DNA of 56,920 nucleotides from a virus (Duplodnaviria; Caudoviricetes), in the IMG/VR virus record IMGVR_UViG_3300045125_000053, positions 1 through 56,920 of that record; one strand, written 5' to 3'. The notes under the pieces are model-generated. The model had not been told where the DNA came from. It did no database searches and worked only from the letters and a program-made list of their open reading frames with translations. Within the stretch, counting starts at the first letter, position 1, and each line of letters opens with the position of its first letter. This document shows positions 1-56,920 of this stretch, in pieces. Made by a program: the position numbers and the translations under genes.

Positions 1-165
1 ACATTATCCGAAATATCTGTGTCAATTAAACATCTTGAAAAATCAGTTGATAGCGTCAAGTCAAAGTAGATGATCTTGTAAATGGAAGCACATGATTATT
101 GGCGGAGCTATAACCATTGGATTTTTAATGGGTGGAGCATTAGCCATCTATAAAGCACTTCATTA
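1..165 (+). CDS. 3' part of a small membrane protein whose 5' part is at the window end (56809-56920); broken by indels
   Basis: Manual translation TLSEISVSIKHLEKSVDSVKS/KVDDLV/KWKHMIIGGAITIGFLMGGALAIYKALH*; coiled-coil-like stretch then one hydrophobic helix. Confidence 0.55.
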
Positions 166-189
166 ACATCTATTAACCCATCAGACTTG

Positions 190-243
190 CCCTATAGCGG
201 GGTTTTTTAAGTACCCATCAACCGCTTAATTGCGGTTTTTTTA
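190..243 (+). terminator. Two tandem intrinsic terminators ending the cI-side transcript
   Basis: GCCCTATAGCGGGG-TTTTTT and AACCGCTTAATTGCGGTT-TTTTT hairpins followed by T tracts. Confidence 0.7.
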
Positions 244-262
244 TTGCCGCGCGAAAAAAATA

Positions 263-304
263 ATTACTTTTTGTTGTTGACAAAAATACAACTTAAGTTA
301 TAAT
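263..304 (+). promoter_or_regulatory. PL-like sigma70 promoter with overlapping repressor operators (OL)
   Basis: TTGACA (277-282), 16 bp, TATAAT (299-304); ACAACTTAAGTTAT (288-301) and ATTACTTTTTGTTGT (263-277) match the operator motif between cro and cI. Confidence 0.85.
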
Positions 305-339
305 TTTTTCAAGTTGAAAGCAAAACGATTTAAAGCTGA

Positions 340-855
340 TGCGCCAACCTACCCCGGTTAACGTTGGGGATTTTTAAATAATCCTGCCTGACCCCATAGG
401 TCGGGAGTCGCAACCAGGGTTATTTAAAAAGTGCTTCGATCACTGCCTAGCGGGGGTTGGGGCCATTATCACATAAAAAAGGCTTTCGGTTGCGAAACCC
501 TGAAAAAGCAAACTTGGTCCGGTTAGCTGGAGAGTCTTTTATTGATGGCTATCAAAAATACCATTTTCTGTGAGGGGATTCTAGGCGCTTGGATAACCAA
601 CAAGCAGTGAGTTACAGCCGTATGAGGCAAGTCAAAGCCAAAAGTACGGTGCGCGAGAATCCGAAAGGTAAAGGCTAGTGACGTTGCCTATAGGATAGGA
701 AAAGAGATGGTATTTTTGATGGTGTTCAGCGGGTGTCCTCAAGCACCCAAAAAGGCTTGAGTCAGTCATTCAAAACAAAAAAACTTGGTGAAATTTAACT
801 TGATAGTTTCCAGCCAAGTCCCGTTTTGGAGTTGGAAAGTTAGCACCATCAGCCA
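340..855 (+). ncRNA. Long structured non-coding leader of the early operon
   Basis: No ORF >=60 aa; stems 371-386/415-430, ~550-568/~703-720 and ~717-726/~842-851, each enclosing internal hairpins. Confidence 0.5.
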
Positions 856-877
856 ACAATAATTTTAGGGGGATTTA

Positions 878-1177
878 TGAGTCACCAATTCGATACGGTT
901 ATCGTCGTGAACGATACCGAAATACCAGTCAACGTAGAGTTTGACTACCAACTCAGAAGAAGCACCTGGATATTTCTATCCAGGTGCTAAGGCATCTGTA
1001 GAAATAAATTCAGTAAAGATTGGGGATAGTGAAATTCCTGACTACATAACGGTTTGCTTCACAAAAGATTTAGAAATTGATGCTTTGGAATATCTTGAAA
1101 GAATCAATGAAGGTTATGCAGATTATCTGTATGACGCATCACGGAGAAAAACGCTACGCATAGTTTTTCATACTTAG
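878..1177 (+). CDS. Hypothetical acidic phage protein (indel near 950)
   Basis: RBS AGGGGG then ATG 878 (MSHQFDTVIVVNDTEIPVNVEFDY), continuing into ORF 941-1177. Confidence 0.55.
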
Positions 1178-1510
1178 ATATCCCGTTAGGTCAGGAGTGG
1201 GGATATCTAGCACCAACGTTGTCAATTAAACCCTGATCAGCGGCAGCCCCAAGAGCGCCTCAATCGGTTTTTCGGAATTAGCCGATTCAGCTCAGGTTTT
1301 TATACATTTCCTGAGCGATGCTTAGGAGTGATGCCGCAACTATTAATTTAACCGGAGATAACTCATGAAACACAATCCAAGAATTTGAACGGACTATTTT
1401 GGCAGCCAGGGGTATTGTTCCAGTATCAAAAAAGAACAAAAGATTGTCAAAGCCAACAGAAAGATTCTATCAAGATTAAACATCGGCTACTCGAGGCCAT
1501 GCGGATTTCA

Positions 1511-1749
1511 ATGATTTTCCAAACACCACCGATTTAGTGCTGTACGTCTTTAGTGCGGCAGGTTTTGGGCTGGCTGTTGGGGCTGTTTACGCTTTTATTG
1601 AGTTTTATATCATGAAAGCGTATCAGCAAGATCATAGCTATGGCGCTAGGTGAAAGAGACTGCGCTATCGGAAAAGTCCAAAGCTTAAAAACGCCCACTA
1701 CCTTGCTGGGTATGGGCGTCAATTTCATAGAGAGCAATCAATCTCTAAT
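1511..1749 (+). CDS. Small membrane protein, broken by indels
   Basis: Manual translation ...LVLYVFSAAGFGLAVGAVYAFIEFYIMKAYQQDHSYG...YLAGYGRQFHREQ. Confidence 0.4.
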
Positions 1750-1787
1750 AAAACAATAACAGAATTATTTTAACAGAGGATTAGCAA

Positions 1788-2550
1788 ATGTCCACAGCAT
1801 TAGCAAAATTAACAAGTTCAATGGCTTCAAAGCTTAACATTGAAGCGCTCTGCACAAGAATTAATGCAAACCTTAAAGGCGACTGCTTTTAAAGGCTCTG
1901 TATCAGATGCCCAAATGACAGCACTGATGCTGGTTGCACAACAGTACGGTTTAAACCCCTTCACCAAGGAAATATACGCTTTTCCTGACAAACAAAACGG
2001 CATAGTTCCTGTCGTTGGTGTAGACGGTTGGGCGCACATTATCAACGACCATCCTCAATTCGATGGTATGGACTTTGGGCAAGATGATGAGTCATGCACT
2101 TGTTCTATCTATCGCAAAGACCGTTCAAGACCAATAACTATTACCGAATACGCAAGCGAATGTAAGCGTAATTCTGGGCCTTGGCAATCACACCCCAAAA
2201 GAATGCTGCGCCACAAGGCAATGATTCAATGCGCTAGATTGGCTTTTGGTTATTCAGGAATTTATGACCCTGACGAGGCTGAGTCATTTATTGAAAAGAC
2301 TACTCCAATACGAAGTTAAAAGCGTCACAGACAAACAAGGCGATGCCTACCAGGAATATGAGGACGAAGCTTTGCCAAGGCTTGTTGATGCAGCTAACAC
2401 CAGCACAACAGCTTTAACAGATGCTTTCAAAGCAATTCAGACTTGCGACCACAAAAAACATTATGGACTAAGCACTCAGCAATGCTTAAACAATTAGCCG
2501 CTGACGCTGATTCAAATGTAATCGAGAGCGACCAAAATGCAGCAGCGTAG
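1788..2550 (+). CDS. bet: Phage recombination protein Bet (lambda Red-beta single-strand annealing protein), with indels
   Basis: MSTALAKL..., TLKATAFKG, QYGLNPFTKEIYAFPDKQNGIVPVVGVDGW and PWQSHPKRMLRHKAMIQCARLAFG closely match lambda Bet motifs. Confidence 0.93.
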
Positions 2551-3148
2551 CCCTGAATGGTATGCGGCTAGAGTCGGTAAATTAACAGCGTCACGCATGA
2601 ATGACGCTGTTGATGTACTCAAAAAAGGCGGCGAATCTCAGGCTCGTATTAATTACCGGCTTGAATTAGCTACCGAGAGACTAACCGGGGTACTTATCGA
2701 AAAATACACTAACAGCGCAATGCAGTGGGGCATTGATAATGAACCTAAAGCTAGAGAAGAATTCGAGCTTTTTAACGGGTGAATTTGTAACTGAGGTTGG
2801 TTTTTATGACCACCCAGTAATAAACGGTACTGGCGCTAGTCCTGATGGATTAGTAGGTGTTAACGGTCTTATTGAAATCAAATGCCCAACGTCACAGACT
2901 CATCTGCAATGGGTTTTAGATAATAAAGTTCCAGAAAAGCATGTTAATCAAATGCTTTGGCAAATGGCTTGTACTGGGCGTAAGTATTGCCATTTTGTTT
3001 CATTTGATCCACGAATGCCGCCTGAGCTTCAACTATTTCACAAAGTATTTGAGCCGAAAGACTCGGAAATACCAGATTTAGAACAAAGAGCAATCGACTT
3101 TTTATCCAACCGTTGATGAATTGATTGCAAACATTTATAGCAACATAA
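2537..3148 (+). CDS. exo: YqaJ/lambda-exonuclease family protein, with indels
   Basis: QRSPEWYAARVGKLTAS, AMQWGIDNEP, GASPDGLV, IEIKCP, QMLWQMACTGR; lies next to bet. Confidence 0.92.
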
Positions 3149-3160
3149 AAGGTTAAAACA

Positions 3161-3568
3161 ATGAGCAATGTATTTAGTTGTATAGGTAATGTCGGGCGTG
3201 ATGCTGGAAGTTAAAGCATTACTAAGTGGGCAGTCAGTTTTAAATGTCACTATCGGCACATCGACAGGTTTTGGAGATAAACAAAAACGATTTGGGTGCG
3301 CGTAGCAGTTTGGGGAAAAAGAGCAGAAGGCCAGCTTGTTAATTACTTGAAAAAAGGTCAGCAGGTTTTTGTCTCTGGTGAATTATCGCAGCAGGAATAT
3401 CAAGGCAGCGATGGCAGCACCAAAACGGCTTTAGAGCTTAATGCTTATGTTTTAGATTTAGTGGGCAAGCGTAGTGATAATCCACTGGCAGCGCAATCGA
3501 ATAACGCAGCATCAGCAGAGCAGAATGACAATTTTGCTGATTTTGGCGGCGATGAAATCCCTTTTTGA
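3161..3568 (+). CDS. ssb: Single-stranded DNA-binding protein, with indels
   Basis: IGNVGRDA, VAVWGKRAE, YLKKGQQVFVSGEL, acidic tail ending DEIPF. Confidence 0.92.
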
Positions 3569-3620
3569 TGTGATAGGATAAGACAAGACTCGACGACACA
3601 GAATTTCACAAGACACGACA
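3566..3620 (+). repeat. Pentamer-periodic array (11 units, N-GAY-N) upstream of the RAMP-like gene
   Basis: TGATG TGATA GGATA AGACA AGACT CGACG ACACA GAATT TCACA AGACA CGACA; central A invariant. Confidence 0.8.
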
Positions 3621-3645
3621 ACCTTAATAAAACAGGAAATCCACA

Positions 3646-4203
3646 ATGAAAACAGCAATAGTAAAAATAATAGGATTAAGCCCTTTAGCTCAAGGGAAAT
3701 TCGTACAAGCAGAAAAACTCCCCAAAGAATTGCACAAAGATTATGAAGCGAGAACATGGCGCGAAAAGATGCACTACGACAAAGACAATATTGTATTTAT
3801 TCCATGTTTTGCTCTTAAAAACTGCCTTGCTGAAGCAGCAAAATTTCTATCAATTCAAGTGCCAGGTAAAGGTAAAGCTACTTATACAAAGCATTTTGAA
3901 GCTGGAACTATGGTAGTGCAAAACATGAGTCTTGGAATTAATAAAGATGAGGTTAATCCACAAATAATGTTTGTACCATCTGACGGAGTTAGAGGCAGTA
4001 ATAAACGTGTGGAGAAATACTTTCCGGTAATGCCGGAATGGGGTGGTATTGCTGAATATATGATTTTAGATGAAACCATTACGGAAGATGTTTTCATCAA
4101 CCACTTGAAACAGGCTGGTCAATTTATCGGTTTGGGTTCGCTTAGACCCAGAAATAATGGTTTTTTTGGTAGGTTTGATGTGAAGTTGGTTAGTTTTAAA
4201 TGA
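3646..4203 (+). CDS. Stand-alone Cas7/RAMP-like putative RNA-binding protein
   Basis: N-terminal strand VKIIGLSPL, FIPCFALKNCLAEAA (compare RAMP xIPGSSLKGxLR) and C-terminal Gly loop GQFIGLGSLRPRNNGFFGRFDV; intact 185 aa with RBS AGGA. Confidence 0.75.
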   Translation: MKTAIVKIIGLSPLAQGKFVQAEKLPKELHKDYEARTWREKMHYDKDNIVFIPCFALKNCLAEAAKFLSIQVPGKGKATYTKHFEAGTMVVQNMSLGINKDEVNPQIMFVPSDGVRGSNKRVEKYFPVMPEWGGIAEYMILDETITEDVFINHLKQAGQFIGLGSLRPRNNGFFGRFDVKLVSFK

Positions 4204-4305
4204 CATGACCGGACTTGACTTAATGTGACTAGACAGGACATGACTAGAAATGACCGGACAAGATGGGATCAGACCACAAGCGACATTACTAGACTAAACA
4301 AGACA
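4201..4305 (+). repeat. Pentamer-periodic array (21 units, GAY-NN), candidate guide-like ncRNA
   Basis: TGACA TGACC GGACT TGACT TAATG TGACT AGACA GGACA TGACT AGAAA TGACC GGACA AGATG GGATC AGACC ACAAG CGACA TTACT AGACT AAACA AGACA, then a T-rich tract. Confidence 0.92.
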
Positions 4306-4336
4306 AGTTTTTATTTAATTGAATTGGATTAAAACA

Positions 4337-4819
4337 ATGAATAAGCCAATAGGTGCAACAAGTTTAGATGCAAAAGTATTATCAGAAAAATTGCTTGAAT
4401 TATCTGCTGGTGATTCGATTAGTTATTCAGATATTAATGAATTAATTGGTAGAGATATCCAAAAAAATAGACATATTTTAGCGACAGCCAGAACAATTGC
4501 TAGGCGTGAAAAAGGTTATTTATTTGACTGCATTAGTAATGTTGGCGTTAAAAGGTTATCTGATTCTGAAATAGTTGAAATAGAAAGTGTTAGGCCATTT
4601 TCAAGAATCAAAAGCGCAGTTAAAAAAGGTTTGCAAAATGTCCAATGCGCTAAAGATATTAGCAATACTGACCGGATTAAACAGAATGCAACTATTTCTA
4701 TGTTAGGCACTATCGCTTTATTCACGAAATCGAATGCTGGTGAGATAGTTAGACATAAAACAGAATTCGCTCCAATAGCAACGTCGAAAGTATTGGAATT
4801 GTTTAAACAATGTACTTAA
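4337..4819 (+). CDS. Hypothetical protein with a winged-helix-like N-terminus
   Basis: GDSISYSDINELIGRDIQKNRHILATARTIARREKGYLFDCISNVGVKRL fits a helix-helix-helix plus beta-wing pattern; ATG at 4337. Confidence 0.6.
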   Translation: MNKPIGATSLDAKVLSEKLLELSAGDSISYSDINELIGRDIQKNRHILATARTIARREKGYLFDCISNVGVKRLSDSEIVEIESVRPFSRIKSAVKKGLQNVQCAKDISNTDRIKQNATISMLGTIALFTKSNAGEIVRHKTEFAPIATSKVLELFKQCT

Positions 4820-5001
4820 TCCCCAACGCCCAAGTAGAACTAAGCAAAGCAATCGCCCAGGTTAAGAACCCTGGGCCAATGCTAACACCATCAACGCCTA
4901 TATGCGTTAAGTGCAAACAGCACAAACCCATATTAGGTTCAAAAAGATTTGTAAACAAACTTGGCAGACATAGATTTATCTGCAAGGAGTGTAAGCAATG
5001 A
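4810..5001 (+). CDS. Small zinc-ribbon protein
   Basis: CVKC...CKEC; overlaps neighbouring genes. Confidence 0.6.
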   Translation: MYLIPNAQVELSKAIAQVKNPGPMLTPSTPICVKCKQHKPILGSKRFVNKLGRHRFICKECKQ

Positions 5002-5192
5002 AATTTAAAGTAGGCGATAGAGCAATGAAATTTGGTGGCGATTACTCACTAACTGGGGTGATTGTTGCTGCTTTTATTAAAACTTCAGGCGTTGAAAGAT
5101 ATGTGCTAGAGGCTGATGTACCAAAAGGTTTACTTCACATCTATAGCGAAAACAATTTGCAGGAATTGCCCGATGATTACAAAACAATGTGA
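4998..5192 (+). CDS. Hypothetical protein (SH3/KOW-like)
   Basis: MKFKVGDRA...GVIVAAF...RYVLE; ATGA overlap. Confidence 0.6.
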   Translation: MKFKVGDRAMKFGGDYSLTGVIVAAFIKTSGVERYVLEADVPKGLLHIYSENNLQELPDDYKTM

Positions 5193-5472
5193 ATGCTGTG
5201 GCAACACATTTGAAAAAACTAAATTTATCTCATCAAACAAATGGGAAAAAAGACGTTTTTGCAGCAGGGATTGTTTGGCTAAATCAATGGTTAAGTTCGT
5301 TATTGAGCAGAAAGTTAAAGTTTGCGAGCATTGCGGCATTGAATTTACACAAAAAGAAACTGAGCATAACAGTGCCTTTGTGATTCGTAAATTCTGCTCT
5401 CGGAAATGCACATGCGCTAGCCATAAGCTGCAAATTAAGGGAGTTCCAAAAACATCAACAAAGAAAAGGTAA
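5173..5472 (+). CDS. Protein with two tandem CxxC...FCSxxC zinc fingers
   Basis: CECCGNTF...RRFCSRDC and CEHCGIEF...RKFCSRKC. Confidence 0.7.
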   Translation: MITKQCECCGNTFEKTKFISSNKWEKRRFCSRDCLAKSMVKFVIEQKVKVCEHCGIEFTQKETEHNSAFVIRKFCSRKCTCASHKLQIKGVPKTSTKKR

Positions 5473-5638
5473 TTCTGAGTTTTTTATCAAATCAAGACGT
5501 GCCTATACCCGTTGAAAAAATAAAGGCTAAGGTTAGATTCCTGGATGTTTGCGAAACATTAGCTCAATTAACCAATAAAAAGCTGTTAAGTTTTCGTGAT
5601 GGGCTATATGAGATTACAGATGATGGGGATGATTTCCT

Positions 5639-5863
5639 ATGTACATAATGCAAATCCTTCAATGGTTTTCTGAGCCGCACACTTATCGAGAAATGATTGA
5701 AAAATTTGGTGAAGAAAAGCATTGGGTAATGCAAACACTTAAGCGCCAAGGAGCAATAGCGATAGCAGGATTAGTGCGTGGGCATGACCGGATGGTGTAT
5801 TGCTACAAAGCAACTGGTGTTCAATACGTTAACCAAAAGACTAGGAAATTTTATGGCATATAA
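5639..5863 (+). CDS. Small hypothetical protein (possible winged helix)
   Basis: ORF track; operon context. Confidence 0.5.
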   Translation: MYIMQILQWFSEPHTYREMIEKFGEEKHWVMQTLKRQGAIAIAGLVRGHDRMVYCYKATGVQYVNQKTRKFYGI

Positions 5864-5903
5864 ATACGCAGAAGTACTCGAAGCGATGGCAGGGAGATTG
5901 TAA

Positions 5904-6077
5904 GTGAGCCATAAATACAGCATTGAGATATTGCATCACTTCAATTGTGAGCGATGTAATCGCTGGTGGTCTATAGGTGATTTTGAATTATCAGCATCAG
6001 ATCAAATGATTTCATGCCCACATTGTAGGCAGTATTCATATCTTGAAAAGGCTGAACCGTTAAAGGAGTGTAAATAA
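5904..6077 (+). CDS. Small zinc-ribbon protein (57 aa, not in ORF track)
   Basis: GGGAG RBS then GTG: MSHKYSIEILHHFNCERCNRWWSIGD...SCPHCRQ. Confidence 0.6.
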   Translation: MSHKYSIEILHHFNCERCNRWWSIGDFELSASDQMISCPHCRQYSYLEKAEPLKECK

Positions 6078-6268
6078 TGACTCATGTCACAGAAAACATA
6101 ATTATTTCAATAATACTATTATTAAATGGATGTCAGTTTATATCATTACTCAACCTCGATTTAGACTGGGATGCATGTAGCACATACAGGTCTAAGAGGT
6201 GGCTGATATTGCTATCTGAGTTGGTAATTGTATGTGGGCTTTTGATATTGTCGGGAGTGTTGAAATGA
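6077..6268 (+). CDS. Small two-TM membrane protein
   Basis: Two hydrophobic segments; AAGGAG RBS; TAATG overlap. Confidence 0.55.
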   Translation: MTHVTENIIISIILLLNGCQFISLLNLDLDWDACSTYRSKRWLILLSELVIVCGLLILSGVLK

Positions 6269-6584
6269 CGTTTGAAGAATGGTACAAAAAAACATTTGAG
6301 GCTGATTATTATGCAGCCCACCAAACGTATGCAGCATATTTGAAAGATGCTTGGAATGCAGCAAAACCGCAATGGCAACCAATCGAATCAGCACCAAAAG
6401 ATGGTACGGAAATTATTCTATGTGCTTTAGATTCTGTATTTGTTGGAGTGTGGATAGGAAAAGAAAATTATAGAGGCGAAATAGGTGGCATGACGTAGCA
6501 GACAGTTTTGAGTTGTGGTATAGCGAGAGGCCAGTCACCCCTACTCACTGGATGCCGCTACCGGAGCCGCCAAAGGATGACTAA
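6265..6584 (+). CDS. DUF551-family protein, with an indel
   Basis: WQPIESAPKDGTEIIL...PTHWMPLPEPP signature. Confidence 0.8.
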
Positions 6585-6782
6585 ATTATCCTGGAGTGAC
6601 CTAACTTCTCGATCCAATTAATTTATGGAATGCGCCGAATATGCAACAACATAAACGAAAACGCGACAACATACGCGGCATCACCGGACAGGCCGCACTA
6701 GATTACATGTCTAAGCTCAGAGCAATTGATAAGATGAAGCCGGTTGAAATTACTGTGGCTGATTATTCGTGGAAATAAGATT

Positions 6783-6902
6783 ATGAACACATTTTTCGCA
6801 CTAATGGCAGAACACGGTGCTGCCCATATCCCATTAACCACCGTAGCAAAAAAATATTTTGGTTATGATGATAACGTGGCAAAAAATAAAGCGGCAAGAT
6901 GA
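6783..6902 (+). pseudogene. Truncated PrtN-family (excisionase-like) gene
   Basis: MNTFFALMAEHGAAHIPLTTVAKKYFG resembles the PrtN N-terminus but stops after 39 aa. Confidence 0.6.
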
Positions 6903-7117
6903 CAATAGCACTCAAGCGCCACCATAGGCAAAGACTGAAAAATAACAGGAGCTTTCATTTTGGGAGATATTTAAAGAAAATTGAAAATTCAATGGTGGTT
7001 AATACACCAACGCCATGTTCTTGTTGGATGTGTGGAAATGAACGCCGATATTTTAAAAAACTAACAATGCAAGAATTGAAATCGTTGGATTATTTCAAAG
7101 TAGAAATGAAATTTTAA
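6899..7117 (+). CDS. Hypothetical basic protein with a Cys motif
   Basis: RHHRQRLK...TPTPCSCWMCGNERR. Confidence 0.65.
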   Translation: MTIALKRHHRQRLKNNRSFHFGRYLKKIENSMVVNTPTPCSCWMCGNERRYFKKLTMQELKSLDYFKVEMKF

Positions 7118-7129
7118 CAGGGGAATAAC

Positions 7130-7719
7130 ATGAAAAAATTAATGATAGTAGCAATACTAGTATTAACCGGCTGTACAGGTACAGAAGTTCGCGTCACACC
7201 AGAAGTTTCAAACAACATTTATAACCAACCATACGAAACGCTAGGAGTTCGACCCGTTACAGCAGATAAAACAATCAAAGAAGTTGGTGATATGAATAAC
7301 GATTTTGCAACAAGCCTAAGAACATCGGGTATTGCAAAGGAAATTTACTATCCATTGCGCCTAGCTGATAATCCAGAAGTAACGCTAGATACAAAATTTG
7401 AATCAAGTCTTGATACGCATGGCGGAGCATTAGCATTTAAAGCGTTTTTTACCGGGCTATTAATGTTTCTACCTGAGCCGTTTTTCTGGTACGACTTTGA
7501 TTATTCTTTGACCGGAGAGGTATCAATATTCAAAGGAAAGACGCTGGTTAATCGAATTTCTAAAAAGCAGATGCATCTATTAGTATGAAGTGGCTTAGTC
7601 TTGGTGATGCACCAAAGCTACAAGACGAGGCGCTTGGAAAAGCTAAAAAATCATTATTCAATCAGATTATGAATGATGTTTATTTGAATGTAAAAAGGAT
7701 AAGTGATGTTATAATGTAA
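7130..7719 (+). CDS. Putative lipoprotein with an internal hydrophobic segment (indel near 7565)
   Basis: Signal peptide and lipobox MKKLMIVAILVLTG-C; second frame continues ...SISMKWLSLGDAPKLQDEALGKAKKSLFNQIM. Confidence 0.75.
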
Positions 7720-7759
7720 CTTGTGGTGTTCATCCTACCACTCACCTTAAAAAAGCATG

Positions 7760-7791
7760 AACCCCTTGGCTAGAAATAGTCAGGGGTTTTT
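7760..7791 (+). terminator. Intrinsic terminator
   Basis: AACCCCTTGGCTA-GAAA-TAGTCAGGGGTT then TTTT. Confidence 0.75.
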
Positions 7792-7921
7792 AGTTTGTAC
7801 CCTTCCGCGTTTTAAACGCGAATGGGTTAGCAACTATTAGGAAATCCAGAATAGCTACCTCTGTTTAATCACCAAAAAACACTTGGTTAAGATAGAAAGC
7901 ATAAATTAATAATTTTTATCA

Positions 7922-7955
7922 AATGCTTGCTATACAATAATGCAAGCATTATAAT
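7922..7955 (+). promoter_or_regulatory. Promoter with an overlapping inverted repeat ahead of the P63C gene
   Basis: TTGCTA, 17 bp, TATAAT; AATGCTTGC...GCAAGCATT inverted repeat. Confidence 0.7.
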
Positions 7956-7987
7956 TTAACTTTATTTAATGCTTACAAAGGTATCAA

Positions 7988-8995
7988 ATGACTCAAGAGA
8001 TTAGCAAACATTCAAAAGGCGGATTAGCTAGAGCTGAAAACTTATCTGAGAATGAACGCAAAGAGATAGCATCTAATGCAGCAAAATCTCGATGGGAAAG
8101 AGAAAGTGCTTTACCGAAAGCGACTCATTCGCGGTGAATTGGTGATTGGTGATATATCTATTCCATGCTGCGTATTAAGTGACGGCACTAGAATATTATC
8201 TGCATCAGGCATAAGTTCTGCATTAGCCATTAATGCAGGAAGTAGAGGGTCAAGAAAATACAAATCACCAGATAAAAACGATGGCACCCAATACCCTGTT
8301 TTTATTAACTCAAATACCCTAAAACCCTTTGTTGATCAAGTATTTAATGATGGCACCTTTGAACCAATAACATACAAAGACGTAAGACAAGTTAAATACG
8401 GATATGCCGCTGCTATATTGCCTAAAGTCTGTGAGGTATGGTTAAAAGCAAGAGATGCCGGAGCTTTGCAACAAAGGCAGCTCCCAAAAGCGCAAAAAGC
8501 AGAAATACTTATGCGTGGTCTTGCTCATATTGGCATTGTCGCATTAGTTGATGAAGCAACCGGATATCAAGAAGAACGTGAAAATAACGAACTTCAAAAA
8601 ATATTATCTGCTTATATTTCAGAAGAATTTATGAAATGGCAAGCCAGATTCCCTCGCAAATTTTACCAGGAAGTATTTAGGCTCTTTGGGTGGTCTTATA
8701 ACCCTATGTCAGTAAAAAGACCTGGATATCTTGGAACCTTTACTAACAAGTTTGTTTATGAACAGATGCCTCAGGCGTTTTGGAAGAATTGCAAAACAAG
8801 AACCCTAAGAATGATCATGGCAATAGATCGGTAAGACATCATCAGTTTTTAACTAATGAGATCGGGATTCCGCATTTAGACAAACACATTACCAAGCTTA
8901 TTACAATTATGGAGTTATCCGACTCTATGCAAAATTTCGAGGACAACTTTAATAAGCTATTTGGCAAACCTTACAACTCATCTGTTTTTGAGTAA
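7988..8995 (+). CDS. P63C-domain protein, with indels
   Basis: SKGGLARAENLSENERKEIA, IPCCVLSDGTRILS, LAHIGIVALVDEATGYQEER, WQARFPRKFYQEVFRL, HHQFLTNEIGIPHL. Confidence 0.88.
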
Positions 8996-9009
8996 GGATA
9001 AATCCAAAA

Positions 9010-9366
9010 ATGCACAACTGGGTGTTACTTGATACTGGCGCAAAGTTTCAACCTAAACGATTCTTTAATTATCATTTTTATGGCAAAGCATCATCCGTAT
9101 TTATACCAAACGGTTATTTGCATTGGTTGCAAATATGGGATGAATGCTGCGGAATGATGCAGGTTGATGTTTTCTATCCATCACAATGCAATGAAGGTGA
9201 TAAAATTAGCGTTATGGTTTTATTCAAGACAAGTAAGCCTAAATCAAAAATGATTCAATGGATTCATGGCAAATCTGGCTTGTTTGCTGAAAAATATATC
9301 CGCTTATTTTTGACTGGCCAAACTAGCTGCTTAAGGAGAAAATCATGTACTCACAACAAGAACTAG
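9010..9366 (+). CDS. Hypothetical protein
   Basis: ORF with AAGGA RBS. Confidence 0.5.
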   Translation: MHNWVLLDTGAKFQPKRFFNYHFYGKASSVFIPNGYLHWLQIWDECCGMMQVDVFYPSQCNEGDKISVMVLFKTSKPKSKMIQWIHGKSGLFAEKYIRLFLTGQTSCLRRKSCTHNKN

Positions 9367-9533
9367 ACGAAGCAGTTATGAAAGAACGTGAGCGATGCAT
9401 TGAAAAATGCAAAATGGTTATTGAGTATTATGATAAAAAATATAGTAACGATAATGGTTTTTTTGAAGGCAAATCTTGCGGCGCAGAGGATTGTATAGAA
9501 GCAATCAATGGCGCATGGGATAATAGAGAATAG
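9345..9533 (+). CDS. Hypothetical protein
   Basis: AAGGAG RBS; AVMKERERC...EDCIEAI pattern common in small phage ORFs. Confidence 0.6.
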   Translation: MYSQQELDEAVMKERERCIEKCKMVIEYYDKKYSNDNGFFEGKSCGAEDCIEAINGAWDNRE

Positions 9534-9551
9534 GACTGGCGATAGCCAATC

Positions 9552-9589
9552 AAAACACCGCTACTGGGGATTCCTGGTGGCGGTTTTTT
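9552..9589. terminator. Probable bidirectional terminator where the two arms converge
   Basis: AAAAC-ACCGCTACTGGG GATT CCTGGTGGCGGT-TTTTT. Confidence 0.8.
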
Positions 9590-9620
9590 CTATACACATT
9601 ATTAAAACATATATAGAAAA

Positions 9621-9932
9621 TTAAGGTTTTCTATACATATTTAAAAGCCAAATCCACATCCAAACAATAACAGGCCACAATGCATAGCCTGTTATCTTGC
9701 CGTACCAGTTCCAGTCTTGGAACATGTAATAGTAGCGTAGGTCGAGCCATGTTAGAACGTATACGCCCACTATTACATTGATCACAAACGCTATAGCTAA
9801 AATCACAAGCTTTTCCCAAATAAAAACGCCCGGTATAAACGATAAATTATTTGGGTTTTTTCGGATTCATAACCCGTTACGCTGCCGTATTCTTGCAGTA
9901 GGAAATCAATAAAATCATGGTCATTACGCCAT
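9621..9932 (-). CDS. Small membrane protein(s)
   Basis: Hydrophobic ORF 9621-9806; upstream GGAG RBS and ATG near 9932 suggest an indel or two short genes. Confidence 0.45.
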
Positions 9933-9947
9933 GATTTCTCCATTAAA

Positions 9948-10421
9948 TTAATATCTAACAGGGTAGCTATTTAAAATAATCTTATAAACCGTACTAACCT
10001 CTGAAGGCGTATAGCCAGCATCGGTTCGCAACACTGCATATAGATTATTATTGGTCAGCGTAAAATACTTGGTCGTGTCTTTGCTGCTAACTAATGTGCT
10101 ACCTTTGTCAGTCAAAGCTGCAAATTGAATTGAATCAAGATATTTAACCCGATCCCCTGCTGACGACAAATCCCATACCGCATTATCAACAATAGCATTA
10201 GGCGCATCGGTGTAAAATTCCAATGTATGCGTGGTCATACTGGCAGGAATGGCGGCAATATTAATCATTAAGACTGCATTAGTAATGCAAATTTGCCGTG
10301 ATGTAGAACCTATATCAGGAAACACTAATATAGCTGATCCTGACGTATCTCCAACGGCATCGCCAGCAGTATAAGCTGTTGTATTGTTTGGGCGTGTTAA
10401 ATTAACAATTGAAGCAGGCAT
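9948..10421 (-). CDS. Putative virion-associated beta-rich protein
   Basis: RPNNTTAYTAGDAVG...LYAVLRTDAGYTP; lies in the late-strand cluster. Confidence 0.6.
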   Translation of the reverse strand: MPASIVNLTRPNNTTAYTAGDAVGDTSGSAILVFPDIGSTSRQICITNAVLMINIAAIPASMTTHTLEFYTDAPNAIVDNAVWDLSSAGDRVKYLDSIQFAALTDKGSTLVSSKDTTKYFTLTNNNLYAVLRTDAGYTPSEVSTVYKIILNSYPVRY

Positions 10422-10432
10422 GATACTTTCCC

Positions 10433-11032
10433 TTATCCGTAGAAATTAGGTGCTTTATTAATCGTTGATACTCGATCAACCTGCAAATGCACATCAGAGG
10501 TAAACATAAATAGTGCATCGCTCAACGTATCATTAGCATGTGCAGCATCACGAAATATTCTAACCAATATCAATGCGTCAACTTCCATTTCAGCAGAGGT
10601 GATAGCTGCGGTTTCAGCAATCATATGTTTATAAGCTGTGCCGCTTGCTGCTTGCTCGACATACACCGTAGTTGTTGCACCAAATACGCTTTGATTATGA
10701 CCCTTAGCAACGGTGTATTCAAAACCAAAACGTGCCACACCGTTATTTGTTCCGGTGGTACTCCAGTGAGCATGAATATAAAACGAACTACCTTGATAAT
10801 ATCCATGTGGAATATGGAAAACTGCCCAAGCTTCATTCATAGCAGATGCAGAGAAAGACAAGGCGCTAATGCCTTCTCTAAAGGTTGCCCATGTTGGGTT
10901 ATTTAGGCCAGTGCCTCTTATATCAATTTCAGAAGTGATATCAATAAACCCAACACCACTTTGCTGCGAGGTGATATCAATAGTGCTATCGTCTGCGGCG
11001 CTAACCGCTTTACTATTATTCACAAAGGACAT
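10433..11032 (-). CDS. Putative tail or receptor-associated beta-sandwich protein
   Basis: FHIPHGY...HAHWS...RIFRDAAHANDT. Confidence 0.55.
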   Translation of the reverse strand: MSFVNNSKAVSAADDSTIDITSQQSGVGFIDITSEIDIRGTGLNNPTWATFREGISALSFSASAMNEAWAVFHIPHGYYQGSSFYIHAHWSTTGTNNGVARFGFEYTVAKGHNQSVFGATTTVYVEQAASGTAYKHMIAETAAITSAEMEVDALILVRIFRDAAHANDTLSDALFMFTSDVHLQVDRVSTINKAPNFYG

Positions 11033-11363
11033 CGACGCCTCCCACATTTGCTGTTACTTTTGCACTTGTGCCAGAAATAGCGGTCAATCTGCAACGATAA
11101 ATATTCCAGTGAGGTGCAAATAACAAACCATCAGCGGCGCTAGTTGTGCCAGATAAAGACAAGGTTGAAACGGTGACAAAGCTTGTACCGTCATTGCTTG
11201 CCTCAAAAATAACGGTAGCTGTAACTGCGCCTGTCCCTGTGACGACAGCTTGAAAAGAAAGCTGACTAGGATGATTATTGACTTGTGCAAATTCGTATTC
11301 AGTATTGAACACTGATGATGTGGTAGGTGCGGAAGCTGCCGCGCTCAGGATTGTTTTTAACAT
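11016..11363 (-). CDS. Putative virion protein
   Basis: FEASNDGTSF...YRCRLTAISGTSAKVT, typical of small phage beta-sandwich proteins. Confidence 0.6.
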   Translation of the reverse strand: MLKTILSAAASAPTTSSVFNTEYEFAQVNNHPSQLSFQAVVTGTGAVTATVIFEASNDGTSFVTVSTLSLSGTTSAADGLLFAPHWNIYRCRLTAISGTSAKVTANVGGVDVLCE

Positions 11364-11398
11364 TGTTTTAGTCCTTTAAAAAATTACATTATATCATT

Positions 11399-14300
11399 TC
11401 AATTCAAACGCTTATATTCTTTAAGCGCCATATCCTGCGCTTTATCACGCAGCTTTTCAGCTTGATTAGCATACATCTTAGCTTGCCCTATGCGTCCTTG
11501 TTTTTCGGCCTTTGTTGCTGCTGATTGTTTGCCTGCCGCACTAGCATTTAAACTTTTGACTTCTTCGCTTAGTTTAGCTAGCCGTTTTTCTTGTGGTGTT
11601 AGTTCTTCGCCGCGTGATGCTTTAATGGTCGCCTTATCAGCTTTGCCTAACACATTGTAATATAACATCTGTTTCATTCTATCATCGTCTTGCTGCGAGA
11701 CAAAACGGTCATAAAATATTGATGTGGTTTTCTGTCCTCTTGCTTCCTTGGCTGGATTTTCGACCAGTGTTTTCAAGACCTGATTACCAACGGCTGAAGT
11801 ATAACTTCTTAAGAATTCTTGAACCTGCTCAGGATAAGCATTAATCCCGATTCGTCCCAATTCCCGCGCCACGTCTTTGTAGAATTGCGGCGTGTTCTTT
11901 TGCCTTGAATTGACCGGGCTATTGATTCGTCTTTGAATTGCTTGGTTAGTTGGTTGCCGAATGTATTAACGTCCATCGCTACATTAATAGCGCCCTTGCC
12001 TATTTGCGGTGTCATGGTTTGCACAATAAAGGTTAATGGGTGCTGGGCTATTGGTGCTTCAGAAGGCGCGACTGGTGTCATGGTTTTGACCCATGACTTA
12101 ATGATTTCGCCCACAGTATCTTCAATCGTCTGACTGCCTTTTGCAGCCCGAACAATATTAACCGCATTGCTCCAGGCGAGCTGCTGAATTCCAAAGCCAA
12201 CCGGGACTTTTAAATAGCGCCCTTTTTCACCCAGCGGAATCATGATATTGCGGTCAACGGCAAAGTTACTCTCTTTGTCCATCCGGTTAACGCCTAATTC
12301 GTCGTCATCTTCGCCGGACCTTAGCATTGAGTATAAAACCATACCCGCTACCAGATAAGCACCATAGCGGTATTGTCCTCTAGGTGTTGATAGCGTTTGA
12401 ATCAACTGGTGTGCACCATTAGCAGTAGGCTGGGCAAACATATAAAGGCCACGCACCATACTAAGACCCGCGCCTTTCTTGTGGAAGTTCATTAAGTTTA
12501 ATGTGGTGGCTGCTGCCGATTCTGAATCAACACCATTATTCACTAGCGATTTGTAAACGCTAAACGGTGCGATAACTTCAAAGACGTTGTTATAGCCTTC
12601 AACAGCCTTCATAGCCTTAGTGGATAGCTTAGTGATGCCTTCAAGCTTTTTAAGCAGTTCGCCTTTATCTGGGGATAAGTAATCGCCCCAGGTGGCAAAA
12701 GCACCTTCATTAATAAAGTCTTTGAATAGTTTTACATCGGGGTTAGTATCGTCAACCGTAGCGGTAACGCCCTTGGTTATCATGGGCGCAATCTTGGCAA
12801 TAGCGCCGATATTCATTGCATATTTCAAAGCATCGCTACCAACTTTATTCATGTCGATATTTTCATATCCTTTGATTTTGCGAGTACGAATATTCTCGGT
12901 GCGTTCAAATACGTCACGGATAGCGTTGACTGGGCCAAATGTCGGCATTATCTGTGTTGCCATTCTTGAATAGAACCGCGTCACTGGTGCAAACACATCA
13001 AGCATAGACGGCACAGTCTCGACATTAGCTTTACGCAAAGCATCAATAGCCGCTTTATTATTCAGTTCATAAACGAATGTTGTGCCATTCTTCCGCACAA
13101 TAATGCCCGAATCACTGGGGCGAATACCTTGGCGTTCAGGTTTGCGCTGCCAGCCGGTTTCGTCGGCAATTTCTGTCATGGCATCTTTTTCAGATAGGCC
13201 GGCAGCAACTTTATCGTCAATCATTTGCTGATAAGTTTCGCCCAGGTAATCTTTAAATTTTACCCATGCGTGATAACGTGCTGATTTCTCGATTTGTTCA
13301 AAGCTTGAATCAATGCCATTTTGTGCAATAGATTGAGTGCGGCCTTGTAATCGTTTATCTTTCGATTGATTGACGTTGCCGACATAGAATAAGCCATCAT
13401 CTGAATCGTCACGCAGCATATCTTTAGTATCGCCAGTCAATGGCACATAGAACCCGCTATCATCGAACTTGTCAGCCATTTCCTGCGTGACTTTGCCATT
13501 GGCTATGTCTTGCTCTAGCTTCCATTTGTTCATTGAATAGACGCGCTCTGCTACGGTTTTAATTAGGTTTACATCAACCTTACTTTCAATCTTAGCCATC
13601 AAAGCTTTAGCGGTGTAGTTGTTATACCCACCAGCTAGGCCGATATCATGCTTCTCGTTTACCGGGTCAACGAATTGCTGCTTATTCATTGCTTCATCAA
13701 AGGCAACCAATAATTTATCAGCCTTGCTTGAAGCAGTTTTTAAGCCTAACAATTCAGCATTATTTTCACGGTCAGTTTTTTGCGGGTCTGGAATAAAATC
13801 TTGAACTGCTTGTGCGGCTTCATCGGCTGCCGCTTCATACTGTTTTAACAAACGATGATTGGCAATCTGTGCATATTTCAGCGTCATCCATTGCCCTGCC
13901 ATTTCTTTCGACCAGTTGAAGTTTTTACCTGTTGCCACGGCTATCGCTTTAATGCCTTCGGCAATATCTTTACCGAAACGGTCCATTGCTTCTTTTTCAA
14001 AAGCTTGCTTCCGTCCTGGCGCTAAATCCTTTGCTTGCACAATCTTAGCGGCTTGCAATTGGTCGGGTAATTCGCGCATAGCCACATCAAATGGGCGAGT
14101 GGAATCGACCAAGTAAGTGACAATCTTGTCGTTCAAATCTGAGGTAGTGAAATCACGTTTAGGCATCTCACCCGAATCAATTACACGCTCTAAGTCGTTG
14201 GCGCTGGTGGGGTTGTTTTCGGATTGGCGGAGGACTTTGCTGAAGCGGATATCGTTGTTTGTTGATGAGAATGCGCCAGTGTTTCCTGTGGCTGATTTGA

Positions 14301-17300
14301 TTTGGTTAGCATTAAAAACGATGTATGAATCTTGATACCTTCTTGGATCGCCTTTTTCAAAATTAGTATCAGGCTCGCCGGTGTTTTTATAAATAATTCC
14401 ATCATATCCAAGCTTTAACAGTTCACTTCTTAATGCTTCCTGTTTAGCTTCTAATGTCCCCTCGTCTATATAGGCGATAGACATTTCTTCCCTAATATTT
14501 TGGCCTGTTCTTTTGTTATGTAGCCATTATCAAAAATGGCGGTAACAGTTTGACTAGGAACACCAAAACCAACATCAGGAAGTCTAATAATATTTTTAGC
14601 ATTTAAGTATAAGCTAGCTATTCTTGGATCACCTTCGGCATACTCTAGCCGATTAATAATGAAATTTGCTTGCCGTGTTGTTCCGAAATGATAACCAATA
14701 TCACCTTTATTAAATTCTGTAAAATCAGCTTTAGTCCCATGATAAACAACCAAAGGCTCCCCATTCTCATCAACAACTTTTGATGCGTTCTCAGGGTCAT
14801 TTTCCCAGTCACCGAACCATGCCTTGAATTCAGGAGTTCTAACCTGTTTCCATTGAACAGGGTTAAGGTTTGATGGTTTGCCGTTGGGGCTTTTAATACA
14901 CCGCTTCCTTGCTTACTCGCCAACAAATTCGCTGATTCTTTGTAGTCTGGATCGAAAGCGGCGTTGATGCTGCGGATATTTTTAGGATCGAATACAACGG
15001 TTGTGTTTACGTTTCGGTTGAATGATCCAACATCATTGATAACATTAATTCCATCATAGCCATTATCAATGAAATATTTAGTGATTATGCCTCTAAGCTT
15101 TACTGCTGTTGCGTTTTGATCTGATTTCCATAAATCCATAATCATATCAAGATGCTTGTCTATTAATTCATCATTAACGCCTTTTTCAAAGGATTTATCA
15201 AATAAGAACCCAAACTTTTTATCATAATCAATGCTTTTCTTTTCCCATGAATCAAATAGCTTTCTAAATTCACCATCAACCCGTAAAAGTCTTGCAACAT
15301 CATCTCGATGGACAAACTTCATGACATTATTTAAGTTTATAAATACTGGTATTTGAATACCATTATCAGATAGCCCTATACTTTTATCATTGCTCTTTAA
15401 AAATACACCGTCCGGCATTCCGTTGTCAGATGCTCTAGCGCCTAAACGATTTATATCAAAGCCATTTTTATAAATTGATTCTTCGTTCTTACTCTCGGTT
15501 TCGTGATAATAAATTTTATCAACATCAAACCCCATAGCCCTAGCACGTTCCATCCTTGCCTTTTGACTCATATCAAGCCCTTTAGCTTTAGCTCTTAGCC
15601 ACTCTGTAGCCTCGCCAATATCATCGCCCTCATAGCCAGCTTTTTTAGCTGATATCATTACCCCATCACCCACACGATCAACCGGATCAAACATTAAGCT
15701 ATCAGGTGCTTTTCTAAGGGCTGAAGTTGCCATAAACACAATATCTTCAGGCGTCAATCTATTTGCCCATTGCAGCATTTGATTCTTGCTAATGCTTGGG
15801 AAGGTGTTTGCAAAGGCGCGTAACGCTTCTCTAAACCATGCTTTAATGCGTTGGGTAATGCTTAGTTCTGGATGATTCTCAACTAGGTACGCGGCTATTT
15901 CGCTGTTAACGTGTTCGGGTAAAGTATCTTCAGGGACTAAGGCTTTAGCGGCTTTTACCTTGTCATCAGTGGTTGATAGTCTTTCGACTTCAGCCATGAT
16001 AGCTTCGTATTGTTTTTTGGTTTTTCCTAGCTGAAGTGCATGCTCACCAATCTCATGCAACGCCAAGCCTAGAATATTTTTATTCTGGTCGATGTTATCC
16101 GCTACAAAATAGCTGGTATCGTTGGCAGGATTGTAGAAAGCTTGGATATCGCCATTCTTTGAATACTTGGCTTCAATCTTGATATCGTTTTCATCAAAAA
16201 TGACATAGTTGAAATTTAAGTCTTTCTCATTGTCAATGTCGGCTATTTTTTTATTAGCAGATTCTATTCTGCTATTTAGCTCCGCTATATCATTGTTTCT
16301 TCTATTGAAGAATGCTGGCAATAACCCTGGATAGTCTTTGTTTCGATCAATTTCAGCTTGAATTTCTTTTACTTGTGAGCTTAGTTCGCTTACTAAATCA
16401 ACTAACTGTTTTCTATCGGCTGTTCTCGATGCTTGACTACGGCTAGAACCATCTAGGTATTTTATGCCGCGTATGCCGATGCTGTTAAGGTAGTCTGAGG
16501 CTGCTTTGGCTGAACCTAGTTCATTTGCAACAAATTTTTCATAAAATGAATTGCCGGTTTCAAAATCAACAAACCCCTCAAAAGATTTGCCATTGATATA
16601 TTTGTCATAAAATTGTTTTGCTGCGGATTTTACTCTCTCACTCTGCTCAGATAGCGGCTTATCCCATAACAAATACTCGTCTTGTTCGGGGGCTAGGTCT
16701 ACTTCGTAGAGTCTACCCAGAACTATTTTTATTTTGTCTTTAGCTGTATGGTTTTGGACTATCTCGTTTAATTTTTCAAAATATCCATCTTTATAACTTT
16801 TGTCTTTTGTCCATTCCTCGCCATTAATAAAATCATTAAGCCATGCTTTTGCATGTTTTTTAGCCTTAGATAATCCATCATTTTTAATTAGGGCTAATGC
16901 TTTAAATTCGCCTGAACCCCTATAATAAGTAGCTCCTTTGTAATTAAAAGAACTAATATCGTAAGATAAATTATCCCTATACCACTCCGCAACCTCCCTA
17001 CTACCCGCAAAATAAAGCCCCCAACCATAAACCTGCGCCCCCTCGCCGCTTCCGATCTTATCCATTGAAAACTTGTCGTGATCGTGTGGCGAACCATGCC
17101 ATACCTTGTGAAACTTAACCTGTCCACCAATCAAGTCTTTAGCTTCACTAGCATTAATAATTTTAAACTTCCCAGTCCCCATCAACCTCTCAGTAAACCC
17201 ACTACCGAATTTCCTGTCTAATACGCGGGTTGTTTCTTTGGCTAGGGTTTCGGGGGTGTGGGGGTTAGTCGTTGGGGATGCTTCGGATTTCTGAATATTA

Positions 17301-20300
17301 TCATCAGGCTTAATCCTCCCCTTAGCCTTCTCCACGCTGCTCTGAGGCTTGAGTTCTTCTTTGGGTTGTTGCGCTAGGATCTCTTTCTTCAACGCAATCC
17401 GATCTTTAAGCGGCTGACTGTTGAATTCTTCGGGGGTTATGGTGTCGCCGTTTAGGTTGACTGGGTTGTTTAGGGTTAGGTCTTTGAATGGCTCAGCACG
17501 TTCAACCTTTTCCATCGGGTTGGACATACCAAACACATCACCAGTCTTTGGTACATTCCCCGCCATTTCATCAAATACATCATAGCCGCTTGCTTTTTCT
17601 GACCGAATTAACTCGTCTTTTCTGGCTTGCTCTGCGTCTTGTTTTGCTCGCTTGGCTGCTTGCTGCTCTCTATCTCTGAGTTCTTGTTCTGTGTAGCTTG
17701 AAAGCGCCTCAACGCTATCTTGGCTAGATGCTGATGTTCTTCGGGCGTTATTTTCTTGGATGATGTCATTTAGGTCCTGCTCCCATGAAGATATTTCATT
17801 TTCAGGAAATTGGTTTTTATTAATCATGTCTTTCAACATGCTGTAATGTTCGCTACCAGCCTCTTTAGCCAGATTAAGCAAACCTTCAACACGTTGAACA
17901 TGCTCGGCATGATCTTGGTTTATTTTTTCTTCATATTGGATTTTAGCTAAGTTTTCATAGCCTGCATTGTTATAAATCTTTTCGTTTTGGTTTATCGCTC
18001 TGGAAACTTTATCAACTAAATCGTTTGCATCAGCAATGTCAAAGTTATGGCTAGTGCGTAATAACTCAGCCATTTCGTCATAGGTTTTTGCATTCTTTGA
18101 ATTATGGAATACCCGCTTAATGCCATGACCACGTTTAGATAATGCCGCGTTATCAATTCCTTGTCTTAATGCTTCACTGGCTTTTAAGCCGCCTATTTTT
18201 GATATTGCTGATAATAAATCATCATTGTCATTAACTATTGGATTCTTTTTGGCGTGGCCTTTAATAAATCTTTTTCTGGTTTTGAATCATAAGTATCAAT
18301 AGCCCGTTGCATGACTTCTTTATCCCATGCTTGACCAGTCTTTAGTTCAAATTTTCCAGTATTGGCGTTTGTCTTGATCAGTTTGTTTTTTGCATACTGA
18401 TCATATATTTTTCGGCATCCTGTTTAGAAAATCCAAATTGTTCTTGAACGCTATCAATAAAAGAATTTTGAGCATTTACAATTCTTTGGGCGATTGGTTT
18501 AGCGGCAACTGATAGCTTAAACTGCTGCACCAAATAATCCGTAGTATCACCTATAGACATATCTTTAGTCGGTGTTTCAGCATTGGTCAACCTACTATTA
18601 TCTTCAGAATACCACTTTCTAAAATCAATCAACTCTTGTGTATTTAGATCACCTTTATCTTGTGCGCGTCTGTATGAGTCCTGCTACTTTTCTAAGTGCT
18701 GCGCTATTGGTGCTATCACTTAAAATATCTTTTACAATGGAATCTGCGTCTTTTGATATTCCTACCGCTTCCGCTGCACCTGATACCGCTTGTCCAGTTT
18801 GACCAGCTCCCACCTCCGTTGCATTTCCTGCTGTATTTGTTGCGGTGTCATTGAGTGGGATTTTAGTTTTACTTTGGACATTGGCGATGTTCTCTTGAGC
18901 TTGTTGCTGTAATTTAGTTACTTCTTTAATGGGCAGTTGCAGATAGGCGCGAGTCTGACCTATCGGTTTAGTCAGATTGTCATAGACATATTTTGACTGC
19001 TCAGGTGTTAAGTTGCCTAAAGGTGGTAGGTCAGGACTAGCAGGTTGCTGCTCGGACTGTGATGCCTGATTTCCCACTTCAGGTATTGAGGGTGCGGCCT
19101 GTGTCGTTGGTGCTGCAACCTCTTGCTGCTGTACCTGTAGGCGCTCTGGATTATCAGTCGTTTGAGCCTGTTCGATGGTGGGCGCTTTCGATCTTTGAAC
19201 TGGAATATTAGCATTATCTAATATAGTTGTTTCAGTTTGTAACGCAGTATTGGCATCTTGAGCCGGTTCATTGATCGTCGGCTCTTGACTACCTGATTCA
19301 AGGTTAGCGGTGTTCGCTTGATCTTGACGTATTTCTGGTGCTTGCTGAACCGCATTTAGCAGCCCCGCTTGTTCTTGCCCGGTGTTCTCATTGGTTGTTT
19401 CTGTGGCTGATTTTTGGGTTTCATTGATAAAGTCCTGTAAAGCAGATGATTGAGATTGAGCACCGACGGTTTCCTGCGGAATAATCCCTGCTGTGTCATC
19501 AGCAATGGGTTCCGGTGTAGAAATCGCTGATTCTCCTGGGTTAAGTATTGTTTCAGCATTTATTGGTAAATCGGCTGGGGCAATGGTCGATAACTGACTT
19601 TCGGGTATAACCGGATTTTCAGCTTCGATTTGCGTTGCAACATTTTGTGTTTGTACTTCATTGAGTAAACGGTTTCCTTCTGTTACGTCTATGATTGTAG
19701 AATTAACAGCATTGCCGAATTGCTGTATAGCCTCGTCAGCGCTGCCGGTATTTAGGATGCTGCTGCTAATCCGGTCATTCGCTCTGCGGATTGCATCGCT
19801 TGGGCTGAGTGGATTTATTTCAACTTCATTTGGCTGTGCAGGTTGATTTCTGAACTCGTTTAAAAGTTCTTCCATTGGGCGGTTGATTGGTTGGGTTGGT
19901 TCGGGTTTATTAAAAGCCCCGCCAACTCCACCCATAACGCCGCCACCAATACCCCCATAAATGCAGCAGTACGGGCTTGTGATAACGATTCAGGTGATAA
20001 GGCGTCATTACCCTTGCCGTATTCTTCAGTTAGCGTCTGTGCGCCTTCTGTAGCTGCTTCCATCGGTGCAGCCATTAAGCCTGTCGCAGCGCCACGCATT
20101 AACGGATTAGCCAGCTTAGAGCCGAATTTACCCGTTAAAGCATCCAGCCCTAATTTATCTCCGGCAAAATCCAAAGCAGTTGCGCCAATGGTTGCTGCTG
20201 CACCTTGCCCTAATTCGCCCGGTGTTAATGCTCTATTTTCTTCGGCTGATTTCTGCGCTAATCCTCCACCAATTTCGCTGCCTTCCATAGCGGCTGAACT

Positions 20301-20909
20301 GCCAGCGATAGCAGCGGTTGAGCCAGCTTTAGCGATAGTTTCACCAGCGATTTTAGTAGCCGCTTCAACCGTTAAACCTTTTGCGACATTATCAGCAACA
20401 ATCTTTTCAATAACCCAAGGCGCTGCCTTTTCCGCTGCTAGCATCCCCAGCTTGCCACCAAGCATTGAAGTAGCTAGTAATTGCACACCTTGCCCAACTG
20501 CCTGACCTGCGCCATATTGCGCTAAATCAATTAGCTTGCTTGGGTCGCCGCTATTACTAACTTCATCCCATGCTTGGTCAAAGTTAGTGCTAGGCTGTTG
20601 AATACTAGCGTTAGCATCTTTGTATTTATCAACTAAGTAATTCTTGGCCTCAGTGAAATTTCCGCCTTCACCAAAAGCAGCCTCTCCACCTGCTGCTACT
20701 GCTGCGCCTAAGCCGTAAACAGTTGGTTTTAATTGCTCGAAAGAGTTTTTTAAGCCTAGTGTGAAATCTGAAGTTTCTTCTTCGGGCTTTTCGTCCGGTT
20801 CATCGTACCAAACAGGTGTGGAAGTGCCTTCAGATGCCTTAATAATTTCATCATTTGAAAGCGAATTATATTTAGGGTAAAAGGCTCTAAAAGCTGATAA
20901 TGATGGCAT
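11399..20909 (-). CDS. Giant (~3,100 aa) polyvalent, probably virion-ejected protein with ART-like domains, a zincin-like motif and an LPD38-like C-terminus; split by indels
   Basis: Overlapping or closely spaced ORFs 19860-20909, 18655-19935, 18378-18632, 14645-18073, 14466-14753, 11809-14484, 11399-11872; motifs VWHGSPH..GWGLYFA, LHEIGEH, YYHET, WFGDWE..PLVVYHGT..GYDGIIY..YIVFNANQIKSATGN. Confidence 0.8.
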
Positions 20910-20918
20910 CGAATATCC

Positions 20919-23152
20919 TTATTGTTGCCAAGCGTGGCCGGGTTGCGCTCTACCTATTGGTTCAGTCGGTGGCGTTGTGGCTTGAATCTTTTTGTGCTGT
21001 AACTGCATGTCGTTATGGCTTAACACGGTTTGCACGTTTAGTTTTTGGGCAGTTTCAGCTAATCGAGCTTTTACTTGGTCGCTGCTCTTTGCTAGGTCTG
21101 CATTAATCTGCTGGATAGAAATATTTTCATTCTGGCTTAACTCCATGACCTTCATGTCACGAGTAAGTATTGCCAGTTGCATTTCATGTTCGCGCTGACG
21201 TTGATTTTCAGCCTGTTCAAACTGCAACTTCATTTGCTGCATTTGTTGATCGGCTTGCGCTTTTTGCTGTTCAGTTTGTGCGCGTATTTGGGCAACTTGC
21301 AAGGATGGGTCTTGCGGTTGTTCGCCTTGTTGTTCCTGCATCTTAGCGAGTTCTTCTTCAGAGTATAAAATTGTCTCTGAATTAATCCGGTGCGCCTTCA
21401 ATACTTCTTTCATGTATTTAGCAGGGTCAATTCCGAAAGCAGGATTCGACAACATTGCACCCATTTGAATCAATGCCATTTTGGAAGCGTCACGTTCAAA
21501 GAATGAGGTTGAACCCTTCGCATGAATCTGAAAGTCCCCCTTATCTTCATCGTCGCCATAAATCAATAGCCATTCATAGAATCGTTGAATATGTGGCACG
21601 ATTACCCGATCGTCAAATAACTTGGCTATATTGCGCCGTGTTGCGCCTGAATTCTGCTGCAATATCTGCATACCACCAACGGTATCAGGTGCGCTGCCTT
21701 GTTGTCCTTGGAGCATTAACGGCATACCTGTTACATCTTCCGCCATCTTTTGAGCAAGCTGAAATAGGTTGATTAATTCTTGCGAGATGATTGGAATTAC
21801 AATAGGCTGGACGGCTTGCTGCGCATTTTGAATCGGAGAATCTGGACTTAATCTTAAATGGTATTGCGCCCAATAACGATAGGGCCACCACCTTCCATTT
21901 CAACACCTTCACCCAACACCAGGATAGGAGAGCCACCAATCCCGGCATTGTCGAGCATATTGCGGATAAGCGCGTTTATCATGCGCTGTGGTTCGCGTAT
22001 TTGACGAGCCAAGCCTATGCCGGTCCATGTGCTGCAACGTGGTTGATAAACCATTACATCGAAAGGAAATTCACCAGAATCTAATACTGACCGAGCCGCT
22101 TTGATGACATGCCCATTCACGATAACCATAAACACGTCAATAGCTTTATGATCTTCTTTAATGTCAATGTTTACGGCTTGCAAATCGTCCTTTGTTGCTG
22201 TGCCGTAGTAATACCAAACATCATATTTATCATCATGATTTTCAAGCTTATTTTTTTCTTCATAAACTCGATTTGGCCCTTCTTTCAGTACACGCTTAAT
22301 CTGCTCGTCAAGATAATAAGGCGTTCCATCTTCGCCAATCGTACCCATCAATTCGCGCAGTTGCTTTCCTGATAGAGTATCTTTTTCAAATACAAAGCTT
22401 CCGTTATGGATATTTTCACAGCAAGCAGGGTCAGGATAAAAGTTTCGCGGGTCAATACGTTTTGATGCTGGTTTGGTTTCAATAACAATTTCTAGCTGCA
22501 TTGCGCCTTGACCAGCTTCGGTAAGTTTTTTGCTTTTGCGTTTTACCGGGAATGGCCCTTTTAAAATTCCAGTGCCAAGTTTAACGGCGTCTTGAATCAC
22601 TTTTCTAACTTCAGCATTCCATTGACATTCAATCAGCCAATCTTCAATTTTTAACTGCGCCGACTCTGCTTTTTTATCTGCTTCAGCAAGCGCCTGTTTA
22701 GCGAGCTGCCCAGCGTCTTGCGGTCCTTGCTGGGTTTCCATCATCATACCTTTTTGCTTTGCTATATCCGCTAATTCAGGAATAGGCGTAGGCTTTAAAT
22801 CAAAAGGCAATTCTTCAATTGGCATTAGCATTTCAGCTAATGAGGCTGATGCATTTTCGACGTAAGGACGCGTGATATTTAGGAAAACATTGCTGCCAGT
22901 GCGTTTAGGCTGACGAGTGCCAAAGCCTGATTGTCTATCGGCGGTGTCTTTGGTGATGAGGGTATTTGTATCAAGACGGTTAGCTTCATCAACTCCCTCA
23001 TAGAATTCTTCATCTTCTCGCCAAATTTCTTCGATACCTGAAGCACGTCGAGCCTTAATAGCTTTTTCCTTTTTGGCTAATATTTTCTTGCCTAGTTTGT
23101 CGAGCTTTTCAAGTCTATCAAGTTGCTCGTCAGTGAGCTGCATTTCGTCCAT
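20919..23152 (-). CDS. Portal protein (P22-like podovirus type), with indels
   Basis: Directly downstream of TerL; VFLNITRPYV, LGTGILKGP, GIGLARQIREPQ, EDVTGMP; Gln-rich C-terminal helix. Confidence 0.85.
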
Positions 23153-23168
23153 GCTTAATCCTTTTTAA

Positions 23169-24437
23169 TTAATATCCTGCGCCGGGGTCATAGCCTACAG
23201 GTCTAACGTACTCATTTGGCCTACGTTCTTCGTTTGATAATGAATCTACATTGACTGCTAGATATCTTATGCTGTCTGCTCCATGACTATGCTCGTCATG
23301 CAATGGTGCGCCGGGTTCATTGGTTTGCGAATTAATACTGCGCCGATAACGCTTTAAACATTCCAATAATCTAGCGGTCTTAGTTTTGTCAAAATAGCAT
23401 TGTTTCAGCATTGAACGAGCCATTTTAATTCCCGGCTCAATCCCAATGTTCGGCGTTATCTTTACCTTACGTCCAAAACTTTTTAGTATTTCTTCGGCGC
23501 TTCGACCAGTTTTAAAATCTTTGGTTCTTCCGTCATGTGGTAAATAGTCATAGCCCCAGTTCATATTCTTTGCATTTAATAGCGAGGCATAATAATCGAG
23601 TGTTTTATGGCTGTCCTCAATGTATTCAATAATGCGTATTTCAGAGCGCACTTTCTGGCATAAAATAATGGACATTGAATCATTCCAGCCTAAATCCCAT
23701 ATCGTGTGAACTTTTAGTTTCGGGTCATACGGTAGGTTGCACACTCGTTGTTCAAGCTGAATGTCTTTGACTTCTTCAGCATAGATAGCACCAGCAACAG
23801 CAGACAAGCATTGGCCTAGCCAAATATTCTTGTAATCCTCTGGTCTGGTTGCTTCACAATGTGCGCGTTCAGCTTCCAATACTTCAGGGAACCAAGGATT
23901 ATCAGTATAGTTAACCTGTCTTACTATTGAATTCGGGGGTGGATCAACAACAAACCGCACATAAGTTTCATCGGTATCAAGCATTGGGTTCATGGTGATC
24001 CAGATTTCGGAGCCATCCTTGCGAATCGTCGGAATTAAAATATCCCACGACTTAGCGCAAACCGTTTGGCCTTCTTCAATCCAGCATCTATCAACACCTT
24101 CAAACGATTTAATAGATTCAACCGTATGTGATGCCAAACCAGCGAAAGTAAACTCAGTTCCGTTCACACCTTTAATAGATGTTTCAGTAATCGAGTAAAA
24201 CTGGCCTAACTTCAAATCTTCAATCTGATCGCATAGCAACTTATACACTGAGTCTTTGATTGATTTCTGGACCTCTCTTGTGCATAAAATTCTCAGTTTA
24301 TTATCTACGCCTTGAATAAGTAGTGCTCTTGCTACGCTCCACGATTTGGAACTACCTCTGCCACCGTGTGCTACTTTGTACCGTGAAGGTACAAATAGAA
24401 ATTGTAGCGCCTTTGGAAATTTAGCAATTGATTGCAT
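23169..24437 (-). CDS. terL: Terminase large subunit (PBSX/Terminase_3 type)
   Basis: Walker A HGGRGSSKS, ILCTREVQKSIKDS, Walker B CWIEEG, nuclease motifs WDLGWND and HSHGADSIRY. Confidence 0.96.
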   Translation of the reverse strand: MQSIAKFPKALQFLFVPSRYKVAHGGRGSSKSWSVARALLIQGVDNKLRILCTREVQKSIKDSVYKLLCDQIEDLKLGQFYSITETSIKGVNGTEFTFAGLASHTVESIKSFEGVDRCWIEEGQTVCAKSWDILIPTIRKDGSEIWITMNPMLDTDETYVRFVVDPPPNSIVRQVNYTDNPWFPEVLEAERAHCEATRPEDYKNIWLGQCLSAVAGAIYAEEVKDIQLEQRVCNLPYDPKLKVHTIWDLGWNDSMSIILCQKVRSEIRIIEYIEDSHKTLDYYASLLNAKNMNWGYDYLPHDGRTKDFKTGRSAEEILKSFGRKVKITPNIGIEPGIKMARSMLKQCYFDKTKTARLLECLKRYRRSINSQTNEPGAPLHDEHSHGADSIRYLAVNVDSLSNEERRPNEYVRPVGYDPGAGY

Positions 24438-24880
24438 TAGTCTTGAAAGACAACCTTAATAGACAACGGCCCACCATCGGCTCCAGAAATTTCTTTCTTA
24501 TCTAAAAACTGCCCCTGCGACCTACCAAGTAACTCAGATGCTTTAATTCGCTCATTCCAATTCGGCACAACCTTCGTGCCTTTTTCTTCATCGGCAAACG
24601 ATAAATGACCGTACATAACAGAAGTCCAAAATTCCTGGCGCTCGATAGCGGTGGCAATCTTGGGGCTAGTCACTTCCTTAGTCAATTCCTTGATGCGATC
24701 TTGAACTAATGGGTGAGTCAGCATCTGATGAACATAGCGAACACCGATACCCATTTGTTTAGCAGCATCGGTAACATTCCCACCATTAGCCGCATAAATT
24801 AGGCACAGTTCTTCCTGCCTGTTAGAGATTCGCCGGTTATGCGGCTTTCTAGTTTTCTTTTGTTTAGGCTTCTCGTCCAT
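24437..24880 (-). CDS. terS: Terminase small subunit
   Basis: HTH GNVTDAAKQMG, ERQEFWTSVM, ERIKASELLGRSQGQF, EISGADGGPL; precedes terL. Confidence 0.9.
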   Translation of the reverse strand: MDEKPKQKKTRKPHNRRISNRQEELCLIYAANGGNVTDAAKQMGIGVRYVHQMLTHPLVQDRIKELTKEVTSPKIATAIERQEFWTSVMYGHLSFADEEKGTKVVPNWNERIKASELLGRSQGQFLDKKEISGADGGPLSIKVVFQD

Positions 24881-25100
24881 AATCTACAATATCATTATTT
24901 TCATAAGCTAAATCAGTAATGTATTGCCACACTTCTTCCTTGGTGATGACGCCGTTATCTAAATCATCTTTCGGCACGAATACCGCTGTATGCTCTCCAG
25001 TAAAAAAACCAACACACGGGATTCCATTCATATCTTCGCCTGGGACGGCAAATATTTCAGGAATGGCTCTTGCCTCGACTTCCTTAGCAACGGCATTCAT
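24864..25100 (-). CDS. Hypothetical protein
   Basis: ORF coupled to both neighbours. Confidence 0.55.
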   Translation of the reverse strand: MNAVAKEVEARAIPEIFAVPGEDMNGIPCVGFFTGEHTAVFVPKDDLDNGVITKEEVWQYITDLAYENNDIVDYGREA

Positions 25101-25378
25101 TACATCATTCCTTGTGCTGCCATTGGTGGCTTTTTAGCCGGTGCTTTCTCGCCTAAGCCAGCATTAAACATTTGATTCAGATAATCTTCTGAAGTATCGC
25201 TTAATAATTCACGCACTTTGTTTAAGGCTTCGTCCAAAGACTTGAAGGCTCTTTGTTCTTCAACACCGCCTTCCTCCATATTTTCTTGCGGATTCTCTTG
25301 GTCGTTTTGTTCAACGATAAAAGTACCATCGCCATTTGCGGTAATTGTAACGCTGACTTGATTAGTAGTTTCGTCCAT
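25100..25378 (-). CDS. Hypothetical acidic protein
   Basis: AAGGA RBS; MDETTNQVSVTITANGDGTFIVE. Confidence 0.65.
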   Translation of the reverse strand: MDETTNQVSVTITANGDGTFIVEQNDQENPQENMEEGGVEEQRAFKSLDEALNKVRELLSDTSEDYLNQMFNAGLGEKAPAKKPPMAAQGMM

Positions 25379-25821
25379 TATTTTTCCTTAGTTAGCACAA
25401 CATGTTGCCGGTGCTTTCTCGCCTAAGCCAGCATTAAACATTTGATTCAGATAATCTTCTGAAGTATCGCTTAATAATTCACGCACTTTGTTTAAGGCTT
25501 CGTCCAAAGACTTGAAGGCTCTTTGTTCTTCAACACCGCCTTCCTCCATATTTTCTTGCGGATTCTCTTGGTCGTTTTGTTCAACGATAAAAGTACCATC
25601 GCCATTAATAATTCACGCACTTTGTTTAAGGCTTCGTCCAAAGACTTGAAGGCTTTTTGTTCTTCAACACCGCCTTCCTCCATATTTTCTTGCGGATTCT
25701 CTTGGTCGTTTTGTTCAACGATAAAAGTACCATCGCCATTTGCGGTAATTGTAACGCTGACTTGATTAGTAGTTTCGTCCATTATTTTTTCCTTAGTTAG
25801 CACAACATGTTGCCGGTGCTT
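25137..25821. repeat. Nested tandem duplication (about 2.5 copies) of the 25100-25378 gene region
   Basis: Near-identical blocks ~25137-25406, ~25407-25605 and ~25606-25821; GCCGGTGCTT at the boundaries. Confidence 0.9.
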
Positions 25822-25847
25822 AATATTATAGCACTATATGTTGTGTT

Positions 25848-27435
25848 TTACATGTAACCCTCTTTGGTTGAAAACATGCGTGATTTATTTGCTTGTCGGA
25901 TAACTTCTTTAGGTGGTGGACCTTTAACAGCACTTTCTAGCGATAGCTCTAAATCTGATTTCTTTCTAGGCTGTGGACCTGCGCTTGTTGGCTCAGATGG
26001 AACTGACATTGGCTTACTGCTGCTAGAATCCAACTTGCTAATTAAATCATCACCAGCAATAAGAATAGGCTTGTCATTGTGATAGAAAACACCAGTTTTT
26101 TGATCCATGTACAATTTATAGCTACTTACTTTTGCCAAGGCCTCGGCTGGCGTAGCTCCAGAATTAACCAGTCTATCGGCTAGTACGGTTCGCTCGTCTG
26201 TAGTTGCCGGTCTAACTTCAACAGGCGCAATAGTTCGCTTACCTTGCGCTATTGTCTCGGCATTGATGGTTTTGACATTGGCTGTATCAGTCTTATCTGA
26301 TTCGTCAATCTTAGCCATTAGCTTCCTTAAAAGCTTTTCTCTCTGTGCCATTGGCTTCAGTAAAGAATGATTTAGCCTGTGGTTTAGCTGGCTCTTGGCT
26401 ATCTTCAGTATCGCTGCCGCCCATCTTATCCAGCCTATCCTTATTAGCCATAACATTCGGGACATATTTTTAGTTTCGTCGGGCAGTAATTCAGCAATAG
26501 AATCATAGGTGCGTGGATTACCTGCTTGCGCTGCAATATCTAACTTCTTATCAACTGTGCCGGGGCCGCTGTTATAAGCTGCAAATGCCAGTTGTTTATC
26601 GCCTTTGTATCTATCGAGCATTTCCTTATAGTACGCAATACCCGCTTCAATATTGCCGTTTTCCTGATCCATTGAACCACGATCAATTTTATGCTTCTGC
26701 GCTATGTAATCTTTAGTCCCTGGCATTATTTGCATCGGACCTTCAGCACCAGCAGAACTGACCGCATTGGCTTTTGCCGCCACTTTCAACAATCATGATA
26801 GCTTTGGCTTCATTGGGCGTGATGCTGTATTTATCAGCAAGTGATTTAACTAATGGATCGTATTTATTTACATTGGCTATTGTCGAATCTTTGCTTGGTG
26901 TGCCGGTATAGCTTGAGGTTTGGAATTTGCCAAGTGACGCCTTTTGTCTTTCAAGTTCTTGCCTTTGTGCAGTTGCGCTTTGTGGTAACTCTGCTATTTT
27001 GGCGTCAATTTTATCCATTTGATCCTGCTTAAGCTTTTCCTGCTGCATCCTAAGCATGTCTAATCGTTCTTGCTGGTATTGCTCTTTATACTCTTTATCG
27101 CCAGCATGATTTCGGTCATAAGCTTGCTGCTCGTATTGCGCTTTAATCGGCAATAACTCTTTTTCCTTATCAATAGCCGCTTTATCATTCATCTGGTCAC
27201 GGGCTATGGTTTGTGCGTAATTAGTATTACCCTTTTCAGTCTCCCATGCCTTCTGCTTTTCCCAGTCAGCCTCTTTAATTGCTAACGCCTCTGCTCGATC
27301 AGCTAACGCATTTTGTCTAATCACTTGATCACGGCGCTTCTGGATTTCGTCTTGCTCTTTCAGTCGATGATCTTCGGCTAATCTATCCGCTAAATAACCA
27401 GCACCAGAACCAAGCGCACTTAGCAACATACCCAT
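25848..27435 (-). CDS. Virion ejection protein with a lytic transglycosylase (SLT) domain, with indels
   Basis: AIMIVESGG..AVSSAGAEGPMQIMPGT..AFAAYNSGPG..LPDETK after a coiled-coil N-terminus. Confidence 0.88.
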
Positions 27436-27956
27436 TATTGACCTCCTTGTAACATTCCAGGCTGTACGGCTGGCTTTCCATTAATGACATTGTTAATCAT
27501 GGCTGGATCAGCTTTTAGCATCGGCGCTACTTTCTTTGCAAAGTTTCCATCAGCTAGACTGCGCTGCATATCCTTTAGCTGTTTCCCTACCTCAACCATA
27601 TCGAACTCATGCTGGTACAGCTTTAAATAATGGTCTAGTGCATATTGGATAGCTTTAGTGGATTCCTGCTCAGTAAGTGGGGCTCGCCCAGTATCAGCTA
27701 TATCAATCTGTAACCTTTGCAAAATAATAACGCCTGTAGCAAAAATTACATGAGGTGGAATCTGTTGCTTAGATAGCTTTTTGATTTTGTTTATAATATG
27801 CAAAATAACTTCAGCTATGACAATTGCATGATCACCAGCATCGTAGTCTTTCATGATTGATGAAAAAACCTTTTCGGTGTAGACGATATTCGACACTTGC
27901 CGGTTAATTTTCATAACCTGATTTTGAATTTCTAGTTCTGCTTTTTTAGCATCCAT
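27435..27956 (-). CDS. Hypothetical protein in the ejection module
   Basis: Intact ORF coupled to neighbours. Confidence 0.65.
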   Translation of the reverse strand: MDAKKAELEIQNQVMKINRQVSNIVYTEKVFSSIMKDYDAGDHAIVIAEVILHIINKIKKLSKQQIPPHVIFATGVIILQRLQIDIADTGRAPLTEQESTKAIQYALDHYLKLYQHEFDMVEVGKQLKDMQRSLADGNFAKKVAPMLKADPAMINNVINGKPAVQPGMLQGGQ

Positions 27957-27967
27957 GCTATTGACCT

Positions 27968-29248
27968 TTATACTGTTTTAGTTGCAAACTTGCCTAAGTT
28001 CTTATAGTAATTTTGCACCGCTATAGGATCGTAACGTAACCCGGCTTGTTTCCTTAAGGCTTGCTCGTAGTCCATTTTCATCTGCTGGGTTTCTTTATTG
28101 GCTGAATAATCACCCGCGCCTTGGATCATTTTTAACCCTGTACCCACTAGAGTATTATTGTTTTGAATAAAGTCTAGGGTCTTGCCACCATAGTTTTTAA
28201 CGGTGTCCCATAACCCAGATGATGCTTGTTTTGAAATATCGGTGGCTGTTGGTAGTACATTGTTAGCCGCATTTTGAACACTGTTTGTTGCACTTGGTGC
28301 GCCTTCATCAAATCCACTACTCACAAAATCTTTATAGTCCCCAATCCCTTTTTGTCCAAAATTATTAAGCTGAACATCGCCTGTTGCTGTTGTGCTAACA
28401 GTGCCAGACGTATCTGACGGCGTTGGTGATGTAGCAAACTTTGAAGGCTCTACACTGGTTGAAGTGTTAGCTGGCGTTTGGCTAGGCGCATTTAAATCTA
28501 AGCTAGTACTGCTGACTGAAGGTGCTTTTATTGCATTGTCAGCTTTTAAACTAGTGTATGCCTCATGCGCTATATCGGGCGCTTGAAATTGCGTCTCAAG
28601 TGCCGGTAACTGATTTGCTGGCTGCAATGAAATAGCATTGGTATTAACACCTTGGTTGCCTAAACTTGCACCATACTCAGCCCCAATGGAGTTATACCCC
28701 ATCGAATTAGATAAGCTAGACAATGCCTTGGTCCCCGCCGAGCCTAATAACCCAGGCGTTGCTGCATTGGTGGCAGCATTAATTGACGTACCCGCTGTGC
28801 TTTCAAAAGCTGGTGTGATTGCCTGACCTACTTGACTGCCAATCGTTAATTCTGCGGTATTACCTACCGCTGCATTTCCTGCGCTTGCTGTGCCTGATGT
28901 TGCCGCTGCTGTACCGGCTGAGACTGCGGCAGCTCCCAGCCCTGCAACAGCTCCACCGATACCTGTCCACATGGCGGCTTTCATTAAACTTTGGTCGCCC
29001 GTTATGGCCCCCGCTACCGTTAGCCCGAAACTTGCCACCGTCGATATGGTTGATATCGTCGTTAGTGCCGCCCCAACCGTAGGAAGCACCCCAGCGGCTA
29101 ATCCGCTTATTGTTGCAGCTGTTGTGCCAACTGCTGCGCCAATAGCAGACCCTACTGCGCCAACTGCCGCCCCTACTGCACCAGCAACCGCTGAGGCTGC
29201 TGAAGCTACTGTTGACGCTACTGCGACGATTGCTGCTGTTATAGACAT
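27968..29248 (-). CDS. Putative DNA ejection/pilot protein
   Basis: Long Ala/Gly-rich hydrophobic N-terminus and Ser/Thr-rich linker; position after tail genes. Confidence 0.65.
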   Translation of the reverse strand: MSITAAIVAVASTVASAASAVAGAVGAAVGAVGSAIGAAVGTTAATISGLAAGVLPTVGAALTTISTISTVASFGLTVAGAITGDQSLMKAAMWTGIGGAVAGLGAAAVSAGTAAATSGTASAGNAAVGNTAELTIGSQVGQAITPAFESTAGTSINAATNAATPGLLGSAGTKALSSLSNSMGYNSIGAEYGASLGNQGVNTNAISLQPANQLPALETQFQAPDIAHEAYTSLKADNAIKAPSVSSTSLDLNAPSQTPANTSTSVEPSKFATSPTPSDTSGTVSTTATGDVQLNNFGQKGIGDYKDFVSSGFDEGAPSATNSVQNAANNVLPTATDISKQASSGLWDTVKNYGGKTLDFIQNNNTLVGTGLKMIQGAGDYSANKETQQMKMDYEQALRKQAGLRYDPIAVQNYYKNLGKFATKTV

Positions 29249-29718
29249 ATAAAAGCCTCCTGGCGTTCTGCAAGTTTGGTAAATACACCACCCACTTGGG
29301 TATATCCTAATTTTTTAAACATGTTGGAAAAATCCTTTTCAATTCCTGCTGATGTTTGTAGGCGACAAGTAGCCACACAATCAAAACTTTGCCCCCATTT
29401 TAAATGTTCTTTGTAAAGCTTTAATGCTAGTCCCTTGCCTCGATAATCCTTATCCACAAAAATAACAAACCCTTCTAAAACCCACTGATCGGAAAACCAT
29501 GTTGGTGAAATTCTGGCAATTATCCCGCCTATCGCCACATCGTGCTTATCAACAGCAACTCGCACAAAATAATTAGGATCGTTAATGTATATCCCGACAT
29601 ATCGCTTAAAAACACCCTCGTCAATTCTATCCATAAATTGAATTTCATGAACGCCAGTTAAGGCTAACTCATAAAGCCTATCCAAATCAGAACTGATAGC
29701 GTATCGGGTGGTTAACAT
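29239..29718 (-). CDS. GNAT-family N-acetyltransferase
   Basis: IFVDKDYRGKGLALKLY acetyl-CoA motif; FKKLGYTQVG. Confidence 0.88.
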   Translation of the reverse strand: MLTTRYAISSDLDRLYELALTGVHEIQFMDRIDEGVFKRYVGIYINDPNYFVRVAVDKHDVAIGGIIARISPTWFSDQWVLEGFVIFVDKDYRGKGLALKLYKEHLKWGQSFDCVATCRLQTSAGIEKDFSNMFKKLGYTQVGGVFTKLAERQEAFICL

Positions 29719-32700
29719 TAAGCCAAGGCTCCTGCTGTGTTGCTGGTGTTGGTTTTTGGGGTTTTATTTGTTGCGATAATGGTTTGAATATCTGAAGGGT
29801 TATAGTTTAAGTATTGACTTGCCATTTGTACCTGTTCTTCTGGTGACATATCAGCAAATGCTGGATATTTATAACGGTCATATTCCGTCCCTGGAATACC
29901 TAAAGAACTACCTGTAATATAGGTCAACGGTCTGACAGTTTTTTCGGCATCGTCACCTTTACCAATTTGCTCAACTATTGGTTTTTGGAACGGCTTAGGC
30001 GGCTTCATGTCAGGCAAGCCGAAAGTCTTATAGTAGGACGCTGCCGAAGCATTAGCTGTATTAGCTCCGTTATATAGAATGCTATTGGTCGTGTCGGTTT
30101 GTATATATCTTGCTGGAGGCGTTGGCTGCATTCCAAAATTAGTTAAGGCGCTCGAAACTTTTTCATCGGTAGTACTATTGATCCTATCAAGGAATTCATT
30201 AGCAGCATCTAATCTTTTTTGATCTTGAGCATTAAGGTCATCACCACGCTGCATAAAATAACGATCCCAATTGCTCTTATCGTTCATTGAAGCAATCGCC
30301 CACTGAACGCTAGTATTATCAACAGACCCGCCAGATTTTCCAGCAGATGCTGCATCAACCTTGCCTTTATTATCAAGCTTGGCTATCTCTATTGCATTTT
30401 CTAGTTGCTTCTGAATTCTTGCATCTTCAATCTGCCCTTGAATCAATATTTTCGCCTGATCTGCGGCAAGCTGCTTGTCTAGGATGGCTAACTTGTAAAT
30501 CTGATCCTTATCAGCCTCACTCATCTTCAAGCCGCTTTGAGTATACATATTCTCAAGACCGAATTCTTGGAGCTTCTGATCTCTGACTAGCGTCCTTGTT
30601 AAATCAGCATTAGCTGTCTGATCATTCAAATATGCCTGATAACCCAGCAAGCCTCCTTGCGCCTCTTGGTTCTTAGCCACCATTTCAACGTCATTAAGAT
30701 GTGCTTTATCTTGTAGAGTGCTTTTGTTTTGGTAATCCTGACTTTGGACTTGTAAGCTATTATACAAATCTTGATTCTTGCTTTGGGTTTGCAGCCCTGC
30801 CGCTAGCTGATTCTGCAATCTATCACGATTAATCGTATTAACTGCATTAGCGTCATTAGTACCAGCCGTTAGCGAATTATTAGCATTAGTTGTTGAAGCA
30901 CTTAGCCAGTTACCAGCATTGGCTTTACTTGCGTCAAGGCTATTGTTTGCGTTGGTGGTTGCTGCACTTAACCAGTTTGTTGAATTTGATTTGCTTGCGT
31001 CGAGTTGATTATTAGCATTCAATCGAGCCATTTCATTCTGCTGATTGACGTTATTGATATTCATATCAGCATAGGTTTTTGCATCTTGCTGTGCGATTGG
31101 TAGGGCGTTTTGTATCGCTGCATTTTCACCAGCACCGGCTGCAATCGAGCTGTTTAACAATCCTCTTGAATTAGCTTGCATCATGGCATTATTACGAGCC
31201 AATTGCAGATATTTGCTATTCTCGCCCAGTAGTCCAGTCATCCGGTTTTGGACAACAGAATCATCGTTAACTGTGCCGGTAACGGCTGTGCCGTCTGAGT
31301 AGATTACTTTTGGAATGCCATTAATATCAATTCCTTGGCTTACTACTTGAGGAATGCCATTAGTATCAATTCGATCAAAATTGGTTTTTGCTATGTTTGC
31401 GTATTTGTCTGCTGGATTTTCATAAAGATATTGAGCAGCATTTCTACCCATGTCCCCACCGGCATAAGTGCCAACATAATCAGAAATATCTTTATCAGTA
31501 TAGCCAAAGCCTCGTGCTAACTTTGCCGCATTAGCATAATCACCTTTAGCAACATACGTTCTAAATAAATCAAACTGTGATTCAGACGGCCCTTGCATAT
31601 TATTCATGACCTGCCCCATAGAAGCGGCTGAATAATTATTATCGTAAGGCTTTACTGAATTAGGATCGGCAAACTTTGAAACTGATAAATTAGATGGCGT
31701 TATGCCAGGAGGTAGTTTAAATCCAATCTGATTTTGATTTGCAGTTGCTCCTGTGCCTGTAGGTGTTGTGGCCTTATTCCCATTAACCAAATCAAACCCA
31801 CTGGTATCAATCCCGAACATCATTGCCGCCTCTTTCCATAACTGCGCTTCTTCGGCGCTTAATGGTTTAGGTCTAGCGTCATATTCTTTAATCAGTGAGC
31901 CTTGGTCTTTAATTTGCGGATAACCATAGCTTGCTGCAAAGGCTTGACCGGCTAATGTATAGGGGTCATCTGGTGCGCCCGTACCCATGCCGAAAGCTGA
32001 AGATTTTAATTCTGGTGGTAGTTTTGCATCATCAATGCCGAATAGATAAGCGGCTGATTTCCAATGCTTTAATTCTGCTGGTGATAACTGACCACCGGCT
32101 TGACTGACACGCTGCTGATAGGCATTAGCCAGCGATGTCGCGTCTTTAATTTGAGTGTTGGTAATACCAAGCTTGTTTAGCGTTGACTGTGCGAATGTTA
32201 ACCCGGCTTGATAATGCGGATTATCATAGGCGTATTTTGACAGGTCATCTTTATTGGCTAAATTATAGGGACTGTTCGGGTCGCCAGCCTTGGAGATACT
32301 TTTCAAATATCCCATCATAGCGGCTTGCTTTTCTGGTCCGCCTACTTGACCAATCCACGCCATGCCTGATTTAATTTGTGCTGGATCGGTTACACTGAAT
32401 TTAGTCTGAAACTGTTTCCATACTTCGGCAGGGTCAGGATTTGGGCCTTGCACATAAGTCGTGATCGGGTCTTTACCCGCTTGGCTTGCGCTAGTGGTTG
32501 TTGATAATAAACCCGGATGCGTTGAATCGCCTTGTTGTGATGCGCCAAGGCCGCCGAATGTGTAAGCTGGGCGTGGGGGTTGTGTTGTTGGTTCTTTTAG
32601 CGCAATAGATGCCAAATAATTACGCATTCCGTCAGCGGCTTCTGGACCTGCCACATTAGTAATCCATGAAAGCCCATTATCAATAGACGCTTGATCATAT

Positions 32701-33222
32701 TGATTATTATTCTGCTGCATGAATGACGACCACAACCCGGCATAATCCCCAGACTGCGCCATTCTAGTAACCGGGTCTACAGTCGGCCTTGCTGCTGCAT
32801 CGCCTTGCGGTGGTCTTGTTCCAGCATAGCCGCCGTATGTTGGGGCATTATTATTTGCCCCACCTGCCCCAACGCCACCCTCTTGTACTGGTGCTGCAAC
32901 TGCAAAATAGGTATCACCCGGTTTGACGTTGACGGGTTTGATTTCTGGCGCTTTAGTTGGTGTTGTTTGATCCCACCGACTTAGTAGGCGAACTTGCTGT
33001 ACCTAACAATCCGGTTTGCTGCTGTGGCATTGGTGTGCTGCGTACTGGTGGTGGCGTAGTAGGTTGACTAGGGCTAACCACCGGATTATAAACAGGCGCA
33101 GGTGCAGAACGAATAGGCGCGACTGTTGCCGGTGCGTTATTCGCTAGGTTTTGCCGCGTTGCAAATTTATTCGCTTCATCAGTAAGTATCTGTTGAACTT
33201 TCTGCGCTTGTGCTAATGCCAT
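29718..33222 (-). CDS. Large putative internal virion/ejection protein with internal repeats (indel near 32950)
   Basis: ORFs 32953-33222 and 29718-32762; SRGLLNSSIAAGAG..ALPIAQQDA motif; Asn/Ala/Gln-rich repeats. Confidence 0.7.
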
Positions 33223-33231
33223 TGTATTTCC

Positions 33232-33636
33232 TTATACTAATATTTCAGCAATTCTATTATGCGTTAAAATCCCAACGCTCACCAGATAATCTAACGCTGG
33301 CAATGCTTCATTATAATGCACAACATCAAGCCTTGGATCGTTCATGATAGTTAGCCAGTCTACGACAAATGGATCGGTTGATGCTCTGATTGCAACTCGT
33401 TCTGTTGGTGTGAATCGCAACAGAAACTTAATTGAACTGCATTCAGTTGCTTTTGGTGGTTCTGGCGTTGGTAATGGTGCTGGTGCAGTCCACACGTTGT
33501 TTACTAATTCCCAGCCGTTTTGAACTTCGTCACTGACTTCAGTTGAATAAAATGCCGCCACCTCTGGAGTGAATTGCTCAGAAGGTGCAACTGCTGTATC
33601 TCTAATTTTATTATTTTCTACCCATGCGTATTTCAT
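33232..33636 (-). CDS. Tail-fibre-associated protein
   Basis: MKYAWVENNKI..GWELVNNVWTAP..FLLRFTPTERVAI..LDYLVSVGILTHNRIAEIL. Confidence 0.7.
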   Translation of the reverse strand: MKYAWVENNKIRDTAVAPSEQFTPEVAAFYSTEVSDEVQNGWELVNNVWTAPAPLPTPEPPKATECSSIKFLLRFTPTERVAIRASTDPFVVDWLTIMNDPRLDVVHYNEALPALDYLVSVGILTHNRIAEILV

Positions 33637-33637
33637 A

Positions 33638-34877
33638 TTAGTATCCTGGACACCAAGCTAAAAGAACAAGACCATCGCCGCCCTTTCCTGACAACGAGGC
33701 TGACGCCCCAGATCCACCACCAATACCTGCTGGTATGCTTTGATTTGCCCCAGTAACGCCGCCAGTTCCGCCAAATGGAAGACCTTTTTGATAATTCGTG
33801 CCGCTGTAATTGCCATTAGCACTTCCGCCAATTCCACCACCTACGCCGGCCATATTCACATTGCCCGATGTTCCACTACCTCCAGTTCCTGCGCCTGATA
33901 CGGTTGGGTATGATACCCCGCCACTACTGCCCTGTGACCCCATACCTAACATCATAGAACTAGGATTTAATAGCAATTGTATCCAATCATAAATTGATAC
34001 TAAATCAATTCCTGAAATGCCTATGCTACCAGCAGCCGCCGGAAGAGAGCTAGATACGCCAAATCCACCAAATGTGCTATCAGTAGTTGTTCCAGTAACT
34101 GACGAATCTACACCATTTCCTGCTGACCCTCCACCTCCAGTACCCTTTAGCCCTGTGCTCGTCCCAGTAACATTGCCACCTCTGAATCCGCAGCCTCCGC
34201 CACCTGTCCAACTATTTGCTGCTGCTCCGGTAATATCACCGCCATTGCCGCCATTGATACCTCCACCACCTGTTCCGAGAGTGTTTGCGGTAGCTGAAAT
34301 ATCTCCACCCCTGCCACCATCGCCTAAAAATGATCCACAGGCCCCGCCGCCGGTGTAGTTAGAATTGGCTATATAATTCCCTTTATTTCCCCCTCTGCCG
34401 CCCGACTTTGTAATAGCTTGGCGTAGTCCTGATGTCGAGCCAGCTCCAGCAGCGCCACCTGCTAAAGGACCGTTACTTGATGCAGAGGCAACACCTGCAC
34501 CTCCACCTGTTGCACTCAATAATGATCCTATAGAACTTGTCCCGCCAGCATTACCATTATTGAGTCCAGATACACCTGCGCCACCTGCACCGACTGTAAT
34601 CGTTGGGATTGCTTGACCTGGTATGCAATCCAAAATTCCATAAGCAAAGCCACCGCCACCGCCACCGCTACCACCGGATGTTCCGCCAGTACCTGCACCT
34701 CCACTACCACCCGCCCCAATTACCAGTAACATCATTTGATAAACATCAGCAGGTACTACTTCTGGAGCTATATGTGCCTGGGATTCGTGAATAAGCTCGA
34801 TATTGCGTCCATTGCGGAACAGCTAATTTAGTCTGGTTTCGTACTGGAAAGCCAGCAAGTTGAATATTGCCAGCCAT
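33638..34877 (-). CDS. Glycine-rich tail fibre protein
   Basis: VIGAGGSGG..GGGGGGFA..ITVGAGGAG..GNAGGTSSIG..GKGGDGLVLL; 5' end broken by indels. Confidence 0.8.
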
Positions 34878-35596
34878 TAGTAAAGCCCCGCATTAATGCT
34901 AACTTGGATTGCTGCCGGTAACGCCGAAGCATTAGCTACTAATGCGCCAATAAGCAAATTAGTTGCACCGAGTTGAATGCCTAAATCGTTATAAACGTCA
35001 TTTGCATGACCGAATAACTTAACCGGCAATATTGAATCGCTGTTGCCGCTGTTTGCTGGGACTGGTATTTGACCTGTTTGGACTAATCGAATCAGTCTAA
35101 ATCCAGCGCCTTGAGTTTCGGCAACTGATACGGCTGTTACTCCGCTTAACGTCAATGTCGTTGCGGCTACTGCGGTAATTGTTGCGACTGTGCCATTGTT
35201 TGCCGCCGATACCGCACCATCTAGCATTACCTGATCACCCGCAATCCAGCCATCGGTAATGAATGAGCCTGTTGATCGAGTGATAGTAGCGTTAGTGGTA
35301 GCTGTCGTGGTTGCTGTACCCATGTTGGCGTATAATGTTAACTGCTCGCCGATATAGGTTTTAAGCGACTTAGCCGCCGCGTCAGTTGATGTAACCTTGC
35401 CGTCGATAATCCTAGCGCCGCCCGTTAATACTCGCTGCCTTACGGCTGATTCTCCGGGTTGCGCTGTCTCGCCTGATACTGCTGCAACAACTTGCGCTGG
35501 TGTAACATCCATCAGAATTTTACATTTTGTGGTATTAGTCAGCGTGAGGCTTGAGGTTTTGGCTATCCAATAGCCTGGAAGTGTTCCGTCAATCAT
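34877..35596 (-). CDS. Putative tail protein
   Basis: TITRSTGSFITDGWIAGD..NNGTVATITAVAATTLTL. Confidence 0.65.
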   Translation of the reverse strand: MIDGTLPGYWIAKTSSLTLTNTTKCKILMDVTPAQVVAAVSGETAQPGESAVRQRVLTGGARIIDGKVTSTDAAAKSLKTYIGEQLTLYANMGTATTTATTNATITRSTGSFITDGWIAGDQVMLDGAVSAANNGTVATITAVAATTLTLSGVTAVSVAETQGAGFRLIRLVQTGQIPVPANSGNSDSILPVKLFGHANDVYNDLGIQLGATNLLIGALVANASALPAAIQVSINAGLY

Positions 35597-35605
35597 TTCA
35601 TATCC

Positions 35606-36289
35606 TTATGCGAATGTTGCTAGTCGTGCGCGTCTAACTGCACGTTCTACTGTTTGTTTTGGAACGATATCCGAATCTAACTGAATCGTTCCGCTTTTGT
35701 CTGATAGCGTTAGCGTCCGAGTCGTCGCGGTTGTTAAGTTTGATAAGCTGAATTTTAACTGCTTAGTGTTATCTGTATAATTCTTAACAATCTGATTATT
35801 ATCAGTGAATGCCGCCGTTCCCGCTGCAACTGCCGCACTTGCTGCCGCTGCTGCTGCTGAATCTGCTGCGCTATTGACTGCATTAAATGCTGAAACTAAA
35901 TGAAACGCGCCTGTTGAGGATGAGTAGCGCAAAAGACACGGCAAACCTGCTTTAATATCACCTGCCGCCACATCAGACCCTGATCCAAGCTTGATTGATT
36001 TAACCCCCAACCCATTGACATTAATTGTCGATACGCCTGTATTGTCAAATAATGGAGTGAATTCAATTGGCTGACCGTCGTATAAAGTAACAGTCGTATA
36101 TGGTGTGGTGACAATGTAATTATTAGCCGTGCCGGTGTCTGTGCCGTAGAAAACCTTGCCAATTGCTAATAGAAATTCATCAGGAAGTAATTCAAACGCT
36201 GTTGTAACAGCATCCGATAAATCGTTGATATGCTCAACTTTGGTTAGCGTCCCAGCTAAAGCCCTTGAGGGTTGGTTGAATGTAGACAT
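35606..36289 (-). CDS. Tail fibre proximal protein
   Basis: DTGTANNYIVT..NTGVSTINVNGLGVKSI..GDIKAG; LTTATTRTLTLSDKSGT. Confidence 0.75.
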   Translation of the reverse strand: MSTFNQPSRALAGTLTKVEHINDLSDAVTTAFELLPDEFLLAIGKVFYGTDTGTANNYIVTTPYTTVTLYDGQPIEFTPLFDNTGVSTINVNGLGVKSIKLGSGSDVAAGDIKAGLPCLLRYSSSTGAFHLVSAFNAVNSAADSAAAAAASAAVAAGTAAFTDNNQIVKNYTDNTKQLKFSLSNLTTATTRTLTLSDKSGTIQLDSDIVPKQTVERAVRRARLATFA

Positions 36290-38378
36290 TATCTAACTAA
36301 TCTCCTTGTCGTATACTGAAATATTACTCCATCAAACTTATGACCTAAATCAATGGCACTCTTAGCGTGTAATACCAGACTAATATTCGTCCCTTCTCCC
36401 GCAATTTGTAGCTCAGGCTGATAAACTAATTGCGAATCATAATAATATATTGTATTCCATGTTGAGACATTCCAAAAGCCTCCAACGCCTTTTATATCAA
36501 ATAGTTGTTGAATGTGTGTTGATGTAAATGGGTTGCCATAACTAAACTCTGGATGCAGGCCAACTTCGGAATATCCGTAACTTGTCATTTCCAGTAATAA
36601 CTTTCTATACTGTTTTAAATAATTAGGGGATTTATTGTTATTGAATGCCAGCACTAAATTAGATTCAATCTCTGCGCCGTCAAACGATGAGCCTTTATTG
36701 GCTTGATAAACCCAACCGTCAGAACTGCCCAAATAAATAACATCGTCGCCGGTATCGTCCTCACCACTCCAGGCGCATGTAACTGTGAATGGATATGAGA
36801 ATTCAGTATAGCGGTGTTCTTCGCTACCGGCTGAGGATGAGTTAGCAATTGATGATGTAGCTGTGCCGCCTTGGGCAACAGTCATAATCAATCCTGTGCC
36901 ATCGCTTCCATAAAATCTTATTTGGTTTTTAGTTTTATATGCAGTCGTGCAAACTAATAACTTCTTGATTCTGTTAGCTTCCATTTGAACCTTGCGCGAA
37001 ATGGTCTCCTTGTCGAAATTACCATACGCTTGGGTTGTGGTCAGCTTGATGATGCCACGATCATCTAGTAAATAAGTATAGTCTACCGTTTCTGCACCGT
37101 AATGAATGCAGCCGGTATTAGCTGAAATTACATCCAGCTTGAAATCTAGCGTCGATGAGCCTGACAACTGGTGTGTTGTGTTGCGCGTCATCACGGCTAA
37201 TACATCGCCCGGTTGTGATTTTAGAGGGTGATATCATCGCCAACGGCTATTTCAGAAGCGCCAGTTATGGCGGTCCATTCGTAGGGTACGCCAACCCCGC
37301 TATTCTGCAATGAACCCTTGAACGATAAAAATAACATGCGTTTATGCGCAGCTATATGCTTAGGCGTATCGGTTGCCATGCCGGTACGAATCGGCACATA
37401 AACCGAGCCGTCAAATTCAAACGCTTTATTAACTCCATCACAGCCATAGATTCTCAACGTATTACTTGAGCCGTAAAAGTTGTAGACGACCATTTCATAG
37501 CGTCCATTCGGTGCAATCGTGATAGCTGTTGCAAGGCTTGAAGCGGTAGCTTTAGTCACTCCGCCGATTTGCAAAGCATTTGTTGCATTGAATGTGCCTG
37601 AAATACTACTGATAATCAAACGTCCTGCTGCTGTGCCGCCAAGGTATGCGCCTGATTCTAATACTTGTCTTTCAACTTTAGCAGTTGCGCCGCTAACTAA
37701 TTGTGTAACAGTATCGCCATCAGTTATTGCTGCCGATCCACCAGTGAATGATATTTCGTAATACGTTGGAACATTGACCCACCCTGCTACAGTCGATTTA
37801 TAGATAGCTGCGGCTGTGCCTAGTGCATTATTTCTAAAGCAATATGTAACGCCATTAAGGACAACAACGCCGAGAATCCCGCCTGATCCTGGTGGCTTTT
37901 CAATAAATGCCCGGTAATATTCCGCTGACTCATACAGAGCCATTGCATTGTTATAGCCTTCTGCATAGCCTTTTTCATGCGGCGTTTGTGTGATCGTGCC
38001 GACTGTGATAGACGATCTTGAAATGCTCTCTAGTGTGAATGTGCCGACAACTGCGGTTACTGCCAGTTCATCATCTGTGACATACGAGACAACACCAGTC
38101 GCCCCGCTGAGAACGCCGGTAATAATATCACCGACCGATACTGTATAGATAAGCGATACATCTAAATGAATATACGTTGCGTCAGACGGCCTTGCACGTC
38201 CATCGTAGCGTTCATACCCATCAATGCGACGATAGCCACCGAGTGATGAACACTCATAGTTATAGGCCATAATTGCAGAACCCGGATAAATTGCAAGCGC
38301 CGGGGATTCTAAATCTAAGCCGCTATCAAGCTTTATATATTCTGTTTTGACATCGCAACGGGGAATGGTTTTATTCAT
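36289..38378 (-). CDS. Tail nozzle/stabilisation protein (P22 gp10 or tubular protein B-like), indel near 37220
   Basis: Beta-rich ~700 aa directly after the adaptor gene; GGYRRIDGYERYDG, HIAAHKRMLFLSF. Confidence 0.7.
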
Positions 38379-39046
38379 GCGAGTGTTTGACCCCACGTGG
38401 CTAATGGGGTTTGGCTGCGCTTCATTTCATGCATGAGTTTGCGGTATTCGTTTTCGGCGAACACATAACGCTCGTCGGCTGCATAATAGTTCGCGTAATA
38501 CATTAGCGCCTTCCATACTATCGCCATGTGAAACCGAGCAGGAAAAACTGGCTCATCAGTATTATTAATGAGTGTTTGCGCCTTCATAAAGTATTCGCCG
38601 TGAATGGTAAATACGGCTGATGGGATAGGCCAAAATGTCAGCGCCATATCAGGTTGTTGCGCTACATAAACAGGATAGCCCTGCGCTGTGCGAGTCGTGC
38701 CAATGCGAAATGCATTATCGAAATAATCCCAACTGACTGGGATCATATATTGTTCGGTGACGGTGTTTTCAGGTTTGACCTTGAATTTATTCATAGCCCA
38801 CTCGCCAAATTCAGGCAATCCGACTGCTGTGGCGGTGTAGATCTGTTCACCTGCAATAGTGTCAAAACTGAATGGCTGACGCATAAATGACCAATGAATC
38901 TGATCATTCTGGATATGCTGATATGCTCGATTAATCCAGTCAACTACTTGTTTCATCTGTCCCGTTTGATTTAGAACTGATGATGGACCTGACCCACTCA
39001 TAGCCGCTTCTTCCCTGAGTGTGCGGCAAAGTTCTAGGAAAGTCAT
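38375..39046 (-). CDS. Head-tail adaptor (tubular protein A-like)
   Basis: MTFLELCRTLREE..WINRAY..WSFMR..FWPIPS..FHMAIVWKAL. Confidence 0.75.
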   Translation of the reverse strand: MTFLELCRTLREEAAMSGSGPSSVLNQTGQMKQVVDWINRAYQHIQNDQIHWSFMRQPFSFDTIAGEQIYTATAVGLPEFGEWAMNKFKVKPENTVTEQYMIPVSWDYFDNAFRIGTTRTAQGYPVYVAQQPDMALTFWPIPSAVFTIHGEYFMKAQTLINNTDEPVFPARFHMAIVWKALMYYANYYAADERYVFAENEYRKLMHEMKRSQTPLATWGQTLA

Positions 39047-39071
39047 TAGCTTGCTAAAATATTATTATATT

Positions 39072-39334
39072 TCACTCTACAATTCCCCAGTCATCAGCTA
39101 ACAAATCTGTTTGAGAAACCAACCAAGGCACGATTTGGTTGTCTGCCGTTTTCATATCAACGTGGGCATGATATTTAATATCAGTTCCTTCGGGATAAAT
39201 TCCAAGCAACGGCGGTCTACTCACTTTAAATTCTGAGCCTGGAACAAGAAAAACAAACATCCCTTTTCCGTTCCACCCTTCTCTTGAAACTTTTTACCTG
39301 CTTTGATCGCAATTAATGCATCACTGAAATTCAT
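39072..39334 (-). CDS. DUF2829-family (Tad2-like) protein; 1-nt deletion near 39295
   Basis: Reconstructed [30 protein letters not shown]...VPWLVSQTDLLADDW. Confidence 0.85.
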
Positions 39335-39350
39335 ATATTTTTACCTTTTA

Positions 39351-39800
39351 TTAGCTTGCGAGAATCTTGGTTAACCAGTCATAGCCACGTGGGTTGTCGT
39401 CGCGTATGACTGTAAATGGAAATCTTGAGTGCGTGTTGCGATGAATCAGGTTAACGTCGCGTTGCCCCATTTCTGTTTCTGTAGCTACGTTGGTAGTTTT
39501 ACTGTTCGCCAGGATTTCAACAAACTTGCGCTTAACGATTGTCGGAATACCTACAGGAATCCAGATGGTTTCGCCGTTGCAACTGATTGAAATCGGATAT
39601 TGACCTGATGCTTCAGTAGATCGTGAAATACTGATAGTTACCGGGTCTTCCATAAATTTTAATTCAGCCAGATAGTTTTCATGGCTCAAATTAATATCTA
39701 CCGGGATAATCTCATCCCCTTCACGGTTCTGTGATAAATCTACAGGTGGCATCTGTCCGATTGCAAAATCATCTGTTCCGTAACTTCTAGGTCGTGCCAT
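39351..39800 (-). CDS. Hypothetical head-module protein
   Basis: Intact ORF with AAGGA RBS. Confidence 0.7.
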   Translation of the reverse strand: MARPRSYGTDDFAIGQMPPVDLSQNREGDEIIPVDINLSHENYLAELKFMEDPVTISISRSTEASGQYPISISCNGETIWIPVGIPTIVKRKFVEILANSKTTNVATETEMGQRDVNLIHRNTHSRFPFTVIRDDNPRGYDWLTKILAS

Positions 39801-39819
39801 TGTGTAATGTCCTTATGTA

Positions 39820-39847
39820 AAAAAGCCCCGGTGGTTTAGGCCGGGGC
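39820..39847 (-). terminator. Intrinsic terminator after the capsid genes
   Basis: Minus strand GCCCCGG-loop-CCGGGGC-TTTTTT. Confidence 0.75.
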
Positions 39848-39854
39848 AGATTGT

Positions 39855-40217
39855 TTAGCCAATGATTTTAAACGCAACAACTTTGCTTGCGGCAATCACG
39901 CCGAGAGTTGCGTCCTGCAAGACCCGAACATATTTACCAGTCACAATCAAAGCTGAGGACGTGGTATCTAAAGTTCTGGTCCCTGCTGCAACGGTTTTAA
40001 CCCATCTATCAGTTGCCATGCCTTTGTACCACTCTAATTTGATACGATCTGTCACGTTATCAATACAGATATAACGCGGCTCAAAACCTGTATCAATTTG
40101 GGCGTAGTCAGTAGTTGTAATTGATGTAGCGTCGAAAGTAATCGTCCCGATTGCTACGTTAGAGACTGACTCATTATATTGAGCCAGTGTTTGTCCTGCT
40201 GTATTAACTGCCATGTT
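39855..40217 (-). CDS. Putative capsid decoration/minor head protein
   Basis: Directly after the MCP; beta-rich; GGAG RBS. Confidence 0.6.
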   Translation of the reverse strand, partial: NMAVNTAGQTLAQYNESVSNVAIGTITFDATSITTTDYAQIDTGFEPRYICIDNVTDRIKLEWYKGMATDRWVKTVAAGTRTLDTTSSALIVTGKYVRVLQDATLGVIAASKVVAFKIIG

Positions 40218-40226
40218 CAAATCTCC

Positions 40227-41309
40227 TTATAGTGCAGTTGTGCCAACGTAGGCGACAGCCATCCAGTTGTCGTTTTCGATCAAGGTGGCCTTGTACCACA
40301 GAGCGCCATAGAAGCCGCGCTGCCCCAATGGATCGGATTTTGATTTCTCGCCTGGAGGAATGTAGGTAGGATCAACTGACTCACGACCACGCAACGCGAT
40401 TTGTGAGAATGCATTTTCACCCATGATGATGATTGGGAAAACATCGGCATTAGTAGTAGCTGTTGACGTTTGCAACGTGGTATATGTACCAGTTGACGCG
40501 CCAGCAGAGATGCGAGCCGGTAAATCAGGGCATCCGATAAAACGGAAACGCTCGACTTTGCCGATTTCACCCTCGATAGGAGTGCCGCTGGCATATTTCT
40601 CGGTAGGCGTAAACCCTGCTAATCCACGAACATCAGGTTCCAAATCAGTGTGAACGTAAACCAAATACGCTTCTTGCACCGGGTCAGTACCATAGTTGCC
40701 AGATGCTTTCAGCACATTAGTAATAGGCATCGCGTGATTCGCTTGCAGATTACGCACGATTTTTCTGATCAGGTTCAACGTCAATACAGCGTTAACCGTT
40801 GCAATGCTAGTACCTGTGCCGCCGTAATACACATTAGTGCAGCCTTGCAAAGCGCCATAAACGATCATCTCATTCACTAAAGTGATGCGTTGACCGATTT
40901 GATCTTTCATCGCTTGCGGAATATCATCTTCATATAAATCGGCTGTTTGGTTTGTGAAACCATACAGACATGAGTATTCCTGTAGAATAGCCGTGTAATC
41001 TAACGGGATGATGCTATCTGGTGATGGTGTTACACCTTCAACAGACTTATTAGCATCAATGACCGCTTGACCACGATCAACACCGACTTGAGCAGTACCA
41101 GTTGGGAAAAACTGGTTGTGCAGTGCTTTGGTTGCAGTAGCGTTGTACGGAACCCATTTTCTAGCAACGTATGTTTTGCTAGAGTTTTTGGGCATCCGAA
41201 TCTGACGACCAACTTTACTAAGCCGTTCTGTCACCATCGCAGCTTTGATAATGTCACCTTTGAATTTCTCAATTCGCCCCGGTGTAAGGGCATAACTTTG
41301 AATAGCCAT
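40227..41309 (-). CDS. Major capsid protein (N4-gp56-like family)
   Basis: MPKNSSKT, EGVTPS, YVHTDLEPDVR, EIGKVERFRFI, KSDPLGQRG. Confidence 0.9.
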   Translation of the reverse strand: MAIQSYALTPGRIEKFKGDIIKAAMVTERLSKVGRQIRMPKNSSKTYVARKWVPYNATATKALHNQFFPTGTAQVGVDRGQAVIDANKSVEGVTPSPDSIIPLDYTAILQEYSCLYGFTNQTADLYEDDIPQAMKDQIGQRITLVNEMIVYGALQGCTNVYYGGTGTSIATVNAVLTLNLIRKIVRNLQANHAMPITNVLKASGNYGTDPVQEAYLVYVHTDLEPDVRGLAGFTPTEKYASGTPIEGEIGKVERFRFIGCPDLPARISAGASTGTYTTLQTSTATTNADVFPIIIMGENAFSQIALRGRESVDPTYIPPGEKSKSDPLGQRGFYGALWYKATLIENDNWMAVAYVGTTAL

Positions 41310-41338
41310 TTGCTAAAATCCTTTTAAAATTAATCCTT

Positions 41339-42218
41339 TAATTGAACGCTGATAGAAACCAATCTTCTGCGCTCATTCCCTCGTCAAACTCTCCGGAGCC
41401 TGACGGCGCAACAGCCGACTCAATGCGTCTTTTGTTGCTTGCCTTTTTTCTTGCTGCTGCTGTTTTAATGCAGCATCTCGCTGTTTATTCCATTCGATCA
41501 GCGCCTCTTTTGCTTCCTGATAAAACTCAGGATCAAGTGATTTGCTTAACTGATCTTTAACTTCGGCATTTAGTAATGATTCGCGCCACTCGTTAAAGTT
41601 GTCTAACTGAGTGAGTGATCGTCTTTCTTTAAATGCTGAAATTGAATCAATAATCTCAACTGGGTTCCAGGTTGTATTTAGCCTGTCCCTGTCCTCTTGA
41701 TTTAATTGATTCTTGAATTCCTCGAACTCTGTTGAGTCGTTGATTCTGCGCCAATCTCTGTGCGCTGAGGTAACGAGCTGTAACGCATGTTCGCGTTTGA
41801 TTTCATCGAGTTTTTCACTGTAATCAACAGTATTGCTAGACAGCGATAATTCAGACAAATCCTGAGCCAGCTTTGCCGCTGCATCATCGCCAAATTCTTC
41901 ACGAAAGTTTTTCAGGCTTTCAGTCGATATTTGCCGAGGTGGGGCGGTTTTAGGTTGCTGTTTTAGTTCAAGAATATAGCGATTTAGTTCGCCTATTTTG
42001 CCATGTAATTTATCGTTAGTTTGTCTGAGTTGGTCTGCAAATTCTTGCCGCAATAACTCTAACTCTGATGGACCTTGCGGTTCTTCGATGACGGTTTCTT
42101 CAAGTGCCGCTTCGACTGGTTGCTGTGGCTCATCAGTTACGGGCGTTCCTTCGTCGGCAACTTCAATGCTATTGTCAAATGCACTATCAAAACTGTTTTG
42201 TAAATCTTGCTCGTCCAT
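41339..42218 (-). CDS. Putative scaffolding protein
   Basis: Acidic helical protein directly upstream of the MCP; 3' indel. Confidence 0.7.
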
Positions 42219-42268
42219 GTTACTTCCCTGTCGGCCTTCCTGGCAGACTAATTAATTCGCCGGTATCG

Positions 42269-42454
42269 CTAGCGGCTGTTGTCCAAAAATCGTTTTAACT
42301 CTTTGATTTCCTGAAGCTTTCCTCTTAATAGTGCGGATTCAATTTCGGGCTGAATCGGCTCTAGTCTAGTCCTCAGTAGTGCTAGTCGCTCATCTGAGTA
42401 TTCGCAGAGTTTGAAATACAAATCGGTTAATTTGTCTACCTCAGTAATCATCAT
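42269..42454 (-). CDS. Small head-module protein
   Basis: SALLRGKLQEIKELKRF; precedes the scaffold gene. Confidence 0.6.
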   Translation of the reverse strand: MMITEVDKLTDLYFKLCEYSDERLALLRTRLEPIQPEIESALLRGKLQEIKELKRFLDNSR

Positions 42455-42474
42455 ATTTAATTATAGCACAATCT

Positions 42475-42996
42475 TTATAAATCAAGTACATACCTGTCTG
42501 TTAATCCTTTTTCATATTTTTGCTGCACTTTTGCTGTGGCTTCAGCTTTTGTCACGGTTCCATCTTTGTTTTTATCCAACCCTGAATTTTGCCGGTACGC
42601 AATGCCGCCGCTGAATATCTCAGTGTTTTCGGGTTGTCCGATATATTTCGGCATGAGTATTGACATGTACATATCAGATAGCGTATCAATCCGGTGCGCG
42701 TAAGGTTTGAAATAAAGCTTAACGAAATCAAGCTGTTGTATTGCTGACATTGCAGCTAATCTATCAGTGGTGGTTTTGAGATATTTAGCGGTGCTTGGCA
42801 TAAATTGAATGAGGCCAACGGCTCCACTTCCAGCGGCATTTTTGATTGACGGGCTAAATGTTTCGCCTGATTCAAACGCAATGCAGCTCATTAGCCACGA
42901 TGCGTGTTCATCGCTCCAATCAAAACCAGAATTAATTTCAAGAATTTTATCTACGAATTTTTGGGAGACTGCGCGGCCCCATGCTAATTGACTCAT
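42475..42996 (-). CDS. Endolysin, lytic transglycosylase-like
   Basis: LMSCIAFESGETFSPS..SGAVGLIQFMPSTA..QLDFV..YRQNSGLDKNKDGTVT. Confidence 0.85.
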   Translation of the reverse strand: MSQLAWGRAVSQKFVDKILEINSGFDWSDEHASWLMSCIAFESGETFSPSIKNAAGSGAVGLIQFMPSTAKYLKTTTDRLAAMSAIQQLDFVKLYFKPYAHRIDTLSDMYMSILMPKYIGQPENTEIFSGGIAYRQNSGLDKNKDGTVTKAEATAKVQQKYEKGLTDRYVLDL

Positions 42997-43349
42997 AATT
43001 TGATATGCGGTGATAGTTTATCGAAAAGCCAGATACCGGCAGCTACTAACACGCCAAGAATCCAGCCAGCCCCATTCACAAAGCTGCGTTGATTTGAAAC
43101 GGTTTTTTCGATATGACCAATCCTAATTATCATATCCTCTCGAAAATCCTGCTGGGCTTCACTGAGTTCCTTAATTGAATCCTTTAATTCTTTGATACAA
43201 TCTTTGATGTCCATATTGTTACCTGCTAATATTCTCAGCGGTGTACAGGGCGGCTGATGATTGTCAGTATGCCGGTTTCCATAATTATTCGGGTTCCTGC
43301 GTTCAAAATCCATCAAATAGAAATCTTCCGTGACTTCTGCTTTTTCCAT
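42993..43349 (-). CDS. Lysis-region protein with a coiled coil and C-terminal TM helix
   Basis: Heptad pattern then GAGWILGVLVAAGIWLF. Confidence 0.6.
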   Translation of the reverse strand: MEKAEVTEDFYLMDFERRNPNNYGNRHTDNHQPPCTPLRILAGNNMDIKDCIKELKDSIKELSEAQQDFREDMIIRIGHIEKTVSNQRSFVNGAGWILGVLVAAGIWLFDKLSPHIKL

Positions 43350-43576
43350 TAGTTTCTCAGTTTAGCTACCGCTAACTCTAGTCCTAAATTTAATAAAAAC
43401 CCAGCAATCGTTAATCCGAGTTTTGCAAAAAGCTCCAACGCCTCATTGCGTTTCTGCGCCCCTGATTTATTCGGATCTTCGACAATATGGACAATTGCTT
43501 GTAAATGCCCCCAGGCTTCAGAGCCGAGTAAATAAGCGGCAAACCGATCAATAATTATTTTTTTCATAGTTTGCAA
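43349..43576 (-). CDS. Small lysis-region protein (holin-like)
   Basis: KSGAQKRNEAL..FLLNLGLELAVAKL. Confidence 0.55.
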   Translation of the reverse strand: MQTMKKIIIDRFAAYLLGSEAWGHLQAIVHIVEDPNKSGAQKRNEALELFAKLGLTIAGFLLNLGLELAVAKLRN

Positions 43577-43618
43577 TCAAATCCGAATGTTAGGTTATTA
43601 ATAGACATTTGCTCAGGG

Positions 43619-43900
43619 TTATTGTTTACTACGCTTGGTTGGCAATCCAACGCTCTCAGATGTCGCTGCGGTAACGAACATTGTGTAAACAGAGTAAACA
43701 GCATAAACGCCAGCAGCGATTTGATTAACCGTAGCATCAGTAACACCCTCTAAATTCGGGATAAATGGCAATGCAGCCGACAATAAACCAGCAATTGCAC
43801 TAACCGCTATTGCTTGTTTTTTCCATGTCTCTGAGTTAGCTAGTTTTTCACCATAATTAATAGCATCACGCGCCGCTAAAATCTTCGTAAATAAACTCAT
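43619..43900 (-). CDS. Putative holin (two TM segments)
   Basis: Two hydrophobic helices, ending ATSESVGLP; AGGAG RBS before ATG 43900. Confidence 0.6.
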   Translation of the reverse strand: MSLFTKILAARDAINYGEKLANSETWKKQAIAVSAIAGLLSAALPFIPNLEGVTDATVNQIAAGVYAVYSVYTMFVTAATSESVGLPTKRSKQ

Positions 43901-44169
43901 TTCTTCATACTCCTGCAAATACTGCGTTCCCATTTATCCTTTGTTAATGAATCATCGTATGATTGCCATTGAAGATTCTCAGGTGAGTCAGCGCCACCGG
44001 CACACAGCGGGTAAATATGATCAACAACATACCCAGGACAAGCGCCAGTTGTTTTGTGCGTTGATGGACAGGGGTGTGATTTTCGGAATGCATATTTTTG
44101 TTTTGGATTGCGTTGAGTTGCGCTAACGCTAAATGATGCGGCAAGGAGGATGCAGAGTAATAATCTCAT
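43897..44169 (-). CDS. HNH-fold protein with an N-terminal signal peptide
   Basis: MRLLLCILLAASFSVSA then CPGYVVDHIYPLCAGGADSPENLQWQ. Confidence 0.8.
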   Translation of the reverse strand: MRLLLCILLAASFSVSATQRNPKQKYAFRKSHPCPSTHKTTGACPGYVVDHIYPLCAGGADSPENLQWQSYDDSLTKDKWERSICRSMKK

Positions 44170-44332
44170 ATACTAGACTCACTAACGCAGTGTGTTTTGG
44201 ATTTTATCTGGTCAATGTGTTGGTCCATTTTTTCAGAATTTATCCCAATTACAAAACTAATTAGCCCGATGATTATTCCTGTCACAATGTCGGCTAAGTT
44301 TGACCGCATGATAAAATCCTCTAAAATGTATT

Positions 44333-44601
44333 TCATCGCCCAAACTCCCAACAAAATGAGGGGGAAAAACGAGTCACGTTGGGCTGACAAATCTCACGCG
44401 CATACACAACAATACACTGCTGCATATATCTATCACATTGCAATCGAGCATCCCACAAACGCCCATCTTCACCCTGCACGACTGGCAGCGTAACAAATCC
44501 ATCAGCATCAATAAATGGAGCAGGAGCAGCATAAACCGCATGAGTCAAAATAAAATAAATGCCAACCCAACACATTAAAACCACAATCCAAAACCCTCAT
44601 C
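44333..44601 (-). CDS. Hypothetical exported or membrane protein
   Basis: GGAGGAG RBS; hydrophobic N-terminus. Confidence 0.45.
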
Positions 44602-44636
44602 ACTCCTCCCTGATCACATTAGAATATACAAAACAA

Positions 44637-45098
44637 TCACTTAGCTTTACAAATTGCTTGATCAACAACCCGAAACTCATCACATTTCACAATTCTAATT
44701 TTATACTCTCTGAGCCATCGCCAATTTGAAACGTTACGCGGGTCGGCAATAGCATCAATCTCAATCGCCTGATAATCGCCCTCAGGAACCTTTCGAGTCA
44801 CGTCAACGTAAACAGTTGAGTAATTACGGATAGGCTCTGATTGAATAGACTCCAGTTCGGCATTATAAAAAACCGGACTATCGCCCCACAGAATCATTAG
44901 ATAGTTGCCCTTGCGATTAGGCAAGGTAATCAAATCACCCGGCTTAAATGTCTGCTCTGGTGTGTAGATGCCATCGAAACTGCTGGCCTCTGACTTGCTA
45001 ATCAACAGACCACCGACAAATGCCGATGCACATAACGCTGTAACATAAATAAATCGCGCAGTCAGATCGTATAGTTTTCGTCTAGCTTGCCAATTCAT
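44637..45098 (-). CDS. Hypothetical membrane-anchored protein
   Basis: N-terminal TM/signal segment. Confidence 0.6.
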   Translation of the reverse strand: MNWQARRKLYDLTARFIYVTALCASAFVGGLLISKSEASSFDGIYTPEQTFKPGDLITLPNRKGNYLMILWGDSPVFYNAELESIQSEPIRNYSTVYVDVTRKVPEGDYQAIEIDAIADPRNVSNWRWLREYKIRIVKCDEFRVVDQAICKAK

Positions 45099-45295
45099 GA
45101 TTTAATCCGTCCATGACAAATATCGAGTAAATTTCTGATTTCGGTATGACGTTGATTTCGTTTAGATAACAGCCACGCTATTTGTTCGCGCCTGTTTTTT
45201 TCGAGGGAGATAAAAGCGGCTTCAAGTTGGTCATCAATATCAGAGATTGATAAGTCGTCCCAACTTACTGAAATACTTGAATTTATTTCTAACAT
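45095..45295 (-). CDS. Hypothetical protein
   Basis: ORF with ATGA overlap. Confidence 0.45.
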   Translation of the reverse strand: MLEINSSISVSWDDLSISDIDDQLEAAFISLEKNRREQIAWLLSKRNQRHTEIRNLLDICHGRIKS

Positions 45296-45499
45296 AGTTT
45301 TTATGCGTCTTCCATTATCCGCAATTGTTGCGCCCTATTAAAGCACAAATATCGTTTTATTTCAATGTGTTGATTTTTTTTGATGGTTAACTCAGCGCGA
45401 AACAATTGAATTGCTCAAATCCGAGCAATCAAAAGTAAAACTACTTAAATTTGATATGTCGATTTATGAGATAATTTGACAACTTAAATCTTGCGAAAG

Positions 45500-45528
45500 T
45501 TGACATATTTTGGTTTTGGGGCTATGCT
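45500..45528 (+). promoter_or_regulatory. Sigma70 promoter of the c4-ant unit
   Basis: TTGACA, 17 bp, TATGCT. Confidence 0.75.
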
Positions 45529-45636
45529 CGTATTCAGTTGCAGTATTGCAACATGGGATTGGCGTTCCAAAAATACAACGGCATAATGCCGCGAAAAGCG
45601 GTTTTTTTATGTCTATCATTTAGCACTTCATTTTAT

Positions 45637-45707
45637 GTCGGGCTAAGTGGGCAGTCGCAAGGCTGGCCGGTCCGTTGTTCCGGTACGCCAACCCACTTAG
45701 TCCCGGC
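45637..45707 (+). ncRNA. C4-type antisense RNA (copy 1)
   Basis: Multi-stem RNA closed by GGGCTAAGTGGG/CCCACTTAGTCCC; unpaired CCGTTGT and ACGCCAA are complementary to ACAACGG and TTGGCGT found upstream (45559-45581) and downstream (45715-45752). Confidence 0.88.
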
Positions 45708-45760
45708 TCCATGATTGGCGTCATGTTGTTGGGTTCAAAATTTTTACAACGGTATCAATT

Positions 45761-46608
45761 ATGAACAATCAACTTATTCCCGTTTTTGCTGGCGAAATAT
45801 CCGGCGTTCAAGTCCAATTAGTAGACGGTCGTTTGCTGCATTCTTTTTTAGAGTCAGCTCAGCATTTCGCAAATTGGATTGCAAGTAGAATAGAAGACTA
45901 CGGTTTTATTGAGAACCAAGACTTTTTAATAAATTTATTAAAAACTAAAGGCAGGCCGTCTAAAGAATACAGTATCACAATCGACATGGCTAAAGAACTT
46001 GGCATGATCGAGAGAAATGAAAAAGGTCGCCAGATTCGCCGGTACTTTTTGGAAATGGAACGGATCGCCAAAAGCCAGTTGTCAAGCAATCCTGCACAAC
46101 TGCCAAAAACCCCACCAGAACGCAAAACCCGAAAAGCTTTACCCGGCTGTTTGACGTTAGAACACCAGGACAACATTAAGGCGCTGGTTAAAGGAATGTC
46201 GAACATTTGCCCACTGATAAACAGGCTGGGCAAATCATCAAACAATGGTCGGCTATTAAGAATAAATTCGGCTGCACTTACAAAGAAATTCCCGACGAGG
46301 AATATGTCAACGTGATATCGCTCATTGAACGATTACCTATTAAAGGTGAATTGTTGGCAGCGCCGGTTAAGAATCAAATGCAGGAAATCGCAACAACTAC
46401 CGAGTATGATTATAACCACGCTCGGCAGCATATTGAACAGATCAGACAAGCGGCTAATGTTGCGATGGACGATAGCTTATTAAATGAATTTGTTGATGAA
46501 CTTAATAAGCTTGAAAAGTGTATTGTTAAAGCCTGGACTGAAATGGATGAGGCAATATTTAGAATGCAGCACTCATTAACTTTTTTGAAGCGTTGGCGTA
46601 ATCGTTAA
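45761..46608 (+). CDS. AntA/AntB-family antirepressor, with an indel
   Basis: VDGRLLHSFLES..FANWIASRIEDYGFIENQDF..DMAKELGMIERNEKGRQIRRYF; later WSAIKNKFGCTYKEIP. Confidence 0.88.
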
Positions 46609-46614
46609 TCAAGA

Positions 46615-46641
46615 GAAAGCCCCTTAACCGGGGCTTTTTTT
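46615..46641. terminator. Terminator between convergent ant and dut
   Basis: AAAGCCCC-TTAACC-GGGGCTTTTTTT. Confidence 0.75.
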
Positions 46642-47142
46642 ATACCCCGTCGAACCAAAACCTCCCTCCCCCCGCGTAGTACCATCACTAAATTCATCAA
46701 CAACTTCAAACACTGGACTAAAAACAGGCATAAAAAGCATCTGGCAGATTTTGTCGCCCGGATTAATTGTGTATTTGTATTCGGAGCGATTCCAAACGCT
46801 AATCATGATTTCAGCCTGATAGCCTTCGTCGACTACACCCGTAAGGTTTCCAATGACAATTCCTTTTCTTGCGCCCAAACCTGAGCGAGGCACGATGATA
46901 CCAGCAACCTTCATGTGATGCAGTCCATGACTCCCAATCCAAGCCGCTAGACCTGTATTAACCATCAAAGATTCACCAGGAAACACAGCCAGCGGCTCAG
47001 TGATGCACGCCCGAATATCAAGTCCAGCATCGCCGGGATGAGCATATACAGGTCCGTTATCTCGATACTGTTGCAGATCGCCATTGTCGGCAAATACTGG
47101 ATTATTTTTTAAATTTTCTAATATTTTTAATTCTATTCTCAT
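46624..47142 (-). CDS. dut: dUTPase (trimeric)
   Basis: AGLDIRA, PRSGLG, GVVDEGYQAEI, GDKICQM, RGEGGFGSTG. Confidence 0.96.
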   Translation of the reverse strand: MRIELKILENLKNNPVFADNGDLQQYRDNGPVYAHPGDAGLDIRACITEPLAVFPGESLMVNTGLAAWIGSHGLHHMKVAGIIVPRSGLGARKGIVIGNLTGVVDEGYQAEIMISVWNRSEYKYTINPGDKICQMLFMPVFSPVFEVVDEFSDGTTRGEGGFGSTGYKKSPG

Positions 47143-47271
47143 CGTTTAAACCCTGTATAGTTGCTCGAAATTCGTTGCCATTCCTTCATGTTTACCTTAG
47201 CTTTGCCATGCACGCAAACTGGCCTAGAATCGCTCTCTAGGCGTTTGCCGCAATAGGGACAAATGTAGGTT

Positions 47272-47568
47272 TTAGTTTGAGTCGTCTGCATAGCGCAATT
47301 TCAAAAGCAGTTCGCATTCGTGAATAATTTTTCTAATGTCCTGCGCACCCTTGCCAGTGGCCTTGTTATGTCTGACGATACGTTTAACAACACAACCCTC
47401 CAGAAAACCAAGCTTGTTAGCCTCGATAAATTCAACTGGCTGAATAGCACACTCCCGGTAATGTGTTCCTCCAATCTCTTGATTTAATGGGTTTATATAC
47501 TCGCTATGCATAGAATCATGAATAGCAACTTGAATAGCATCGTCGTCATCGTAAGTGTTAATGAACAT
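47272..47568 (-). CDS. DUF3310/SaV-like protein
   Basis: QEIGGTHY..IQPVEFIEANKLGFLEGCVVK..DIRKIIH. Confidence 0.8.
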   Translation of the reverse strand: MFINTYDDDDAIQVAIHDSMHSEYINPLNQEIGGTHYRECAIQPVEFIEANKLGFLEGCVVKRIVRHNKATGKGAQDIRKIIHECELLLKLRYADDSN

Positions 47569-47602
47569 TTTTATCCTTTAAGAAAAGTTTTTTTATCAAG
47601 TA

Positions 47603-47704
47603 TTACCGGCAACTATCCACAATTGCCACAGCTACCAGTACAGCCATTAGTGCGGTTGCTAGTCTCATGGTGGCTAGTAGCCATAAAATTAAATCTTCAA
47701 GCAT
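47603..47704 (-). CDS. 33-aa single-TM peptide (not in ORF track)
   Basis: AAGGA RBS; MLEDLILWLLATMRLATALMAVLVAVAIVDSCR. Confidence 0.5.
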   Translation of the reverse strand: MLEDLILWLLATMRLATALMAVLVAVAIVDSCR

Positions 47705-47758
47705 GCTCAATCCTTATCGTTAAATTAGCATCCGTCCCTGGACGCTAAAAAGTCAATC

Positions 47759-48343
47759 TTAATTTGTTAATAACTTGATTAGCTCGTTAGAGCTTTTCAC
47801 GATGTAGCCGCGCTCTTTGGTCATGTAATTAATCCATTGGGATTCAGTCATGGCGAGGCAGTTGTACGGAATTGGTTTAACCATCGCGTGGTCATCGTCA
47901 ATGCTGACAAAATAGCGTTGATTAATTCCTGATGCGGAGTCGAATTTCATCGTCATGAATTTAACGCCCGATGGCAAAGCTAAATTAATGCAGTTAGGTG
48001 AAGGGACAGCATTCTGTAAAGCGTCATAAGCTCGGATAACTGCAATATGAAACTTAGCGGATAACCACATCGAATACGAATAAACCAATTCCTTGATTGC
48101 GTATGTGCCTTGCTGTTTTCCTCTACCTTGAATCTTTGATACTGCTTTGATACCCAGATTTTGGGTATCAAGTTCTTCAATAATTTCTATGGTCTGAGGT
48201 GATAATAAAAACTTACCCGGTTCTTTTGTCCGTTGATTGCAACCATAAGCAATTGCTGCTTTATGCAAATCATTCAAGCAATAACGGCCTTCTGAATCCT
48301 GACGGATAGCGGTATTTGATATGGTGAGTGCTATGGAGTTCAT
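47759..48343 (-). CDS. KilA-N domain protein
   Basis: IRQDSEGRYCLNDLHKAA..QGTYAIKELVYSYSMWLSAKFHIAVIRAYD. Confidence 0.9.
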   Translation of the reverse strand: MNSIALTISNTAIRQDSEGRYCLNDLHKAAIAYGCNQRTKEPGKFLLSPQTIEIIEELDTQNLGIKAVSKIQGRGKQQGTYAIKELVYSYSMWLSAKFHIAVIRAYDALQNAVPSPNCINLALPSGVKFMTMKFDSASGINQRYFVSIDDDHAMVKPIPYNCLAMTESQWINYMTKERGYIVKSSNELIKLLTN

Positions 48344-49125
48344 GCTAACTCTCCTTGCAATAAAACTAATCCATTTCTAGCACTGGAAAACGCCTTAACC
48401 ACTTTTCCAGTCAACGCAACTACACCTTTACCCGTTATTTTTAACTGTCTGCGTGGCTTTCCGTTAATTTCATCTATCACGATGGTGAAATAGTTTGCTC
48501 CACCGGATTCATATTTTGCATACGGAAGATATCCGCCACTATCTTTGAAAATATAACGGTTATCGACTAGCCACTTGAATACTTGTTGCTCACCAACAGT
48601 CAGATTATTTTCGTGCTTCATGGCTTTAACCCATACGCGCACACACCGAGTATTACTATCTTCGGTAACGATATTGGCAAAGTCCACTTTTGGGCGGTCA
48701 GCTTCTATTTTCGCTAACGCTTGTTCTTTCTCTGCTGCTAATTTTCCAGCTAACAGCAAAGCTTCTGATAATGTTTGGGGGATTTCAAAATGTGGGGCTA
48801 TGGCTTTTGACTCTAACTCATGCCAGCGTTTGACAATGGCAGCTCGGTATTTGACTTCATAGCCAGAAATTAGAATGTCAGTGTGATAACGGTCTAACAG
48901 GATTTCTTTTGTACGTTTTGTATGGTCGTCAATTATTGCTATAAGTCCTTGAATTATAGGATAAAGGATTTTTCCCTTATCAAATTGATGACCATGAAGT
49001 CCGGTGTAAAGCTGATTTCTAATATCATACAAAACATCGTTGTGAATTTTTTGTGTCAATTGAGCTATTTCAATTGATGACATGGTTTGCGCGTCATTAG
49101 GCGCTACTTGGGTAAGTATGTTCAT
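48340..49125 (-). CDS. Rha-like N-terminus plus ANT/KilAC antirepressor domain
   Basis: TMSSIEIAQLT..GYEVKYRAAIVKRWHELE..IPQTLSEALLLA..PKVDFA..KITGKG. Confidence 0.88.
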   Translation of the reverse strand: MNILTQVAPNDAQTMSSIEIAQLTQKIHNDVLYDIRNQLYTGLHGHQFDKGKILYPIIQGLIAIIDDHTKRTKEILLDRYHTDILISGYEVKYRAAIVKRWHELESKAIAPHFEIPQTLSEALLLAGKLAAEKEQALAKIEADRPKVDFANIVTEDSNTRCVRVWVKAMKHENNLTVGEQQVFKWLVDNRYIFKDSGGYLPYAKYESGGANYFTIVIDEINGKPRRQLKITGKGVVALTGKVVKAFSSARNGLVLLQGELA

Positions 49126-49178
49126 GGATTGCTCCAGTACGGATGTTTAAAACCACCGACCAAAACGACCAAGATTTG

Positions 49179-49251
49179 GGCGGCGAACGTATGCGGGTTG
49201 GTCGACCGGGTACTGGACCGGCAAGCTTCACAGCTTCCACATACGCCCACC
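49179..49251 (-). ncRNA. C4-type antisense RNA (copy 2)
   Basis: Minus strand GGTGGGCGTATGTGG..CCGGTCCAGTACCCGG-TCGACCAA-CCCGCATACGTTCGCC; targets GTACTGG and TTGGTCG upstream (49305-49326) and downstream (49134-49172). Confidence 0.85.
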
Positions 49252-49358
49252 ATAAATGAAGGGCATAAAAAAAGTCATGAACCTTGCGGCGCATAACTAT
49301 TGCGCCAGTACCATACGAGCGACCAAGCCCGCCTGCCCAATGTGGGGCAGTAAGCAAA

Positions 49359-49387
49359 AGCATAGTTTGTAATCATGGCCATGTCAA
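49359..49387 (-). promoter_or_regulatory. Sigma70 promoter of the second c4 unit
   Basis: Minus strand TTGACA, 17 bp, TATGCT. Confidence 0.75.
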
Positions 49388-49686
49388 TAATGCCTTAAGG
49401 GTAAAATAGAACGCTGCCATACCCTGTTACAGGAAACGTAACAGACGTCAATGGATGACGAGTGGCGTCAGCCCTTACGGCTGGCAAGATGTCAATGGAG
49501 TCGCCAAACATGGCTAATTCAACATCGAAGCTTAAACTTTTGATTAAGTTAGTGAGTGAGATAAACAAGCTGTTGTTGTTTCTCTTAACATTAATCCAAA
49601 CACTAGGATAAGCATGTGCCCGGTATGTAGTCTCATATCGGGTTTTCACTCTTGACTGATACAACAGCGTTCTAAAACTCATTTAT

Positions 49687-49980
49687 TCAACCCCTCTGAT
49701 GCTGAATACTGACCGGATTAGTCAAATCAAACCTAGTCCCACAGGTAGCACACTGTTCTTTTTTGAGGCTTGGAAACTTCAGTCTCGGCTGCATACAGCA
49801 TGATTCGTATTTGCTGACTGTTGGCGCTTGTTTGTATGGGTAGGGCTTGCCCATCTTCCAGTTGTAATCTAATCGGGCGCAACGAAGCTCCAGTTCTGTT
49901 ATGCGCTTGCGTAGATACTGAACGTCATCATAGTGACGCGGCTCTTCGGGTATTTCTGCAGTTAGGGTTGAGTCGTGCAT
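49687..49980 (-). CDS. Hypothetical protein with a Cys cluster
   Basis: SCC..CATCG; coupled to the upstream gene. Confidence 0.6.
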   Translation of the reverse strand: MHDSTLTAEIPEEPRHYDDVQYLRKRITELELRCARLDYNWKMGKPYPYKQAPTVSKYESCCMQPRLKFPSLKKEQCATCGTRFDLTNPVSIQHQRG

Positions 49981-50318
49981 TAATTAGCCTCGCTTGATAA
50001 ATATTTGTTGACCGCTTTCTTAGCCGCTTCATAGCCATAGCAAACTGATACCGGATAACCAGCCAGTTCAAGCCTTGGGATAATTTCTTTTTGTGATTTG
50101 GAAAGCTTGCCGTTAGGCTCTTTCATCTCAATAAATAGCCCTGGTTTTCCATCAGCCACGAATAAATCAGGTATTCCAGCAACAACGCCCTCATCCTTCA
50201 GTTTTTTTGCCGTGATGGAATCCCTAATGCCGCCATTGGGGATGGCAAACACCAGCACGTTTGGATGATAGGTTGACATCCATGAGATGAATAATTTTTG
50301 GTGGTTATGCTCGTTCAC
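49980..50318 (-). CDS. VRR-NUC endonuclease (resolvase-like)
   Basis: EHNHQ..FAIPNGG..LKDEGVVAGIPDLF..FIEMK..GKLSKSQ. Confidence 0.92.
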   Translation of the reverse strand: MNEHNHQKLFISWMSTYHPNVLVFAIPNGGIRDSITAKKLKDEGVVAGIPDLFVADGKPGLFIEMKEPNGKLSKSQKEIIPRLELAGYPVSVCYGYEAAKKAVNKYLSSEAN

Positions 50319-50962
50319 AGTTCACCATCAATCAAAATTACATTTATGTGCGACGCAGTAAAAATAGTTTTTAATAACTCAAAACTTGCGCCAATTCCTG
50401 TATAGCTGCCAATAATCAAGGTTGCGTCATATGTTCCAGCTAACTTCATTGCTTGTTTTATCTGTCTAAGAACGGCAGGGTAATCATCACCAAGAGTCGG
50501 TTTTAACTCTATCCAGTAACTGCTAATTAGTTCTTCTCTCGTATTAAAACCAAAAAATAAATTATCTTGTCTTTCCGTATAAATTCTTAAATCGAAACCT
50601 TTTATTTCGGCTTCTACATGTAAAACGATTGAATCAATAAATTCTTTATCATCAGGAATATCAAATTCAATAAGATCATGCTTTTCAAGATTAAATGCTC
50701 TGATACCTAACAACTTTAATATTGAGCGTTTATTTTTATTATCAAAAAAATACGCTTGCATTTTATTGTGTTCAGGCGTTTCCGATGGTTCAGAAAAATT
50801 ATTAATAATGATTGTGCTTAGTTGTGGATATTTTTCTGTAAACCATGTTTGCTGCATTAACCAGTCACAATATTTCTGATCAGACGCCATAGCTTCTACT
50901 GGCTGTCCAGAATATTTTCCAAAAGGGATTATTTGTTGATTTTTGATCATAGGATTAACCAT
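50315..50962 (-). CDS. Hypothetical protein with a PFGKY N-terminal motif and a possible PD-(D/E)XK C-terminus
   Basis: IPFGKYSGQPVE..YCDWL; FDL..WIELKPTLGDDYPAVLRQI. Confidence 0.6.
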   Translation of the reverse strand: MVNPMIKNQQIIPFGKYSGQPVEAMASDQKYCDWLMQQTWFTEKYPQLSTIIINNFSEPSETPEHNKMQAYFFDNKNKRSILKLLGIRAFNLEKHDLIEFDIPDDKEFIDSIVLHVEAEIKGFDLRIYTERQDNLFFGFNTREELISSYWIELKPTLGDDYPAVLRQIKQAMKLAGTYDATLIIGSYTGIGASFELLKTIFTASHINVILIDGEL

Positions 50963-50964
50963 CT

Positions 50965-51216
50965 AGTTGTGCCAGTTGTGCCACGATTGTGACAATCATA
51001 ACTTCTTGTTTTTAAATACTTGTCACTACTGTCACTACTGTCACTACTTATTATTAAAGTTTTAATATAAATAGTATTCATATAGGGTTATAAAATGCGT
51101 AAAATGACAGAAGGTTTAGAAAAACATGTTTTTAGTTGTGCCGACGTGACAACCCACGGCTGGCGTGGGTTTGCGGCTGTGCCAACGTGGTTGTGCATGT
51201 TGTGCATGTGTGACAT
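50965..51216. repeat. Putative replication origin: short repeats around an AT-rich core
   Basis: (TGTCACTAC)x3 at 51021-51047; multiple TTGTGCC/TTGTGCA/TGTGAC; AT-rich 51048-51095; directly downstream of the primase-helicase. Confidence 0.65.
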
Positions 51217-53290
51217 TTATCTGGCTTTTTCAAAGAATCTGATTCTGTGACCATCATTAACCCTAACTTGCTTAGGGTGATAGCCAAGTCTACGCATAAC
51301 TGCACCAATGCGCGTTTGATCTGCTCTGGTGTGTTTTTGTGTTTCTATCCTGAAGCAATCCCTTAATATGAACGATGTAGTTAACACTTTAGGATTGTCC
51401 GATATCGCTTTAACGATCTTAAAATCAGATAACCAAGCAATAATGTTGGTTTCCCATGAATCCGCGTCATATCGTTTGTCTTGTTCCGCTTCCGCACCTG
51501 GAATAATCCACCAGTTATCTACAGTCTTAAACAATTGGAGAGCTTCAGCCCATAATTGATCACGTATTTTGCTAATGGCATTAACATCTATTTGGCATTC
51601 AACACGCACTGGCAAGAAACGTCTTGCACCAGTTTCGTCATGATTCCAGTCATTTTTATTTGTGCCTCCAACAAATATATTTTGGCGAGGAATTTAATAG
51701 TATTCCTGCCGTAAGATGGTCGATAATGATCTTCTCGTTGAGTTAATACCTGCTTAACCCTTGTCCTGTCGGCTTTTCCAAATTGATCAAGTTCACCAAA
51801 GTCTGAACACCAAACGCCACGCAATGCCATGAAGAAATCCTTATCGTTAATAGAGTTGGTAACTTCTGCATACCATTCGCCAAACAAAACATTAAACAGG
51901 GTTGACTTACCAACACCTTGCTTGCCTTCAAGAATGGTCATAGTGTCAACCTTGCAGCCAGGATTCATCACCCTAGCAACTGAAGATATAAATAATGAGC
52001 GACTGGTTGCGCGGTGATAGTCATCATTTGGAGCATCACAAAATTTAGTAAAGAACGAGTCTATGCGTTTGATGCCGTCCCATTTCAACGAATACAAATA
52101 ATCTTTTAATAGGGTGGAATTCAGCCTCTTTTGATAATAAAGAGATAGCTTCATAAATATCGCTAGTTGGGACTTTTTCAGTGAAATATTCTTTTCTAAA
52201 AATGACTTTAATACGAATAATTGAGGCATCATCAATATCAATGCCGTTAAAAGAAGCGTTGCCTGACATGGCATTACCCCCTGATTCGACCAAGGAATTC
52301 AGGCGCATTTCTTAAAATAACAACAATGTTATGAACCCTAACTTGTATTTGTTCTGTGCCATTATCTTTATGCTTGATTATTAATTCAGATCGCCAATTT
52401 GATTTTTCAATTGAGAATGCACTACGAACAGCATCAAGCCCTTGCGCTACATGCAAATCATTAAAATCACCACCATTAGGCGCGACAACGACATCACCTT
52501 TCACTGAATTGGCCGCGTTATTCGCCGCTATTCTTCCTGGGTCGTCATCGTCAGCGGCAATGGTAATTCTTGCTTGTTGTGCTTTAACCCGAATAATCCT
52601 AGCAACTCGCTCCATATTCCCTGATGAGAACGTAACCACTACAGGTAAATTAGTTGCCTCTCGTATTGATTGGCAGGTAGCAATGCCCTCGCCTACAATG
52701 ATGTGTTCAGCATTGGCAATATCGCCAAGGATATGAAAACAGCTTGATGTTTGCGCTTCTGGAATAAACAGCTTTTTATAGCCATCAGGCACAACTTGCA
52801 GAGTTCGCAACTTCCCATCACGATCAAAAGCCGGTATCAATATTCCGGTTATTTGCCATTCTTTTGAGAATCCAAGCGCAGTAGAATTCAAATCTTTAAC
52901 GAATCTAACACCTTCAGGAATTCCAATACCTTTGCGGGTTAAATATTCTGAATTGCCATTAGTTGATGCAGCATCATAAATTCGCTTTGCTCTGCGAGCT
53001 GCATCATCAGCTATTTCGTACTGCCTCTTGTCTAGCGATTTGCTTTTGCTTTTCGATAGCGTCCCAATCTTCCTTAGTCAGTTTATATCCTGATCCATTC
53101 GACCAGCCAGACTGGAAATTATCCCGCCATGATCCAAATGCACCGTACTTCCCGTGAAGTACATACCAAGCATCTTTACTATGCCGCTTATGATCTGATG
53201 ATGGAAAGCGATGAATTTTACCGTCAGCAATACACCCTTCTTGGGTACTGAATATCCTATCTCTGCAATTGCCTGCTCTAGCGTACTCAT
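51217..53290 (-). CDS. Fused TOPRIM primase and VapE/VirE-family helicase, with indels
   Basis: YLTRKGI, GEGIATC, IAADDDDPG, GDFNDLH; WDGIKRI, PGCKVD, Walker A GKQGVGKST, RPSYGR, TGARRFLPV. Confidence 0.88.
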
Positions 53291-54917
53291 GCTTGCATTC
53301 TCCACCAATCTTTTTGTATGTCGTGGGATATGCTCTTTAGCTTCATCCCCAAATTCTTGAATAATCTTGTGAAAAACTGATCCTCTTTATATCCTTTCTC
53401 TCTTGCAATACGCATATGCTCCCTGAATCTATTTCTCACCTTAACCGCCATAGGCAAATCGTCTGAACTGTATAGCGTCAGCATGTCGGCGGTTGTTTCT
53501 GGAATATTTGTCTCTGAGCCTTCTTCAAAATGTGCAGTAGCATCGTCATACAAGGCGTGACAAGACGGGCAAAAACCCTGCTTGATGAACGCTATGTCAT
53601 CAATATTTTCTTTAGCCATGCTGAGTTTGAAAGGCTCATTACATACTTTGCACACGCCAAGGCCACAACCAGGACAAGAAGAATATGCTTTCGCTACTTT
53701 GCTTTTGAGAATGTTTTTTACATTGGGAATATAATCGGTCAATATTTTTTCTTGAACATCTGCCAACCATGCGCGAGGTTCTGGATCGTAAACCATGTCG
53801 CAGCATTTGCATGTTTCAAGCGTATGAGCCTCATTCTTTTTCTTGCGCTCTTTTTCGCCTAATAACGTCCATTCACGATGGATATGTGGCGCACCGTGTT
53901 CTTCAATACAACCTGCGTGATCCAAAATAATCGCGCCAAGTTTTGATGATGCTGGGCGCATAATTCGCTCAACTGCTTGAAGGTATAAACTAATTGATTT
54001 TGTTGGACGCGCCAAGATACAGCATTCAAGTTCAGGAAAATCAAAACCCTCAACCAAGATCATGCAATTTGCAACAACCTTAATAATTCCTCTGCGCCAA
54101 TCACGAATGATTGACTCACGCTCTTGAATACACATTCCGCCATGAATCGAGGCAGCGGAAATGCCATTATTAAGAAATTCTTGTGCAATATGCTCCGCAT
54201 GTTCGACACCACACGCAAAAATTACCGTTAGCTTCCCATCAGCGTGAGCTTTCCAGTTCGCATAGATATCACCAATCAACTTAGGCTTGTCCATGACTTC
54301 CCTGAAGCTGATCTTCCGCATAATCGCCTTTTGATTTTTTGACGCCAGTCAAATCAAATGTGCCGCCAGTGTAAATAATTGGCTTCACTAAATGACCTTG
54401 ATTGATTAATTCTGGAACGGTTGTAACAATGACTATTTCATTAAAAATATCATCAAGACCTTTTCCATCTAGCCGTTCAGGAGTTGCTGAAAGCCCAAGC
54501 ACCTTTGCCGATGGATAATTAACCAAAATATCTCGATAACTTTTTGACGCTGCCCGATGTGCCTCATCAATAATAATTAAATCAGCCGGTGGAAACTCAC
54601 GCTTAATCAATGTTTGAATTGATGCAACATTAACTTTTGCATCTGGATTAAACATTTTTGCGCCACTCATAATTATTGAATAATTGAATACGCCGAAATC
54701 TTCCAGTTTTGCTGCACATTGAGTAATTAATTCACGTCGATGAGCGAGAAGAGTATATATTTTCCTTTTTGGACAGCACCTTGAATAATTCGTGATGCAA
54801 TAACCGTCTTCCCTCCGCCTGTCGGAATGCAAAGAATCTGTGAAGAAATTCCCTTCTAATATTATTTTTAAGTTCTTCCACAGCATTTTCTTGATATTCT
54901 CTTAGTATTGGTGTCAT
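53287..54917 (-). CDS. Superfamily 2 DEAD/DEAH-box helicase with a C-terminal Cys-rich region, with indels
   Basis: LREYQ, PTGGGKT, DEAH, LGLSATPERLDG, EGFDFP, ARPTKS..YLQ. Confidence 0.92.
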
Positions 54918-54987
54918 AATTTGCCCTGTTGGTTTTGAACCCCTGTATTTGTCTCGCCAGACTCCAGGGGTTTTTTATTGAAATTTT

Positions 54988-55227
54988 TCACACGTTCTTT
55001 CTATATTCGGATATAGCAGCCTGATAGGTTCTTTCGCCTTCCATCGGAATAATCCCCAACTTAACTTCAGCCCTTTCTATTGCTTCAAGGTATTTCCTTA
55101 GTGGTGAATCCTTAGCTTTCAAAACGTCCTTGTATTCTTCAAATGACTTACATTGACCAATCCCCTGCCCATTACCGATTTGGTCGGGTATGAAGTTTTG
55201 GCAAGATGAGCAGGTAACTATTTGCAT
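54988..55227 (-). CDS. Hypothetical Cys-containing protein
   Basis: VTCSSCQNFIPDQIGNGQGIGQC. Confidence 0.6.
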   Translation of the reverse strand: MQIVTCSSCQNFIPDQIGNGQGIGQCKSFEEYKDVLKAKDSPLRKYLEAIERAEVKLGIIPMEGERTYQAAISEYRKNV

Positions 55228-55235
55228 AACAGTCC

Positions 55236-55424
55236 CTATTCGCCACTCGTTTTATTCAGTAATTTGAGTAACACTATTCCTGACTTTCTGAGTAGGATAA
55301 TTATCTGGAGCTGGTGACAAATCCACTCTGAAACCTTCCTGTCGTCATCCATCGCAAAATCTTGGATATCGCGCTTCATATCTTCAGGGAGGTGTAATTT
55401 GATTTCGTCTAAACATTTATCCAT
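55236..55424 (-). CDS. Small regulator in the cII position (ribbon-helix-helix-like)
   Basis: EIKLHLPEDMKRDIQDFAMDDDRKVSEWI. Confidence 0.6.
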   Translation of the reverse strand: MDKCLDEIKLHLPEDMKRDIQDFAMDDDRKVSEWICHQLQIIILLRKSGIVLLKLLNKTSGE

Positions 55425-55529
55425 AAGTCACCTGAAAAAAATCCCGGTCTGTCTTAGCACCGGGTAGGGGGGAGGAAATACCAAGAAACGTAACTGACTA
55501 TTAACGCCGTCAGTTAGGGCGTTGGGGTT

Positions 55530-55729
55530 TTAGTTAAATACTTCGGGCATAACTCAGCAGCAGCAACACGTCCTGAGGTTGCTCTTTCAATCTTTTTGCA
55601 CTCAAGGCTGACGGTTTGCTTTTGCCGACAGCCCATTTATGGACAGCCGCTTGACTGACGCCACAAGCTCTCGCCATTTTCGTCCTGAGTTCCAAAAAAC
55701 TTGATTGCTTTTTCGATATTAGTATTCAT
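55530..55729 (-). CDS. cro: Cro-like HTH repressor (not in ORF track because of indels)
   Basis: Reconstructed MNTNIEKAIKFFGTQTKMARACGVSQAAVHKW..KKIERATSGRVAAAELCP; divergent from cI. Confidence 0.8.
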
Positions 55730-55736
55730 ACGTTCA

Positions 55737-55806
55737 ATTCTATTACTTTAGTTGTATTTGTCAATAACTAAAGTGATTTGATTATTTATAACCGAGGTTG
55801 TAATTT
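55737..55806. promoter_or_regulatory. OR region: divergent PR/PRM promoters and three 14-bp operators
   Basis: ATTACTTTAGTTGT (55742-55755), ATAACTAAAGTGAT (55764-55777), ATAACCGAGGTTGT (55788-55801); minus strand TTGACA-16-TAGAAT; plus strand TTGATT-17-TAATTT. Confidence 0.82.
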
Positions 55807-55812
55807 ATAGTG

Positions 55813-56517
55813 ATGAAAACACTTGCAGATAGAGTTAAACAAAGAATGGACGATCTTGAGATTACTCAAGAGCAACTAGGGCGCATGACAGGAATGAGCC
55901 AGACCGCAATCTATAAAATTACAGTAGGTGAAACAAAAGAGCCGCGCAAAATATTGTTGTTAGCTCAGGCATTAAAGTGCCAGCCTGAGTGGTTGTCTCA
56001 AGGCATTGGTGCAGCGCCAAAATCAAAAGAATTAGTTAGCTTTGAATCACAGCCACAATCAAACATCTCACCAGCTCCAGATTTTGTAAGAAACGTGCCA
56101 TTGATTAGTTGGGTTTCGGCTGGCATGTGGTGTGAAGCAGTCGATAACTATGCCCCAGGCGATGCTGAAGATTGGCTTCCTTGTATAACCCAATGCAGCA
56201 AGCATAGTTATGCTTTACGAGTGCAAGGCGATTCAATGACTAACCCATATCCAACCGGCAAAAGCTATCCAGAAGGAACTATTATTTATGTTGATCCTGA
56301 AAAGCCAATAACTAATGGATGTAGGGTAATAGCCAAGCTGCCTAACTCAAACGAAGCAACTTTTAAGCAGTATGTTGAAGATGGTGGCAAACGATATTTA
56401 AAGCCACTAAATCCCCAGTACCCAATGATTGAGATAGGGGATGATGCAAGGCTTTGCAGGCGTGATTATTGGGTCTTATCTGCCATGAGTGATATACTGA
56501 TAAAAAAATCGGAATAA
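55813..56517 (+). CDS. cI: CI repressor (434-like HTH plus S24 autopeptidase); true 3' end probably slightly earlier because of an indel
   Basis: TLADRVKQRM..TQEQLG..SQTAI..TKEPR; VPLISWVSAG cleavage site; LRVQGDSM; ATFKQ; LKPLNPQYP. Confidence 0.95.
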   Translation: MKTLADRVKQRMDDLEITQEQLGRMTGMSQTAIYKITVGETKEPRKILLLAQALKCQPEWLSQGIGAAPKSKELVSFESQPQSNISPAPDFVRNVPLISWVSAGMWCEAVDNYAPGDAEDWLPCITQCSKHSYALRVQGDSMTNPYPTGKSYPEGTIIYVDPEKPITNGCRVIAKLPNSNEATFKQYVEDGGKRYLKPLNPQYPMIEIGDDARLCRRDYWVLSAMSDILIKKSE

Positions 56518-56520
56518 ATT

Positions 56521-56816
56521 ATGCCAGTTTACGCAGCAATACCCTTAACAAAAGAAAGTGAAGCAGACCCTTGGAACTGCTGTGCTGGAGAAAGTTCGAC
56601 GACCATAGTCGATACAAATTGTCCGACGGGAAAACTTGGCTTCTAAAATATGATGGCACAACGGTTGAACTATCAAATTTTTTAGAAATAACCGGCCAGC
56701 AAAAGGGCATACAATCACCTATTGGTTCAGTTGTGGTTATCCCAATAGCTACCTATTATGGTAGAGGTCCAGGCGACATGTGGGAATGGCTAAAAATAAG
56801 GCTAGAAAATGACTGA
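56521..56816 (+). CDS. Small soluble protein downstream of cI, with indels
   Basis: MPVYAAIPL..KTWLLKYDGTTVELSNFL..VVVIPIATYYGRGPGDMWEWLK. Confidence 0.6.
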
Positions 56817-56920
56817 GTTAAATAAAAACAAGACTCAGTAGAGCCTAACATAGCGCACACCAAGATAGGCCAAGGACATCCAGAATATCACTTTGTATCG
56901 TCAATTTTGGAAATGCAAAA
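56809..56920 (+). CDS. 5' part of the membrane protein that continues at position 1
   Basis: ATG overlapping the previous stop; ..IGQGHPEYHFVSSILEMQ(K) runs off the window end. Confidence 0.5.

Follow-up and report, generated by a model that had tools for sequence, protein, structure and literature searches.

The locus described here raises the question of whether a single phage gene of Cas7/RAMP type, set between two tracts of GAY-NN pentanucleotides, belongs to an RNA-guided system, and how such a system would accommodate a triplet other than GGY. VIPR systems are CRISPR-like gene silencers guided by RNA; to our knowledge no smaller RNA-guided DNA recogniser has been described, and GGY is the triplet of every tested system. 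The window, that is the whole stretch of DNA analysed, is an entire phage contig of 56,920 nt, with genes for terminase, capsid, portal, a CI-like repressor and anti-repressors. By its protein, its architecture and its family-level code, the locus is a VIPR member that is not canonical type II, and we consider it probable that the window carries a phage VIPR system with a non-canonical GAY scaffold.

Organization of the vipr locus

The vipr gene (3646..4203, + strand) is an intact open reading frame for a RAMP protein of 185 residues, and contains the three motifs named for it in the initial annotation. It lies directly 3' of bet/RecT, YqaJ exonuclease and ssb (1840..3568, +), whose reading frames are split and which form the early recombination module of a temperate phage. 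An upstream GAY-NN array of 11 units, a candidate vrRNA (3567..3621, +), has its first unit in the ssb stop codon and its last unit 24 nt before the vipr ATG. A downstream GAY-NN array of 21 units in a single register (4202..4306, +) is followed after 30 nt by the start codon of a vap1-like accessory gene (4337..4819, +; 160 residues). In both arrays, unit 1 shares nucleotides with the TGA stop of the gene before it. The accessory gene most likely starts at ATG 4337, and not at TTG 4319, because this Met is invariant in the alignment of the partner family.

Both arrays flank vipr on the same strand and combine a fixed triplet with variable NN. Exact GAY is present in 8 of the 11 upstream and 16 of the 21 downstream units, with 7 and 10 different NN dinucleotides, respectively. 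Position 2 is A in 11/11 and 21/21 units (32/32 when pooled), and at position 3 of the 32 units C accounts for 72% and T for 22%. Neither GGY nor the other VIPR patterns NNNGG, YNNNG or NNNNG were found at these arrays. A scan of both strands ranked them as the top two GAY-periodic stretches of the window. The best stretch matches in 10 of 12 units, against a best of 5-7 in 100 dinucleotide-preserving shuffles that were scored for any two-base+Y motif. As 0/100 shuffles reach the observed arrays, the 5-nt periodicity described initially is borne out. A chance microsatellite was rejected as a reading of the arrays.

None of the 76 window ORFs of at least 90 residues matched a cas-family Pfam model, and no CRISPR-like spacing was observed among the 20 largest of the 25 direct-repeat families, in agreement with the earlier statement that no cas1, cas3, cas5, cas6 or repeat-spacer array was recognised. 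The virus thus carries vipr and vap free of cas genes and of a CRISPR array, which is the composition of a minimal VIPR locus. A remnant of a CRISPR Cas7 was rejected as a reading of the locus. Among the direct repeats of the window, a 200-nt exact one (25137-25336 / 25407-25606), with a third 77% copy, lies just 5' of the small terminase gene and is either an assembly artefact or terminal redundancy.

An Rfam search gave no match at the vipr locus. Elsewhere in the window it returned two C4 antisense RNAs (RF01695, above the gathering score), at 45631-45713(+) and 49176-49257(-), each just 5' of an anti-repressor gene. A sigma-70 scan yielded 2 sites, versus 6.2 expected, none of them 5' of the arrays. 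Neither a shared structured tail nor a convincing promoter could be recognised; the sequences 3' of the two window arrays differ, and the common 3' feature of these 11- and 21-unit arrays is their AA-rich terminal units.

A sister element of about 92% identical DNA, recovered in two freshwater runs from a single study, has vipr, vap and the initial 12 downstream units in common with the window. The match covers 4202-4261, after which 315 letters of the sister replace 36 of the window; the two also diverge before 3645 and after 4811. Because of these differences outside the cassette and of the 315-for-36 swap, the vipr cassette looks modular, and the position of the swap suggests that the 21-unit tract possibly comprises two guides (12 + 9 units). 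Several genes of the window are split between frames, namely bet, exonuclease, ssb, portal, primase and helicase (1840-3568, 20922-23152, 51220-54886), through indel errors or decay. A large polyvalent protein (11812-18073, - strand) with ART-PolyVal and LPD38 domains is likewise split, into three ORFs.

Fold of the Vipr protein

Compared with the Vipr of SUSP1 (PDB 36PP), the window protein gave an E-value of 3.8e-5 as a single sequence and 3.1e-10 with a 61-sequence profile. An hhalign comparison with the homologue from Felixounavirus tootiki produced a full-length alignment (97.3%, E 2.2e-11), and phrog_4652 is common to the window Vipr and the Felixounavirus and Pseudomonas phage homologues. 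Pfam and PADLOC held no model for Vipr or for its partner. We built an AF2 model (pLDDT 90.5) and searched it with Foldseek, the best matches being type VII Cas7 and Csm3 complexes (E 9e-8, TM about 0.55). The Cas7/RAMP-like nature proposed for this gene is thereby upheld, and sequence and model together support its assignment to the Vipr homologues, with a RAMP fold like that of Cas7. The model comprises a predicted RRM core, a thumb hairpin at about residues 104-129 and a G-loop at about residues 158-177.

The available text of the structural preprint assigns the reading of G1 in SUSP1 Vipr to H17 and D177, and that of G2 to R138 and W178 (10.64898/2026.04.26.720927). The H17, R138, D177 and W178 residues align to about G17, F126, S165 and L166 of the window Vipr, so that the GGY-reading residues are absent. 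The pocket of the window protein includes A15, G17, Q106, F126, S165 and L166.

The vap1-like partner

The profile of the partner family matches both type II-like vap1 proteins, with E-values of 2.5e-5 and 5.4e-4 (Z=100,000). The PHROG of type II-like vap1, phrog_5926, was matched by 9 of the 41 partner family members; the window protein alone gave no match. A tblastn search located the partner close to vipr in 62 of the 106 other loci. These data point to a distant vap1 homologue, the accessory gene of type II systems. The model of the partner (pLDDT 92.7) has an H-E-H-H-E-E topology, with an N-terminal winged-helix-like part and a long helical hairpin. The wHTH-like character assigned to it initially is suggested by this predicted topology, but the fold matches are weak: Foldseek returned none at E<=0.001, its weak rows include ScpB, PurR and GntR-type regulators, and the comparison with PurR, itself a weak fold match, gave Z 7.6 with an rmsd of 2.8 over 68 aligned residues. 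In six loci (L040, L050, L064, L084, L089 and L101) the vap1-like gene is found upstream and not downstream, about 1.1-1.6 kb ahead of the vipr stop. Pseudomonas phage LESphi2 (L106, OQ594955.1) carries an unannotated vipr and vap1 pair at 2001-3073, beside a CI repressor.

Relatives and their scaffolds

The window Vipr has 1,668 homologues in the length range searched. We collected loci of relatives using alignments as queries, a single-protein locus search having given none. Loci were fetched for the best 80 of 198 viral matches, for 24 from 25 genome matches and for the best 80 of 408 metagenome matches; a second viral set (best 80 of 126 matches) consisted mostly of the same contigs as the 198-match set. 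The initial annotation had proposed inspecting the flanks of homologues for 5-nt arrays, and 231 of the 261 loci, including the window, have both an array call and the needed residues. They were reduced to 118 representatives of <85% identity, 69 for training and 49 held out.

Scaffolds among the 118 representatives are GGY (60), GAY (29), CGY (12), GTY (9), CTY (3), AGY (3), CAY (1) and ATY (1). ATY, CTY and CAY scaffolds occur in a Nanoarchaeia MAG (L102), cyanobacterial MAGs (L088 and L100) and a Methylococcaceae MAG (L099), and the Vipr clade extends over many bacterial phyla and one archaeon. Arrays lie on both sides of vipr within 150 nt in 67 of 118 representatives, and 76 of the 91 upstream arrays in the family end <=60 nt from the start codon. 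Whatever the triplet, the NN of the last three units is AA in 46-61%, versus about 10% further in (344 arrays from 117 relatives). This bias suggests a constant nucleation end that replaces the structured tail.

The closest array-bearing relatives among the collected loci (L162, L163, L168, L197 and L208) are all GAY with Q106/S165, and cluster with the window. L001/L164 also has these residues but lacks an array call. The GGY arrays of near relatives often contain GAC units inside or at their end, and arrays can be mixed at the second position, as in L017 (56% A / 35% G) and L054 (69% / 22%).

Covariation of pocket residues with the triplet

We scanned alignment columns on the 69 training rows, keeping the 49 other loci aside as a held-out check. 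Positions 106, 165 and 15 scored highest for base 2 of the scaffold, and position 126 did so for base 1. Over the 118 representatives, G-second arrays go with R165 in 75/75, S15 in 75/75 and E106 in 74/75. Conversely, all 27 proteins without R165 have a second base other than G (24 A, 3 T), in 16/16 training and 11/11 held-out loci, the held-out queries having been enriched through their search patterns for S165 proteins, though not for array type. G makes up <=4% of second positions in 21 of the 23 non-R165 GAY loci. Y126 occurs with C first in 13/13 (held-out 5/5), and D106 with T second in 4/4. Exceptions are found among R165 proteins, 16 of 91 of which stand beside non-G arrays (A- or T-second; 6 of these GAY), and among F126 proteins, 3 of 105 of which go with C first. 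The GGY relatives of the clade have S15/E106/R165, and the window Vipr A15/Q106/S165 and F126.

The covarying residues 165 and 126 are located in the known pocket, as they align to D177 and R138 of SUSP1. The mapping is crossed: position 165, aligned to the G1 reader D177, follows base 2, and position 126, aligned to the G2 reader R138, follows base 1. Given the strand ranges 104-111 and 121-129 of the model, residue 106 would face residue 126 across the thumb hairpin.

Trees built after removal of 12 pocket-region columns, which are quick and poorly resolved, scatter the traits, with 15 changes for non-R165 and 11 for Y126. On such trees a single origin of GAY was rejected (p-AU 0.0002, 69 rows), as was a single origin of non-R165 (p-AU 0.0075, 118 rows). 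Recombination among vipr genes could also cause this scatter. Independent pairs on well-supported branches number 5 and 3 on 118 rows, none of them wrong-way and too few for significance; on 69 rows there are 2 and 1, with significance out of reach.

Target code in the relatives

The initial annotation had proposed that the NN dinucleotides together spell a gapped target. We compared 416 distinct guides with 165 loci (2.2 Mb) whose arrays had been masked. Windows of 10 units that matched perfectly (20/20) numbered 2 when one base was skipped and 0 for skips of 0 and 2, with 0/1,248 in shuffles. Both perfect matches are in frame on vipr genes, one per strand, which points to DNA as the target. 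In this small database (2.2 Mb) a clear target was thus obtained for only 2 of the 416 guides. Skip-3 matches from a scan with unmasked arrays were discarded, being self-matches to these arrays.

The GAY guide of L198 (2399-2468) matches 24/24 on codons 9-20 of the vipr genes of L191, L194, L205 and L217, antisense and with the wobble base skipped; its last two units are unmatched in these sister genes. The L198 vipr itself matches its guide in 18/24, owing to a Lys-to-Gln change, a switch of codon family at two Ser codons and another at one Arg codon. Relative to its sisters, 4 of 12 codons are altered at positions 1-2 in the footprint, versus 6-15 of 165 outside, and differences among the four sisters in the footprint are confined to third positions. 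L198 counts as one GAY case, because its four targets are close kin and not independent events. Ser and Arg (with Leu) codon-family swaps are the only synonymous changes that defeat a wobble-skipping code.

The CGY guide of L092 matches 22/22 on G-loop codons of other vipr genes and 19/22 on its own gene. Being identical to the sense strand, it could pair only with template DNA. The one-nucleotide skip rule thus holds, as judged from these sequence matches, in the GAY relative L198 and the CGY relative L092. The gapped code envisaged initially is in this way retained for a GAY relative, but with a one-base skip in reading. In L092 and in L051 (GTY), the first array directly behind vipr spells the 3' end of other vipr genes, the own genes matching in 19/22 and 14/22. 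L051 and L063 (CGY) reach 18/20 in frame on vipr, which is suggestive only, as 1/416 shuffles and one skip-0 match equal 18. A 19/20 match of the L068 GAY guide, in frame at the beginning of the ORF that follows vipr in L189, was not counted, 3/1,248 shuffles reaching 19.

The guides of the window itself gave no target. Four 8-unit skip-1 seeds found 32, 18, 5 and 49 exact matches in IMG/VR, none of which extends beyond chance. In its own genome at skips 0-3 the best matches were 13/18 and 16/24, both at skip 1, and the collected relative loci held no target. At the protein level, matches to the window's own ORFs, 131 homologues and the locus ORFs were no better than shuffles. As these searches require exact seeds or span little sequence, they are compatible with a target lying elsewhere.

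Proposed mechanism and alternative explanations

By homology to SUSP1, Vipr would polymerise on the RNA with one subunit per 5-nt unit, burying GAY and presenting NN, on arrays that are presumably transcribed with the early operon. The NN pairs would read double-stranded DNA in steps of two bases followed by a skipped one, as the matches of the GAY relative indicate, and probably do so at the window locus as well. The last 2-3 units, usually AA, would provide a constant end. By analogy, the complex may silence genes of competing mobile elements, including a rival vipr, helped by the vap1-like protein. Expression, binding and targets of the window locus, as well as orthogonality, are what we infer from these comparisons.

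GAY may fit a remodelled second-base pocket, in which A15/Q106/S165 stand in place of S15/E106/R165; the covariation is observed, and causation is its probable interpretation. In a broader reading, which we put forward tentatively and hold to be possible though somewhat short of an even chance, the code is rewritable: E106 and R165 would specify G second, their loss A, D106 T, and Y126 C first. Many independent switches would then have produced mutually orthogonal VIPR systems that escape rival or satellite 'solo' guides borrowing or decoying Vipr, the window phage having one such GAY system. If true, scaffold diversity could be explained by avoidance of the guide hijacking that has been described for solo vrRNAs.

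The main competing explanation is a VIPR system with a relaxed pocket that accepts any base 2, with arrays drifting to GAY by concerted evolution and R165/E106 decaying later, so that no orthogonality results. The A- or T-second arrays beside 16 of 91 R165 proteins, the mixed arrays of L017 and L054 and the GAC units often found within or ending GGY arrays of near relatives favour this view, and the independent pairs, just 5 and 3, fall short of significance. Against this, G is dominant in 0/27 once R165 is lost and is nearly excluded from the second position of 21 of the 23 non-R165 GAY loci, and the pairings of Y126 with C first and D106 with T second recur. GGY>GAY was moreover among the motif perturbations in SUSP1, and such perturbation is said, in the text available, to abolish silencing (10.64898/2026.04.26.720920). 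We consider a relaxed pocket rather unlikely.

The arrays might alternatively work chiefly in cis, as leaders of the operon mRNA to which Vipr binds for autoregulation or translational coupling, and not as DNA-targeting guides. Their short distances to the start codons (24 nt for vipr, 30 nt for vap), the similar placement of most upstream arrays in the family and the failure to find a tail or target at the window locus would suit this role. It is nevertheless highly improbable, since the leader-positioned GAY array of L198 spells a rival's gene in 24/24 with self-escape, the L092 guide is a sense-strand sequence that could pair only with template DNA, and the NN positions are highly varied. 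Similarly improbable is that the locus is an inactive copy decaying in a degenerate prophage, or part of an assembly rich in errors, an idea prompted by the six genes split between frames: vipr and vap are intact, both arrays keep their register, and the sister element retains the vap region as well as vipr (P0121, 97% identical at the protein level).

Comparison with known systems

The accessible parts of the SUSP1 papers describe one subunit per unit, a triplex R-loop, transcriptional silencing and help from vap1 (10.64898/2026.04.26.720920; 10.64898/2026.04.26.720927; 10.64898/2026.10.15.759431). Like the type II VIPR of Escherichia phage SUSP1 and the Pseudomonas fulva prophage (PDB 36PP), the window has a Vipr RAMP of about 20 kDa and a vap1-like gene without cas genes, 5-nt arrays on the same strand that combine a fixed triplet with variable NN and a position-3 pyrimidine, and a G-loop arginine, R167, aligned to R179; 1-nt skip reading is supported in its relatives. 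The window Vipr is, however, about 27-30% identical to that of SUSP1, its scaffold is GAY and not GGY, and, unlike in SUSP1, an array is placed between vipr and vap. Type II arrays consist of 9-16 units and carry an invariant, structured tail at the 3' end; those of the window have 11 and 21 units with AA-rich ends, a pseudoknot-type tail not being evident.

The resemblance to the Cas7/Csm3 backbone subunits of Class 1 CRISPR lies in the RAMP fold revealed by Foldseek (E 9e-8, TM about 0.55). In contrast to these systems, the window has no other cas genes or repeat-spacer array, and uses a 5-nt gapped code instead of a contiguous spacer.

The vipr-targeting vrRNAs of SUSP1-family phages, as covered in the available part of that preprint, resemble the relatives' guides in being directed at early and late codons of a rival vipr, and self-avoidance was reported for vrRNA-targeting guides (10.64898/2026.10.15.759431). 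Those vrRNAs are GGY and from phages of Enterobacteriaceae; the similar behaviour observed here is that of GAY and CGY (weaker: GTY) relatives, not of the window's guides.

As alternatives to GGY, the text of one preprint gives only NNNGG, YNNNG and NNNNG, and its figures or tables may include the window clade (10.64898/2026.04.26.720920). In the accessible portion of another, 21 clusters whose triplets are non-canonical, GAC/NN and CAC/NN among them, are described beside Vipr-like folds, and GAC/NN is accepted as a divergent VIPR (10.64898/2026.10.21.760802). The VIPR-type architecture with a variant GAY triplet, to which the initial annotation had pointed, is supported by Vipr homology and arrays, and its GAC/NN form was thus already in print. 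The window likewise has GAC/NN repeats beside a Vipr-like fold, and its locus is most likely one of the kind reported there. As far as that portion of the preprint goes, its case consists of co-location and fold similarity only, with residue covariation, target decoding and a test of the skip rule not given. Our literature search, outside which most subscription journals lay, found no VIPR paper beyond the four bioRxiv preprints cited, and no residue code or target decoding for non-GGY arrays in what was accessible of them.

A triplet that changes together with a few RNA-contacting residues hints at natural versions that do not cross-react. If few residues set the triplet, natural orthogonal Vipr/guide pairs could serve multiplexed control, and the scaffold would be engineerable. 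While GAC/NN arrays beside Vipr folds are already known from the text of the preprint (10.64898/2026.10.21.760802), the present analysis adds a candidate residue code and, from comparison of natural sequences, evidence that the skip rule survives a change of scaffold, and so turns a catalogued oddity into named, testable point mutations.

What the first reader, a model, noticed from the sequence alone, without database searches (positions are those of the whole stretch)
3566..3625. Second, shorter array upstream; both arrays start on the preceding gene's TGA and end in GACAA
Eleven in-phase units (NN = GT AG AA AA TC GA AG TT AA AC AA) fill the gap between ssb and the RAMP-like gene. This array starts at the ssb TGA (3566-3568) and the other at the RAMP-like gene's TGA (4201-4203). 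Both end GACAA followed by AT-rich sequence. Inference: either two distinct guides cut from the early transcript, or an autoregulatory binding site, since this array ends about 12 nt before the gene's RBS.
Basis: partly seen in the sequence, partly recalled or inferred. Interest (0 to 1): 0.75.

Follow-up and report, generated by a model that had tools for sequence, protein, structure and literature searches.

The report
Phage VIPR guide arrays, GAY-type
The two five-base-periodic arrays around a small Cas7-like phage gene are most likely the guide-RNA arrays of a VIPR system, an RNA-guided gene-silencing system first described in 2026, here built on a GAY instead of the published GGY scaffold triplet.

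Summary
Window 3567-3621 carries 11 in-phase 5-nt units (8 GAY, 11 NAY; 0 of 200 shuffles reach 8 GAY). A second array of 21 units lies at 4202-4306. Both start on a TGA stop and end in GACAA.

The gene between them (3646-4203) folds as a Cas7-type RAMP. It is homologous (hhalign 97.4%) to the Vipr protein of SUSP1-like Felixounaviruses.

In relatives, 71 of 80 IMG/VR loci carry period-5 arrays beside the gene, against 0 at lag 4 and 10 at lag 6. Of 70 distinct loci, 28 keep both flanking arrays.

Three 2026 preprints describe this system as VIPR. Vipr protomers coat a vrRNA made of GGY/NN repeats. The NN dinucleotides then pair with dsDNA under a one-base-skip rule and silence rival phages.

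What differs here is the scaffold, which is GAY. SUSP1 Vipr is reported not to tolerate GGY perturbations. The G-loop residues aligned to its G-contacting D177-W178 are S-L here.

Across the family the triplet varies (GGC, GAC, CGC, CTC, GTT and others). No expression data and no convincing target were found.

The parts
3567..3621 (+). Array A: 11 units of GAY/NAY + NN. Candidate vrRNA 1, the finding itself. The first unit overlaps the ssb TGA, and the last two units are GACAC GACAA.
   Evidence: The position matches the upstream arrays of relatives.
3622..3645 (+). Short AT-rich tail and RBS (AGGA 3634-3637) before the vipr start codon.
   Evidence: No fold beyond shuffles (z 0.99 for 3567-3645).
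3646..4203 (+). vipr: a 185-aa stand-alone Cas7-like RAMP (P0001) with the G-loop GLGSLRPRNNGFFGRF.
   Evidence: phrog_4652, 3.9e-17; hhalign to SUSP1-like Vipr 97.4%, E 1.3e-11.
4202..4306 (+). Array B: 21 units, mostly GAC + NN. Candidate vrRNA 2, or two or more staggered vrRNAs. It starts inside the vipr TGA and ends AGACA AGACA A.
4307..4336 (+). AT-rich tail after array B with a weak AU hairpin and four in-phase NNATT units. It ends at the start codon of the next gene.
4337..4819 (+). Candidate vap (vipr-accessory) gene: 160 aa, an N-terminal winged-helix-like domain plus long helices.
   Evidence: A homolog sits directly downstream in 41 of 64 other loci that have an ORF there. Model pLDDT 92.6. 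PDB matches are weak only: ScpB and GntR-type, best E 0.026. hhalign to the gene after LESphi2 vipr gives 61.9%, E 7.6e-5.
277..304 (+). Consensus sigma-70-like promoter (12 of 12). It is the only strong candidate start of the + strand early operon that contains the locus. Assignment is uncertain.

Best explanation
Window 3567-4819 is a VIPR (Viral Interference Programmable Repeat) locus of a phage. It consists of vipr (3646-4203), a vap-like gene (4337-4819) and two vrRNA arrays (3567-3621 and 4202-4306).

By analogy with the published SUSP1 and P. fulva systems, the arrays are transcribed. One Vipr protomer binds each 5-nt unit and buries the conserved triplet, here GAY. This leaves the two variable bases of each unit exposed. 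The string of NN dinucleotides then pairs with double-stranded DNA in which every third base is skipped, which silences transcription of a competing phage, satellite or prophage. Array A would therefore be a second, independent 11-unit guide.

Shown here:
- the periodic arrays and their statistics;
- the RAMP fold and the homology to SUSP1-type Vipr;
- the family-wide linkage of the gene to the arrays;
- the variable NN against a fixed triplet.

Inferred, not shown:
- transcription and processing in this phage;
- binding of GAY by this Vipr;
- the one-base-skip rule for this clade;
- the identity of the targets.
For: (1) Arrays. See the observation check.

(2) Protein. The fold is Cas7/Csm3-like, with 155 PDB matches at E <= 0.001, the top ones being type VII Cas7 and Csm3. 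tblastn finds relatives in 119 phage records, including Pseudomonas phage LESphi2 (27% identity over 98% of the query) and Felixounaviruses. The profile of 24 relatives against the Felixounavirus tootiki protein gives hhalign 97.4%, E 1.3e-11 over 169 columns. The tootiki locus is 94.7% identical in DNA to phiSUSP1, the phage in which VIPR was characterised.

(3) Linkage.
- LESphi2 and tootiki carry GGC/NN and GGT/NN arrays beside the gene.
- 58 of 82 loci have at least 7 of 10 in-phase identical triplets.
- 71 of 80 IMG/VR loci have a lag-5 region. The counts at other lags are 9 (lag 3), 0 (lag 4), 10 (lag 6), 2 (lag 7) and 0 (lag 8).
- The arrays lie on the gene's strand. The downstream array typically starts -2 to +15 nt from the stop. 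The upstream array's last triplet ends 8-64 nt before the start codon.
- 21 of 24 further loci from genome contigs of many phyla also show arrays.

(4) The arrays are not more folded than shuffles (z 0.77 and -1.21). This fits a protein-coated single strand.

(5) Neither guide matches the phage's own genome by the skip-1 rule beyond the shuffled-guide level (16 of 22 and 24 of 42). The authors report the same for their systems.

(6) Literature. Preprint 10.64898/2026.04.26.720920 (Results and Methods sections 18 and 20 read). Preprint 10.64898/2026.04.26.720927 (Results part 1 read).
Against: - The scaffold is GAY, not GGY. The discovery preprint says that perturbing the GGY motifs abolished SUSP1 silencing, and its fig. 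S12 legend lists GGY>GAY among the substitutions tested. I saw the text and legend only, not the figure.
- Array A is degenerate: 3 GAT units and 3 units without G1.
- Array B has 21 units, outside the 9-16 reported per vrRNA.
- The two arrays share no structured 3' tail, whereas SUSP1 vrRNAs end in a pseudoknot.
- No promoter-like site lies next to either array.
- No RNA data exist.
- The residues aligned to SUSP1 H17 and R138 are absent or changed in this clade.
- No natural target was found.
- 33 of 70 relatives lack an upstream array.
Confidence: 0.82

Rival explanations
1. Array A is a decaying relic. The locus is a VIPR system, but only array B still gives a working guide, and the upstream array is too degenerate to be loaded along its length.
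For: Only 5 of 11 units are GAC, and units 7-9 (CAC, AAT, CAC) lack G1. Lag-5 identity is below 0.6. 33 of 70 distinct relatives have no upstream array within 200 nt. The neighbouring ssb and exonuclease genes look frame-broken, so this genome or assembly carries lesions.
Against: All 11 units keep A at position 2 and a pyrimidine at position 3. The array keeps the family's terminal XXXAA ending. [quoted passage not shown] Eleven units is within the published 9-16 range.
Confidence: 0.15
2. Translational or autoregulatory operator, working like TRAP on its triplet repeats. The main role of the upstream array would be to let Vipr coat the 5' leader of its own mRNA and set its own translation. 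Array B would do the same for the next gene.
For: The arrays fill the intergenic gaps from the stop codon to about 12-30 nt before the next RBS, here and in relatives. There is no separate promoter.
Against: The NN positions are hypervariable while the triplets are fixed, which is what a guide needs and an operator does not. In the homologous systems, reprogramming the NN positions redirects DNA silencing (preprint Results). Many relatives have several arrays in a row with no gene to regulate, for example L072 and L025.
Confidence: 0.08
3. A DNA-level element, or a chance microsatellite: iterons, protein-binding sites on dsDNA, or slippage products with no RNA role.
For: None specific. The locus lies next to recombination genes (exonuclease, ssb).
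Against: The arrays sit in the gene's orientation in all the loci I looked at. Slippage of a 5-nt unit would copy the NN bases too, yet they differ from unit to unit. The motif is tied to a RAMP RNA-binding fold. The shuffle statistics exclude chance.
Confidence: 0.02

Closest known systems
VIPR systems, type II (Escherichia phage SUSP1; Pseudomonas fulva prophage). bioRxiv 10.64898/2026.04.26.720920, 10.64898/2026.04.26.720927, 10.64898/2026.10.15.759431
   Same: A minimal two-gene phage locus with a single-RRM RAMP protein that has a G-loop and a thumb, and that is homologous by profile comparison. Arrays of 5-nt units, a fixed triplet ending in a pyrimidine plus a variable NN, lie upstream and downstream of vipr. 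A small accessory gene predicted to bind DNA follows. There is no CRISPR array.
   Different: - The triplet is GAY, not GGY.
- The G-loop triad aligned to SUSP1 D177-W178-R179 is S165-L166-R167.
- The helical insertion around SUSP1 H17-K33 is missing, and there is an insertion after helix 1.
- The arrays butt directly against stop codons and ribosome-binding sites inside a long operon.
- No pseudoknot-like conserved tail is seen.
- Array B has 21 units.
- The VIPR type (I-VII) could not be assigned, because the type table and logos are in supplements I could not open.
Class 1 CRISPR backbone proteins: type VII Cas7, type III Csm3/Cmr4
   Same: The fold is shared (Foldseek E 7e-8 to 5e-6, TM 0.55-0.64), as is the glycine-rich loop. 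One protomer per repeat of the RNA with periodic base flipping is known from the cited structures, not tested here.
   Different: The period is 5 nt rather than 6. There are no repeat-spacer array, no Cas5, Cas6, Cas10 or Cas11 genes beside it, and no contiguous spacer. The locus is phage-borne and stand-alone.
TRAP (trp RNA-binding attenuation protein) and its GAG/UAG triplet repeats with 2-3 nt spacers. Recalled from general knowledge; no call.
   Same: Many identical subunits each read one triplet of a single-stranded RNA at a spacing of about 5 nt. Eleven triplets, as in array A.
   Different: The fold is unrelated (TRAP is a beta-sandwich ring), with a closed 11-mer rather than an open filament. 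In TRAP the spacers carry no information. TRAP regulates attenuation and translation, not DNA targeting.

Membership tests
VIPR | Vipr protein: a stand-alone RAMP with one RRM core, a glycine-rich loop and a thumb | tested here: met
   Model pLDDT 88.5. Top PDB matches are Cas7 of type VII and Csm3. The G-loop GLGSLRPRNNGFFGRF is conserved in 24 relatives.
VIPR | Sequence homology to an experimentally characterised Vipr (SUSP1 clade) | tested here: met
   hhalign of A1 against tootiki_14 gives 97.4%, E 1.3e-11 over 169 columns. The tootiki locus is 94.7% identical to phiSUSP1 over 86% of its length. tblastn alone is weak (E 1e-4).
VIPR | Tandem 5-nt units beside vipr, with a conserved triplet and hypervariable NN | tested here: met
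   for the window; for relatives
VIPR | The conserved triplet is GGY (YNNGG repeats) | tested here: not met
   The window has GAY in 8 of 11 units of array A and mostly GAC in array B. The preprint allows 'a related consensus' and names NNNGG, YNNNG and NNNNG. GAY is none of these as written. Its fig. S17 could not be seen.
VIPR | 9-16 repeats per vrRNA | tested here: inconclusive
   Array A has 11 units (met). Array B has 21 units. Relatives have up to 34. The preprint also mentions staggered or overlapping vrRNA arrays.
VIPR | Invariable, structured 3' tail after the repeat tract | tested here: inconclusive
   Both arrays end in GACAA plus AT-rich sequence. A terminal XXXAA(XXXAA) ending recurs in relatives. 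No shared structure was found, and the z-scores are unremarkable.
VIPR | Accessory vap gene next to vipr, predicted to act on DNA | tested here: met
   A conserved downstream gene is present in 41 of 64 other loci. Its model shows a winged-helix-like N-terminal domain. 5 of 25 members weakly match Pfam DNA_binding_1. Its link to the LESphi2 neighbour is weak (61.9%). Identity with vap1-6 was not testable.
VIPR | Viral or proviral context, with no CRISPR array or cas operon | tested here: met
   The tool treats the record as a virus record. PHROG hits to an exonuclease and an SSB lie next door. The tandem-repeat and Rfam scans show no CRISPR-type repeats.
VIPR | vrRNAs are expressed and co-purify with Vipr | not testable with these tools
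   No RNA run is listed for this sequence.
VIPR | NN dinucleotides match natural targets by the one-base-skip rule, with no self-targeting | tested here: inconclusive
   There is no self-target above the shuffled-guide level. Three sub-guides gave 0 exact matches in IMG/VR. One gene on two metagenome contigs matches 20 of 20, but the match is at chance level.
CRISPR-Cas class 1 | Repeat-spacer array with contiguous spacers, and a multi-gene cas operon | tested here: not met
   No such array is found in the window. Only two small genes lie in the locus.
TRAP-type RNA-binding attenuation | TRAP fold and an 11-mer ring | tested here: not met
   The fold search returns RAMP/Cas7 chains, not TRAP. 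There is no Pfam match.

The most novel reading that the evidence does not exclude
The scaffold triplet of VIPR is itself an evolving specificity code.

Within one Vipr clade, close relatives use GGC, GAC, CGC, CTC, GTT, GTC, CAC, AGC or ATT. A at position 2 goes with loss of R165 and E106. R165 is the residue aligned with SUSP1's G1-contacting G-loop residue D177. All 32 GGC-type proteins of this clade have S15/E106/R165/F166, while 13 of 16 GAC-type proteins lack R165.

Switching the scaffold would make a phage's Vipr blind to rival 'solo' vrRNAs. The October 2026 preprint shows that satellites use such vrRNAs to hijack VIPR (abstract read). On this reading the GAY system in the window is a naturally orthogonal VIPR, and the family offers a set of mutually insulated guide scaffolds.
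Probability: 0.35. Interest if true: 0.65.

Novelty: new variant of a known kind. Interest (0 to 1): 0.42.

Why it matters
The finding turns out to be an instance of VIPR, a guide-RNA system reported only in 2026 and proposed as an ancestor of CRISPR RAMPs.

The added value lies in the natural variation.
- The characterised SUSP1 protein is reported not to tolerate changes to GGY. The published vrRNA callers search for GGY or YNNGG. GAY, CTC, GTT and similar arrays may therefore be under-counted.
- If scaffold and G-loop co-vary as the counts suggest, the family supplies orthogonal Vipr and vrRNA pairs. These would be useful for multiplexed programmable repression.
- It would also point to an arms race over guide loading between phages and satellites.

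Tried and rejected
- My first hypotheses were a TRAP-like regulator, a lambda N/nut-like antiterminator suggested by the gene's position after cI in LESphi2, a tRNA or codon sponge, and a primase-site array. I dropped them once the VIPR preprints were found.
- Rfam at gathering thresholds finds nothing at the arrays.
- Pfam finds nothing for P0001 or gene 2.
- Literature searches that found nothing relevant: 'pentanucleotide repeats'+phage+RNA-binding; Cas7+phage+5-nt+periodicity+antitermination; '5-nt repeats'+phage. The search 'Cas7-like'+phage-encoded+repeats gave only CRISPR papers. Passages I read in the Felix O1 genome paper do not mention these repeats.
- A first search for related loci with the single protein found no relative. 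The alignment query worked.
- Target search.
  - Skip-1 scans of the window itself were at the shuffled-guide level.
  - Three exact sub-guide scans of IMG/VR gave 0 hits.
  - The metagenome scan gave one GntR-family gene on two contigs (20 of 20). The skipped base falls on codon position 1, unit 11 mismatches, and about one chance hit is expected, so I do not count it.
  - 106 guides scanned against 335,672 bases of loci gave 0, 2 and 0 hits at 18 or more of 20 for skips of 0, 1 and 2. This is chance level.
- The phylogenetically controlled test of triplet against residue 165, 106 or 15 had only 2 well-supported independent pairs, so no significance is possible.
- There is no simple one-residue code. 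L034, L015 and L087 use GAC with the GGC-type residues, and the CGC, GTT and GTC types also keep S/E/R/F.
- Sequencing runs: no RNA holder is listed, and only two DNA runs hold a small share.
- Supplements of the preprints (type table, fig. They may already show GAY-type or other scaffolds and may assign this clade to a type.

Full report
**Observation**

The stretch 3567-3621 reads, in register, GATGT GATAG GATAA GACAA GACTC GACGA CACAG AATTT CACAA GACAC GACAA.

- The first unit overlaps the TGA (3566-3568) that ends the ssb-like ORF 3296-3568.
- The second array, 4202-4306 (21 units, mostly GAC+NN), starts inside the TGA (4201-4203) of ORF 3646-4203.
- Both arrays end in GACAA followed by AT-rich sequence. 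The RBS-like AGGA lies 12 nt after array A.
- In the whole 56.9-kb window, on both strands, only these two places have 6 or more of 11 in-phase GAC or GAY triplets.
- With array B masked, array A scores 8 GAY and 11 NAY of 11. With both arrays masked the window maximum is 4.
- 200 dinucleotide-preserving shuffles never exceed 6 GAY or 10 NAY.
- Array A is the weaker array. It fails a lag-5 self-identity threshold of 0.6 and passes at 0.55.

**The gene between the arrays**

P0001 (185 aa) has no Pfam family and matches phrog_4652, of unknown function, at 3.9e-17.

There are 1668 proteins at E <= 1e-3 in the 90% clusters and 1036 representative clusters at 50% identity.

With an alignment of 24 relatives AlphaFold gives pLDDT 88.5 and pTM 0.81. 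Foldseek against the PDB returns 155 matches at E <= 0.001. The top ones are Cas7 of type VII CRISPR complexes (E 7e-8) and Csm3 of type III-A (TM up to 0.64).

**Relatives keep the arrays**

tblastn finds distant homologs in 119 phage records. In Pseudomonas phage LESphi2 the gene is preceded by GGC/NN arrays. In Felixounavirus tootiki it is flanked by GGT/NN arrays.

Eighty IMG/VR loci were fetched with the alignment.
- 58 of all 82 loci have at least 7 of 10 in-phase identical triplets.
- 71 of the 80 IMG/VR loci have a region of lag-5 self-identity of 0.6 or more. The counts at other lags are 9 (lag 3), 0 (lag 4), 10 (lag 6), 2 (lag 7) and 0 (lag 8).
- Of 70 distinct loci with 200 nt on both sides, 28 have arrays on both sides of the gene, 25 only downstream, 9 only upstream, and 8 none within 200 nt.
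- Downstream arrays usually begin -2 to +15 nt from the stop codon. The last triplet of an upstream array ends 8-64 nt before the start codon.
- Arrays commonly finish with one or two units whose NN is AA.
- 24 further loci from genome contigs span many bacterial phyla and one Nanoarchaeia MAG. Arrays show in 21 of them.

The next gene (window 4337-4819) is a conserved partner.
- A homolog sits directly downstream in 41 of 64 other loci that have an ORF there.
- Its model (pLDDT 92.6) is a winged-helix-like domain followed by long helices.
- PDB matches are weak only: ScpB and GntR-type, best E 0.026.
- 5 of 25 members touch Pfam DNA_binding_1 weakly.

**What it is**

A literature search led to three 2026 bioRxiv preprints on VIPR systems.

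From the discovery preprint (10.64898/2026.04.26.720920) I read the Results, Methods sections 18 and 20, and passages that include supplementary legends. It reports:
- Vipr is a phage-encoded, single-RRM RAMP.
- VIPR loci typically hold vipr plus one vap gene, flanked by long intergenic regions.
- In SUSP1, one vrRNA is encoded upstream and three downstream.
- vrRNAs consist of 9-16 YNNGG repeats (conserved GGY, hypervariable NN) plus a 3' tail.
- The NN bases recognise double-stranded DNA by a one-base-skip rule and repress transcription.
- Natural targets are satellites and rival prophages.
- There are seven types, with 'GGY/NN motifs, or a related consensus'.

From the cryo-EM preprint (10.64898/2026.04.26.720927) I read Results part 1. 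It shows one protomer per repeat. G1 is read by H17 and D177, G2 by R138 and W178, and Y3 sits in a pocket that excludes purines.

The third preprint (10.64898/2026.10.15.759431) I know from its abstract and Methods section 17. It shows satellites redirecting VIPR with solo vrRNAs.

The window's protein is tied to this family in two ways. Profile comparison with the tootiki protein gives 97.4%, E 1.3e-11 over the full length. The tootiki locus is 94.7% identical to phiSUSP1.

The best reading is therefore that array A and array B are two vrRNA-coding arrays of a VIPR locus.

**How this locus differs**

- The scaffold triplet is GAY. The preprint states that perturbing GGY abolished SUSP1 silencing, and the fig. 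S12 legend lists GGY>GAY among the substitutions tested. I did not see the figure.
- The alternative repeats named in its Methods are NNNGG, YNNNG and NNNNG. GAY is none of these as written.
- The G-loop triad aligned to SUSP1 D177-W178-R179 is S165-L166-R167 in P0001 and R-F-R in GGC-type relatives of the same clade.
- The residues aligned to H17 and R138 are missing or replaced by F in this clade. Triplet reading must therefore differ in detail.
- Across 83 unique proteins the dominant triplet is GGC (33), GAC (16), CGC (5), CTC (5), GTT (2), GTC (2), and CAC, AGC, GCA and ATT (1 each). 16 are too weak to call.
- 32 of the 33 GGC-type proteins have S15/E106/R165/F166. The exception is LESphi2. 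13 of the 16 GAC-type proteins lack R165.
- The association is striking in raw counts but not established. L034, L015 and L087 are exceptions, and the CGC, GTT and GTC types keep the GGC-type residues.
- The triplet label changes at least 25 times on the tree of 82 proteins. The independent-pairs test had only two well-supported contrasts and cannot reach significance.

**Open points for this phage**

- No promoter-like site lies next to either array. The only consensus promoter is at 277-304, so the RNAs would have to be processed from, or protected within, the early transcript.
- The arrays are not more structured than shuffles, and no common tail structure is seen. A weak AU hairpin follows array B only.
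- No RNA run holds the sequence.
- Neither guide matches the phage's own genome by the skip-1 rule above the shuffled-guide level. This agrees with the authors' finding of no self-targeting.
- Exact scans of three sub-guides found nothing in IMG/VR.
- The one metagenome hit is a GntR-family gene on two contigs, 20 of 20. Its skipped base falls on codon position 1, unit 11 mismatches, and about one chance match is expected.
- A cross-scan of 106 family guides against all fetched loci gave 0, 2 and 0 hits for skips of 0, 1 and 2, which is chance level.
- The host is unknown.

**Rivals**

- Array A may be a decaying relic. It has three GAT units and three units lacking G1, and 33 of 70 relatives have no upstream array. 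Against this, it keeps A2 and Y3 in all 11 units and keeps the terminal ending, and the authors describe internal degeneracy as common.
- A TRAP-like autoregulatory role is not excluded as a by-product of Vipr coating the leader. It does not explain hypervariable NN or gene-less runs of arrays (L072, L025).
- A DNA-level or chance origin is excluded by strandedness, by the unit-to-unit NN variation and by the shuffle statistics.

**Verdict**

The local novelty is a GAY scaffold with matching G-loop changes, inside a clade whose scaffold triplet is unexpectedly plastic. Whether the authors' supplements already list this could not be checked.

Noticed in passing
window 2733-3568: The recombination genes upstream look frame-broken. 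An ssb N-terminal frame starts at ATG 3163 and stops after about 17 codons. The SSB Pfam match lies in a separate ORF, 3296-3568. ORF 2733-3116 matches only the C-terminal part of the YqaJ exonuclease model. These may be assembly indels or real pseudogenes.
   Followed up: partly
window 45631-45713 (+) and 49176-49257 (-): Two matches to Rfam C4 antisense RNA (RF01695; 56.1 and 54.9 bits, gathering score 45).
   Followed up: no
window 25201-25740: A tandem repeat of a 134-nt unit, 4 copies, 67% matches, inside the minus-strand gene block.
   Followed up: no
window 4307-4336: After array B, four in-phase NNATT units (TTATT TAATT GAATT GGATT) and a weak AU hairpin precede the start codon of the vap-like gene. 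This may be a decayed array end or a tail element.
   Followed up: partly
window 277-304: A perfect TTGACA-16-TATAAT promoter-like site at the head of the + strand early gene block.
   Followed up: no
L036:849-908 versus L074:1124: A GGC-type guide of one phage matches its sister phage upstream of vipr at 18 of 20 informative bases under the one-base-skip rule. About one such hit is expected by chance in that scan.
   Followed up: partly
L103 (Nanoarchaeia MAG) 2291-2677; L100 685-1521: Family members with ATT-type and CAC-type 5-nt arrays. The most divergent scaffold goes with the most divergent G-loop (GLLAMRPR).
   Followed up: partly
L072 2064-2711; L025 633-1367; L051 1308-1475: Some relatives carry six or seven arrays in a row with no gene between them, or a single array of 34 perfect GAC units.
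   Followed up: no
L002 (phage tootiki) about 1855-1880, 1985-2010, 3262-3290, 2125-2155: The GGT arrays are bracketed by GGTCTTT(T)AA-like boxes that resemble the rrn boxA antitermination element as I recall it. The resemblance is recalled and not tested.
   Followed up: no

Follow-up and report, generated by a model that had tools for sequence, protein, structure and literature searches.

A five-base GAC/NN array beside a Vipr homologue in an uncultured phage genome: a probable non-canonical VIPR locus

In the genome of an uncultured phage, a tract of 21 five-base units directly follows a gene of 185 codons, and throughout the tract a nearly fixed triplet is combined with two variable bases. 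What is the purpose, if any, of a repeat that keeps three of its five positions and varies the remaining two? We approached this question using the letters of the window (the whole analysed stretch of 56,920 nucleotides, IMG/VR virus record IMGVR_UViG_3300045125_000053) together with a survey of homologous loci. Our answer, to which we attach a probability of roughly 0.8, is that the tract encodes a vrRNA of a VIPR (Viral Interference Programmable Repeat) system carried by the phage, one whose repeat is of a non-canonical GAC/NN type. We arrive at this reading because a Vipr homologue is encoded next to the tract, because relatives carry period-5 arrays between genes on the same strand, because an accessory gene is conserved and because the gene order is that of SUSP1-type phages.

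VIPR systems are a class of RNA-guided DNA binders described in 2026, and experiments have so far concerned systems of the GGY type. According to the part of the describing preprint that was available to us (10.64898/2026.04.26.720920), a VIPR system consists of a Vipr protein of the RAMP type, an accessory gene (vap), whose product is predicted to bind DNA in several types, and vrRNAs of 9-16 YNNGG (GGY/NN) repeats with a 3' tail. One protomer per repeat sequesters GGY, while the NN bases pair with double-stranded DNA by a 1-nt skip and thereby silence the transcription of competing phages and satellites; in that text the 1-nt-skip rule is demonstrated for GGY-type systems only, and NNNGG, YNNNG and NNNNG are named as alternative repeats. 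A further preprint, again consulted in part (10.64898/2026.10.21.760802), lists GAC/NN, CAC/NN, WGT/NN and TGH/NN arrays beside Vipr-like folds, with 21 out of 99 period-5 clusters being non-canonical; in the available text these variants are given without experiments. Since GAC/NN is already named there, the GAC variant itself is not new.

Two period-5 arrays and their surroundings

The record belongs to an uncultured virus and is 73% complete according to CheckV. Among its genes are those of a portal/adaptor, a major head protein and a terminase, the last sharing 54% identity with the terminases of F116/H66-like Pseudomonas phages and of a Bacillus phage; the relatives of the capsid are metagenome proteins. 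Near-identical DNA was not found in the phage collection, and the record contains no tRNAs. Two freshwater DNA runs contain a 0.07 share of the words of the stretch, and no RNA run is listed as containing it. The locus of interest is located in a replication/recombination block, in which the adjacent genes, SSB and YqaJ, appear to carry frameshifts, and it is compact: array, vipr, array and vap-like gene are packed into 1.3 kb.

The downstream array spans positions 4202-4306 on the plus strand and consists of 21 units of the GAC/NN type, which makes it a candidate for a second vrRNA or for two vrRNAs placed end to end. Units 1-11 read GACAT GACCG GACTT GACTT AATGT GACTA GACAG GACAT GACTA GAAAT GACCG, and units 12-21 read GACAA GATGG GATCA GACCA CAAGC GACAT TACTA GACTA AACAA GACAA. 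The hexamer GACAAG is also found inside the array, at units 12-13. The first unit overlaps the TGA stop codon of vipr (3646-4203) from its second base on, and the bases directly after the last unit are G, five T, A and three T. A sequence-only reading of this DNA had described 21 phased triplet-plus-NN units (14 GAC, two GAT and five variants) with an invariant middle A. Re-reading reproduced these counts exactly: GAC is seen in 14 of the 21 units, GAT in two, and AAT, GAA, CAA, TAC and AAC in one each (so that 7/21 are off GAC), the middle A is present in 21/21, and the string of NN bases is identical to the one given before. The somewhat wider span reported there (4201-4312) equals the array plus one preceding base and the trailing G and five T.

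The upstream array (3567-3621, plus strand) is a candidate for a first vrRNA and comprises 11 units: GATGT GATAG GATAA GACAA GACTC GACGA CACAG AATTT CACAA GACAC GACAA. With five GAC, three GAT, two CAC and one AAT, six of its 11 triplets are off GAC, and the middle A is again retained in all (11/11). Its first base is the second base of the TGA that terminates the SSB gene remnant, and 24 nt separate its end from the vipr start codon.

Both arrays stand out from the rest of the window. A scan for degenerate arrays of this type over all 56.9 kb was passed at two places, both on the plus strand, and these are 4202-4306 and 3567-3621. As a chance control we generated 30 first-order Markov simulations of the window and took from each the highest number of times that one triplet occurs among 21 units at period 5. 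This number was six in 21 simulations, five in five and seven in four; the window reaches 14 (against 5-7). The list produced by TRF for the whole window does not include the downstream array. Within the tract, stops are present in five of the six frames, the sole open frame is that of a 35-aa ORF (4225-4332), and there is no conserved reading frame.

For the RNA that would be made from the region 4202-4340 the predicted minimum free energy is -17.7 kcal/mol (z -1.36), and 22 of 200 shuffled sequences fold as well; the array RNA itself is predicted to be unstructured. The only clean stem-loop in the fold is a weak A-U hairpin (4307-4335, plus strand), which could belong to the tail, and a pseudoknot tail such as that of SUSP1 is not visible after the window array. 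An Rfam search of 3300-4900 gave no match. In the same region, a scan with a sigma-70-like consensus yielded two sites, neither of them near an array, against an average of 4.8 in shuffled sequences.

The candidate 3' end or tail is located at 4297-4316 on the plus strand, where AACAAGACAAG is followed by TTTTTATTT. It is plausible that the T-rich tract marks a putative RNA 3' end, as the sequence-only reading had suggested. Comparison with the arrays of other loci (see below) points in particular to the last two units. Among 214 non-identical arrays, the NN of the last unit is AA in 133 and that of the penultimate unit in 113, and a run of at least four T is found within 14 nt after the array in 55. 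When inspected by eye, many arrays from several triplet classes finish in AAGACAAGG or in the pattern xxxAAxxxAA, followed by a T-rich stretch. Because arrays of the clade commonly finish with a pair of AA units and the AACAAGACAAG-TTTTT of the window fits this tendency, units 20-21 (NN = AA and AA) probably serve as a constant handle instead of belonging to the guide.

The flanking genes and the homologous loci

The gene between the arrays, vipr (3646-4203, plus strand), encodes a Cas7-like RAMP protein of 185 aa, in which a glycine-rich loop, GLGSLRPRNNGFFGRF, is found towards the C-terminus. The protein corresponds to PHROG 4652, a group annotated as of unknown function, and a Pfam search gave no match. 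Its family is large, with 1668 proteins at E<=0.001 in a word-indexed search and 1036 cluster representatives. An AF2 model built on 25 relatives reaches a pLDDT of 89.8; in a Foldseek search against the PDB this model gives 141 matches at E<=0.001, headed by type VII Cas7 and type III Csm3/Cmr4 (E 1e-7 to 1e-5). More specifically, the family profile (A1) matches the PDB entry 36pp_D, 'SUSP1 Vipr protein', with E 8.6e-10 over the half that holds the thumb and the G-loop, and the next match follows at E 0.15. An hhalign comparison with Vipr of the SUSP1-type Felixounavirus tootiki extends the similarity to 169 columns, aligning residues 1-183 with 1-191 (probability 97.4%, E 1.3e-11). The nearest homologue in a cultured phage is that of Pseudomonas phage LESphi2, with a Vipr identity of 27%. 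On the grounds of model and profile, the 185-aa product is a Vipr homologue, with the predicted layout of a minimal RAMP (RRM core, glycine-rich loop and thumb).

Directly after the downstream array follows a vap-like gene (4337-4819, plus strand) of 160 aa, for which the model (pLDDT 88.6) predicts an N-terminal winged-helix-like fold and a helical C-terminal half. Pfam and PHROG searches of this protein gave no match, and Foldseek returned weak matches only, to winged-helix proteins of the ScpB, GntR/FadR and OmpR types (E 0.026 or worse). By tblastn, 62 of the 103 other loci have a relative adjoining vipr, and the remaining 41 lack one. The alignment of this family (A2) matches the gene after vipr in LESphi2 (probability 70%, E 4e-5); the match to vap of the SUSP1-type phage is not significant (probability 8.6%).

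To see how general the arrangement is, we compiled 106 loci encoding vipr homologues, i.e. the window, LESphi2, 24 genome loci and 80 IMG/VR loci. The related loci were found by alignment-based searches (searches with the single protein found none), and the fetched genome and IMG/VR homologues are 45-73% identical. A script that selects the triplet recurring most often at period 5 finds a dominant array in 87 of the 106 loci; these come from many phyla, and without exception the array shares the strand of vipr. GGC is the dominant triplet in 49 loci and GAC in 20 (including the window), followed by CGC (6), CTC (5), GTC (3), GTT (2), CAC (1) and ATT (1). The 19 loci scored as 'none' are those that failed the strict seed of three perfect consecutive units; 13 of the 19 were inspected by eye, and most of these still have degenerate arrays.

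The positions of the arrays are likewise regular. Of 230 arrays, 141 are located downstream of vipr, 89 upstream and none overlaps it. Downstream arrays mostly begin between -1 and +16 nt from the vipr stop and upstream arrays mostly stop 22-36 nt before its start codon, and the window conforms in both respects. Up to six arrays per locus are seen, each with its own end motif, and arrays of 20-40 units are common in the clade of the window. In the closest relative (L027, 73% identity) the downstream array is absent, and the contig breaks off on the upstream side.

Across the 214 non-identical arrays, conservation of the fixed positions is 81-100% in every class (90-96% in GGC, GAC and CGC), while the two N positions are near-uniform. 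For the GAC class (876 units) the frequencies are 0.95 for G, 0.96 for A and 0.94 for C, with both N positions near-uniform here as well.

The choice of triplet might be related to a small number of residues in Vipr. According to the portion of the structural preprint available to us (10.64898/2026.04.26.720927), the G-loop residues D177 and W178 of SUSP1 Vipr contact G1 and G2, R138 is a thumb residue and R179 holds the pyrimidine. In our profile and hhalign alignments, D177 and W178 align with S165 and L166 of the window Vipr and R138 aligns with F126, whereas R179 is kept as R167. Among 104 aligned homologues, the columns most informative on triplet class are 165 and 106. All 54 loci with middle base G have Arg-Phe at 165-166 together with Glu106; of the 21 with middle base A, 17 have neither Arg165 nor Glu106 (the window has Ser165 and Gln106), and Arg/Glu is retained in four GAC loci. 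On the tree the association comes down to four independent well-supported contrasts, of which 2-3 are concordant and none is opposite, and it falls short of significance (p 0.25). We therefore regard residues 165 and 106 as a candidate specificity pair for the middle base of the triplet, which is a lead, not a result.

The triplet appears to change frequently. On a FastTree tree with eight classes (leaving out the 'none' loci), parsimony requires 23 changes; GAC alone accounts for 12, of which at least six are forced by well-supported branches. The mean GC content is 0.48 for GAC loci against 0.57 for GGC loci. Taken together, a tentative picture would be that the clade has repeatedly re-coded its scaffold triplet (from GGC to GAC at least six times, and also to CGC, CTC, GTC, GTT, CAC and ATT), that the GAC of the window may reflect loss of the coupled Arg165/Glu106 at the G-loop position which contacts guanines in SUSP1, and that the arrays of 20-40 units may be either very long guides (at least 57 bp) or head-to-tail vrRNAs bounded by an in-phase GACAAGACAAG handle. 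We consider this combined picture possible, though doubtful as a whole. If true, orthogonal scaffold codes would block the hijacking of a phage's Vipr by the solo vrRNAs of a competitor and would provide a naturally occurring collection of VIPR effectors insulated from one another.

Proposed function, targets and rival explanations

Transferred from the SUSP1 and P. fulva systems to the window, the mechanism would start with transcription of the array, after which one Vipr protomer would cover each 5-nt unit and the GAC bases would be flipped into protein pockets. In the resulting helical filament the NN bases would pair with double-stranded DNA, with every third base being skipped (NNx), and a competing phage, satellite or prophage would have its transcription silenced. 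Judged from the comparison of arrays, units 20-21 with the following G and U-run (AACAAGACAAG-UUUUU) would serve as the constant 3' handle. The guide portion would then comprise up to 19 units (a footprint of 57 bp) or two shorter guides, and the 11-unit upstream array would act as a second, more degenerate vrRNA. It is from family membership that we infer a guide function for the window array. As for the family itself, the locus combines a Vipr protein, flanking same-strand arrays and an adjacent accessory gene in a viral record; the canonical GGY/NN (YNNGG) repeat is not found, the triplet being GAC with A in the middle of every one of the 21 downstream units. The locus thus fits a broadened definition of VIPR, not the canonical one.

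A guide should have a target, and we searched for it with the NN strings. Within the window, the strings of both arrays were scanned at skips of 0-3 against 200 unit-order shuffles each, and nothing exceeded the shuffles at any skip except the arrays themselves at skip 3. The search with one skipped base per unit proposed by the sequence-only reading gave a best match of 24/42 (shuffle mean 24.9) and so turned out negative; that the window holds no target fits the published statement that VIPR systems do not target themselves. In IMG/VR, exact seeds of eight units from the downstream array (units 1-8, 12-19, 5-12 and 9-16) gave 32, 12, 49 and 13 matches, none beyond 30/42. Among these 106 matching loci, the best full-length score is 30/42 (L134, in an AT-rich stretch), followed by 29/42; these scores include the 16 seeded bases, and all are below the 80% cut-off of the VIPR preprint. 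A nine-unit seed (units 11-19) gave four matches in the metagenome collection, the best of which scores 26/42. In IMG/VR and in the metagenomes alike, the seeds extended no further than chance would allow. The seed matches show no preference for a codon register, and the wobble register is not enriched. Finally, 194 arrays were cross-searched at skips of 0-3 against VIPR loci totalling 1.19 Mb; no skip rule was favoured, in a database that is too small to count either way.

A different GAC array, the clean one of 20 units at L106, was searched in IMG/VR with two seeds, which gave zero and seven matches. In six IMG/VR contigs, the nine units next to its handle match, in codon register, a conserved motif (PAYAQTSVT) of prohead proteases of the HK97 type; one of the matches is in a diverged homologue. 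The other nine units are without a match and the number of independent matches is about that expected by chance, so that this match is offered as a lead only.

The claim that the two variable positions carry information is supported in part: the flanking Vipr homologue and the near-uniform NN bases argue for it, whereas the gapped matches, being no better than shuffled ones, do not. It might be argued that the arrays are not active guides: they would load Vipr (the phage's own or that of a competitor) as a decoy or sponge or as a guide in decay, with no DNA target at present, or the locus would be eroding. Such a role would fit the units that have drifted from GAC (7/21 downstream, 6/11 upstream), the failure to find an NN target in the window and in the IMG/VR and metagenome seed scans, and the frameshifted appearance of the neighbouring SSB and YqaJ genes; moreover, the consulted part of 10.64898/2026.10.15.759431 describes solo vrRNAs by which the Vipr of a phage is redirected. 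Nonetheless, both vipr and vap are intact, none of the 32 units has lost the middle A, vrRNAs often show internal degeneracy according to the available text of 10.64898/2026.04.26.720920, and the searched databases probably do not contain the competitors of this uncultured phage. We therefore find a decoy or decaying guide unlikely.

The arrays might also be sites for a protein that binds RNA without reading the NN bases. The trp RNA-binding attenuation protein (TRAP) recognizes GAG/UAG triplets separated by spacers of 2-3 nt, and these spacers carry no information. Transferred to the window, the arrays would be protein-binding sites in the 5' and 3' UTRs of the vipr mRNA that serve autoregulation or attenuation, with NN as mere spacers. 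The resemblance concerns the triplet-plus-spacer grammar, the period of about 5 nt and the location in untranslated RNA; the arrays are placed exactly between stop and start codons of the operon, and the missing NN target would be no surprise. The protein fold, on the other hand, is unrelated to TRAP, and the protein encoded here is homologous to Vipr, whose guide function was shown experimentally. Furthermore, loci with as many as six arrays, each with a separate end motif, are hard to match with this role, and the near-uniform NN positions lack the bias that a spacer might show. Overall, binding sites of this kind appear quite improbable. An even smaller chance is given to the arrays being double-stranded DNA iterons, an origin or a partition site read by the downstream winged-helix-like protein. 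A period of 5 bp corresponds to half a turn of the helix, the locus lies among replication and recombination genes and the adjoining gene product is winged-helix-like, all of which would suit such a site; against this, the arrays share the orientation of vipr in 87/87 loci, which would be needless for a site in duplex DNA, and they track vipr, while vap is missing from 41/103 loci. At the far end stands a slippage microsatellite or a chance stretch of low complexity without function, for which the short period speaks and nothing further. The sequence-only reading had already argued against slippage, and the data bear this out: just three of the five positions are homogenised, 14 identical triplets in 21 compare with at most 5-7 in the 30 simulations, and the same grammar recurs beside homologous genes in 87/106 loci from many phyla. 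We consider this explanation hardly credible, and a vrRNA gene of a GAC-type VIPR system is retained as the preferred reading.

Significance and comparison with known systems

Under this reading as a vrRNA gene, the window adds a clean and compact example of the GAC type from an uncultured freshwater-type phage to a class that has been studied through GGY-type systems. The 106 loci offer several leads, namely the residues that might specify the middle base, the frequent switching of the triplet between close relatives and the shared AA-AA / AAGACAAGG 3' handle instead of a tail with a pseudoknot. Should they be borne out, these leads would aid the annotation of vrRNAs beyond GGY as well as the choice of orthogonal Vipr/vrRNA pairs for programmable repression. 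As an annotation rule, strand-specific period-5 arrays adjoining a protein of about 185 aa from PHROG 4652 can be taken as VIPR loci.

Similarities extend to class 1 CRISPR, where the Cas7/Csm3 filaments share the RAMP fold, the glycine-rich loop and the thumb, and where one protomer is likewise placed per repeat-length step of the guide. The period differs, with 5 nt and three sequestered bases in VIPR against 6 nt and one flipped base in CRISPR. A CRISPR array with repeats of 25-40 nt is not listed by TRF for the whole window, and no cas operon was seen in the stretch examined. Identity as a class 1 CRISPR-Cas system was rejected: TRF shows no repeat-spacer array in the window, and the only RAMP gene identified stands together with one accessory gene.

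Type II VIPR, as known from Escherichia phage SUSP1 and a Pseudomonas fulva prophage, shares with the window a homologous Vipr, 5-nt units of three fixed and two variable positions and a location on phage DNA (available parts of 10.64898/2026.04.26.720920 and 10.64898/2026.04.26.720927). In the SUSP1-type phage tootiki the order is GGTNN array, vipr, small gene and GGTNN array, and that of the window is alike. The two differ in the triplet (GAC in the window, GGY in type II) and in array length, the 21 units of the window comparing with 9-16 (or 10-12) in the accessible descriptions. They also differ in the tail: the candidate tail of the window is a short AACAAGACAAG with a U-run, against a pseudoknot of about 40 nt in SUSP1 as described there. 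With the non-canonical VIPR arrays, as far as the available text of 10.64898/2026.10.21.760802 describes them, the window has in common the fixed GAC combined with variable NN, the period of 5 and the position beside a Vipr-like fold; those arrays have 10 repeats, and the two arrays of the window have 21 and 11 units.

Array starts and surroundings of the VIPR locus in the window

Both arrays of tandem 5-nt units in the window, at 3567 and 4202, overlap the stop codon of the gene before them: the first base of each array is the second base of that TGA, so that the GA of the first unit is supplied by the stop codon. The same is seen elsewhere: in seven relatives, too, the downstream array starts at position -1 from the stop.

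The recombination genes directly upstream of the locus (2537-3116 and 3130-3568) have a broken appearance. The YqaJ-like exonuclease gene is spread over two frames, with the break close to a T5 run at ~2775, and the SSB gene is found in three pieces: an N-terminal part (MSNVFSCIGNVGRDA), a middle part in another frame and the final 90 amino acids from 3296. The SSB gene thus contains two frame changes, and the neighbouring vipr and vap genes are intact. These breaks could be caused by assembly indels, by decay or by programmed shifts. Tandem Repeats Finder also reports a 134-bp repeat at 25201-25740 (4 copies, 67% matches), which lies on the side of the phage that holds the structural genes and bears no relation to the VIPR locus.

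Matches of a second GAC array

Part of the array of L106, another phage with a clean GAC array (L106:2987-3086), matches the prohead-protease motif of the IMG/VR contig L218 (729-754) and of five further contigs (L220-L224). Here the wobble position coincides with the skipped base. The matches include one diverged homologue whose wobble bases differ; units 1-9 have no match in the comparison with these six contigs, and the number of seed matches is close to the chance expectation.

Arrays in LESphi2 and other relatives

Pseudomonas phage LESphi2 (OQ594955) carries three GGC/NN arrays (L001:2560-2960) between a 'sigma factor' gene and the unannotated Vipr homologue P21_9, each ending in GGGCTG followed by a hairpin. 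With these arrays and the homologue, this cultured CF-lung phage has a VIPR locus, for which the annotation lists hypothetical proteins only.

In a Polyangiales MAG locus (L018:2330-2530) the stretches between GGC/NN arrays hold tRNA T-arm-like GGTTCGAxTCC motifs. Other relatives have uninterrupted arrays of 32-40 units (L017:1533-1732, L078:2308-2477, L090:975-1134 and L091:2317-2476). These are far longer than vrRNAs as described, which have 9-16 repeats, and may represent head-to-tail or 'staggered' vrRNAs.
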